Source of the DNA: an uncultured Candidatus Saccharibacteria bacterium
GTDB taxonomy: Bacteria; Patescibacteriota; Minisyncoccia; Phycocordibacterales; XYD1-FULL-46-19
DNA length: 48,066 nucleotides
Reading direction: 5' to 3'
NCBI GenBank assembly: GCA_964355855.1
Contig: CAYHFD010000003.1
Coordinates: forward strand, 11,487 to 59,552
Part shown: positions 1 to 48,066 of the stretch, piece after piece
Layout: each line of letters opens with the position of its first letter
Position numbering within the stretch: the stretch's first letter is position 1
The notes under the pieces: model-generated
What the model saw: the letters and a program-made list of their open reading frames with translations, nothing else
Told to the model about the DNA's origin: nothing
The model's database searches: none
Position numbers and translations under genes: made by a program

Positions 1-330
1 GACGGCTAGTTTGGCTGCCGTCACCGCTAGTTTGCGTCTCACTATCTCTTTTTCCTTAGCCGTCGCCGCTAGTTTCTCCGCCGTTGTGGCCAGCTTCGTC
101 GCTGTTATTAATAGCTTGCGTCTAACACTTTCTTTTTCTTTGGCCGTCGCCGCTAGCTTGCGTCTAACAATCTCCCTTTCTTTTGCTGTTACCGCCAGTT
201 TTTCAGCGGTGACGGCTAGTTTGGCTGCCGTCACCGCTAGTTTGCGTCTCACTATCTCTTTTTCCCCAGCTAAAATTTTGAGGTTAAAAATTATTTCATC
301 AGACACAGAAATAATAGCTTTTTTGTCCAT
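1..330 (-). CDS. Coiled-coil repeat protein, N-terminal part (runs off the left edge); possible signalling partner of the adjacent response regulator
   Basis: Reverse complement of 330..1 is open for all 110 codons. ATG at 330-328 lies 8 nt after the stop of the receiver gene on the same strand. Translation: MDKKAIISVSDEIIFNLKILAGEKEIVRRKLAVTAAKLAVTAEKLAVTAKEREIVRRKLAATAKEKE..., with charged KLAxTA / KEKEIVRRKL repeats. Not in the ORF track; the listed + ORF 11..334 looks like its low-complexity antisense shadow. Confidence 0.45.
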   Translation of the reverse strand, partial: MDKKAIISVSDEIIFNLKILAGEKEIVRRKLAVTAAKLAVTAEKLAVTAKEREIVRRKLAATAKEKESVRRKLLITATKLATTAEKLAATAKEKEIVRRKLAVTAAKLAV

Positions 331-338
331 ATAATATT

Positions 339-731
339 TTATTTTTCCAAGATTTCCTCAATTTTCTCTATGATCGAGTGGAGTTTCCAATCTGATTTGA
401 TCAAATAATAGGTTGAATTATGTGTCACCATATCTGTCATAAATCGTTCATTATTTGCGCTTAGATTTGTTAGGATAATAATCGGGACTTTCTCTCCCCA
501 GGTGTCTCCGCGAATCTCTTTAAAGGCAGCCATACCGTCCATCTCTGGCATAATTAGGTCAAGCAAAATAAGCTCAGGGTGTTCTTTCAGAGCTATTTCT
601 ACCCCTTCCTTGCCATTTTTTGCTGACAGTGGTATAAAATTTTTTAGTTCAAGGATATCCACTATCGCCTCACGAAGACTTCTTTCATCTTCTATTATGA
701 GTATTTTTTTGGCACTTTCATTTGGATTCAT
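339..731 (-). CDS. Stand-alone response regulator receiver domain (CheY-like)
   Basis: 130 aa. KILIIEDERSLREAI..., phospho-acceptor context ELILLDLIMPEMDG, PIIILT. No output domain. Confidence 0.9.
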   Translation of the reverse strand: MNPNESAKKILIIEDERSLREAIVDILELKNFIPLSAKNGKEGVEIALKEHPELILLDLIMPEMDGMAAFKEIRGDTWGEKVPIIILTNLSANNERFMTDMVTHNSTYYLIKSDWKLHSIIEKIEEILEK

Positions 732-928
732 ATCAGGTGGGAAAGGTTAAACAACAATGATTGTATAGTGTTTATGCCGTCTGGGGTTCCCATTCATTAC
801 AAGGGTGTTAAAATTGGTTGCCGGACCAACTTTATCCTAACTGGCTCTGTCGGTAAGACTAATGAGCGACTCTCACTTACACTTTTTGTCTCACTTGTCT
901 ATAATATTGTTTCAGAATAAAATTTAAA

Positions 929-961
929 CTTTTAAAAATATATTTTGCCAGAAAGGCAACC
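929..961 (-). terminator. Putative intrinsic terminator after the 414-aa membrane protein gene
   Basis: Minus strand reads GGTTGCC-TTTCT-GGCAA followed by AATATATTTTT, starting 16 nt after the stop at 977. Confidence 0.4.
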
Positions 962-976
962 TCATATATATAAAAA

Positions 977-2221
977 TTATTTTTTAGGAACATAGATTTG
1001 TAATGAATACCGATTTTTATCAGAACCAATTAAAACTAGAGACATGGCGCGAATTGCTTTTATATCAATCTTTGTTGAACATCTATCAAATACCAATTCC
1101 ATGTTACCCCCGGGTTGAAGTACTGGTTTATTTTTATCAAATCTCCTCCACTCATCAACATTAATAGTCCGCCCCAAGCTGGACAAAAGGCACATTGGAT
1201 AATTACTTATTTCTTTATCGATGGGAGTAAACACGACATCGGGCCAAATATTATAAGAAACAATTGTCGGATTTGTTAAACGTACAAGTACAGTATTTGT
1301 CTGCTCATTTATTTTAAATTCGCTCATGCCATCAACGCACGCATCTGTTATTTCATCACACAAAAGTGATGTTGGGGGTATATTATTAGAAACAACTTGC
1401 TTATTAGTTGATAACTTACATTTATTTATTTCCTCAGTTGAGCCTGCGCAAAAACAGGTTAGTGATAATTTAGATGTATTTGAACATAGAGGAATAGCTT
1501 CTCTTATAATACGATTGTATTTTTCTTCGTATAATTTAATCTCCTCATTATTACCTCGCGGATATCCTTCAATAGAAATATATATTATTTTAAAAGATTT
1601 TGTATCGTAATAAATTATCGGGTTGATGGCATTTATAGCTGCACGCGAATCATCCTTCGACAGATTTCCGATAGTGAGACATCCCGCCTGACGGAGATAA
1701 ACTGACGATCCATTAATACTATCAAGACTCACATCGCTCGAAGGACAGCTATTGTAATCTAAATCATTCTCATCTAAGACTGCCTGGGCATCAGATAGAA
1801 ACATTCCTAAATAAATATCCTTCCGAGAAACAAGTTCACTCAATTCAATATTGACTGCTTCGGCTATTCCTTGTACAAAATAGTTTTTCCATATAAAAGA
1901 AAGGCCCACCGCATATATGATAATAAGAATAGAGGCGATTGATATTTTAATGTAAGTCCTAACACTTCGAAGATAAAGGATTTTAAATATTACAAAAGCC
2001 AGAAAAAATTTCGCCACGAGCTGCAACCCCGTGCTTAACCAGTCGCCAAACATTACCAAAAAAAGCGATATGGGATGGGTAACGGGAAAAATAGAAAAAC
2101 CATACGAACAGCCCTCCCAACACGACGATAAAATATAAGGAGTAAATAAAAAAATAAAAATAAAAATACCAATGAAGATCAATATTTTATTGCGAATTTG
2201 GGCGTTTCGTATTAAATCCAT
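977..2221 (-). CDS. Hypothetical membrane protein (N-terminal TM helices, Cys-rich extracytoplasmic domain)
   Basis: 414-aa ORF. About 4 hydrophobic helices in the first 110 aa, then a polar domain with many Cys. No family recognised. Confidence 0.6.
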   Translation of the reverse strand: MDLIRNAQIRNKILIFIGIFIFIFLFTPYILSSCWEGCSYGFSIFPVTHPISLFLVMFGDWLSTGLQLVAKFFLAFVIFKILYLRSVRTYIKISIASILIIIYAVGLSFIWKNYFVQGIAEAVNIELSELVSRKDIYLGMFLSDAQAVLDENDLDYNSCPSSDVSLDSINGSSVYLRQAGCLTIGNLSKDDSRAAINAINPIIYYDTKSFKIIYISIEGYPRGNNEEIKLYEEKYNRIIREAIPLCSNTSKLSLTCFCAGSTEEINKCKLSTNKQVVSNNIPPTSLLCDEITDACVDGMSEFKINEQTNTVLVRLTNPTIVSYNIWPDVVFTPIDKEISNYPMCLLSSLGRTINVDEWRRFDKNKPVLQPGGNMELVFDRCSTKIDIKAIRAMSLVLIGSDKNRYSLQIYVPKK

Positions 2222-2365
2222 ATGGCTATTTTAACATAATTATGTGTTATAAAAAAATCAGAAAAGAAGAAAAAGAAGTGGAAAAAGGAAAAAAAGGGGT
2301 CAGCCATACTCCCCCGCCTACAAGAAGTGATTTATCTTGAGCTAGTCGAAAGAGGAAGTTGGGGT

Positions 2366-2404
2366 AAAAGAAAACCGCCCTCCAACGGTTTTCGTTGGGG
2401 GCGG
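2366..2404 (-). terminator. Cassette terminator T1 (13-bp GC stem, AAAA loop, TTTTCTTTT tail)
   Basis: Minus strand: CCCGCCCCCAACG-AAAA-CGTTGGAGGGCGGG then TTTTCTTTTACCCC, 5 nt after the stop of the 107-aa ORF. Homologous to T2. Confidence 0.6.
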
Positions 2405-2409
2405 GCTGA

Positions 2410-2733
2410 TTAAGAATGACGTTCGACTGCGCCCTCATTTTCAAACCAACCATGTTCATCCACACAGCCGATGAGACATACACATAGTTCTACATCATCG
2501 GAAGTCAGAAACACGGTGTCGATTTCTTTCAGGGCAGACGGATGTCCGATCGGAAGCACCTGCTCAACCAAAGCATCCCACCCCTGGCCATGGTACAAGC
2601 TAAAGCATACTACCTCACCAACATCTACTTCACCTACTCCTGGACGCCCGAGGTCTCTTGGTTCTACAACCTTAGAAAATCTAAGGTCACAACAATCAAT
2701 GATGATGAGCAGCAGTTTTTTTGTAACTTTCAC
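2410..2733 (-). CDS. Hypothetical 107-aa protein (cassette 1)
   Basis: GTG start preceded by GGAGAGGAGG at 7 nt spacing. GC-rich relative to neighbours. Bracketed by the shared leader and terminator modules. No family recognised from the sequence. Confidence 0.55.
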   Translation of the reverse strand: MKVTKKLLLIIIDCCDLRFSKVVEPRDLGRPGVGEVDVGEVVCFSLYHGQGWDALVEQVLPIGHPSALKEIDTVFLTSDDVELCVCLIGCVDEHGWFENEGAVERHS

Positions 2734-2768
2734 AGCGAACCTCCTCTCCGGTTGTTTCTAACCCATTC

Positions 2769-2825
2769 CTACCACACTTCTGTAAATTTGTTAACAATGG
2801 CTCCGTCACCCGCAGGAAGTGAGAA
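2769..2825 (-). promoter_or_regulatory. Shared cassette leader/promoter module L1
   Basis: Minus strand: TTCTCACTTCC-TGCGGGTGAC-GGAGCC-AT-TGTTAACAAATTTACAGAAGTGTGGTAGGAAT. TTAACA-N17-TAGGAA can be read as -35/-10. TGTTAACA is a perfect palindrome. Confidence 0.45.
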
Positions 2826-2830
2826 CTCAT

Positions 2831-3478
2831 TTACTTCTTCATTAAGATAAAGAAATGAGAATGCTTCTTTTTTAGTTTTGGAAAATAATTTGTTATTTGT
2901 TGTATTTTGATAAGAGAAAAATCTTTAATCAGCTCTAGGGCTTTTTCATAATCTACATAGGTATGAGGTACGTTCATTTCGGGACCTTCGGTCTTTATTA
3001 AAGTAAAATCATCTATTCTGTTTTCTTTATACTTTTCCCAGGAGTCTGTTTCTTTTGAGGTAAGGGTTATAAATGCTTCGCCCCCTGGTTTCAGTACTTT
3101 GTGGACATTTTTTAATGTTTTTTCCAAACCATTAAGATCAGCATGATGAACGGTATACATAGAAAGTACAGCGTCAAAAGACTCTTCTTCGTAGGGAAGA
3201 TCTAACATATCTCCAACTTGGATATCAATTGGCAGTTCTAAATCTCTTACTTTTTCTTTAAATGTATCAACACCGTCCTGTGCCAAATCAAAGGCGCTCA
3301 CATCAAAACCTTGATTTGCTAAAAAAATTGAGTGCCTACCGGTGCCACATCCAAGATCTAAAACAGTATTAACTTTCTGTTCTTTCCATCTTTTTATAAC
3401 GAGAATCACTTGTTCATCAGGTGTTTCCCAGTATGGGTTACTCACTTTATTCCAAATCCAGGGTTTTGATTCGATCAT
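2831..3478 (-). CDS. Class I SAM-dependent methyltransferase
   Basis: Motif I VLDLGCGTGRHSIFLANQGFDVSAFDL; motif post-II DAVLSMYTVHH; 215 aa. Confidence 0.85.
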   Translation of the reverse strand: MIESKPWIWNKVSNPYWETPDEQVILVIKRWKEQKVNTVLDLGCGTGRHSIFLANQGFDVSAFDLAQDGVDTFKEKVRDLELPIDIQVGDMLDLPYEEESFDAVLSMYTVHHADLNGLEKTLKNVHKVLKPGGEAFITLTSKETDSWEKYKENRIDDFTLIKTEGPEMNVPHTYVDYEKALELIKDFSLIKIQQITNYFPKLKKKHSHFFILMKK

Positions 3479-3513
3479 GTGACTTATAGTATCTCATTGT
3501 AGTTATAAAAAGT

Positions 3514-3552
3514 CTCGAGCTCCGCGGGCTCGAGGAAGTGAGGAAGTTGGGT
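3514..3552 (-). repeat. Partial copy of the cassette flank module plus GC hairpin (terminator-like) after the hydrolase gene
   Basis: Minus strand: ACCCAACTTCCTCACTTCC then CTCGAGC-CCGCGGA-GCTCGAG then ACTTTTTAT. The CCAACTTyCTCACTTCC string recurs at 6064-6084 and partly at 2351-2364. Confidence 0.45.
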
Positions 3553-3565
3553 TATACTAAAAAAA

Positions 3566-4159
3566 TTATGACTTGATATTTCCCACCAATTTAGGGAAAT
3601 CGTTCTGTAGGAAGTGACCTTTGTCTTCAAAAGAAACAAGGGTGGCATCAGGCAAATTCCTTTTATATTTATGCACATCAGCATATGGAACCGAGGTGTC
3701 ATCTTGGCTGTGATATAAATATATCTCGCCTGCTTGCTTCCTCAGCCCCTCCAGACTTTCGGTCAAAGCAAAGTCAGCCAGTGATTCATCGCAATCAACA
3801 TCGTCATAAGGAGCGACCACCAAGTGAACAGATTTTATTTTCTTCGGGAAATCATTTTCCGATAGATATTTAGTTAAAAATATCCCACCGAGCGAATGCC
3901 CTACCAGAATCACTTCATCACGCAAAAGTGGAAACAATTTTTCAAACCAAATCTTCCACTCTTCGTAGCGAGCATTTTTGGCATTTGGCATTTTAGGGTA
4001 TATCACTTCAAACTCAGGCAAGGCTTCACCGAGATTATCCTTCCAGTCCTTTCGATTGAGCTTTTCTAGGGTTATCTCGCAGGAATTTAGATACTCCATA
4101 TACTCCTCGTAGGTTTCGAAGGTGGTACCACCGTGAATTAATACAATTTGTGATTTCAT
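3566..4159 (-). CDS. Alpha/beta hydrolase (YdeN/RBBP9-like serine hydrolase)
   Basis: 197 aa. Nucleophile elbow ILVGHSLGG. Size and layout fit the small COG3545-type esterases. Confidence 0.7.
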   Translation of the reverse strand: MKSQIVLIHGGTTFETYEEYMEYLNSCEITLEKLNRKDWKDNLGEALPEFEVIYPKMPNAKNARYEEWKIWFEKLFPLLRDEVILVGHSLGGIFLTKYLSENDFPKKIKSVHLVVAPYDDVDCDESLADFALTESLEGLRKQAGEIYLYHSQDDTSVPYADVHKYKRNLPDATLVSFEDKGHFLQNDFPKLVGNIKS

Positions 4160-4161
4160 AA

Positions 4162-4695
4162 TTAAATTTTAGCTAAAAGATCTAGTAACTCTGGCTCCAC
4201 TATTCCTGGCACAAAGTGTGATTTTTCTTCCTCGGTCAAGTTCTGCAACCTTCCAAGTGGCCAAACTTCAAAACCTTGGGATTTACCCTCCTCTATCTTA
4301 AGGTCAGCCAAGTTTCCATTGTAGATATATACAAATTGCTTTTTGAAAGTATTGTTTATTTTACCACTAACAAGGTCATCTGATTTAAGTCTGATTTTTC
4401 TTAAAAACTTTAAATCCTCCATTTTAGCCTTAATACCAGTCTCCTCCTCCATCTCCTTCAAAGCCGTGTCTTCATAGTTCATACCCAAATCGACATGGCC
4501 ACCCACAGTCGCATCCAGCATGTCTGGAAAGGTATCTTTGTCTTTAGCTCTAAGCTGAAGAATTAGCTCCTTATTGGGCGTCAAAAACCAGACATGAGTT
4601 TCGCGGTGCAGGAGCCCCTCTTTGTGTATTTTTCCCCTTGCCTCCTCCCCGATTATTTCGTCGTTTTCATCGACAATGTTTAGTTTTTCTTCCAT
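4162..4695 (-). CDS. NUDIX hydrolase
   Basis: Nudix box GGHVDLGMNYEDTALKEMEEETGIK. 177 aa. Its stop is 2 nt from the start of the hydrolase gene. Confidence 0.85.
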   Translation of the reverse strand: MEEKLNIVDENDEIIGEEARGKIHKEGLLHRETHVWFLTPNKELILQLRAKDKDTFPDMLDATVGGHVDLGMNYEDTALKEMEEETGIKAKMEDLKFLRKIRLKSDDLVSGKINNTFKKQFVYIYNGNLADLKIEEGKSQGFEVWPLGRLQNLTEEEKSHFVPGIVEPELLDLLAKI

Positions 4696-4733
4696 ACCAA
4701 AACTCTAGCAGTTTAGAGCCAAAAAGTCATTCG

Positions 4734-4769
4734 TGTAAATTTGTTAACACGCGGCTCCCCCGGGCGGGG
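4734..4769 (-). promoter_or_regulatory. Truncated leader module L4 in front of the Nudix gene
   Basis: Minus strand: CCCCGCCCGGGGGAGCC-GCG-TGTTAACAAATTTACA, fused directly to terminator T2. TTTACA-N18-TAAACT is a possible promoter. It lacks the GAGGTGTGGTAG part of L1-L3. Confidence 0.4.
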
Positions 4770-4771
4770 GT

Positions 4772-4811
4772 AAAAGAAAACCGCCCTCCCACGGTCTTCC
4801 GTTGGGGGCGG
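4772..4811 (-). terminator. Cassette terminator T2
   Basis: Minus strand: CCGCCCCCAACGG-AAGA-CCGTGGGAGGGCGG then TTTTCTTTTACCCC, 15 nt after the stop of the NDT-like ORF. Confidence 0.6.
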
Positions 4812-4826
4812 ACGAAAGAAACAACC

Positions 4827-5309
4827 CTAACAGGAAGAGACCGCCTCGTGGATTTTACTTGCCAATTCGTGATAATAACCCACAAACTCTTCCAAGGTGA
4901 TAGCAAAACATGGAAAGTAGATGAAGATCGTACCATCTTGTTGGAGCATGGCGTTCAATCCTACCTCCCGCTCAACCGCGGTCCGAAAATCTGTGCGGTA
5001 CAGAAGAGCTCGGCCGGTCGCAGTCATAGCGTGGCCATATTCAACGCAAGTCCCACTATCGGCATCTGCTCCATCGGCACACCCGACATATAAATTATCG
5101 GAATTCTCGGACGCCGCGCGACAATCTCTCACTATCCCCTTTACGTCAAACGTAAAATCGGTGGGATTTTGAAACTTAAGGGCCTCACGCTGGGGCACAA
5201 TGACATTGTGCCCCAAACGTAGCAAGTGTTCCTCCAAGTGCATGATATGCTGACGTTCCCCGGCATTAAACAGGCCCCCTGCCAAATATAAATTCAACAT
5301 TCGTCTCAC
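4827..5309 (-). CDS. Nucleoside 2-deoxyribosyltransferase-like protein (cassette 2)
   Basis: N-terminal LYLAGGLFNAGER and DADSGTCVEYGHA match the NDT family signatures (xYLAGPxF ... DxGTxxExG). AAAGGAGGTG SD lies 6 nt before the ATG. Confidence 0.8.
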   Translation of the reverse strand: MRRMLNLYLAGGLFNAGERQHIMHLEEHLLRLGHNVIVPQREALKFQNPTDFTFDVKGIVRDCRAASENSDNLYVGCADGADADSGTCVEYGHAMTATGRALLYRTDFRTAVEREVGLNAMLQQDGTIFIYFPCFAITLEEFVGYYHELASKIHEAVSSC

Positions 5310-5338
5310 CTCCTTTCAAGGTTTTGTCTAACTAACCT

Positions 5339-5396
5339 CTACCACACCTCTGTAAATTTGTTAACACGAGGCTCCCCCACCTACGGGAAGTGAGAA
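5339..5396 (-). promoter_or_regulatory. Shared cassette leader/promoter module L2
   Basis: Minus strand: TTCTCACTTCC-CGTAGGTG-GGGGAGCC-TCG-TGTTAACAAATTTACAGAGGTGTGGTAGAGG. Confidence 0.45.
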
Positions 5397-5453
5397 TTTT
5401 GACTCAAAAGAACCTCTTCCATAAACCTTCGAAAATCATGTTAAAATGACTTT

Positions 5454-5939
5454 GTGACTAAAACGAACATTTATATTGACGGAAACAATTTATATCGCGG
5501 AGCCAAAGAGCTTGGTTTCGAAATTGATTACAAAAAATTTTATGGTTGGCTTCGACAAAAATATAGCACTACTAATATATATCTTTTTATCGGTCTCGTT
5601 CCCACGAGAACCAAGTTTTATGAATATCTTCAAGAATGTGGTTTTATTCTGGTTTTCAAACAAACTGTCTCCGTCGGCGGAGTAGTTAAGGGTAATTGCG
5701 ATGCCGAACTGGTATTGAAAACTGTTTCTGATTTTTATACCAAAGCGTTTAATAAATGTATTCTTATTTCTGGTGATGGAGACTTTGGTTGTTTAGTGAA
5801 ATTTTTAAATGATAACTCTGTTTTAGATCGAATTATTTCACCCGATGAAAATAAGTGTTCAATTTTATTAAGAAATAAAAATACGGAGATTACTTTTCTC
5901 AACGAACACTATCACAAATTTTCTAAAAGATTATCTTAA
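5454..5939 (+). CDS. NYN/LabA-like (PIN-related) nuclease domain protein
   Basis: IYIDGNNLY ... ILISGDGDFGCLV are the acidic motifs of NYN/LabA proteins. GTG start 6 nt after TAAAAT (5442-5447). Confidence 0.8.
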   Translation: MTKTNIYIDGNNLYRGAKELGFEIDYKKFYGWLRQKYSTTNIYLFIGLVPTRTKFYEYLQECGFILVFKQTVSVGGVVKGNCDAELVLKTVSDFYTKAFNKCILISGDGDFGCLVKFLNDNSVLDRIISPDENKCSILLRNKNTEITFLNEHYHKFSKRLS

Positions 5940-6013
5940 GTTAATACCCCAAAAAGAAAAAGCCCCCGATGCAGACGTATCTACATAAGGGTCTTTTCCA
6001 TAGTTATGCTTAT

Positions 6014-6042
6014 ATGATATGGCTTTCAGATAAAATTGTCAA
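6014..6042 (-). promoter_or_regulatory. Orphan consensus-like promoter (leader-module variant L5) pointing into the 3' end of the NYN gene
   Basis: Minus strand: TGTTGACA-ATTTTATCTGAAAGCCA-TATCAT (TTGACA-N17-TATCAT), directly after the T3 flank CTCACTTCC. Only a 6-codon ORF follows, then the hairpin ATGTAGA-TACG-TCTGCAT and a T-rich run. Confidence 0.4.
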
Positions 6043-6083
6043 CAGGTACTTCCGCCGGCTCGAGGAAGTGAGAAAGTTGGGGT

Positions 6084-6122
6084 AAAAGAAAACCGCCGTT
6101 CGGGATGGGACCGATACGGCGG
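6084..6122 (-). terminator. Cassette terminator T3
   Basis: Minus strand: CCGCCGT-ATCGG..CCCGAA-CGGCGG hairpin, then the same TTTTCTTTTACCCCAACTTTCTCACTTCC tail as T1. It starts 23 nt after the stop. Confidence 0.55.
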
Positions 6123-6145
6123 TAAATAGTGATTCGGGTACGAAC

Positions 6146-6840
6146 CTACCTTGACCCAGGACAGGGGTAAACCAAACGGCCCAGACCGCCAGGTACTTTG
6201 TCGGCCGCCCCGCAATTCTCGCAGACGAGGTCGCACACCGACGAGTCAGAATACCGCGTCTGATGGCTTGGGTGGACTTTGTCCAAATCCTTATGGAACC
6301 AGCGAGAAATTTCCTGATCATACTTCGCTGTGTGCTTGAAAACCATGGCCGCGAACGCCCGTCGTGTTTCAAGTAGGGTGTCTCCATAGTGGAGGATCTC
6401 GGCAATCACCAAGTCGTAATACTCGGGATCACACACCACCGTCACCAACTCATAGTTCTTCGCCGCGGCGCGAAGAAGGGAGGGACCGCCAATGTCGATC
6501 TGCTCGATCTCCGGCTTACCCTGGAAATCGTAGAGATTGACGATGACCAGGTCGATCGTCTCAATCCCTCGCTCCGCGATTACTCGCAGGTGTTCGGGCT
6601 TTTTTCGGTCGGCCAAGATTCCCCCAAAAACGTGCGGATGAAGGGTCTTCAGTCGACCTCCATCATCTCCGGAAAGCCGGTTACGTTCTCAATACCAACA
6701 CAACGTACACCAGCCTGATCCAGGGCGGTCGCCGTCCCACCCGTCGACATCACGCCCCAGCCAGCATCGGCGAGGGTCTTTAACTTGTGAAGATCTGTTT
6801 TATTGGTGACAGACACCAACATCCTTCTCTGCTCTAACAT
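6146..6840 (-). pseudogene. Stand-alone PurH N-terminal (MGS-like / IMP cyclohydrolase) domain gene, interrupted by a 1-nt frameshift (cassette 3)
   Basis: SVTNKTD, STGGTA, FPEMME|GRLKTLHP, GGIL, VIVNLYDF and IDIGGPSLLRAAAKN are collinear with the PurH IMP-cyclohydrolase domain. The frame breaks between MME and GRLK at 6659-6660. There is no AICAR-transformylase domain. The C-terminal tail has CxxC...C. Confidence 0.8.
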
Positions 6841-6891
6841 AACCCGTTCCTTTCTTTTTGCGTGTTCACGGTAGATACTCCAAACAAACTA

Positions 6892-6935
6892 CTACCACAC
6901 CTCTGTTGATTTGTTAACACCTGGCTCCCGGCAGG
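6892..6935 (-). promoter_or_regulatory. Shared cassette leader/promoter module L3
   Basis: Minus strand: GATCCTGCCGGGAGCC-AGG-TGTTAACAAATCAACAGAGGTGTGGTAGTAG. The first 16 nt are a decayed copy of the tRNA-Asn 3' end. Confidence 0.45.
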
Positions 6936-6936
6936 A

Positions 6937-15167: not shown

Positions 15168-15492
15168 CTCCCCCGGCAGGGATCGAACCTGCGACCAATC
15201 GATTACACTAATCCTAAAATTACTCCTAGGGGTGGACTATATCATCACCATATCTTTTGAGACTTAGGTGCGAGGCGCTTCCGCTCCAAATAAATCGGAG
15301 AGTACTCCCTTTCGGGATAGTCTCTGAACCTGCCTTCACTTGCTTGCAATTCGAAGCTTTAGCGAAGGATTGGCTGCTGATTACCCATTTATATTGGGCT
15401 TCCAGCAATTCACCTCGTTTACTCTTCTGGATTTCTCCAGAAGGCTGCATATGACTATACAGTCGATTGCTCTACCGCTGAGCTACAGGGGA
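15168..15492 (-). tRNA. tRNA-Asn(GUU) interrupted by a group I intron in the anticodon loop
   Basis: Exons 15492-15459 and 15205-15168 fold into a perfect cloverleaf. Acceptor UCCCCUG/CGGGGGA; D stem GCUC/GAGC; anticodon stem AUCGA/UCGAU with loop CU-GUU-AA; T arm GCAGG-UUCGAUC-CCUGC. U1-A72 and G73 match bacterial tRNA-Asn. No CCA is encoded. Confidence 0.85.
15206..15458 (-). ncRNA. Group I intron (IC3-like), 253 nt, no ORF
   Basis: The 5' exon ends in U, which can form a U.G pair (exon CUGU with intron GCAG). The intron ends in G. It contains CAGAGACUA and GAUAUAGUCC, the P7/J8-7 core strings seen in cyanobacterial and Azoarcus tRNA introns. Confidence 0.75.
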
Positions 15493-15613
15493 ATATATTT
15501 GCTCTCAAAGAACAACGAAATGATAACACAAAAAACCTAAAAAACAAGAAATAGTTATGGGTTATTAAACTAGCCCATCCATCCTCATTTTATCCACCAT
15601 ATTTACACCTAGT

Positions 15614-15641
15614 ATTCTAATATTCTTGAGAATATTAGAAT
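15614..15641. promoter_or_regulatory. 28-bp palindromic operator (12-4-12) overlapping the arsR-family promoter
   Basis: ATTCTAATATTC-TTGA-GAATATTAGAAT. Arms are perfectly complementary. It overlaps the -35 element. Confidence 0.6.
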
Positions 15642-15653
15642 CTAAGATATAAT
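15626..15653 (+). promoter_or_regulatory. Promoter of the ArsR-family gene
   Basis: TTGAGA-N16-TATAAT. Confidence 0.55.
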
Positions 15654-15685
15654 ACAATAATAATTACCCATGTTAATTAAATATT

Positions 15686-15952
15686 ATGAAAACACCCAAA
15701 CAGTTGGAAAGATATTTTAAAGGAGTGGCCAATCACCGACGCCTGGAGATAATATTTCTCATCAAAAAACATAAAGATTTAACGGTTGGTGACATTGCCG
15801 AAAAACTTAAGGTGAATTTTAAAACGATTTCTCAACATTCTCAACGACTTGTCCAGGCTGGCCTACTCAATAAAACATACCGGGGGCTAGAGGTTATACA
15901 TTCACTCTCCCCCTACGGCCATAAGTTCTGTCAATTTGCCCAACAATTCTAA
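15686..15952 (+). CDS. ArsR/SmtB-family HTH transcriptional regulator
   Basis: 88 aa. ANHRRLEIIFLI..., wHTH LTVGDIAEKLKVNFKTISQHSQRLVQAGLL. Confidence 0.85.
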   Translation: MKTPKQLERYFKGVANHRRLEIIFLIKKHKDLTVGDIAEKLKVNFKTISQHSQRLVQAGLLNKTYRGLEVIHSLSPYGHKFCQFAQQF

Positions 15953-15973
15953 TATTCTCAAGAATATTAGAAT
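15946..15973. promoter_or_regulatory. Second copy of the 28-bp operator, upstream of pepF
   Basis: ATTCTAATATTC-TCAA-GAATATTAGAAT is the exact reverse complement of 15614-15641. It overlaps the regulator stop codon and lies about 40 nt before the pepF ATG. Confidence 0.6.
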
Positions 15974-16012
15974 AATAAACTAATTACCTAATCTCTGATA
16001 TACTAAAAAATT

Positions 16013-17824
16013 ATGTATTCTAAAAAATCAGCTCAAAAGCAGCAATGGGACCTGTCCCCGCTCTATCAGTCGGACACTGACCCCAAAATTGAAAAAGATC
16101 TAGCTAAATATAAGGAAAATAGCTACCAATTTATAAATAAGTGGAAAGATAGGACGGACTATCTAAAGTCGCCCAAAGCCCTACAAGAGGCCTTGGGCGA
16201 CTACGAGGCTTGGCTCGACCAAGGCGGTATTTTAGGCGAAATTGGCTACTATTTCTCGCTCCGCAGTGCCCAAGAAGAAACCAACCCCAAGCTAAAAGCT
16301 CGCCTCAACCAGCTCACCGACTTTGCCACCAAGATCGAGAATGAGGCCCAATTTTTTATGATGCGTTTGGCCAAAATACCCATCGCCCAACAAAAAATAA
16401 TTTTGGCTGATAAAAAGTTAGAGAAGTACCGACATTTGTTGTCCCGACTATTTGCCGAAGCTAAATATCTCCTTTCTGAACCGGAGGAAAAAATAATGAA
16501 TCTAAAGTCGAACCCCGCCCACAGCCAGTGGGTGCAGATGACTTCATCGCTGTTGGCCAAAGAAACTCGTAAAGTTTATGACAAAGACGGGGTGCTAAAA
16601 GACCTGCCCTTCGCCAGTTTGACCGGCCTTATTTCCCACGAGAAGCCAAAAATCCGCAATAAAGCGGCTGAAGCTATAGATGATATTTTAGAAAAATTGT
16701 CCGGGGTGGCCGAGGCCGAGATGAACGCCATTATGCTGGATAAAAAAATAAATGATGAACTGCGCGGTCTCACCCGACCCGACCAGAGTCGGCATTTATC
16801 CGACGATATTGAAACCGAAGTAGTCGATGCGCTACTCTCGGCCGTGGAAAAATATTTTTACCTTGGCCAACGTTTTTATAAATTGAAAGCCAAACTGCTG
16901 GGTAAAAAGACCCTGGCCTACCACGAACGCAATCTCTCTTATACCAAAAAGAAAAAACGATTTAACTTTACTGAAGCGGTGGCCCTGGTTGGTGAAGTAT
17001 TTAAAAAATTAGACCCCGATTTTCACCGCTATTTTCAATTGTTTGTGACCAAACATCAACTGGATGTTTTTCCCCGCCCGGGAAAATCTGACGGCGCTTT
17101 TTGCGCCCACAACTCCCCCACTGCCCCCACCTATATTCTCTTAAACCATAACGATGAGTTAAAAGATGTTTTAACTTTGGCCCACGAAGCGGGTCACGGT
17201 ATTAACAATGAGTTTATGAAAGAAGCCCAACCCGCCATCTATTTTGGCACGCCCATGGTGACGGCCGAGGTGGCTAGCACTTTTACCGAAGATTTTGTTT
17301 TGACCGAATTAATGCTGGGTGCCGATGACGAACTTCGTCTCTCCCTCCAAATGGCCAAACTAAATGACGAAATTTCCACCGTCATTCGCCAAGTGGCGGC
17401 CTATCGTTTTGAACAAGAACTGCACCAAACCTTCCGACGCGAAGGCTATTTAGCCAAAGAAACCATTGGCCAAATTTTTCAAAAACACATGAAAACGTAT
17501 TTGGGTCCAGCGGTTACAATGTCGGCTGGCTCGGCCAACTGGTGGGTCTACTGGAGCCACTTCCGCAACTTTTTTTACGTTTACTCCTACGCCAGCGGTA
17601 TAATGATTTCCAAATCTCTCCAAGCTAAAGTTAAAGCTGACCCGCAGTTTATGACCAAGGTCAAAGACTTCCTTCGCGCCGGCACATCGGACTCGCCTAA
17701 AAATATTTTTGCCAAGCTGGGCGTCGATATTACCGACCAACATTTTTGGCAAATCGGTTTGGCCGAAATTGAATCACTCCTCAAGGAAACCGAGAAACTG
17801 GCCAAAAAACTTGGTAAAATTTAG
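16013..17824 (+). CDS. pepF: Oligoendopeptidase F (M3B metallopeptidase)
   Basis: 603 aa. Zinc motif LAHEAGHGINNEF. Overall M3B length and layout. Confidence 0.9.
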   Translation: MYSKKSAQKQQWDLSPLYQSDTDPKIEKDLAKYKENSYQFINKWKDRTDYLKSPKALQEALGDYEAWLDQGGILGEIGYYFSLRSAQEETNPKLKARLNQLTDFATKIENEAQFFMMRLAKIPIAQQKIILADKKLEKYRHLLSRLFAEAKYLLSEPEEKIMNLKSNPAHSQWVQMTSSLLAKETRKVYDKDGVLKDLPFASLTGLISHEKPKIRNKAAEAIDDILEKLSGVAEAEMNAIMLDKKINDELRGLTRPDQSRHLSDDIETEVVDALLSAVEKYFYLGQRFYKLKAKLLGKKTLAYHERNLSYTKKKKRFNFTEAVALVGEVFKKLDPDFHRYFQLFVTKHQLDVFPRPGKSDGAFCAHNSPTAPTYILLNHNDELKDVLTLAHEAGHGINNEFMKEAQPAIYFGTPMVTAEVASTFTEDFVLTELMLGADDELRLSLQMAKLNDEISTVIRQVAAYRFEQELHQTFRREGYLAKETIGQIFQKHMKTYLGPAVTMSAGSANWWVYWSHFRNFFYVYSYASGIMISKSLQAKVKADPQFMTKVKDFLRAGTSDSPKNIFAKLGVDITDQHFWQIGLAEIESLLKETEKLAKKLGKI

Positions 17825-17859
17825 ATTAAAGATATTGATAATCGTGATATACTAAAAAC

Positions 17860-18852
17860 ATGAATTTGACTGCTTCAACCATTATAACCATTGCCGCCCT
17901 GGCTGGTTTTTTTCTGGCATTTTATATATTTAGAGCTAAATCTAAATCTCAACCCCTTGTCTGCCCTCTTCGTTCCGATTGTGATGCAGTAGTCCGTAGT
18001 GATTTTTCTCGTCTCTTTGGTATACCCCTAGAAATAATCGGCATGCTTTACTATGGTTTAGTAGTAATCAGTTACATAATTTTTGCTTTTTATCCGATTT
18101 TTAAGACACCAATTTTTACTTTTACTCTTTTGGTGGTTACTACTATCGCTTTTCTTTTTTCTATCTACCTAACCCTGGTCCAAGCCTTTGCTATTCGCCA
18201 GTGGTGCGTTTGGTGTTTAACTTCGGCTAGTTTGTGTACAATTATTTTTATTTCAGCTATCTTTGGCAATGAATTATCCTTTACCGACATGCTTGCCCGT
18301 TATCACGAATTTTTGGTCACCGCTTTAACACTGGGTCTTACTATTGGGGTTGGCGCCGCCACAGTCTACAGCGTAGTTTATATTAAATTTTTACGCGATT
18401 TTAAAATATCACAAGTTGAACACGATATATTAAAAACTATTGCCCAAGTGGTATGGGTAGCATTAATTATAATTATGGTTTCCGCATTTAGTGTTTATTT
18501 ATCTAATCCAGAACTACACAATAGTTCACCTTCGTTTTTACTTAAAATAATTGTTTTAGGGGTTATTTTAATTGGCGACGCCATGTTGAATATTATTATT
18601 GCCCCCCAGCTTATCGACATTTCATTTGGTAAAAGGCGCGAACATAAACCCGGAGAACTACACAACCTGCGGCGAGTGTCGTTTGGTTTATCGGCTGTTT
18701 CGTTGGTTTCCTGGTACTCCCTCCTTACTCTTTTAGTCCTCCCCCTAACCATCGCGGCTACCTTTGGCAACTTGGTAATATACTACTTGCTAGCTATCCT
18801 GATCGGTCTAGGCTTAAGTCAGTTGGTTGACTACTACCTTAGTTCAAAATAG
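17860..18852 (+). CDS. VKOR-family membrane oxidoreductase with extra C-terminal TM domain
   Basis: Loop cysteines VCPLRSDCDAV, FGIPLEIIGMLYYG, and active-site WCVWCL in TM4. About 190 additional hydrophobic residues follow. Confidence 0.75.
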   Translation: MNLTASTIITIAALAGFFLAFYIFRAKSKSQPLVCPLRSDCDAVVRSDFSRLFGIPLEIIGMLYYGLVVISYIIFAFYPIFKTPIFTFTLLVVTTIAFLFSIYLTLVQAFAIRQWCVWCLTSASLCTIIFISAIFGNELSFTDMLARYHEFLVTALTLGLTIGVGAATVYSVVYIKFLRDFKISQVEHDILKTIAQVVWVALIIIMVSAFSVYLSNPELHNSSPSFLLKIIVLGVILIGDAMLNIIIAPQLIDISFGKRREHKPGELHNLRRVSFGLSAVSLVSWYSLLTLLVLPLTIAATFGNLVIYYLLAILIGLGLSQLVDYYLSSK

Positions 18853-18861
18853 AATCGGTCA

Positions 18862-19458
18862 ATGACCAAAAACTGGCAACAAGCTGCTAGGGCGGTAAGT
18901 AAGGGCGAAATAGCAGTTATTCCTACTGACACTATTTATGGTCTAGTGGCCCAAGCCCAAAACCCAATCGCTGTTTCTAGACTGGATAATCTAAAACAAA
19001 GAAAAGAAGACTCACCATATATTATTTTAATATCAAATTTATCTGAACTGATTGATTTTGAAATAAGTTTAGACACGGCCATAAAAAATCTTTTACACCA
19101 ACTTTGGCCAGGACCGATTAGTGTCGTTTTGAATTGTAACAACAAAAAATTTACTTATCTTCATCGAGGTAAAAACCTAGCTTTTCGTTTACCAGACAAT
19201 AAAGAACTCATTGAATTCATTAAAATTACCGGGCCAGTGGTTGCCCCTAGTGCCAACCCCAAAAGTCTACCGCCAGCTCAAACAATTACTGATGCTAAAA
19301 AATATTTTGGTAGTAATGTAACCAACTATATATCTGCCGAAACTGAACCTTTAGTTGGAGAAGCTTCAACTTTAGTTGATCTAACCACCTCCAAACCAAA
19401 AATTTTACGGTTGGGGGCAAAAAATCCGACCCAAATTTTTTTAGATTTTAACAAATGA
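18862..19458 (+). CDS. tsaC: L-threonylcarbamoyladenylate synthase (YrdC/Sua5 family)
   Basis: IAVIPTDTIYGLVA, GPISVVL, VAPSANP. 198 aa. Confidence 0.85.
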   Translation: MTKNWQQAARAVSKGEIAVIPTDTIYGLVAQAQNPIAVSRLDNLKQRKEDSPYIILISNLSELIDFEISLDTAIKNLLHQLWPGPISVVLNCNNKKFTYLHRGKNLAFRLPDNKELIEFIKITGPVVAPSANPKSLPPAQTITDAKKYFGSNVTNYISAETEPLVGEASTLVDLTTSKPKILRLGAKNPTQIFLDFNK

Positions 19459-19685
19459 ATTACCCACGCCCTAACGGGACGGGGTATCTTCATTTTTGAG
19501 AACCCACGGTTCTCAACGCTCGCTTCGCTCGCTGCTTTCCTTCACGGGAAACCCTGCGGGTTTCCCGTCCCCATCCGGCATTCCCAAATTCATCCCGCGA
19601 GCTGACGCTCAGGGAATTCTTCGGTAATTATTGAAAAACAAGTGGCATCGTTTACATAATCAAACGATTTGTCTATTATGAACAA

Positions 19686-20024
19686 ATGGACACAAAACCG
19701 ATTATTGCGTACGATGACTTCGCTAAACTTGATTTGAGGGTGGGAACGATTGAAGGTGTGGCTCGAGTTGAAGGTTCAGAAAAATTATTGAAACTTGAGG
19801 TGGTATTTGGTGACGACCACCGGCGACAAATAATTGCTGGTATTGGTACTGTTTATGGCCCAGATGATTTAGTGGGGCGACAAATAGTAACGATTGTAAA
19901 CCTGGAACCAAAAAAGCTTATGGGACTGGTCAGCGAGGGCATGGTTCTAGCGGCCGACAGTGAAAAGGGACCGATTGTTTTATCACCAATTGAAGCTGTC
20001 TCGGCTGGAGCAACTATAAAATAA
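19686..20024 (+). CDS. tRNA-binding domain protein (CsaA/Trbp111-like)
   Basis: DFAKLDLRVGTI...KLLKLEV..G...RQIIAGI...LVGRQIVTIVNLEPKKLMGLVSEGMVLAA. 112 aa. Confidence 0.85.
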   Translation: MDTKPIIAYDDFAKLDLRVGTIEGVARVEGSEKLLKLEVVFGDDHRRQIIAGIGTVYGPDDLVGRQIVTIVNLEPKKLMGLVSEGMVLAADSEKGPIVLSPIEAVSAGATIK

Positions 20025-20055
20025 GGACAGAATTAATAATTTAAATTATTTAACT

Positions 20056-20601
20056 ATGAAAGCAAGTAACATCTTAATAATAATAGTGGTGGTTTTAGTG
20101 GCAATAACCGGCTGGTGGATATATAAAAATGATATCTCCACCGACGACCAAACCATACCAACAGTAAATTCTTTTGCCGAGTGTCAAAATGCTGGTTATC
20201 CAATAATGGAATCATATCCCGAACAGTGTCAGACCCCAGATGGACGAACTTTTGTTCGTGACATTGGTAATGAAAATGACAAGACTGATTTGATTCGTCT
20301 TACCAGCCCTCGCCCGGGTGATAAAATAATCAGCCCACTTACTATCACAGGTGAGGCTCGTGGTACCTGGTATTTTGAAGCTAGTTTTCCGGTGGAAATT
20401 CAAGATGCCAATGGCAATGTTTTGGCTCAAGCCCCCGCCCAAGCCCAGGGTGAATGGATGACCGAAAATTTTGTCCCCTTTGCGGTAACAATTGATTTCA
20501 TCGCCCCCGCCAGTGGTGAGGGTAAGCTTATCCTCCGCAAAGACAACCCCTCTGGCCTGCCAGAAAATAACGACCATCTGGAAATACCTATTATTTTTTA
20601 G
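20056..20601 (+). CDS. Secreted/anchored Gmad2 Ig-like domain protein
   Basis: N-terminal TM anchor. ISPLTITGEARGTWYFEASFPVEIQDANGNVL...FVPF resembles the Gmad2 (GerMN-associated) Ig-like domain. Confidence 0.6.
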   Translation: MKASNILIIIVVVLVAITGWWIYKNDISTDDQTIPTVNSFAECQNAGYPIMESYPEQCQTPDGRTFVRDIGNENDKTDLIRLTSPRPGDKIISPLTITGEARGTWYFEASFPVEIQDANGNVLAQAPAQAQGEWMTENFVPFAVTIDFIAPASGEGKLILRKDNPSGLPENNDHLEIPIIF

Positions 20602-20699
20602 ACATTTAATAGCTATTTTTTGGCTATATGGGATGGTGTAGCAACCAAATATATCCCATGCTAGAATAAGCTAACTTTACTAGGCAAAATTTAAACAAT

Positions 20700-21440
20700 A
20701 TGGACGAATCAACCAATAAATTCAATTATTCAACCCCAGTCGCCATTGTTCTGGCTGGCCTTATTATTGCCGCCGCCGTCTTTTATGGTAACCCCAAAGC
20801 CGACGAACCTATAACTACTAACCCCGAAAAGCTAGAGATTAGCAAATTTGTACCAGTTGGCCCAACCGACCATGTACAGGGAGACGCTAAGGCCAAATTG
20901 GCCATAGTGGAATATTCAGATTTAGAGTGTCCATTCTGTAAAATCTTTCATAAAAGTATGAAGGAGATAATGGCCGACAAATCTGTCTCTGCTAGTTGGA
21001 CTTTTCGTCACTTCCCCATTGAATCTCTCCACTCTAAGGCTAAAAACGAAGCGATTGCTGCCGAGTGTGCCACGGTTCAAGGTAACCATGAAGCATTTTG
21101 GAAATACATAGACGAAATATTTAAAGTAACTCCCTCAAACAATAATCTGGCTGAAACCGAGTTGCCTCTTATTGCTAGCCAAATCGGACTAAATGTCGGT
21201 ACCTTCAACAAATGTCTAACCGACCAGGCCACAGTCAGTCGCATCAATGCCGATTATGATAGCGCTATTGAAATTGGTGTCGATGGTACACCCTTCGTTT
21301 TGGTTATTAAAGGTAATACCGCCTATCCAATATTTCGTTATAAATCGATTGACGACATACCAGATAATGACGTAAAAACCCTAGCGGAAAAAATTATTAA
21401 GGCCTACGAGAAAAATATCACCGAGGCGCAAAGTCAGTAA
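20700..21440 (+). CDS. DsbA-like thioredoxin-fold oxidoreductase, membrane anchored
   Basis: N-terminal TM helix. Active site SDLECPFCKIFH. 246 aa. Confidence 0.85.
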   Translation: MDESTNKFNYSTPVAIVLAGLIIAAAVFYGNPKADEPITTNPEKLEISKFVPVGPTDHVQGDAKAKLAIVEYSDLECPFCKIFHKSMKEIMADKSVSASWTFRHFPIESLHSKAKNEAIAAECATVQGNHEAFWKYIDEIFKVTPSNNNLAETELPLIASQIGLNVGTFNKCLTDQATVSRINADYDSAIEIGVDGTPFVLVIKGNTAYPIFRYKSIDDIPDNDVKTLAEKIIKAYEKNITEAQSQ

Positions 21441-21445
21441 AAACT

Positions 21446-21480
21446 AAAAAGCCGGGCCCGCGTAGCGGGCCCGGCTTTTT
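21446..21480. terminator. Bidirectional intrinsic terminator between the DsbA-like gene and rpoD
   Basis: AAAAAGCCGGGCCCGC-GTA-GCGGGCCCGGCTTTTT. Perfect 11-bp GC stem flanked by an A-run and a T-run. Confidence 0.85.
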
Positions 21481-21491
21481 AGTTTTTACAA

Positions 21492-22781
21492 TTAGTAACC
21501 CAAAAGTCTTTTGGCCTTATCATGCATTCTAATTTTTTCATGAGCCTTGGCCTCAATTTGACGAATCCGTTCGCGAGTCACGCCAAATTCTTTACCTACT
21601 TCTTCTAAAGTCCGCATCACCCCATCGTCTAATCCATGTCTCATTTCTAGAATTTTGCGTTCCTTTGGCGTCAAATCATCAAGAATCTCCTGAATTTGAT
21701 CACGTAAAATTCGGCGCGATACTTCTTGGTCGGGTGGCGCAATCTTATCATCAGCCACAAACTCACCAAGTGAAGACTTCTCGTCATCGTCATCGGTCGG
21801 CTTATCAAGCGAAGCGGTACTCTGGTCAATTTTTTCAATCGTGTGCACTTTTTCCACATCAACACCCATTTCGGTCGCAATCTCTTGCGGTAATGGTTCG
21901 CGTCCCAAATCCTGTGACAATCGTCTAACCACTTGTTTATATTTAGCAATGGTTTCCACCATATGGACCGGAATCCGGATAGTCCGCGACTGGTCGGCCA
22001 AAGCGCGAGTTACCGCCTGTCGAATCCACCAAGTCGCGTAAGTCGAGAACTTAAAACCTTTACGAAAATCAAACTTTTCGACGGCTTTAAAAAGACCTAA
22101 ATTTCCCTCTTGGATTAAATCTAAAAGGGTTAGATCGGAACTACGCCCAATATATTTTTTAGCAATCGACACCACCAACCGCAAGTTAGCATTGGCCAAG
22201 GTCTTTTTAGCTTCATCATCACCTTCCAATATTCGCTTGGCCAACTCGCGCTCTTCTGGTCCGGTCAATAATTTATGGCGACCAATTTCCTTTAGGTACA
22301 TTTGGACTGAATCCATCGCTGACTCTGACCCATGAGCCCCGCGACCCTTACCGGCTGGCTCAAAATCATCTAGCAAACCACCCTCTTCTAGAACATCAAT
22401 ACCGGCCTCTTCAAACTGAGCATATAAATCTTCTAAAAAGATAATATCATTTTCAATACTAGGAAACTCTTTTAAAAGTTCATTGAAAGTGACAAAGCCC
22501 CGACTACGCCCTTTTCGAATAAGAACAGCGACTCTTTCTGAAATTTCTTCGCGCGTATTATCTTTACCGGTAACTGTTTTGTGCCCCCGTTGTTTGACTA
22601 CCACTTTTTTAGCCAATACCTTAGTTTTACTTTTAGCCGAGACTTTGCTTTTGTTTTTGGCCACCACCTTTTTCTTGGCCACCACCTTTTTTACTGGTCT
22701 TTTTTTTGTGACCACTTTTTTCTTGGTGATTTTTTTTGACTTTGTCTGAACCTTTTTCTTTTTGTTTTTGTTTATCGCCAT
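21492..22781 (-). CDS. rpoD: Primary RNA polymerase sigma factor (sigma-70 family) with Lys-rich N-terminus
   Basis: Regions 1.2-4 are present: [64 protein letters not shown]. Confidence 0.95.
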
Positions 22782-22790
22782 ATAGCAGGT

Positions 22791-24542
22791 TTAGGCTTTT
22801 TTATTAATCAAATTGGAAATATCTTGGCATTTTTTCAGGTATTTGTCTATCAAAGACGTATCACCCACCACTTCGGCCTCTTTAAGTTTGGTGCGGGCAT
22901 TGCCAAGCTCTAGTTTAAGATACTCCTCCTTAAAACTGCGTCCAAGTTCAGCCAACACCTTCTCTAAACTAATACGTTCAGAACCATAGTTTATTTCTAT
23001 TTCCAGCAATATTTCCCCTTTACTAGCTAATAATCGTTCTACCCCAGCTTGGATATATACCGTACCGACAACTTCTTCCAACTCCCGATAAAGTTTACTG
23101 GATTCAAACTTTTCACCAGTTTCCTCTCCTAACCACCACCAAATACCAACGATCTGGCGAAATATTCGCCCAATTCTAGTTTGGGGACTATTAGGCGGGG
23201 CGGTTGTTTGTTCACTCGCCTTTCGTTCCACCCTAAAAAATTTAGGTCCAGTTGATACGGCAGTTTCGCGAATATCTTGCCAAATTATATCTTCCGGCAA
23301 ACTAGTAACATCGGCAATTTTACTAATAAAGTGAGCTTGGTCAATTTTTTCTGGCAATCTTTTAATTAGAGAATAAAGTTCAGACTTTATCGCATGCGCC
23401 CTTTCCCGCCGGTCATCATGTTTTTTAATCAGGATAGCGAGATAAAAATCGACGACATGCAACGCTTGATTTATAATTGTGTTTAATTTTTTGGGATCAT
23501 CTTTTGCCACATCAGCTGGATCTAAACCTTCGGGAAAGGCCGCCATTTTAAGTTCTAGTCCCAACGAGACCGCCAGTTCCACTGCCCGGCGTGAGGCGCT
23601 AATACCAGCCTCATCGGCATCAAAGGCCATTATTAGATTATTAGATAGCCGTTTAAGCGACAGGAGGTGTTTATCAGTAAGGGCCGTCCCCGAGACCGCC
23701 ACCGCGTTCTCGAGACCCGACTGGTGGGACATAACCAAGTCCATTTGCCCCTCCACCAATATAGCTTTATTTAACTTCCTAATGGCCATTTTGGCTTTAT
23801 CAAGGCCATACAGTAGCTTAGACTTGTCATAAACTATAGTCTGGGGCGAATTTAGATATTTAGCCTCTTCTTCCCGACTATTGTTCGGATCATAAATACG
23901 ACCAGAAAAGCCAACCACCGAGCCACCACTATTGATAAGTGGAAACATAATCCGTCCCCGAAACCGATCATAATACCGCGTCTCACCAGAACCTTCTTTT
24001 TTGGCCACCAAACCTGCTTTTTCCAAAGTTAATAGATGATGACCTTCACCTTCTAAATAGTCGGCTAAATATCGCCAACCCTCTGGCACATACCCTAAAC
24101 GAAATTTTTCCATCGACTCTAGAGTCACCCCCCGACCTTCTAGATATTTTATGACCTCGGGAAATTCTTTGATTTTCTTTTCATAAAATCTGGTCGCCTC
24201 TTCTAAAACTCGCAAAACTATTTCTTTTTCTTTATTGTCAGATTTTTGGGGGCCCGATTTTAAATCAAGTTCTATTCCCGCCCGCTCGGCCAACATTTTT
24301 AACGCTTCGATAAAATCTAAGCCTTCTATTTCCTGGACAAAAGTTATAACATCTCCACCTTTGTTACACCCAAAACAATGGAAGCTTTGCCGTGATGGTG
24401 ATACAAAAAAGGAAGCGGTCTTTTCATTGTGAAATGGACAACACCCTTTCATGTTTACCCCTGCTTTATCTAGGCGCAGATAAGCCGACACCACATCAAC
24501 GATGTTTAGTTTATCTTTTATTTGTTCCGCTGATGTAGACAT
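22791..24542 (-). CDS. dnaG: DNA primase
   Basis: CHC2 zinc finger CPFHNEKTASFFVSPSRQSFHCFGCNKGGDVITF. Toprim region AILVEGQMDL...MAFDADEAG. Confidence 0.95.
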   Translation of the reverse strand: MSTSAEQIKDKLNIVDVVSAYLRLDKAGVNMKGCCPFHNEKTASFFVSPSRQSFHCFGCNKGGDVITFVQEIEGLDFIEALKMLAERAGIELDLKSGPQKSDNKEKEIVLRVLEEATRFYEKKIKEFPEVIKYLEGRGVTLESMEKFRLGYVPEGWRYLADYLEGEGHHLLTLEKAGLVAKKEGSGETRYYDRFRGRIMFPLINSGGSVVGFSGRIYDPNNSREEEAKYLNSPQTIVYDKSKLLYGLDKAKMAIRKLNKAILVEGQMDLVMSHQSGLENAVAVSGTALTDKHLLSLKRLSNNLIMAFDADEAGISASRRAVELAVSLGLELKMAAFPEGLDPADVAKDDPKKLNTIINQALHVVDFYLAILIKKHDDRRERAHAIKSELYSLIKRLPEKIDQAHFISKIADVTSLPEDIIWQDIRETAVSTGPKFFRVERKASEQTTAPPNSPQTRIGRIFRQIVGIWWWLGEETGEKFESSKLYRELEEVVGTVYIQAGVERLLASKGEILLEIEINYGSERISLEKVLAELGRSFKEEYLKLELGNARTKLKEAEVVGDTSLIDKYLKKCQDISNLINKKA

Positions 24543-24611
24543 AATATAAATATCCGCTCGTCAGCAAAGACCTTCGTTAATTAGTATCAACCTATTTTTT
24601 CTATCTGACGC

Positions 24612-27600
24612 TTAGCGATACAGCTTATCACTTTCAGCCTCGGCCGTCTCATTGTAACCCTTAATCAGACCCGTACCGGCTGGAATAAGGCGACCAATAA
24701 TTACATTTTCCTTCAAACCGCGCAAGTTGTCGACACCACCCTTAAGGGCTGTCTCTATTAACACTCGGGTCGCATGCTGGAAGGAAACCGAGGACAAGAA
24801 ACTGGTCGTAGTTAGCGCTACTTCAGATATACCTAAAATAACTTGGTCACCTTTAGCTTCTTCGCCATTAAATAGAGCCACCCGCTTATTTTCTTTAACA
24901 AACTCTACATACTCGACAATCTCACCAATCCGGAAACGAGTGTCCCCGGGGGTTTTAACCTTACGGCGAGAAAACATTTGGCGAATAATAAGTTCAATAT
25001 GCTTGCGCGCAATCGCCACCCCTTGTAGCTGGTAAATAGCATTGGCCTCTTTAATAACATAATCCTCAACATCAGCTCGATTGGTTAGTTTTTGATATTG
25101 AGTCAAATCAACCGATCCATCAGTTAAAATTTGGCCTCTGATAATCTGATCGCCTTTTTTTACCAAAACCGAACGAGTTGGTGGAATAGAGTAATTGACA
25201 CTACCAGACTTGGCATTTTTCTTTTTACTGCCTTCATCAACCAAAACAGTAATTATTGTTTCTTTTGGCTCCTCTTTAATTTCTAAAATTGTACCATCTA
25301 CCTCGGAAACAATAGCGGGATTTTTAGGGTGACGACGTTCAAATATTTCTTCTACGCGCGGTAAACCACCCACAATGTCACCACCGGCTGAACCCACCCC
25401 GCCGGCGTGCTTGGTTCGCATGGTGAGCTGGGTACCCGGCTCGCCAATAGCTTGGGCGGCCACAATACCGACCGGCTCGCCAATTTTTACCAATGTCGCC
25501 CGGCCCGGATCAGCCCCGTAACAAGTCTGACAAACACCCTGCAAAGTTTTGCACATTAGTGGGGTACGAATATGGGCTTCAGTAATTCCCTCTTTTTCAA
25601 TCAGTTCAGCATCAAGTTTTGTTACTAGATGACCCTTACCAAACATTTCTTTCCCGTCCTTGCTTTTTATGGCCGACAACAAAATTCGCCCTTTTATGCT
25701 ATTACTAATACCAGAATCAAAACCAAGAATATGTTTAGCAGTAATATGTTTACCTTCAGTGTCACCGCAATCTTCCTCGGTAATAACCAGGTCTTGGGCT
25801 ACATCAACCAATTTGCGAGTAAGATAACCAGCCTTAGCGGTATTAAGCGCGGTGTCCGCCAAACCCTTGCGCGAACCATGGGTCGTAATAAAGTATTCAA
25901 GTGGCGATAATCCTTCCTTATAAGACGGAATGATTGGGAAGTCGATCATGTTACCGGCGGGGTTCACAATCAAACCTTTCATACCAACCATTTGCGTCAT
26001 CTGGCTATAAGAACCGCGGGCCTTGGATACCAACATGTCCTTCACCGAACTGTCTTCAATTAAAGTATCGGGAATTATTTTTTCAATTTTACCACGGGTA
26101 CGATTCCAAATTTCAATCGTCATTCGTTCCCTTTCTGTATCCGACAACAAACCTTCATTATACTTTTCTTCAATATTTAGGGCTTCTTTTCGAGCCTCGG
26201 CCACAATGGCTTTTTTACCCGCTGGCACCTGGACATCATCAATACCCCAGGTAATGCCTGACTTGGTCGCAAATTTAAAACCAAAAGATTTAACTTTGTC
26301 CAAAATGTCAGGCATACGTTCAATACCATAAGTCAAAATAAGTTGATCAACAATTTTTGATATTTCACCACCAGTTATTTCTTTGTTGATAAAGACAAAA
26401 TCTGAGGGCAAGGTGTTATTAAAGAGTATCCGACCAACCGTTGTTTCAAAAATTTGACCAGACAACTCTTTGTATTTATCGGGGTTACCGCCAACCAACT
26501 TGATCGGCTGTTGTAAGTTAACCTCGCCAAAATCATACGCCATAATAGCCGCATTTGGGCTGGGATAAATTTTAATTTCTACCCCCGCTTTTGGCCGAAG
26601 CTTGGTTACCCAATATGAACCAAGAACAATATCCATGCGCATTTCTACAATTGGGTCACCCGAACCTGGCTTTAATAAGTTTTTATTGGAAGCAATAATT
26701 TCTCGCGCTTCTTTTTGGGCGGCCGCTGAAAGTGGAACATGAACAGCCATCTGGTCACCATCAAAGTCGGCGTTGAAAGCTGGACAAACTAGTGGGTGAA
26801 TTTGAATAGCATTGCCCTCAATCAAGACTGGCTGAAAAGCCTGAATACCAAGACGGTGCAAGGTTGGCGCCCGGTTTAGAAACACATATTTGTGTTTAAT
26901 TACATCTTCAAGAATAGCCCAAACCTCGGGAATACCTTCGTCGATAAGACGACCAGACCCACGAATATTAAAGGCCAATTCCTGTTCCAAAATTTTAGCA
27001 ATTACAAACGGTCGGAAAAGTTCCAACGCCATATGCTTGGGCAAACCACACTGTGATATTTTTAGTTCTGGACCAACCACAATTACCGAACGGCCAGAAT
27101 AGTCAACCCGCTTACCCAAAAGGTTCTGGCGGAAACGACCTTGCTTACCCCGCAAACTATCCGCTAGCGATTTTAGTGGTCGGCGTTGGGCTTGATTCAT
27201 TACCCCTTCACCACCGGCCTTACGGATCGAGTTATCAATCAAAGCATCGACGGCTTCTTGCAAAATACGCTTTTCGTTACGCAAAATAACATCGGGCGCG
27301 TTTAGATCGAGCAGTTTTTTTAGACGGTTATTGCGGTTAATAACTCGGCGATACAAATCGTTGACATCGGAAGTGGCATGGCGACCACCATCAAGCGCTA
27401 CCATCGGGCGAAGCGCTGGTGGAATAACTGGAATATTTTTTAAGAACATCCACTCGGGACGAACACCAGCTCGACCAATTGATTTTACTAAGTTAAATCT
27501 TTTTTGAATTTTAGCCCGTTCGACCGCGCTCGCTTTTTCCAAATCAATTGCTAGTTGTTTTTCCATTACTGGCAAATCAATTGATTCAAAAACCTTATTT

Positions 27601-28265
27601 ATTGCTTCCGCCCCAATCCCGGCCTCAAAAACCGTACCAAACTTTAATGATAGGCGATGATAAGTAACCTCATCCAACACCTGCCAAAGTCGCAGACCTT
27701 CGACGGCTTTTTTCATATTAGAAAGAGACTCTTTTAAGCGCTCCTTGTCTTCATCGGTCGATAAATCCTTAACCCGCGTTTTGTACTCACTATCTAATTG
27801 TTTTAAGACTCGTTGTTTTTCTTCTTCATTGACCGAGGTCACGATGTAACCAGCAAAATAAATAACTTTCTCTAAATCAGAAATTGAGAGGCTAAGCAAC
27901 GTACCAATCCGAGATGGAATGCTACGGAAAAACCAGATATGAGCCACTGGTGTCGCTAGTTCAATATGACCCATCCGTTCACGACGAACAATCGAACGAG
28001 TTATTTCCACGCCACATTTTTCACAAATAATTCCCTTGTATCGAATCCGTTTATATTTTCCACAATAACATTCGTAATCTTTTTCTGGCCCAAAAATACG
28101 CTCGTCAAAAAGGCCACTGCGTTCAGAGCGACCAGTGCGATAGTTAATAGTCTCTGGTTTGGTCACCTCACCGTATGACCATTCTTTTATTTTTTCTGGT
28201 GATGCTAATTTTAGAGTAATAGCATCGAACTCCTTAACTGTTTCTTGTGTTTGATTGTTGTTCAT
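24612..28265 (-). CDS. rpoC: DNA-directed RNA polymerase subunit beta'
   Basis: 1217 aa. Zn-binding CYCGKYK...CEKCGVE and catalytic [12 protein letters not shown]. Confidence 0.97.
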
Positions 28266-28282
28266 AAGATTGGTGTAAGGGA

Positions 28283-31200
28283 TTACTCTTCGTTATTTTT
28301 AAGTTCAATATCAAGCCCCAGACCACGGAGCTCGTTTAGCATCACATTAAATGAAGCCGGCACACTTGGTTGTTTAATATGTTCACCCTTCACTAGCGAA
28401 TCAAAAGCCTGTGAGCGACCCACAATGTCGTCAGATTTGATGGTGAGCATTTCTCGTAGCGAATAGGCCGCGCCATATCCCTCGAGGGCCCACACTTCCA
28501 TCTCGCCAAAACGCTGACCCCCACCTTGCGATCGTCCCCCTAGCGGTTGCTGGGTAATGAGTGAATATGGCCCAATACTACGCATGTGAATTTTGTCTTC
28601 CACCATATGACCAAGTTTTAGAATGTACATATAACCAACGGCCACATCCTGTTCAAAACGGTCACCGGTAAAACCATCATAAAGTGCCACCTTACCGCCC
28701 TCATTAAAGCCCGCTTTTTTTAGTTCTAGTTTAATCTCGGCATCAGTCGCCCCCATGAAAGTTGGGGTGATAGCTTGGTACCCAAGTGTGGCCGCCGCCA
28801 TACCTAGGTGCATTTCAAAAATCTGTCCCAAATTCATACGGGACGGCACACCAAGCGGTGTCAGAATAACATCCACTGGTGTACCGTCGGCCATATAAGG
28901 CATATCTTCTTCCGGTAAAACCCGAGAAATAACACCTTTGTTACCATGGCGTCCAGCCAACTTGTCGCCCACTGACACATTTCTTACTTGGGCCACCTGA
29001 ATATAAATACGTTTAATAATACCTGATTCTAGTTTGTCGCCATTTTCGCGCGAAAAAACCTTAATACCGATTACTCGTCCCCGTTTGCCGTGCGGTACCC
29101 GAAGGGAAGCATCCTTCACATCGCGGGCTTTTTCACCAAAAATTGAACGTAACAGTCTTTCTTCTGGCGTCAGTTCAGTTTCACCCTTTGGTGTAATTTT
29201 ACCAACCAAAATATCATTTGGTTCAACTTCCGCTCCAATGCGAATAATACCATCCTCGTCGAGGTTTCGTAGTTTGGTTTCACCAACATTTGAAATATCG
29301 TGAGTGGTAATTTCTGGTCCTAGCTTAGTATCACGCACATCGGCTTGAAACTCTTCAATATAAACCGAAGAAAACTTGCTGTTTTTAATTAGTCGTTCGG
29401 AAATAATAATCGCATCTTCATAGTTGGCCCCGTGCCAAGACATGAAAGCCACGAAAGCATTTTGTCCGACTGCCGCTTGGCCTTCATCCGAGGAAGAAGT
29501 ATCAATCAACAAATCACCTTTTTTGATTTTCTGACCCAACGCCACTTTGGCCCGCTGGTGGAACATTGAATTATCATTGGTCTTAGCAAAAGTAATTAGT
29601 TCGTGCACTTCTTCTTTCCCATCATCACCTTTAACAATAATCTTTTTGCCATCAACATGGGTAACCACACCCGCTCGGCTAGCGTGAATTACCCGACCGG
29701 AATCACGAGCCACTTTGCCTTCAATACCAGTCGCCACCAAAGGTGCTTCGGGCACCAAGCAAGGTACTGATTGCTTTTGCATATTTGAACCCATCAAAGC
29801 CCGGTTAGCATCATCGTGTTCCAGGAAAGGAATCATCGAGGTGGCAATCGAGTAAGCCTGGTTGGGCGCCACATCAATAAAGTCAACTTCTTGGGCTGGA
29901 GTCAATCCAGGCTTAGTGTTCATTCGCACCTCAACCAATTCATCTAAGAGTTTACCTGATTCGTCGTAACGGACAGCAGCATGGGCAATGCGATATTTTT
30001 CCTCTTCCAAGGCGTTCATATAAACAATTTCATCCACAATCTTACCTTTTATTACCCGGCGGTAAGGCGCTTCGATAATACCAAATTCATTGACCCGAGA
30101 ATAAGTAGCCAATTGTAAAATAAGACCAATGTTTGGACCTTCTGGTGTATGGATTGGGCAAACACGAGCATAGTGAGAAGAATGCACATCACGCACGTCT
30201 AGACCGGCTCGTTCCCGCGTCAGACCACCGGGTCCGAGCGCCGACAAACGACGCAAGTGTTCGATTTCTGATAGTACATTTTGCTGACCCATAAACTGCG
30301 ACAGCTGGTTAGTGGTGAAAAATTCTTTCAAACGGGCCTGCAAAGGACGGGGTGATATAAGTTGAATCGGGAGCAAGGTTGTAGCGTCAACGGTCGACAT
30401 CCGGTCTTGGATATTACGCTTCATCTGGGTCATACCCACTTTTAGTTTTTGCTGAAGCATTTCACCGATCGAGCGGATGCGACGAAAACCAAGGTGGTCA
30501 ATATCGTCAGCCTTGGCCCCTTTAGTTGTGTTTAGGGTCACAACCTGAGACAAAATCATGATAATGTCATCGAGGTCGATGGTTCGCTTCTCGCGGGCTT
30601 TTTCGTCTATCGGCAAACCAAACCGTTCGTTGAAACGAAGTCGTCCCACCACCGAAAAGTCGTATTTTTCTCGGGTAAACAAGCTCGACACAAATTCCTT
30701 CGAGTTGGCCGCGGTCGCAAGATCTGAATCACGCAACCGTTTGTAAACTTCCACATAGGCGTCCTCGGGCGTCTTAGCATGATCTTTAGCTAAAGTCGCT
30801 TTGATATAGTTAATATCCACTCCCTTGTCGGCAAAAAGTTTTTCCATATCCTCGGCTTCTAGTTTTTTACCGGCTAAATCAGCAAGAATACGGATTAGCG
30901 AGCTAGCGGGAAATTTTCGTTTACGATCGATACGCACATACATCGCGCCATCGGCTTCGGTTTCAAATTCAATCCACACGCCACGAGCGGGAATTATTTT
31001 AGCGCCAAAATATTTGTTACCCCGAATATCATTATCGGTAAAAAATACCCCAAAAGACCGCGCCAGTTGAGGCACGATTACGCGTTCAATGCCATTTATA
31101 ATAAATGTTCCATGGGCGGTCATTACCGGAAAATCAGCCAGAAAAATTTCCTGCTCTTTGTCCTGATTTAGGGTTTTATTATGAAGTTTTACCTTCACCC

Positions 31201-31450
31201 GCAGTGAAGCGTCGTAGGAAAGCTTGTTTTCCTTGGCATAGTGTTCATCGTACTTTGGCTCGTCGAGCTGAAAACTCGTGAAATCAAGCTGAAACTTTTT
31301 TTCCGAATAGTCCTTAATTGACGAAAATTCCTCAAACAATTCCTTCAACCCAGACTTGACCAGCCACTGATACGAGGTAGTCTGTAGCTCCATCAAATTC
31401 GGAATCTCGGCAAGCGGTTTTTTAAACCGCGAAAAATATTTTTGCTCCAT
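28283..31450 (-). CDS. rpoB: DNA-directed RNA polymerase subunit beta
   Basis: Conserved blocks throughout (GPNIGLI, NMQKQSVP, GHMVEDKIHMRSIGPYSLITQQPLGG). I place the start at MEQKYFSRF (31450); the 27 codons upstream lie in a repeat-rich leader. Confidence 0.95.
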   Translation of the reverse strand: MEQKYFSRFKKPLAEIPNLMELQTTSYQWLVKSGLKELFEEFSSIKDYSEKKFQLDFTSFQLDEPKYDEHYAKENKLSYDASLRVKVKLHNKTLNQDKEQEIFLADFPVMTAHGTFIINGIERVIVPQLARSFGVFFTDNDIRGNKYFGAKIIPARGVWIEFETEADGAMYVRIDRKRKFPASSLIRILADLAGKKLEAEDMEKLFADKGVDINYIKATLAKDHAKTPEDAYVEVYKRLRDSDLATAANSKEFVSSLFTREKYDFSVVGRLRFNERFGLPIDEKAREKRTIDLDDIIMILSQVVTLNTTKGAKADDIDHLGFRRIRSIGEMLQQKLKVGMTQMKRNIQDRMSTVDATTLLPIQLISPRPLQARLKEFFTTNQLSQFMGQQNVLSEIEHLRRLSALGPGGLTRERAGLDVRDVHSSHYARVCPIHTPEGPNIGLILQLATYSRVNEFGIIEAPYRRVIKGKIVDEIVYMNALEEEKYRIAHAAVRYDESGKLLDELVEVRMNTKPGLTPAQEVDFIDVAPNQAYSIATSMIPFLEHDDANRALMGSNMQKQSVPCLVPEAPLVATGIEGKVARDSGRVIHASRAGVVTHVDGKKIIVKGDDGKEEVHELITFAKTNDNSMFHQRAKVALGQKIKKGDLLIDTSSSDEGQAAVGQNAFVAFMSWHGANYEDAIIISERLIKNSKFSSVYIEEFQADVRDTKLGPEITTHDISNVGETKLRNLDEDGIIRIGAEVEPNDILVGKITPKGETELTPEERLLRSIFGEKARDVKDASLRVPHGKRGRVIGIKVFSRENGDKLESGIIKRIYIQVAQVRNVSVGDKLAGRHGNKGVISRVLPEEDMPYMADGTPVDVILTPLGVPSRMNLGQIFEMHLGMAAATLGYQAITPTFMGATDAEIKLELKKAGFNEGGKVALYDGFTGDRFEQDVAVGYMYILKLGHMVEDKIHMRSIGPYSLITQQPLGGRSQGGGQRFGEMEVWALEGYGAAYSLREMLTIKSDDIVGRSQAFDSLVKGEHIKQPSVPASFNVMLNELRGLGLDIELKNNEE

Positions 31451-31789
31451 CAGAAAATTATTAAAAGATAATTTGTAAATCACAAACACCAAATCACAAA
31501 TTCCAAACAAATCCCAAGCACCAAATTCCAAATAAATCCATAAACATCATGTCCTATACCCTTGAGATTTTTGAGTTTGAGATTTGGAACTTGTTTGAGA
31601 TTTGCCTGCCTGTCCGGTAGGCAGGGTGTTTGTGATTTGGGATTTTGAAAAACACTACCCCAAATTAATCACAAAAACGCAGAAAGCCCTCCGCCTATAA
31701 GCGTCGGGTTATCTGATAGTGGTTGTGCAAGACACGTACCGAAAACCATATTCGAGCCAATCGGAACTCACTCTTGCCGAATTGGAGGT

Positions 31790-31817
31790 AGTATAGCAGA
31801 CCAACAAAAAGTGTCAA
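31790..31817 (-). promoter_or_regulatory. Consensus-like promoter about 330 nt upstream of rpoB
   Basis: Minus strand: TTGACA-N16-TATACT. Confidence 0.6.
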
Positions 31818-31922
31818 ATTCTAAGATCAGGGAGCAAATTTGATAAAATATTACAAAAATTCAACGGCCTCGAAATTACACCCTCAATACCACCTTATCT
31901 ATATAATTTAATCTAAAATTTT

Positions 31923-31966
31923 CCCTTACCTAATAATCTTACGGTCGTAAGATTATTAGGTAAGGG
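31923..31966. repeat. Perfect 44-bp palindrome (21-2-21) overlapping the 3' end of the PaaX-like gene
   Basis: CCCTTACCTAATAATCTTACG-GT-CGTAAGATTATTAGGTAAGGG. The stop codon (31956-31958) lies in the right arm. Confidence 0.85.
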
Positions 31967-32516
31967 GTAAACTAAAAGTTTTTTTTAACCACATGTCATT
32001 CTCAATTGCTTCTACTGTAAGGTATAGAACTTCAGAACCTACACCGAGTTTGAACTTTAAAAGCATCACCACTTCCCGACACTCGTAAGGAAAAACCCAA
32101 ACGCTGTTTTGCAGTCGAACAAAACCCAAACCATGCAACCAATTCCGTAAATCATCCCTCTTATTTCGTCGGTGTTCTTTAATATCAAAAATAATCACTC
32201 GATATTTCTTGTCCCATTTTTTAGGCTTAACAATAGAAAGTTGTCCCATTTCGTATCTAGTTAAAATCTCTTCTCCTTTTTTAGTTACAACAAAAAAATT
32301 ATTACCTTGTTTATTTGTTTTTATCTTAAGAAGTCCCCGCTGAAGCGTGCGAGTAATAACAGTATCAACATACCATTTCCTATTCCTCTTTAGAGTGCCA
32401 CCATCAAGTAATTTTAGTGCTTGCAGAGCGTTGGGAGCTAAAATAGCCACACTAATTACACCAGCCAGTTTAGCTGTCGATAGTATTATTTCCTGAATAT
32501 TTAATTTAGCAATCAT
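31956..32516 (-). CDS. PaaX-C-terminal-like / Cas2-fold domain protein
   Basis: WDKKYRVIIFDIKEHRRNKRDDLRNWLHGLGFVRLQNSVWVFPY resembles the WDGxWxxVxFDIPExxRxxRDxxRxxLxxxGFxxLQxSVWxxP block that I recall being annotated PaaX- or Cas2-like in CPR genomes. The N-terminus is hydrophobic. Confidence 0.45.
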   Translation of the reverse strand: MIAKLNIQEIILSTAKLAGVISVAILAPNALQALKLLDGGTLKRNRKWYVDTVITRTLQRGLLKIKTNKQGNNFFVVTKKGEEILTRYEMGQLSIVKPKKWDKKYRVIIFDIKEHRRNKRDDLRNWLHGLGFVRLQNSVWVFPYECREVVMLLKFKLGVGSEVLYLTVEAIENDMWLKKTFSLPLT

Positions 32517-32564
32517 AAAATGTAAGCCAGGTTTGCTTTAGTATTTTACCACCATCTATTTGTT

Positions 32565-32603
32565 TTACCTAATCTTTCTACGACCGTAAATGTATTAGGT
32601 AAG
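32565..32603. repeat. Imperfect copy of the same palindrome upstream of the PaaX-like gene
   Basis: TTACCTAAT-ctttc-TACG-AC-CGTA-aatgt-ATTAGGTAA. The outer 9 bp and inner TACG/CGTA are conserved with 31923-31966. Confidence 0.55.
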
Positions 32604-32647
32604 GTAAGTAAAGGAAAAATGATTAGGCCTCTTCTTATAAATTTTAT

Positions 32648-33337
32648 TTAAAATGAAGTTCGCTCCCCGCGCCAGCCGTCGATATTTTGGTGGTGACCGG
32701 AAAGCAGTACTTTTGGCACGCGGTGCTTTTTCTTTTTATACTCCAAAATTTCTGGTCGGGTATAGACTTCGCCCGAGGCAATGCGCCGTTCCTCCACCGA
32801 CTCATCTTTACCCAAAACCCCCGGTAACTTGCGGGTAACAGTATCGAGCACCACCAGCGCTGGCAGTTCCCCACCGGTGAGCACATAGGGGCCCACCGAG
32901 ATTTCTTCGGCTTTCAAAATCTTTTTTACCCGGCCATCGATGCCTTCATAGCGTCCAGAAATCATAATAAGTTCATCGTATTGTTTCGCCCACTTCGCCG
33001 CCAGTTCATTCGTAAACAGCCTCCCCCCCGGACTAAATATTATTGTCTTCGTTTTCTTCGTTTTTGATTTCGAATTTAGTGCTTGTTTCGAATTTCGGAT
33101 TTTGTGCTTCGTGCTTATCCTCGCGACTGCTCGCAGTATTGGCTCCGCCTTCAACACCATCCCCGGCCCACCACCATATGGTCGTTCGTCGGCTTTGTGG
33201 TGCTTGTCTTTGGTAAAGTCACGCGGATTTAAAATTTTAACTTTGATTTTTTTGGTCCCGATGGCTCGACCAATAATCGAACTATTTAAATAGCTCGTGA
33301 GGGCCTCGGGTACGACGGAAATAATGTTGAAGGTCAT
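32648..33337 (-). CDS. trmD: tRNA (guanine37-N1)-methyltransferase
   Basis: RPYGGGPGMVLK, SGRYEGIDGRV, VLTGGELPALVVLD, LLSGHH. Carries an about 14-aa Lys/Ser-rich insertion relative to E. coli TrmD. Confidence 0.93.
   Translation of the reverse strand: MTFNIISVVPEALTSYLNSSIIGRAIGTKKIKVKILNPRDFTKDKHHKADERPYGGGPGMVLKAEPILRAVARISTKHKIRNSKQALNSKSKTKKTKTIIFSPGGRLFTNELAAKWAKQYDELIMISGRYEGIDGRVKKILKAEEISVGPYVLTGGELPALVVLDTVTRKLPGVLGKDESVEERRIASGEVYTRPEILEYKKKKHRVPKVLLSGHHQNIDGWRGERTSF
33079..33120. repeat. 42-nt copy of an intergenic short-repeat family inside the trmD reading frame
   Basis: gtgcttgtttcgaatttcggattttgtgcttcgtgcttatcc differs from the intergenic copy at 37598-37640 only by a handful of substitutions and a 1-nt indel. 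Encodes ISTKHKIRNSKQAL. Confidence 0.7.
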
Positions 33338-33372
33338 AGTGTAAATTTAAGCACGAAGAGTTCACGATAAAT

Positions 33373-33484
33373 CCGAAGCACGAAATCCGAAACAAATGGA
33401 CTCAAAATCATAAATCAAAAATTCTAAATGTTTTAAATTTTCCCCATTTATAATTTAGATATTGTTTCGGATTTCGTGCTTCGG
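33373..33484. repeat. 23-bp perfect inverted repeat (same short-repeat family) between livF and trmD
   Basis: ccgaagcacgaaatccgaaacaa (33373-33395) and ttgtttcggatttcgtgcttcgg (33462-33484), spaced by 66 nt. Extendable by 4 A/T pairs. Confidence 0.8.
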
Positions 33485-33504
33485 ATTTCGGATTTTCGGC
33501 TAAA

Positions 33505-34242
33505 CTATCTAGCCGATACTGTTCCTCCCAAAAACACCCTCTCTAGCAGATCTCCCTGTGTAAGGTCACTGGGCTTCCCCTCCGCCGCCACCTCACCACG
33601 AGACAAAATATAGGCCCGGCTGGCAATACTTAGTAGAGATTTTAGATTGTGTTCCACCACCACAATGGCCATTTGCCGTCGATTATTTATTTCTTTAATC
33701 TTGGCAAAAACTTCTTTCACAATCTTGGGCGAGAGACCCAAAGACGGCTCGTCGAGGAGAAGCACCTTTGGGTCGGTCATCAAACCACGAGCGATTGCAA
33801 GCATCTGCTGCTGCCCACCGGACAAAGTACCGGACTTGGCTGAAAGTTTAGCTCGTAGAGCCGGAAAAATATCAATCACTTCTTCAATCCGCGACTTTAC
33901 GATGTTCTTTTCTTTTACTCGATAGGCACCGATTTCGAGATTTTCATAGACGGACAAGTGATGGAACACCCGTCGCCCCTGTGGTACAAAGGCCAGACCC
34001 CGCCCCACCATTTCATACGGCACCGGCTTTACTTCTTCCCCATGCCACCGTACCCGGCCAGCGGCGAGTGGTGCGAGGCCAAACATCGCCTTGAGCACAG
34101 TCGACTTCCCAGCGCCATTGGGCCCCAGGAGAGCCACAATCTCGTTTTCATCAACATAAATATCTACCCCCGCTAGAGCCTTTACTCCGCCGTAGGTGAC
34201 ATGAGTCTTTTCGAGTTGTAGTAGTTTTTCGGCAACTGTCAT
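33505..34242 (-). CDS. livF: Branched-chain amino acid-type ABC transporter ATP-binding protein (LivF-like)
   Basis: Walker A GPNGAGKST, signature LSGGQQQMLAIARGL, Walker B LLLDEPS. Confidence 0.9.
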   Translation of the reverse strand: MTVAEKLLQLEKTHVTYGGVKALAGVDIYVDENEIVALLGPNGAGKSTVLKAMFGLAPLAAGRVRWHGEEVKPVPYEMVGRGLAFVPQGRRVFHHLSVYENLEIGAYRVKEKNIVKSRIEEVIDIFPALRAKLSAKSGTLSGGQQQMLAIARGLMTDPKVLLLDEPSLGLSPKIVKEVFAKIKEINNRRQMAIVVVEHNLKSLLSIASRAYILSRGEVAAEGKPSDLTQGDLLERVFLGGTVSAR

Positions 34243-35357
34243 TATTTAACTTCAGTATAACCTTCGTCTGGGTTGACTGTATAGAGTTTGGCTTCGGCTT
34301 TATTGACCGTCGTGTTGTCTCCCGCTGTAAAATCAAGCTGTCCATCGGCGCTATTATACTTCACCTTCATAATGCCCTCGAGTAAATTGTCCGGGTTATT
34401 TTCTAGACCTTTAGCGATTGAACGCAAGGCTTCGTAGTGGTTCTGGGCTTCGAGAATTGGGTACACGCCATACTTATCTTCGAATTTACGAGCAAACTCT
34501 TCATTTGGCCGCCAGTCCATGAACCAAACATTTTTCACATATTCGCGGGGCATACCTTGTGCTTCAATACCATCAACAACGATAGTGGTAGCAAGCACCT
34601 TCTGCCGAAGACCAAGGTCGGTGTAGGCTTTAAATAAAGCTACTGGAGATGAAGATGTCACCAGTAGAGCATCAGCATCCGTTGCCTTTATTTTCAATAG
34701 TTCGGTACGATAAGTCGAAATGAAATCTGCTGTACATTCCTCCGAAAGAATCTTAATCCCTTTTTCAGTGGCTACTTGTCTGAATAATTGGCTATGGGCT
34801 TTACCCCAAGCGTCATTCCAGCAAAGGATAGAGGCTGTCTTGATATCGGGATTGATATTAAAAAACTTCTCGACTGCTGGGCGCTGACCTTCGACCGTGT
34901 GACCAACAGTAAAAAAATAAGGACTTGCCCCCTCCACGGCACGATTCATCACTGTTGGCGAAATAAGGACAATTTTGTTTTGATCAGCCAGCGGAATGAG
35001 GGGGTTAGTGATGAAAGACCAGACATCACCAATCACCACTTGGACTTTATCTATCGTCACTAATTTCTGAAAAGCGCTGACTGATTTAGCTGGGTTGGTC
35101 TCACTGTCTTCAAACACCAGCTCGAGTGGTCGACCCTTGATTCCCCCGTCCTCATTTATTTCCTCCGCCGCCATTTCCAAAGCTTTTTTACCGTAGTCAG
35201 TCCAAGCACTAGCCGAACCAGTCAGGCCATAGACCACGCCAATCTTGATCGGTTCACCGGTAGCAGGAACAGTCTTATTAGTCTGAAAATACCAGGCAAG
35301 GCCCAGGATAATAACAATAATTGCTACTCCGCCCCAGATTTTTTTATTTTTATCCAT
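34242..35357 (-). CDS. ABC substrate-binding protein, LivJ/Peripla_BP_6-like (paralog 7)
   Basis: N-terminal TM anchor, GEPIKIGVVYGLTGSAS..., INEDGGIKGRPLELVFEDSETNP. Confidence 0.85.
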   Translation of the reverse strand: MDKNKKIWGGVAIIVIILGLAWYFQTNKTVPATGEPIKIGVVYGLTGSASAWTDYGKKALEMAAEEINEDGGIKGRPLELVFEDSETNPAKSVSAFQKLVTIDKVQVVIGDVWSFITNPLIPLADQNKIVLISPTVMNRAVEGASPYFFTVGHTVEGQRPAVEKFFNINPDIKTASILCWNDAWGKAHSQLFRQVATEKGIKILSEECTADFISTYRTELLKIKATDADALLVTSSSPVALFKAYTDLGLRQKVLATTIVVDGIEAQGMPREYVKNVWFMDWRPNEEFARKFEDKYGVYPILEAQNHYEALRSIAKGLENNPDNLLEGIMKVKYNSADGQLDFTAGDNTTVNKAEAKLYTVNPDEGYTEVK

Positions 35358-35363
35358 AACTTA

Positions 35364-36488
35364 TTATTTAATACCTGTTAGCACGCCGTTCTTAATCACT
35401 TGCACTTTCACTGGGGTGTTGGCGCTAGCGTGGTCGGTAGTAAAACTAATTTTACCATTGATAGTTTTAAATTCAGTGGTCTCAAGATAAGTAGCCACCT
35501 GGTCGGTACTTTCGGCTTTAGCAATCGCTTCCGCTAAAACATAGACCGTATCATAGACCTTGTCGGCCGATTTAGCGGGACCGATACCATATTTCTTAGT
35601 GAAAACTTTTTCAAAGTCAGCACTGCTGGTCTCCCAGTTTAGGACCACCACTCCCTCCAGCAAAGTCTTGTCAACATCAGCATTCTGCAAAGCGTCTAAA
35701 ATGAGTACGTGGGTAATAATCGTCGGCGTGTAACCCAGTTCCTTCGAGCGCTGGAGAAAGTTCAAGGTGTCAATATCAAGCGCATCAATAAAAACAGTGT
35801 CGACACCAGCTGTTTTCAGCTTCAACACCGTGGTGCGAAAATCATTACCGCCCAAAGTGTTGTAACTTTCGTCGAGCACAGCTGGCTTCCCTAGACCCAC
35901 CATCACGGTGTTCAAGGTCTTGGCAATCTCGGCGCCGAACCCCGAGTTGTAGTGGACCACCGCCACTTTTTCCGCTTTGCTGTCTTTCAAGTAGCCCTCA
36001 AGGGTGGCCACAACTTTACTAAAGTCGGAAAGCATAACAAAGCTGTAGTCATTGAGGTCAAAACTGCCCGCAATACGAAAGTTGGTCGGTGAAATAAGGG
36101 CAATCTTTTTTGACAGGGCTAAAGGCATAAGCGGTTGGGTCGTAAAATCCCACAAACTGCCAATTACCCCTTCCACCTTGTCGACATCAACCAGTTTATT
36201 GAAAGCAGTCACGGCCTTGGTTGGGTCGGTCACATCGTCTTCAATAGTTATTTCTACTGGTCGGCCATCGATACCGCCATTATTATTTATTTCCTCTTCC
36301 GCTAGCACAAGCGCCTTTTGGGCGTATTCGCCAGTACCAGCCGCCACGCCTGTCATAGAAATGACCGCCCCAATCTTTATCGGTTCCCCTGTCGCCGGTG
36401 TCACTGCTTTATCTTTTTGGGCGTACCAAATCCCACCCAAGATGATAACGATGATTAGGACGACAATGGTGATGATTTTATTATTCAT
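35364..36488 (-). CDS. ABC substrate-binding protein, LivJ-like (paralog 6)
   Basis: MNNKIITIVVLIIVIILGGIWYA anchor, GEPIKIGAVISMTG, INNNGGIDGRPVEITIEDD. Confidence 0.85.
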   Translation of the reverse strand: MNNKIITIVVLIIVIILGGIWYAQKDKAVTPATGEPIKIGAVISMTGVAAGTGEYAQKALVLAEEEINNNGGIDGRPVEITIEDDVTDPTKAVTAFNKLVDVDKVEGVIGSLWDFTTQPLMPLALSKKIALISPTNFRIAGSFDLNDYSFVMLSDFSKVVATLEGYLKDSKAEKVAVVHYNSGFGAEIAKTLNTVMVGLGKPAVLDESYNTLGGNDFRTTVLKLKTAGVDTVFIDALDIDTLNFLQRSKELGYTPTIITHVLILDALQNADVDKTLLEGVVVLNWETSSADFEKVFTKKYGIGPAKSADKVYDTVYVLAEAIAKAESTDQVATYLETTEFKTINGKISFTTDHASANTPVKVQVIKNGVLTGIK

Positions 36489-37566
36489 ATTTTACAAATT
36501 GATTATCTTTTATTGTTTTTAAAATAAGCGGCAAAGCAAATTCATTACCTTCAATAGACCCGTACACACCAAGGGCTCCTTCAAAATCCTGAACCGAGGT
36601 AAGATATTTCATTATTGCTTCCGTCGAAGACCGTTCTCTTTCTGAAGCCTGGCTTAACATTAGAATGGCATCATACATATGAGCCGACCCTGGTCCGGGC
36701 GCCTTTTTATACACTTCCGTATATTTATTAGCAAACCATAGCTCTGGGTCAGCGGCTTGAGTATAGACCACGCCATCGAGAGCCCCTTGGGCAGAAGTTA
36801 GAGTTTCTTCACCCTCAATAAAATTGAAACCGACAAAGTCTCCTGTGTATCCCAAAGTCTTGGCCTGACGAGCAAATTCGCCGGCCCTACCCGGCAAGAG
36901 GCCAACAACTATCACTTGGGGCTTCTGGGCTAAAATCTTGGCAATAGATGTCCTAAAATCTTTAGTGTCGGGAGCGACTTGTTCCGTGGCTACTTCCTTA
37001 GCAGAAAAGCCCGCTGTCAATTTTAGACTATTGTAAGCCGCTTGAATGCCGTCGTGGACAGCAACAACTGAAGCAATTTTCTCGTATTCTTTATCATTTA
37101 AAAATTCCCCGATTTTCTTTCCTTCTTCCGCCGTTGAGATTTCTAAACGAACAACATTTTCTCTATCTTTTTGAACTGGCGCCGAGGCAATAGCGATGAG
37201 CGGAATATCAAGCTCATCCGCGAGTGGTGCCAAAGCCGAACACGGGCTTGATGTAAAGCAAACGACCAGATTTATCTTGTCGACAGAAACTAATTTATTA
37301 AACGCCGACACTGACTTTATTGGATCAAAAGCATCATCTTCGATCAGAAGTTTAATATCCTTTTTCTCTTTTTCTGACAGACCATCGTAGGCAAGCATGG
37401 CACCATTTTTAGCATTTTCTCCGAGAGAAGCCACTTCGCCAGACAAAGGTAAAATGAGACCTACTTTATAAACATTACCGGTCTCTTTGTCTCCGTTTGC
37501 ATACCAAATCCCGCCCAAGATGATGACGATGACTAAAACGACGATGGTGATGATTTTGTTGTTCAT
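36481..37566 (-). CDS. ABC substrate-binding protein, LivJ-like (paralog 5, more divergent)
   Basis: The anchor matches paralog 6 at 22 of the first 23 residues. YKVGLILPLSGEVASLG. Its stop overlaps the next gene's start by 8 nt. Confidence 0.8.
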   Translation of the reverse strand: MNNKIITIVVLVIVIILGGIWYANGDKETGNVYKVGLILPLSGEVASLGENAKNGAMLAYDGLSEKEKKDIKLLIEDDAFDPIKSVSAFNKLVSVDKINLVVCFTSSPCSALAPLADELDIPLIAIASAPVQKDRENVVRLEISTAEEGKKIGEFLNDKEYEKIASVVAVHDGIQAAYNSLKLTAGFSAKEVATEQVAPDTKDFRTSIAKILAQKPQVIVVGLLPGRAGEFARQAKTLGYTGDFVGFNFIEGEETLTSAQGALDGVVYTQAADPELWFANKYTEVYKKAPGPGSAHMYDAILMLSQASERERSSTEAIMKYLTSVQDFEGALGVYGSIEGNEFALPLILKTIKDNQFVKYE

Positions 37567-37597
37567 ATTTGTTTATTATTTAAAATTTTTATTTTTC

Positions 37598-37640
37598 GTG
37601 CTTGTTTCGAATTTCGGGTTTCGTGCTTCGTGCTTATTCC
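37598..37640. repeat. Intergenic copy of the gtgcttgtttcgaatttcgg short-repeat family
   Basis: Lies between the livG stop and the next SBP gene. Near-identical to 33079-33120. Confidence 0.7.
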
Positions 37641-38362
37641 CCTAGATATGCTTCCACCACTTCTCGCTTTGAAAGCACTTCATATGGTTTGCCAGCCGCA
37701 AGCAGTTCCCCAGCATCAAGCACCACCACCGTATCGGACAACTCACGAATGAGGTCCATATTATGCTCAATCAATACTACTGTTTTCCCAGCCATTTTCA
37801 ACTCCCTTAGCACCCCCGAGACAATCTTGACCATCTCGGTAAAAAGACCAGCAAAAGGCTCGTCAAAGAAGTAAATGTCGGCTGGCATTGCCAGCGCCCG
37901 AGCGACTTCCAATAATTTTCGTTGGCCGTAGGACAGATTGACCGCGAGCGCGTCGCGCTTGTCCCACAGCCCAATCTGTCGTAGCAAGCGCTCGGCCTCG
38001 TCGAGGTGAAATTTTTTATGCCGCTCGAAAAAAGCCGAGAAAATATTCCGCTCGGTGAGAACCACCAACAGGTTGTCGAGCACTGTCATCTGCTCGAACA
38101 GCCGCACATCCTGAAAAGTCCGAGTGATACCGTACTCGGCCACATCGTAGGCCTGAAGCCGGTCGAGCTTCAGCTTGTCGCCAATATAGACCGCCCCGTC
38201 ATCAAAGGGCATCACGCCGGTAAGAAGGTTCACCAAGGTCGACTTGCCCGAGCCATTGGGACCGATAATACCGGTGATTTGCCCCGGCGCGAAATCAAGT
38301 GACAGATTATGCACCGCCTTCACCCCGTCAAAATGTTTTTTTAGATTTTTAGTGGAAAGCAT
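37634..38362 (-). CDS. livG: Branched-chain amino acid-type ABC transporter ATP-binding protein (LivG-like)
   Basis: GIIGPNGSGKSTL, LSYGQRKLLEVARAL, YFFDEPFAG. Confidence 0.9.
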   Translation of the reverse strand: MLSTKNLKKHFDGVKAVHNLSLDFAPGQITGIIGPNGSGKSTLVNLLTGVMPFDDGAVYIGDKLKLDRLQAYDVAEYGITRTFQDVRLFEQMTVLDNLLVVLTERNIFSAFFERHKKFHLDEAERLLRQIGLWDKRDALAVNLSYGQRKLLEVARALAMPADIYFFDEPFAGLFTEMVKIVSGVLRELKMAGKTVVLIEHNMDLIRELSDTVVVLDAGELLAAGKPYEVLSKREVVEAYLGE

Positions 38363-39517
38363 TTATTTTTCCAGCTTAACAAATTGAGTGTTTTTTACGA
38401 CTTGAACATTGAAGTTGGTAACAGTATCGCCATCAAGATCGAACGTAATGTCGCCCGAAACTCCCTTGTAATTTTGCACCTTGGAAATATTGTCCTTGAG
38501 GCATTCACCGTCTGTGTCTACACCGCATTCCTGCTGGGCTGTGGCAATAATGTTTAACGCGTCAAAAGCTCTGGCACTATAAAGCTGCTGTGGCCCAGGG
38601 TTTTTCTTGTATTTTTCCAAATAACTAGACACGAAGCTTTTTACCTGACGATTAGCTCGGTTAGAAAAGTCTGGGGTAGAGGTAATAACAATCAATCCTT
38701 CGGCCGCGTTACCACTGGTGTTAAAGAACGAATCACCGCCAATGATCGCGCCTGCGGCTACAAATTTTTTAACCATACCCATTTCTTTACTCTGTTTTAA
38801 AATCAGCGCTCCCTCTTTGGGATATGACACCAGATAAACAAGTTCGGTCGAATCTTCCTGAAGTTTGGTTAGTTGGGTTCGAAAATCTGAGCCATTTGAC
38901 GCGAACAAATCTACTGTCGAGACAGTACCACCCAACTTTTGAAATTCTTCTTTAAAAAGATTAGCGACGCTTTCGCCATAATCGTTATTAATCCTAAGAA
39001 TAGCTATCTGGGATTGTTTAAGTTCGTTAAAAACAAAATTGGCAGTGTATTTAGCTTCGTCGGCCGAGGTCGGAAAATTACGAAACGTAAAATCATTTGG
39101 GGTACTGTAACTCGCCGCGGCTGTGGCCACACCGAATTGAACCACCTTGTCCTGATTAACAATCGGGGTCAAAGCTACACCGACACCCGAACCCCAAGTT
39201 ATAACAGATTGAATATTATATTTTTCCCTTAGACTTCGATAAGAAGAAATAGCTTTATTTGTATCACCTTGACTATCCTCGTAAACAACTTCGACTTTTA
39301 TTTTATGTTTTTTATTAATTTCAGTCTGCGCCAGCTCTAGTCCTTGTCTCACCCATTCCCCTTGCTCTGCATTATTGCCACTCAAAGGTAAAATAGCGCC
39401 AATTTTAAAAGATTCACTAAGACTGGGCTCTTTTTTGCTATCCCGAAACCACCAAATACCGCCGAAAATAACGATGATTCCGACAAGGCCGATAAGAGTT
39501 TGCTTGGACATAGGCAA
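38363..39517 (-). CDS. ABC substrate-binding protein, LivJ-like (paralog 4)
   Basis: TM anchor, FKIGAILPLSGNNAEQGE. Abuts the livG start. Confidence 0.8.
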   Translation of the reverse strand: MPMSKQTLIGLVGIIVIFGGIWWFRDSKKEPSLSESFKIGAILPLSGNNAEQGEWVRQGLELAQTEINKKHKIKVEVVYEDSQGDTNKAISSYRSLREKYNIQSVITWGSGVGVALTPIVNQDKVVQFGVATAAASYSTPNDFTFRNFPTSADEAKYTANFVFNELKQSQIAILRINNDYGESVANLFKEEFQKLGGTVSTVDLFASNGSDFRTQLTKLQEDSTELVYLVSYPKEGALILKQSKEMGMVKKFVAAGAIIGGDSFFNTSGNAAEGLIVITSTPDFSNRANRQVKSFVSSYLEKYKKNPGPQQLYSARAFDALNIIATAQQECGVDTDGECLKDNISKVQNYKGVSGDITFDLDGDTVTNFNVQVVKNTQFVKLEK

Positions 39518-39638
39518 AATGACTTAAATTATATAAATCCTAAAACCGCAAAAAAACCGCGGTTCGGACGGCGCCAAGCCAAGCTTGGTGCTTAATCTTA
39601 AGTATGTCATTTTTGCCCGCTTTGGCAATGGTCGCTTT

Positions 39639-40787
39639 TTAGTCCACTGGAACGTATTTTCCAGCTCTGACGGTCTTCATTATGAAAGTATTTTCTGGTG
39701 TCTCCACAAAACCCTGCCCATCAAAAACTATTTTGGGTAAACCAGTACCGCTAATTTTGACCTTTAAAATTGCTTTCTGTAATTTTTCTCCTCCCTGACC
39801 ACTGGTCTCTTTGAGAGCCACCGCAATCACCCGCCCCGCGTCATAGGCGGTCGCCGCCGAGGGGAATTCCGGACGGTGGCCAAAACGCTTGGCATATCGC
39901 TGCGCAAATGCTTCATATTTTTCAGTCTCGCGCGGTGTCGAAAAATAAATATTTTCCATATCACGCGGACAGTTGCGAAGAGCAATATTATTACCAGCCG
40001 CTTCGGTCGAAAGCAGGGGTATATTTATACCCATTTCACGCATTTGTTTTAAAACTGTACATTGGTTATAATCACCCACCACCATAAATAAGGCGTCCGG
40101 GTTTTTAGTTTTAATTTTAGTAAGTGGCGTACGAAAATCTGTCAGTAACGGATTACCAAGATCAACATCTTTAACTATTTCAACTCCATATTTGGCGGCC
40201 TCGTTAGTAAAATAAGTGGCGGTAAACTGCCAAAAACCGGCCCCGAGCGGGCGCATAATCGCTATTTTCTTATAACCCTTGGCCTGGGCATAACCCAAAA
40301 GTTCTTCAATCCCAACCCGGTTGTCATACCAAGTCGAGAAAAAGTAATCAAAGTTAGTTTTTGATTCTAGGTCGTTGGTATTATCAGCCCCAATCATTGG
40401 CACTTTGGCTTTCTCGGTAACCGGTAAAATAGCAAAAGCTGGTTCGTCCCATTGTGGACCGACAATGGCCACCACCTTGTCCACACTAACCAATTTTTGA
40501 GCCACCGCTGGGGCCACCTTTAGTTTGTCGATTGAAACATCCTCTTTAATTAAAACCAGTGGTCGCCCCGCTATACCACCCAAAGCATTTATTTCCTCAA
40601 TCGCTAATTGAGCGCCATTGGACTCTTCTACCCCTACCGCCACCCCTATTCCCGTAAGAGCCGAGATGCTACCAATTTTGATTGGTTCATTTTCAGCTGG
40701 TGGATTTTTGTTGGTCTGAAAAAGACCAAAGGTTATCACCCCCACCACCACAACAACAATGATTATTAAGTTTTTTGGGCTATTCAT
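39639..40787 (-). CDS. ABC substrate-binding protein, LivJ-like (paralog 3)
   Basis: TM anchor, EPIKIGSISALTGIGVAVG, INALGGIAGRPLVLIKED. Confidence 0.85.
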   Translation of the reverse strand: MNSPKNLIIIVVVVVGVITFGLFQTNKNPPAENEPIKIGSISALTGIGVAVGVEESNGAQLAIEEINALGGIAGRPLVLIKEDVSIDKLKVAPAVAQKLVSVDKVVAIVGPQWDEPAFAILPVTEKAKVPMIGADNTNDLESKTNFDYFFSTWYDNRVGIEELLGYAQAKGYKKIAIMRPLGAGFWQFTATYFTNEAAKYGVEIVKDVDLGNPLLTDFRTPLTKIKTKNPDALFMVVGDYNQCTVLKQMREMGINIPLLSTEAAGNNIALRNCPRDMENIYFSTPRETEKYEAFAQRYAKRFGHRPEFPSAATAYDAGRVIAVALKETSGQGGEKLQKAILKVKISGTGLPKIVFDGQGFVETPENTFIMKTVRAGKYVPVD

Positions 40788-40862
40788 AAGTAATACTGAT
40801 TAATTTTGACTGGATTTGCCTAAATCTATAACTTAATATATAATGTCGTCAAACTCTCCTGT

Positions 40863-41618
40863 ATGGGAGAGCAATATATGGAAGAATTAAATAATCTTAA
40901 AAACTTTGGCCTGGCCGACAATGATATCTTTGTCTATCGAGCTTTACTGACCCTCGGCCCCTCGAAAACTGGTCCGATTATTCGTCGCTCCGGCGTGGGT
41001 AGCTCGCGCACCTACGAGTCGCTCGCTCGCCTTTCGGCCAAGGGCCTAGTTTCCTACGAAGTCAGTAATAACGTCCGTTTCTACCGGGCCGAGCCACCCA
41101 CCGAGCTGTTAAAAGAATCGGTCCAAAACCTAGCCGAATTGAGTAAACTAGAAAAAGCGGTCAAGCAAACAGTTATCGAAAAAGTATCACGAAATTTTAT
41201 CAATACCTACACTGGCAAGAAGGCTTTCCGGATGGCTTTTTTGCAAAATGTCGAGTCTTTGCGCCGGGGTGAAACTATTTCCGTCATCGCCTATGGCAAG
41301 CAGGCCGGTCGCTCGCGTGAACTACGCAGTTTTTTAAAAAGTCTTGATGGCTTAATGGCCAGCAAAAAATGCAAAATGAGAATGATTTTGGAAAAAGGAA
41401 TGCGGTCTATTTTAGAAAGTGACCGTCACTACAAGGCCTATATTACCCGCTACCTGCCCCAAGGCTATTTCGGACCGATGGCGGTAAACATTTCCGGCGA
41501 ACAGGTTATGTTGTCGACCTGGGGCGAAGAACCAATCGCCATTGTGATAAAAAATCCGGTCATCGTCAAAAGCTACGCCAACAACTTCGAATTTTTGTGG
41601 GAAATAGCAAAACCGTAA
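40863..41618 (+). CDS. TrmB-family transcriptional regulator
   Basis: N-terminal wHTH LGLADNDIFVYRALLTLGPSKTGPIIRRSGVGSSRTYESLARLSAKGLV. Divergent from the SBP gene at 40787. Confidence 0.75.
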   Translation: MGEQYMEELNNLKNFGLADNDIFVYRALLTLGPSKTGPIIRRSGVGSSRTYESLARLSAKGLVSYEVSNNVRFYRAEPPTELLKESVQNLAELSKLEKAVKQTVIEKVSRNFINTYTGKKAFRMAFLQNVESLRRGETISVIAYGKQAGRSRELRSFLKSLDGLMASKKCKMRMILEKGMRSILESDRHYKAYITRYLPQGYFGPMAVNISGEQVMLSTWGEEPIAIVIKNPVIVKSYANNFEFLWEIAKP

Positions 41619-41636
41619 TATCAAAAAATATTACGA

Positions 41637-42248
41637 TTAAATAAAGTATTTTTTAAGACAGACTGGTTTGCCCTGCGCCAGGGCCTTATCGATTGTATCT
41701 TGAACTCCCCCGCTATCGTTCACTTGAAAGCCTACAATAGCATCAGAAACATTTACCACTTCGGTATTTCGTTCGTAATACGTTTTTGGATCGACCGCCG
41801 CATTATGCGGATTTTCAGTGAGAGCTTCGGGATTAATATTTTTTAAATTCACTAATTGTGAGATAAGTACTTCGGCCTGCTCGGGAGTAATAACCCCTTC
41901 TCCAGCACGTTTGCGGTAATGAGACGAATACAAGTCTAAGACAACCGGGATAAATATTTTTATCTTATCGCCGTTTGGATTTAGTTTAATGGCTTCATCG
42001 GTGGCGAAATAGTCGACATTTAAGGCGCCACCGGAAACTATTCCGTCTCCTCTTTCCATTATTTGTTTTACGGCTGATCTGACAGATTCCTCGACTTCTT
42101 TACTGGTATCGCGCCAACTACCGGATATGCCAAACCACAAAGTACCCTTTTCCTTTTTAAGATCAGCTAAGATACCGAACAAAGAGGCGAGATCTTCTAC
42201 AATAAATTTCTTTTCTTGTTCTGGTGTTTTTTCCATAGGAAAACTCAT
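41637..42248 (-). CDS. SLOG-superfamily (DprA/LOG/DUF2493-like) Rossmannoid protein
   Basis: GISGSWR...GDGIVSGGALNVDYFATDEA and C-terminal DSGGVQDTIDKALAQGKPV follow the Gly-rich SLOG pattern. The start overlaps the livM stop (ATGA, 42245-42248). Confidence 0.5.
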   Translation of the reverse strand: MSFPMEKTPEQEKKFIVEDLASLFGILADLKKEKGTLWFGISGSWRDTSKEVEESVRSAVKQIMERGDGIVSGGALNVDYFATDEAIKLNPNGDKIKIFIPVVLDLYSSHYRKRAGEGVITPEQAEVLISQLVNLKNINPEALTENPHNAAVDPKTYYERNTEVVNVSDAIVGFQVNDSGGVQDTIDKALAQGKPVCLKKYFI

Positions 42249-43111
42249 AATTTATACTCCCCCACCAAACCCTGCGGGCGATACAACATCAGTATTACTA
42301 AAAGCAAACCATACACCACCTGGCGCATTTGAGCGGCGATGTCAGAGGGAAAACCGACAAAACGCAAAGCCTCGGGCAAAAGAATCAGGAAGAAGGCGCC
42401 CAGCACCGCGCCTTTGTTGTTGGCGAGGCCCCCGAGAATAATAATCGACAAAATAAAGATTGACTCTGGCAAGCCAAAGGTCGAGGGGTCAATAAAAGTA
42501 ATATAGACCGCAAAAAGGACGCCAGCCACCGCCGCCATCATCGCCCCCAAGGTGAAAATGACCAATTTGTAGTAAGCGGTACGATAACCAAAAACTTGAA
42601 TAGCCTCCTCGTCTTCCCGAATTGCTTTCAGCACCCGACCAAATGATGAGGAGGTAATAAATTGAGCGCATAAATAAGTAAGCAAAGCCAAAACAGCCAC
42701 TAGACCAAGGAAGGTAGTGTTGTCTGAAAACGACAAGCCAAATATTTCCGGCCGGGGAATACCCGGGATACCCAAAGGGCCACGGGTCACGCTTTGCCAG
42801 TTTAAGAAAATACTAAAAACAATAATATTAAAACCAAAAGAACCGAGCGCATAATAGTCGCCACCAAAACGCGACAACACTAGGCCGATGAGAAAACTAA
42901 CCACCCCGGTCACCAATACAGCGATGACCAGAGCGGGCAGGAAGGAAAAGCCATAAGTAGTAAGTAGTATCGCCGCCGTGTAAGCACCAACGCCATAAAA
43001 AGCCGCATGAGTGACAGAGAGTAAGCCACTGTAACCAACGACCAAGTTGAGTGACACACCAAGTATGGCGTAGATACCGACTAAAATTGCTAGATGAATG
43101 AAATATTCCAT
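42245..43111 (-). CDS. livM: Branched-chain amino acid-type ABC permease (LivM-like)
   Basis: LNLVVGYSGLLSVTHAAFYGVGAYTAA. 288 aa, polytopic. Confidence 0.9.
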   Translation of the reverse strand: MEYFIHLAILVGIYAILGVSLNLVVGYSGLLSVTHAAFYGVGAYTAAILLTTYGFSFLPALVIAVLVTGVVSFLIGLVLSRFGGDYYALGSFGFNIIVFSIFLNWQSVTRGPLGIPGIPRPEIFGLSFSDNTTFLGLVAVLALLTYLCAQFITSSSFGRVLKAIREDEEAIQVFGYRTAYYKLVIFTLGAMMAAVAGVLFAVYITFIDPSTFGLPESIFILSIIILGGLANNKGAVLGAFFLILLPEALRFVGFPSDIAAQMRQVVYGLLLVILMLYRPQGLVGEYKL

Positions 43112-43114
43112 CTT

Positions 43115-43999
43115 TTATTTTTTAAAAATTCCCTGGGGTCTAAACAGTAAAAAAATAATCAGCAAGGCGAACGCGATGGCATCTTTCCACTCCCCCGAGA
43201 TTTTCCAAATACCAAAATTTTCAACAAAACCCAGCAGAAACGCGCCCAACACTCCCCCGTAAACATTGCCAATACCGCCAACAATGGCGGCAATCACACC
43301 CTTCAACAGAAGTGACAAACCCATCGTCGGTTCGATACCGGTATCCAACCCCACCAAAATACCAGCGAGGCCGGCAATGGCCGAACCAATAAAGAAAACG
43401 GCCATTACTATCTTGTCGGTATTAATACCAACGATTTTAGCCACTTCTTCATCGTCGGCTACCGCTTTCATGGCTTTGCCAAATTTGGTGTACTTTAAAA
43501 AAAGCGCGAGCAAAACCATAATAGTGAGGCCGGTGGCCAAAATACTAGCCTGGACATAGGTAATAACCGCCGTTGAAGTAAAGCCGGGCACGGCAATTTC
43601 TAACACCCGACTAGCGCCACCACCGCGGGTGAGAGTTTGAAACTGGCTAGTAAAAATCATGGCAATAATCGCCTGCAAGGCCGTAAAAAAACCAAGCGAA
43701 GCTACTAACATCACCATGGAAGAAGATCGACGTTTACGCAGAGGAAAATAAATAAGCCGTTCGGCCACTACGCCAATCACCCCGGCGATTATTACCCCAA
43801 TCACGATACTTGGTAAAAGCGGTAAACCCAAGGTTTTAGCCAACCAAAACACACTGTACCCGCCAACAACCGTGAGCGCGCCGTAGCCCAAGTCAAAAAA
43901 CTTGACCGTGCCATAAATCAGATTAAAACCCAGAGCAACCATCGTATAGATTGCTCCGGCAATAATTGAGTTGGCAACTAGTTGGGGAAGGATGTCCAC
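43115..43999 (-). CDS. livH: Branched-chain amino acid-type ABC permease (LivH-like)
   Basis: GTG start. LPQLVANSIIAGAIYTMVALGFNLIYGT. 294 aa. Confidence 0.9.
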   Translation of the reverse strand: MDILPQLVANSIIAGAIYTMVALGFNLIYGTVKFFDLGYGALTVVGGYSVFWLAKTLGLPLLPSIVIGVIIAGVIGVVAERLIYFPLRKRRSSSMVMLVASLGFFTALQAIIAMIFTSQFQTLTRGGGASRVLEIAVPGFTSTAVITYVQASILATGLTIMVLLALFLKYTKFGKAMKAVADDEEVAKIVGINTDKIVMAVFFIGSAIAGLAGILVGLDTGIEPTMGLSLLLKGVIAAIVGGIGNVYGGVLGAFLLGFVENFGIWKISGEWKDAIAFALLIIFLLFRPQGIFKK

Positions 44000-44097
44000 A
44001 GAGGGCGAAATTAAGAATTATGATTTAGGAAGAAAGACAAGAAAATCTTTTGGCACAACATTTTTTAATGGTAACAAACGCCGAATACCTAAGCAAC

Positions 44098-44130
44098 AAC
44101 TCCCGCGCGAGCTACGCTCGCGCGGGAGTT
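44098..44130. terminator. GC hairpin between the SBP gene and livH (terminator-like)
   Basis: AACTCCCGCGCGAGC-TAC-GCTCGCGCGGGAGTT. Shares its outer AACTCCCG/CGGGAGTT with the hairpin at 47383-47415. No clean U-tract on the minus strand. Confidence 0.4.
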
Positions 44131-44152
44131 GTGTAAAAAACTATTTCTAGCT

Positions 44153-45295
44153 TTATTCGACAGGCACAGTGACTCCGTTTTTAACCACATTCAACACATG
44201 TCCACCGTCACGATCGCCATTAGACTTTATCGTAGTAAGACCAGATGCCCCTTCCCAATTTTTTACACCGCGAAGCCATTTGGCCACCTTTTCGCCGCTA
44301 TAACCCACCTCTTCCACTGCGTCACGAATGAGGTACAACGCGTCATATTCGGTCTGAGCATAACTTGGAAATGGCAACTCGCCCCCGAATTTGGCGGTGT
44401 AGTTACTTTTCAGGGATTCAAATTTAGTATTGCCTGGGTTAATACCATACTGAGCCGAGAGAGCACCCTCTGTCAGAGTAGGAGCACTAGCCACAGTAGC
44501 AGGATCAGAAGCAACATCAGAGAAAATTATTTGGGGCTTCCAGTTTAGTTCAATCAACTGTTTTAATATCCGCTGTGCCGCCGCCGGAGTTTGGACATCA
44601 AGAAAAAGAGCATCCGGATTTTCTGCTTTCAACTTATTCAACTGGGATCGAAAATCGGAAGTTTCACTGACATACGTCTCATTCACAACCGCACCGCCAC
44701 CATTCTCAAATTCTCCAGAAAAAGAGTTAAAAATACCGATTGCATAATCCGTCTGCTCCTGCATAAATGCCACTTTCTTCATATCACGCTCGAGGGCAGC
44801 CTTAGCAAGAACAATGCCTTGAGTATTGTCGCTTGGATAATTGCGAACAAAAAACTTGCTGGCGTCAGTCAAGTCGGGACTGCTGGATCCGGGTGAAAAA
44901 ACAATTACCTTGGATTGTTCAGCCACTGGTATTACCGCTAGGGACTCGCTACTACAGATACCACCAATAATAATCTGCACCTTGTCGACATTGACCAGCT
45001 TTTGTGCGGCCGAGGCGGCGCTAGCACCGCTACATTTTCCATCCTCGACTATCAATTCGACATCATGACCATCAATACCACCGGCGACATTTATTTCATC
45101 GGCCGCTAGCCTCAAGATGTTTACATATGGTTCGCCATATACTGCCCCATCACCAGTCATTGGACTAATCACCCCAATTTTGATTGGTTCACCTTCTGCC
45201 AGATCAGTTCCAGCACTTTTGTTGCTCCAGCCATACCAAGCAATAGCCCCAATTATGACGATGACCACGACTGCGATAATTGTATTTTTGAGCAT
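44153..45295 (-). CDS. ABC substrate-binding protein, LivJ-like (paralog 2)
   Basis: MLKNTIIAVVVIVIIGAIAWYGWSNK anchor, GEPIKIGVISPMTGDGA, INVAGGIDGHDVELIVEDGKC. Confidence 0.85.
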   Translation of the reverse strand: MLKNTIIAVVVIVIIGAIAWYGWSNKSAGTDLAEGEPIKIGVISPMTGDGAVYGEPYVNILRLAADEINVAGGIDGHDVELIVEDGKCSGASAASAAQKLVNVDKVQIIIGGICSSESLAVIPVAEQSKVIVFSPGSSSPDLTDASKFFVRNYPSDNTQGIVLAKAALERDMKKVAFMQEQTDYAIGIFNSFSGEFENGGGAVVNETYVSETSDFRSQLNKLKAENPDALFLDVQTPAAAQRILKQLIELNWKPQIIFSDVASDPATVASAPTLTEGALSAQYGINPGNTKFESLKSNYTAKFGGELPFPSYAQTEYDALYLIRDAVEEVGYSGEKVAKWLRGVKNWEGASGLTTIKSNGDRDGGHVLNVVKNGVTVPVE

Positions 45296-45314
45296 ATTAA
45301 TTTTATTGTTCTAA

Positions 45315-46448
45315 TTATTTTATGACTTCAGCCTTACCATTTTTTACCACTTTAACTACATAATTTGCCCCAACAACATCTCCGTTATCATCAAATCTGA
45401 CCTCGTCGGTAAGGACGCCGTTTTTGTATATGGTCTTGTACAGCTCATCTTTTATGGCAGTTGCATTTGTTCCAACCTTATTCATAACTTGAGACAAAAT
45501 GTAAACCCCATCATAAGCAGTCGGGCTGCACAGTCCAACTTCATCACTTCCGGTCTTCTCTTTCATTTTAGATTGGTAGACCAAAGTATTTTGGGCTTGA
45601 GGCTTGATAAACATTATGCCCTCGGCCGCAGTCCCAGCTTCCGCCCAGATCTTAGGATCATCCCAAGCATCGGCTCCTAAAATTGGCAAATTCAATTTAA
45701 GTTCCTCGACTTGTTTCAAGCCAGGAATAGAAGCTTCCGAGTAACCAATAAAATAAAGTAATTCTGGATTGGAGGATTTTATTTTTGAGATTTGAGATCT
45801 GAGGTCGCGAGCATTTTGATCATAACCTTCAGCTAGGGTAATCGTGCCGCCAAGCTCTTCAAATTTTTGAACGAACTCTTCTTTAATACCAACCCCCCAG
45901 TCAGCCTTGACAAAGAGAACCCCAACTTTTTTCTTATTCAGAGTGTTATATACATATTTAGACGCAAAATCTGCCTGATAGATATCGGACGGTACATTGC
46001 GAAAAGTGTAATCACCAGCGGTCGTCAAAGTCGGAGCCGACGAACAATAAGAAAACACCACGGTCTTGGTTTGCTCGGCTAAGCCCGAAAATGCCAGTGT
46101 CTCGCCAGAACATGCCCCACCCAAAATGACCGGTACCTTGTCGATACTGATCAGCTTATTAGCCGCACTGGAGGCATCTTTACCGTTACATTTCCCATCT
46201 TCATAAATAAGTTCAAGCGGTCGACCGTCTATTCCCCCGGCTTCGTTAACTTCAGCAACAGCAAGTTCAGTGGCGACTTTAGCATTCTGACCAATACTGG
46301 CACCATCACCAGTCAAAGGTCCAATCCAACCGATTTTAATCGGCTCCCCTGATGCCGGAACACGCGCGCTATTTTTATTACTCCAACCATACCAACCTAA
46401 GGCAACAATGATAATAACCACCACGACTGCGATAATTGTATTTTTCAT
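45315..46448 (-). CDS. ABC substrate-binding protein, LivJ-like (paralog 1)
   Basis: MKNTIIAVVVVIIIVALGWYGWSNK anchor, GEPIKIGWIGPLTGDGA, VNEAGGIDGRPLELIYEDGKC. Confidence 0.85.
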   Translation of the reverse strand: MKNTIIAVVVVIIIVALGWYGWSNKNSARVPASGEPIKIGWIGPLTGDGASIGQNAKVATELAVAEVNEAGGIDGRPLELIYEDGKCNGKDASSAANKLISIDKVPVILGGACSGETLAFSGLAEQTKTVVFSYCSSAPTLTTAGDYTFRNVPSDIYQADFASKYVYNTLNKKKVGVLFVKADWGVGIKEEFVQKFEELGGTITLAEGYDQNARDLRSQISKIKSSNPELLYFIGYSEASIPGLKQVEELKLNLPILGADAWDDPKIWAEAGTAAEGIMFIKPQAQNTLVYQSKMKEKTGSDEVGLCSPTAYDGVYILSQVMNKVGTNATAIKDELYKTIYKNGVLTDEVRFDDNGDVVGANYVVKVVKNGKAEVIK

Positions 46449-46520
46449 TTAATTTCTGAATATAAATTAATAATCTGTTTTTAAACTATAGCTAAGGGTA
46501 GGGGTAAAGTCAAAACCACC

Positions 46521-46543
46521 CCGGGCGCGCGGAGCGCGCCCGG
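46521..46543 (-). terminator. GC hairpin after the KH gene
   Basis: CCGGGCGCGC-TCC-GCGCGCCCGG, followed on the minus strand by GGTGGTTTTGACTTTACCCC. Confidence 0.45.
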
Positions 46544-46668
46544 ACTTTTCCTCCCCAACGAAAAACAAGGCCTGTTTTAGGGGGTCGTGAGCGCGACGGC
46601 GTGAACGTTTCAGAATTTTCCAAGCTTCGGAAAATTCGTACCCTAAAATAGGTCTTGTTTGTAGTACC

Positions 46669-46992
46669 CTACATCTTCAAATCCTCCATCGCTTGGTCCA
46701 CCGAAGCGGCCGCACTTTGGGTCTGGGCCCGCAAGCCACCCTCTGGCTCGTTTATTTTAAGATTTACCCGCGCATTGTTTTTCATTCCCACCACGCGCAA
46801 CAAAGTCCGAATTGCCTTAGCAGTATTGCCCTGCCGACCAATAATCTTGCCCATATCTTCGGAATGTACATCCAGAGTAATCAGCACGCCCATCTCGTCT
46901 ACTTTGCGATCAACCTTTACAGCCTCCGGATGATCGACTAATGCTTTGACCACCATTTCCAGAAAATCTTTGTCTGAATAATTTTCAGCCAT
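46669..46992 (-). CDS. KH-domain RNA-binding protein (YlqC/UPF0109)
   Basis: VKALVDHPEAVKV...GVLITLDVHSEDMGKIIGRQGNTAKAIRTLL. Sits in the usual position after rpsP. Confidence 0.9.
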   Translation of the reverse strand: MAENYSDKDFLEMVVKALVDHPEAVKVDRKVDEMGVLITLDVHSEDMGKIIGRQGNTAKAIRTLLRVVGMKNNARVNLKINEPEGGLRAQTQSAAASVDQAMEDLKM

Positions 46993-47088
46993 TGTAGTAT
47001 TATGCTAAAAAGCTTGTTAATGAAAAGGAAAACTTTTCCCCTTTCTTTATTTTAATTCTAGGGAAAAGAAGACTAAAAGTCAAAGTCT

Positions 47089-47349
47089 CTATTTTATACC
47101 GATTTTTCTTTTCACCAGAAGCATATTGTCCTCCAGTTTCTCAATCCGCCGCTCGTGGTTAGGCAAGAAGTGGTCGTCAATATGATCTAATCGTTTGTTA
47201 ACTTCCACAAATCCTTTCTCCATTTCACCACGAAGATCGGTAAAACCATTTTCCATTTTGCTATGAATTTCAGTGAAGCCATTCTGAACCATAGCCGCCA
47301 AATCACTAGTCGTTATATTTTTTGTTTTTTTACCAGTTTTTTTCATCAT
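47089..47349 (-). CDS. Hypothetical 86-aa protein with three NGFTE/NGFTD/KGFVE repeats
   Basis: The ORF lies between rpsP and the KH gene. QNGFTEIHSKMENGFTDLRGEMEKGFVEVNKRL. No family recognised. Confidence 0.5.
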   Translation of the reverse strand: MMKKTGKKTKNITTSDLAAMVQNGFTEIHSKMENGFTDLRGEMEKGFVEVNKRLDHIDDHFLPNHERRIEKLEDNMLLVKRKIGIK

Positions 47350-47382
47350 CTGCCAATTATATATCCGTAACCAAAACGAGTA

Positions 47383-47415
47383 AACTCCCGGCGGGCCGTA
47401 GGCCCGCCGGGAGTT
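47383..47415. terminator. GC hairpin after rpsP
   Basis: AACTCCCGGCGGGCC-GTA-GGCCCGCCGGGAGTT, with an A-run and a T-run on either side. Confidence 0.55.
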
Positions 47416-47426
47416 GTTTTTTAATC

Positions 47427-47966
47427 TTATTTTTCGGCTTCTACCGTCGGTGCCTCTTCGGGAGCCATCTCGGCCACTGGTTCAATTGCCGCTTCGAGGA
47501 CCACAACTTCCGGAACAGTTTCTTCGGTCGGCGCTGCCAGCACGGGAACAGACTCCTCTTCAGCTTTGGCTTCGGCAGTTTCTTCGGCTAACGCTTCGCT
47601 CTTTGGTTCGACGGCATCTTCAGCCGGCTTTATTTCTGTTTCTTCCACTTTAGCGGCCGCCACCGGTTCAGTAGCGACGGCCTTGGCCTCGACCGGCTTT
47701 ACCTTTGGTAAATTATTCACTTTTTTACCTTTAATTATCCCAAAACGAATCAGCATATTATTTACTGTGTCAGAAGTTAAAGCCCCCATACCAATCCAGT
47801 GTTTAATCCGATCACCGTTTAGCAAAGGCTTACCCTGACGAGCGTCATACGAACCAAGCACTTCTAAAAACTTTCCACTCTGGGGACCATTTTGCGACTC
47901 GGTAACAACCACTCGAAAAGAGGGGTCATTTTTGCGTCCAACTCGCTGTAGTCGTAGTTTTAACAT
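47427..47966 (-). CDS. rpsP: 30S ribosomal protein S16 with Ala/Glu/Pro-rich C-terminal extension
   Basis: MLKLRLQRVGRKNDPSFRVVV... (start at the 7th codon of the listed ORF). About 90 extra low-complexity residues (AEEESVPVLAAPTEE...). Confidence 0.9.
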   Translation of the reverse strand: MLKLRLQRVGRKNDPSFRVVVTESQNGPQSGKFLEVLGSYDARQGKPLLNGDRIKHWIGMGALTSDTVNNMLIRFGIIKGKKVNNLPKVKPVEAKAVATEPVAAAKVEETEIKPAEDAVEPKSEALAEETAEAKAEEESVPVLAAPTEETVPEVVVLEAAIEPVAEMAPEEAPTVEAEK

Positions 47967-48066
47967 ACCGCAACACAATAGCAAACATGGCCGCTATAGT
48001 CAAACACCCACTTGGTACATTCAACCTTGAAGTGCAACACTCGCATTAAAAACTTCTAATGGTGTT

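What the first reader, a model, noticed from the sequence alone, without database searches (positions are those of the whole stretch)
2352..6935. Array of self-contained promoter-SD-ORF-terminator cassettes built from recycled flanking modules
Three short minus-strand ORFs (2733-2410, 5309-4827, 6840-6146) share the same flanks.
- Leader: each is preceded by GGAGCC-N2-3-TGTTAACAAAT(TT/CA)ACAGA(G/A)GTGTGGTAG (+ coordinates 2769-2805, 5339-5375, 6892-6928).
- SD: then a purine-rich SD (GGAGAGGAGG-N7-GTG, AAAGGAGGTG-N6-ATG, AAAGGAA-N7-ATG).
- Terminator: each is followed within 25 nt of its stop by a GC hairpin plus TTTTCTTTTACCCC (T1-T3).

Partial modules also occur without a cassette, at 3514-3552, 4734-4769 and 6014-6060. 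Essentially no other gene in the window has an SD (checked by eye upstream of rpoB, rpoC, rpoD, dnaG, trmD, the liv genes, pepF and others). The cassette ORFs are richer in GC than their neighbours; my hand count is 34/60 at 4981-5040 versus 19/60 at 3001-3060. The window is patchy overall, so GC alone is weak evidence.

The pattern looks like modular, independently expressed, horizontally acquired gene cassettes. No recombinase is visible.
Basis: seen in the sequence. Interest (0 to 1): 0.72.

Follow-up and report, generated by a model that had tools for sequence, protein, structure and literature searches.

The report
Gene-cassette array anchored at tRNA-Asn
In a tiny groundwater bacterium (a Vogelbacteria-like member of the Candidate Phyla Radiation), a tRNA-Asn gene is followed by a row of mostly single-gene cassettes separated by one recycled terminator / tRNA-end / promoter-like / ribosome-site junction, and related genomes have the same junctions around unrelated genes, so it looks like a gene-capture and expression platform.

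Summary
The 28-nt leader occurs three times and the tail GGTTTTCTTTTACCCC three times, only within 2.3-7.2 kb of the 48-kb window.

Corrections:
- The third "ORF" is a frameshifted purH-N pseudogene.
- The AT-rich genes between the cassettes are also bounded by junction pieces.

New findings:
That gene lies at 15165-15493 and is split by a group I intron, so ARAGORN missed it.
- The same junction lies directly after, or downstream of, the pepF-linked tRNA-Asn in three other Vogelbacteria-like lineages, one with at least 10 tandem cassettes. Only one cargo gene is shared.
- Three relatives without a tRNA-Asn at this locus have no island.
- Two cassette ORFs have strong Shine-Dalgarno sites in an otherwise leaderless host.
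- No recombinase was found in the window or in the related island ORFs scanned. There are no Rfam, phage or plasmid matches and no integron attC consensus.

Best reading: a tRNA-anchored, integron-like or tycheposon-like accretion island whose junctions also act like T4 PeSL terminator-promoter modules. The architecture is well supported. Promoter activity, the recombination mechanism and the enzyme are inferred. I rate it a new variant of known kinds.

The parts
15165..15493 (-). tRNA-Asn(GUU) gene split by a 253-nt group I intron (15206-15458). Its 3' end, TTCGATCCCTGCCGGGGGAGCC, is the sequence repeated in the cassette junctions, so this is the anchor of the island.
   Evidence: Rfam Intron_gpI scores 94 bits. 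The spliced exons are called tRNA-Asn(gtt) by ARAGORN. Homologous intronless tRNA-Asn genes are in L005 and L029. GGGGGAGC occurs only 5 times in the window, all in this system.
14400..14585 (-). Copy 1 of a composite unit: a degenerate, displaced tRNA-Asn 3' end (AGGTTCTAACCTCATCTATCCAACGGAGC), then a terminator hairpin, then a structured element of about 120 nt whose 5' part is an inverted copy of the tRNA 3' end.
   Evidence: It is 90.8% identical to copy 2.
6922..7115 (-). Copy 2 of the same unit. Its 3' end, GATCCTGCCGGGAGCC, is a direct copy of the tRNA-Asn 3' end and is fused after 3 nt to the first leader, giving an attL-like joint.
   Evidence: The RNAalifold consensus has 36 pairs, 17 of them with compensatory changes across 5 copies. 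The fold is -45.3 kcal/mol, z -3.1.
6892..6928 (-). Leader A, copy 3: GGAGCC-AGG-TGTTAACAAATCAACAGAGGTGTGGTAG.
6146..6840 (-). Cassette cargo 3: a PurH N-terminal-like gene (MGS domain plus the N-terminal part of AICARFT_IMPCHas) broken by a 1-nt frameshift near 6650. It is a pseudogene with a weak SD.
   Evidence: The same frameshift is in L006, L008, L009 and L017.
6010..6123 (-). Junction F: hairpin T3, the tail TTTTCTTTTACCCC, AACTTTCTCACTTCC, the core CTCGAGCCGGCGGAAG, and a near-consensus sigma-70 promoter (TTGACA-17-TATCAT, 6014-6042). No gene follows the promoter.
5454..5939 (+). NYN-domain gene. It is AT-rich (0.31), leaderless and inverted relative to the array.
5339..5396 (-). Junction E: TCTCACTTCC, then CGTAGGTGGGGGAGCC (a copy of the tRNA 3' end), then leader A copy 2.
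4827..5300 (-). Cassette cargo 2: a protein of the nucleoside 2-deoxyribosyltransferase family, with a strong SD (AAAGGAGGTG).
   Evidence: Pfam PF05014, E 2.8e-10. SD duplex energy -13.2. One weak PDB match, 7o62, E 8.8e-5.
4734..4811 (-). Junction D: hairpin T2, the tail, CCCGCCCGGGGGAGCC (an exact 11-mer of the tRNA 3' end), and leader variant B (TGTTAACAAATTTACACGAATGACTTTTTGG). TTTACA-18-TAAACT is called promoter-like.
   Evidence: The same variant B is in L004 at 4266-4304.
3566..4695 (-). A two-gene unit: Nudix (4162-4695) and an alpha/beta serine hydrolase (3566-4159). Both are AT-rich and lack an SD.
   Evidence: The hydrolase is 82% nt and 91% aa identical to L004 3615-4224, but sits between different junctions there.
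3514..3562 (-). Junction C: ACCCAACTTCCTCACTTCC, then CTCGAGCCCGCGGAGCTCGAG. The core matches the L005-type tRNA-Asn 3' end and forms a 7-bp hairpin.
2831..3478 (-). SAM-dependent methyltransferase gene. It is AT-rich (0.34) and leaderless, with TATAAG 4 nt before the ATG.
2769..2825 (-). Junction B: TCTCACTTCC, then TGCGGGTGACGGAGCC, then leader A copy 1.
2410..2733 (-). Cassette cargo 1: a 107-aa ORFan with a strong SD (GGAGAGGAGG) and a GTG start.
   Evidence: No Pfam or PADLOC family. The only hit among 5.8 billion proteins is itself. The AlphaFold model is uninformative, pLDDT 42.
2290..2404 (-). Hairpin T1, the tail, and the distal, degenerate junction A (AACTTCCTC...TCACTTCTTGTAGGCGGGGGAGTA). 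This is the last recognisable module.
   Evidence: The T1 stem is 97.7% identical to L005 3289-3331 and 92.9% to L004 3565-3606, where it follows unrelated ORFs.

Best explanation
The region is the module-bearing part of a hypervariable island anchored at the 3' end of an intron-containing tRNA-Asn(GUU) gene next to pepF.

**Anatomy.** The island is made of small units of one gene, sometimes two. They are separated by a composite junction of about 100-130 nt with these parts, in order:
1. A cassette-specific GC hairpin followed by TTTTCTTTTACC(C/T)(C/T)AA(C/T)TTTCTCACTTCC. This looks like an intrinsic terminator for the upstream unit plus a conserved arm.
2. A 9-20-nt copy of the tRNA-Asn 3' end, ending in GGAGC(C). 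This is an att-like core.
3. Two or three nucleotides later, TGTTAACAAAT-N8-GTGTGGTAGnnnT. This could be a promoter with -35 TTAACA, a 17-nt spacer and an extended -10.
4. A conserved 5'UTR of about 30 nt, a GGAGG Shine-Dalgarno site and the start codon of the next unit.

**Proposed mechanism.** Units entered one at a time. A recombinase encoded elsewhere in the genome, or on a helper element, recombined a cassette-borne core with the tRNA-Asn 3' end or with an existing junction. Each new unit pushed older ones outward. Homologous exchange between the near-identical junctions then shuffled, inverted and deleted units, which left the partial modules.

**Consequence.** Because each junction carries a terminator, promoter-like element and ribosome-binding site, captured ORFs would be expressible in a host whose own genes are leaderless.

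**Shown:** the repeats, their identity to the tRNA end, the tRNA anchoring in four lineages, the cargo turnover, and the contrast in SD use and GC.

**Inferred:** promoter and terminator activity, one-at-a-time site-specific insertion, and the trans-acting recombinase.
For: **The repeats are real and local.** They are statistically unexpected and confined to the island.

**The core is the tRNA end.**
- The window's tRNA-Asn ends in ...TTCGATCCCTGCCGGGGGAGCC.
- GGGGGAGC occurs 5 times in 48 kb: in the tRNA, in junctions D and E, and inverted in the two structured elements.
- 6925-6945 reads GATCCTGCCGGGAGCC and is fused to a leader.

**The tRNA-to-leader joint is seen directly.** In L029 an intronless tRNA-Asn ends in GGGGGAGCC. 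Three nucleotides later come the leader, SD, an ORF, a hairpin and the tail.

**The anchor is shared.** The pepF / tRNA-Asn locus carries arrays with these junctions in L004 and L033 (Vogelbacteria) and in L005. L005 has at least 10 units that run to the contig end.

**Relatives without the tRNA have no island.** Three relatives (L030, L032, L038) have conserved right-hand synteny but no tRNA-Asn at this locus, and no island.

**A boundary polymorphism sits at the core.** In Vogelbacteria, L004 has tRNA...GGGGGAGC|AAAATTT, while L001 and L034 have other DNA (TauE)...GGGAGC|AAAATTT. The sequence to the right is identical in both.

**Cores from another host type are present.** Junctions C and F carry CCCGCGGAGC, the 3' end of the L005/L031-type tRNA-Asn, not that of the window's own tRNA.

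**Cargo turns over.** Only the hydrolase is shared between islands. Cargo 1 is an ORFan.

**Junctions are better conserved than core genes.** Junction pieces are 76-100% identical between genomes whose pepF genes are about 70-71% identical at the nucleotide level. One hairpin stem recurs after five unrelated ORFs.

**Translation signals look foreign.** Strong SD sites occur only on cassette ORFs, in a leaderless host.

**The general process is established.** Serial integration at a tRNA, with partial tRNAs scattered through the island, is described for tycheposon islands (bioRxiv 10.1101/2020.12.28.424599) and in Islander (PMC4383910).
Against: - No integrase or recombinase domain was found in the window ORFs scanned (those of 110 aa or more, except 35364-36488 and 36481-37566, plus the small island ORFs), nor in the L001 and L005 island ORFs scanned.
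- There is no cassette presence/absence polymorphism among 17 near-identical contigs.
- In most junctions the match to the tRNA is only 6-11 nt. The core could have been copied along with the junction rather than made by separate integrations.
- Some L005 junctions lack the core altogether. In one, a terminator is fused straight to the leader (about 4570-4620). In two, the tail is fused to TGGTAG (about 3300 and 1330).
- The -10-like hexamer lacks the conserved final T, and the consensus scan did not call it.
- The family is rare and so far seen in only four related lineages.
- Whole genomes could not be scanned.
Confidence: 0.55

Rival explanations
1. PeSL-like shuffling only. The junction is a composite terminator, promoter and RBS regulatory module. 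Units are gained, lost and swapped purely by homologous or illegitimate recombination between these near-identical modules, as in the hyperplastic regions of T4-type phages. The GGAGCC piece is a relic of one old integration that was then copied along with the module.
For: - The conserved block runs from just after the stop codon to the start codon, as in PeSLs (PMC2839356).
- Modules occur in many partial or recombined forms: tail only, CACTTCC plus core only, tail fused to the -10, terminator fused to the leader.
- Cargo consists mostly of ORFans.
- No recombinase was found.
Against: - It does not explain why arrays sit at tRNA-Asn in every lineage, or why relatives lacking that tRNA at the locus lack an island.
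- It does not explain the precise tRNA-end|leader fusion in L029 and at window 6925.
- It does not explain cores that match another host's tRNA-Asn.
- The junction was not found in any phage collection.
Confidence: 0.25
2. A decaying remnant of one large integrative element, such as a prophage, ICE, or integrated plasmid, that entered tRNA-Asn once. The repeated junctions are that element's own reiterated regulatory regions, and nothing moves at the level of a single cassette.
For: - tRNA 3' ends are classic integration sites (PMC4383910).
- There is a pseudogene (cargo 3), partial modules and an inverted gene.
- There is no polymorphism within the Hainich population.
Against: - Four lineages carry the same junctions with almost entirely different cargo, in different numbers and order.
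- The hydrolase sits between different junctions in two genomes.
- There are no phage, plasmid or conjugation genes and no matches to phage or plasmid collections.
- The mixture of two tRNA-Asn core types implies more than one event.
Confidence: 0.12
3. Hairpin-directed single-strand transposition. Units bounded by a hairpin and a fixed short target (...TTAC C...) are moved by an HUH-type (IS200/IS605 or RAYT-like) enzyme encoded elsewhere, like palindrome-associated mini-elements.
For: Every unit ends in a variable GC hairpin followed by an invariant TTTTCTTTTACC that contains TTAC. A small hairpin often lies between CACTTCC and GGAGCC.
Against: - No TnpA or RAYT was found.
- The hairpin plus U-tract is fully explained as an intrinsic terminator.
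- This model gives no account of the tRNA anchoring.
- The small left-hand hairpins are not more stable than shuffled sequence (z -0.8 and +1.2).
Confidence: 0.05
4. A classical integron, or a CALIN (a cluster of attC sites lacking an integrase).
For: It is a co-oriented array of mostly single, often ORFan, genes with variable hairpins and conserved ends.
Against: - No IntI was found.
- R''(RYYYAAC)...R'(GTTRRRY) pairs do not occur at any cassette junction. Two pairs were found, both at one unrelated locus, against 0.95 expected by chance.
- The units carry their own promoter-like and SD modules.
- The anchor is a tRNA gene, not an attI site.
Confidence: 0.03

Closest known systems
tRNA-anchored accretion islands, such as tycheposon islands of Prochlorococcus (bioRxiv 10.1101/2020.12.28.424599), tDNA islands catalogued by Islander (PMC4383910), and tandem ssrA islands of Dehalococcoides (PMC3146451)
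   Same: - A hypervariable island sits at a conserved tRNA 3' end in a streamlined genome.
- Partial copies of the tRNA 3' end are scattered through the island.
- New DNA is added next to the tRNA, pushing older DNA outward.
- Many units lack their own integrase.
   Different: - The units here are 0.4-1.2 kb, with one or two genes, rather than multi-kb elements.
- They share one composite terminator / core / promoter / SD junction.
- No integrase has been seen at all.
- The host is a CPR bacterium.
PeSL (promoter-early stem-loop) mobile regulatory cassettes of T4-type phages (PMC2839356, PMC4122927)
   Same: - A conserved intergenic composite spans stop codon, stem-loop terminator, promoter, SD and start codon.
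- It flanks mostly ORFan genes in hyperplastic regions.
- Partial and recombined variants occur.
- The proposed role is modular shuffling.
   Different: - This case is chromosomal in a CPR bacterium, not in a phage.
- It is anchored at a tRNA gene, and each junction contains a copy of the tRNA 3' end.
- The promoter is not a consensus sigma-70 site.
- There is no evidence yet for mini-circles.
Integron gene-cassette arrays
   Same: - The array is co-oriented and made of small, mostly single-gene units.
- Many cargo genes are of unknown function and turn over fast.
- Hairpins vary in sequence while the flanking ends are conserved.
- Pseudogenes are tolerated.
   Different: - There is no intI, no attI and no attC R'/R'' consensus.
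- The units carry their own promoter-like element and RBS instead of relying on a common Pc promoter.
- The anchor is a tRNA gene.
CIMEs and accretion of integrative elements in streptococci (review PMC5704250)
   Same: These are non-autonomous units bounded by att repeats. They accumulate in tandem at one site and depend on a recombinase supplied in trans.
   Different: CIMEs are deletion derivatives of ICEs or IMEs, several kb long, and have no shared expression module. No parent element is known here.

Membership tests
Integron | An intI tyrosine recombinase gene adjacent to the array | tested here: not met
   Pfam scans of the window ORFs of 110 aa or more (except 35364-36488 and 36481-37566), of the small island ORFs, and of L001 and L005 island ORFs found no Phage_integrase or any other recombinase domain. 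The rest of the genome was not available.
Integron | attC sites: an imperfect palindrome with R'' RYYYAAC and R' GTTRRRY, 50-140 nt apart, after each ORF | tested here: not met
   The island has only 2 such pairs, both at one locus that is not a cassette junction. Shuffles give a mean of 0.95. No attC covariance model was available.
Integron | Promoterless cassettes expressed from a common Pc promoter | tested here: not met
   Each unit is preceded by its own promoter-like element and SD, and followed by a hairpin plus U-tract. Function was not assayed.
PeSL-type mobile regulatory cassette | A repeated intergenic composite of promoter plus stem-loop terminator, running from stop codon to SD and start codon | tested here: met
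   Alignments of 9 leaders and 11 tails, hairpin energies and SD strengths, compared with the description in PMC2839356.
PeSL-type mobile regulatory cassette | Located in hyperplastic regions of T4-type phage genomes, with a consensus sigma-70 early promoter | tested here: not met
   The context is chromosomal, near rpoB/C, rpoD, dnaG and pepF. There are no hits in IMG/VR or INPHARED. Leader A fails the sigma-70 consensus scan.
PeSL-type mobile regulatory cassette | Recombination between modules that yields indels or mini-circles | not testable with these tools
   This needs read-level or PCR data. Partial or recombined modules are compatible with it.
tRNA-targeting integrative island (tycheposon or Islander type) | The island abuts the 3' end of an intact tRNA gene | tested here: met
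   The window tRNA-Asn is at 15165-15493. L029 has the tRNA followed after 3 nt by a leader. L004, L005 and L031 also show it.
tRNA-targeting integrative island (tycheposon or Islander type) | Displaced or partial copies of the tRNA 3' end mark unit boundaries | tested here: met
   GGGGGAGC(C) at 4754, 5371 and 6923, plus degenerate tRNA ends at 7090 and 14555. L031 has a perfect 21-nt repeat. L005 has CCGCGGAGC at 8 junctions.
tRNA-targeting integrative island (tycheposon or Islander type) | An integrase (tyrosine or serine recombinase) within, or at the tRNA-proximal end of, at least some units | tested here: not met
   None was found in the window, or in the L001/L004/L033, L005 or L029 stretches available.
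tRNA-targeting integrative island (tycheposon or Islander type) | Presence/absence polymorphism with breakpoints at the att core | tested here: inconclusive
   One boundary polymorphism at GGGAGC|AAAATTT separates the Vogelbacteria contigs L004/L033 from L001/L034. There is none among 17 Hainich contigs.
IS200/IS605-type or RAYT/REP hairpin elements | An HUH (Y1) transposase, and subterminal hairpins at both ends next to a fixed tetra- or pentanucleotide | tested here: not met
   No such protein was found. The only well-supported hairpin is the 3' hairpin plus U-tract. The left-hand hairpins fold no better than shuffled sequence.

The most novel reading that the evidence does not exclude
A previously undescribed gene-capture system of CPR/Patescibacteria. 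The tRNA-Asn 3' end, together with the adjacent structured element of about 135 nt that pairs an inverted and a direct copy of that end, would serve as the docking site. Mini-cassettes of 0.4-1 kb would each bring their own terminator, promoter and Shine-Dalgarno module. A dedicated, unlinked recombinase would insert and excise them. Functionally this would be an "integron with built-in expression signals", evolved independently of IntI/attC.
Probability: 0.3. Interest if true: 0.85.

Novelty: new variant of a known kind. Interest (0 to 1): 0.66.

Why it matters
CPR bacteria have tiny genomes, few recognised mobile elements and no genetic tools, and how they gain genes is poorly understood.

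- **Gene gain.** A tRNA-anchored array of ready-to-express mini-cassettes would be a concrete route for gene gain in these organisms.
- **Origin of cassettes.** It would add a new comparison point for the long-standing question of how integron-like cassettes arise. Here the conserved flanks abut unrelated ORFs within a few nucleotides of the start and stop codons.
- **Translation.** SD-led cassettes inside a host whose own genes are leaderless raise a testable question about which translation-initiation modes these bacteria use.
- **Tools.** The junction offers candidate promoter, RBS and terminator parts for CPR genetics.

If the units turn out to be immobile relics, the finding reduces to an ordinary, decaying tRNA-linked island with unusually repetitive regulatory regions.

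Tried and rejected
- **Known RNA families.** Rfam at gathering and at permissive thresholds found no riboswitch or sRNA in the leaders or junctions. The only hit was the group I intron.
- **Phage or plasmid origin.** Four pattern scans of IMG/VR and blastn against INPHARED and PLSDB gave no hit.
- **Cross-phylum spread.** This was rejected. The MAG labelled "Saccharibacteria" (CAZIIR01; L002 and L029) has 71% pepF identity and the same pepF-to-rpoC synteny as the window. It is a Vogelbacteria-like relative or is mislabelled.
- **The ParB-like 319-aa gene of the Vogelbacteria island as a marker of the element.** Its 83 homologues sit singly at unrelated chromosomal sites without the modules.
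- **Strain-level cassette gain or loss.** Seventeen near-identical contigs are all colinear with the window.
- **Integron attC consensus.** It is not present at the junctions.
- **Defence-system models.** PADLOC gave only generic methyltransferase and NYN domain hits for window proteins.
- **Cargo 1.** It is an ORFan, and its AlphaFold model has pLDDT 42, so no fold search was run.
- **Left boundary of the island by synteny.** The left neighbours of pepF in relatives (HI0933-like, DM13, ABC) are not present in the window or in the L016 extension.
- **Hairpin between CACTTCC and GGAGCC.** It is no more stable than shuffled sequence.

Full report

Yes. The 28-nt leader core TGTTAACAAATTTACAGAGGTGTGGTAG matches three times on the minus strand, at 2769, 5339 and 6892, with 0-2 mismatches. 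None are expected by chance and there are none elsewhere in the 48 kb. The tail GGTTTTCTTTTACCCC is exact three times. AACTTCCTCACTTCCTCGAGCC occurs twice. The repeat finder recovers the same families, including the partial copies at 3514-3562, 4713-4759 and 6048-6092. nhmmer profiles built from all copies hit the window only between 2330 and 6928. They hit nothing in six control loci from related genomes and give only one weak hit in a seventh, L031.

The hairpins in front of the tail are stable: -22.9, -22.4 and -21.5 kcal/mol. T1 and T3 have z about -4.8 and T2 has z -1.6.

The Shine-Dalgarno contrast is real. Anti-SD duplex energies are -12.7 and -13.2 for the ORFs at 2410 and 4827, and -5.9 for 6840. 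Almost all of about 43 other genes are above -4. Many of those have a TAnAAT box 5-10 nt before the ATG, so the host is largely leaderless.

GC differences are modest: 0.46-0.55 for the cassette ORFs, 0.42 for the window and 0.31-0.41 for the interleaved genes.

There are two corrections:
- 6146-6840 is a frameshifted PurH-N-like pseudogene, carrying MGS plus the N-terminal part of AICARFT_IMPCHas. The same frameshift is in independent contigs.
- The consensus scans call neither the leader as a sigma-70 promoter nor T1-T3 as terminators.

The region is not an assembly artefact. Seventeen contigs from other samples are colinear with it.

**2. What the junction really is**

Reading outward from the finding changed the picture. 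blastn of the window against related loci showed a second copy of the sequence just upstream of the first cassette (6930-7090) at 14398-14554. It also showed matches to a tRNA-Asn at 15158-15205.

The window has a tRNA-Asn(GUU) at 15165-15493, split by the group I intron that Rfam found. ARAGORN misses the gene but calls the spliced exons. Its 3' end is TTCGATCCCTGCCGGGGGAGCC.

- GATCCTGCCGGGAGCC at 6925-6940
- CCGGGGGAGCC at junction D
- GGGGGAGCC at junction E

GGGGGAGC occurs only five times in the window, all in this system.

The full inter-unit junction, seen intact in related genomes, has this order:
1. A unit-specific GC hairpin.
2. TTTTCTTTTACC(C/T)(C/T)AA(C/T)TTTCTCACTTCC.
3. A copy of the tRNA-Asn 3' end, ending in GGAGC(C).
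4. Two or three nucleotides, then TGTTAACAAAT-N8-GTGTGGTAGnnnT.
5. A 5'UTR of about 30 nt, GGAGG, 5-8 nt, and the start codon.

In the window there are about seven junctions between 7200 and 2290. The AT-rich leaderless genes lie between junction pieces just as the three SD-led ORFs do. These are Nudix plus hydrolase, the methyltransferase, and an inverted NYN gene.

**3. Comparative evidence**

Pattern scans found the leader in only 2 stretches among 185,579 species genomes and in 4 stretches among 241 million metagenome records.

Besides the window's own population (L003, L006), the junction family occurs in three other lineages:
- **Candidatus Vogelbacteria RIFOXYD1_FULL_44_32** (L001, L004, L033-L035).
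- **A 151-kb contig, Ga0156735_16** (L005).
- **MAG CAZIIR01** (L002, L029). It is labelled Saccharibacteria, but it has 71% pepF identity and the same pepF-VKOR-Sua5-...-rpoD-dnaG-rpoC synteny as the window, so it is a relative.

In all of them the array starts at the pepF-linked tRNA-Asn:
- In L029 the intronless tRNA ends in GGGGGAGCC. Three nucleotides later come the leader, SD, an ORF, a hairpin and the tail.
- In L005 at least 10 units follow the tRNA to the contig end.
- In L004 and L033 the island follows an intron-containing tRNA-Asn.

Three more distant relatives (L030, L032, L038) keep the right-hand synteny but have no tRNA-Asn there, and no island. L031 has the tRNA, a perfect 21-nt repeat of its 3' end and about 8 kb of small ORFs, but only a weak trace of the modules.

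Cargo differs almost completely. An all-against-all comparison finds only the hydrolase shared, at 91% aa identity between the window and L004. It sits between different junctions in the two genomes. Most cargo ORFs have no Pfam family. Cargo 1 has no homologue among 5.8 billion proteins.

Junction pieces are 76-100% identical between genomes whose pepF genes are 70-71% identical at the nucleotide level. One hairpin stem, CCGCCCCCAACGAAGACCGTGGGAGGGCGG, follows five unrelated ORFs.

Junctions C and F of the window carry CCCGCGGAGC. This is the tRNA-Asn 3' end of the L005/L031 type, not the window's own.

In Vogelbacteria, two contig types differ exactly at GGGAGC|AAAATTT. To the left is the tRNA in one type and TauE-side DNA in the other. 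To the right the sequence is identical.

**4. Mechanism**

The best-supported reading is a tRNA-Asn-anchored accretion island.
- Small units carrying a copy of the tRNA 3' end recombine with the tRNA end or with an existing junction.
- Older units are pushed outward.
- The near-identical junctions then allow homologous shuffling, inversion and deletion, which gives the partial modules.

Serial integration at a tRNA, with partial tRNAs scattered through the island, is established for tycheposon islands (bioRxiv 10.1101/2020.12.28.424599) and for tDNA islands in general (PMC4383910).

The junction doubles as an expression module. Its layout, from stop codon through stem-loop, promoter and SD to the start codon, matches the PeSL elements of T4-type phages (PMC2839356; PMC4122927).

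The following steps are inferred, not shown:
- **Promoter activity.** The candidate is -35 TTAACA, a 17-nt spacer and TGG-TAGnnn. The hexamer lacks the canonical last T, although a host leaderless gene at 13651 is preceded by TGGTAGAAT.
- **Termination** at the hairpins.
- **One-at-a-time insertion.**
- **The enzyme.**

No recombinase domain was found in the window ORFs scanned (110 aa or more except 35364-36488 and 36481-37566, plus the small island ORFs) or in the related island ORFs scanned. There is no cassette-level polymorphism in the Hainich population. Some L005 junctions lack the core.

I therefore put the architecture at about 0.85 and the site-specific mechanism at about 0.45, which gives 0.55 overall.

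The rivals are:
- PeSL-like homologous exchange alone (0.25).
- A decaying single integrated element (0.12).
- Hairpin-directed HUH transposition (0.05).
- A classical integron or CALIN (0.03). There is no IntI, and the attC R''/R' consensus is absent from the junctions.

**5. A second feature next to the tRNA**

Immediately after tRNA-Asn in L004, L005 and L031 lies a terminator hairpin followed by an element of about 135 nt. The same arrangement lies after two degenerate, displaced tRNA ends in the window, at 7115-6922 and 14585-14400.

The 5' part of the element is an inverted copy of the tRNA 3' end, interrupted by a hairpin. Its 3' part is a direct copy. The two copies pair with each other.

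With only five sequences, RNAalifold finds 36 pairs, 17 of them with compensatory changes. The ends track each host's own tRNA T-arm: GATCC in some hosts and GAGTCC in others. There is no Rfam match.

The element could be a folded docking site, comparable to attP, attC or attI, or a small RNA. In the window the two copies are direct repeats bracketing 7.2 kb of AT-rich genes (7203-14359).

**6. Novelty and score**

No paper in the searched library describes cassette arrays or integron-like systems in CPR bacteria. Each ingredient is known:
- tRNA-anchored accretion islands.
- Composite terminator-promoter modules.
- Arrays of single-gene cassettes.

The combination appears new: mini-cassettes with built-in expression signals, each junction carrying a tRNA-end core, in a leaderless CPR host, with no linked integrase. 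I rate it a new variant of a known kind, with interest 0.66. There is about a 0.3 chance that it is an independent, integron-like capture system, which would merit about 0.85.

Noticed in passing
window 15206-15458 (-), within tRNA-Asn 15165-15493; also L004 about 1381-1729: A 253-nt group I intron interrupts the anticodon loop of tRNA-Asn(GUU) in the window and in the Vogelbacteria genome. It is absent from the homologous tRNA in L005 and L029. ARAGORN therefore reports no tRNA in the whole window.
   Followed up: yes
window 6922-7052 (-) and 14400-14517 (-); L004 1760-1898; L005 6296-6418 (-); L031 9082-9228 (-): A conserved structured element of about 135 nt lies just downstream of tRNA-Asn. 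It pairs an inverted and a direct copy of the tRNA 3' end and carries two covarying hairpins (17 of 36 pairs compensatory in 5 sequences). It has no Rfam family. It could be a folded recombination site or a new small RNA.
   Followed up: partly
window, whole (for example upstream of 2221, 3478, 9395, 11286, 13651, 13733, 15082, 16013, 17860): Host genes almost all lack a Shine-Dalgarno site. Many have a TAnAAT-type -10 box 5-10 nt before the start codon, which suggests mostly leaderless mRNAs. pepF in L004 and L005 is the same.
   Followed up: partly
window 15615-15640 and 15947-15972: Two near-identical 26-bp palindromes (TTCTAATATTCTTGAGAATATTAGAA and ...CTCAAG...) flank the ArsR-family regulator gene (15686-15952), between tRNA-Asn and pepF. 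None are expected by chance. They are probably its operators.
   Followed up: partly
L004 2090-2150; L024 about 9940-10000; L026 about 9930-9995; L028 about 10080-10120: The ParB-like 319-aa family (83 homologues, no Pfam family) is scattered singly in Parcubacteria genomes. It carries its own conserved 5' leader, GGGTATATTTTnGGCGTTTTATCCC...TTCAAAACAAAACGC, which could be a cis-regulatory RNA or an operator.
   Followed up: no
L005 6540-6720 (-); L004 1180-1370 (+): Upstream of tRNA-Asn there is a second tRNA-like sequence (for example TTCCCCTGTAGGAGAGCGGTGGAG...CGACTGTTAATC in L004) with a long GC-rich insertion. ARAGORN does not call it. It may be a pseudo-tRNA-Asn or a tRNA with an insertion.
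   Followed up: no
window 15100-15135 (-) versus 14555-14585 (-): The C39-peptidase-like gene (14585-15082) that sits between the tRNA and the first displaced tRNA end is bracketed by an approximate inverted repeat (GGAGATAGAACCT / AGGTTCTAACCTCATCTATCC).
   Followed up: no
window 7203-8297 (-): A 364-aa class II aaRS-core protein (tRNA-synt_2, like AsnA or an AsnRS paralogue) lies directly beside the array, in the island anchored at tRNA-Asn. This may be coincidence.
   Followed up: no
L034 199-981: In one Vogelbacteria contig variant, DNA inserted ahead of the island encodes a 260-aa protein that matches the PADLOC candidate defence family PDC-S05 (E 2e-20).
   Followed up: no
L029, L037, L005 contig ends: Several assemblies of related genomes break within about 1 kb of the pepF / tRNA-Asn locus or inside the array. 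This is consistent with repeats or strain heterogeneity there.
   Followed up: no
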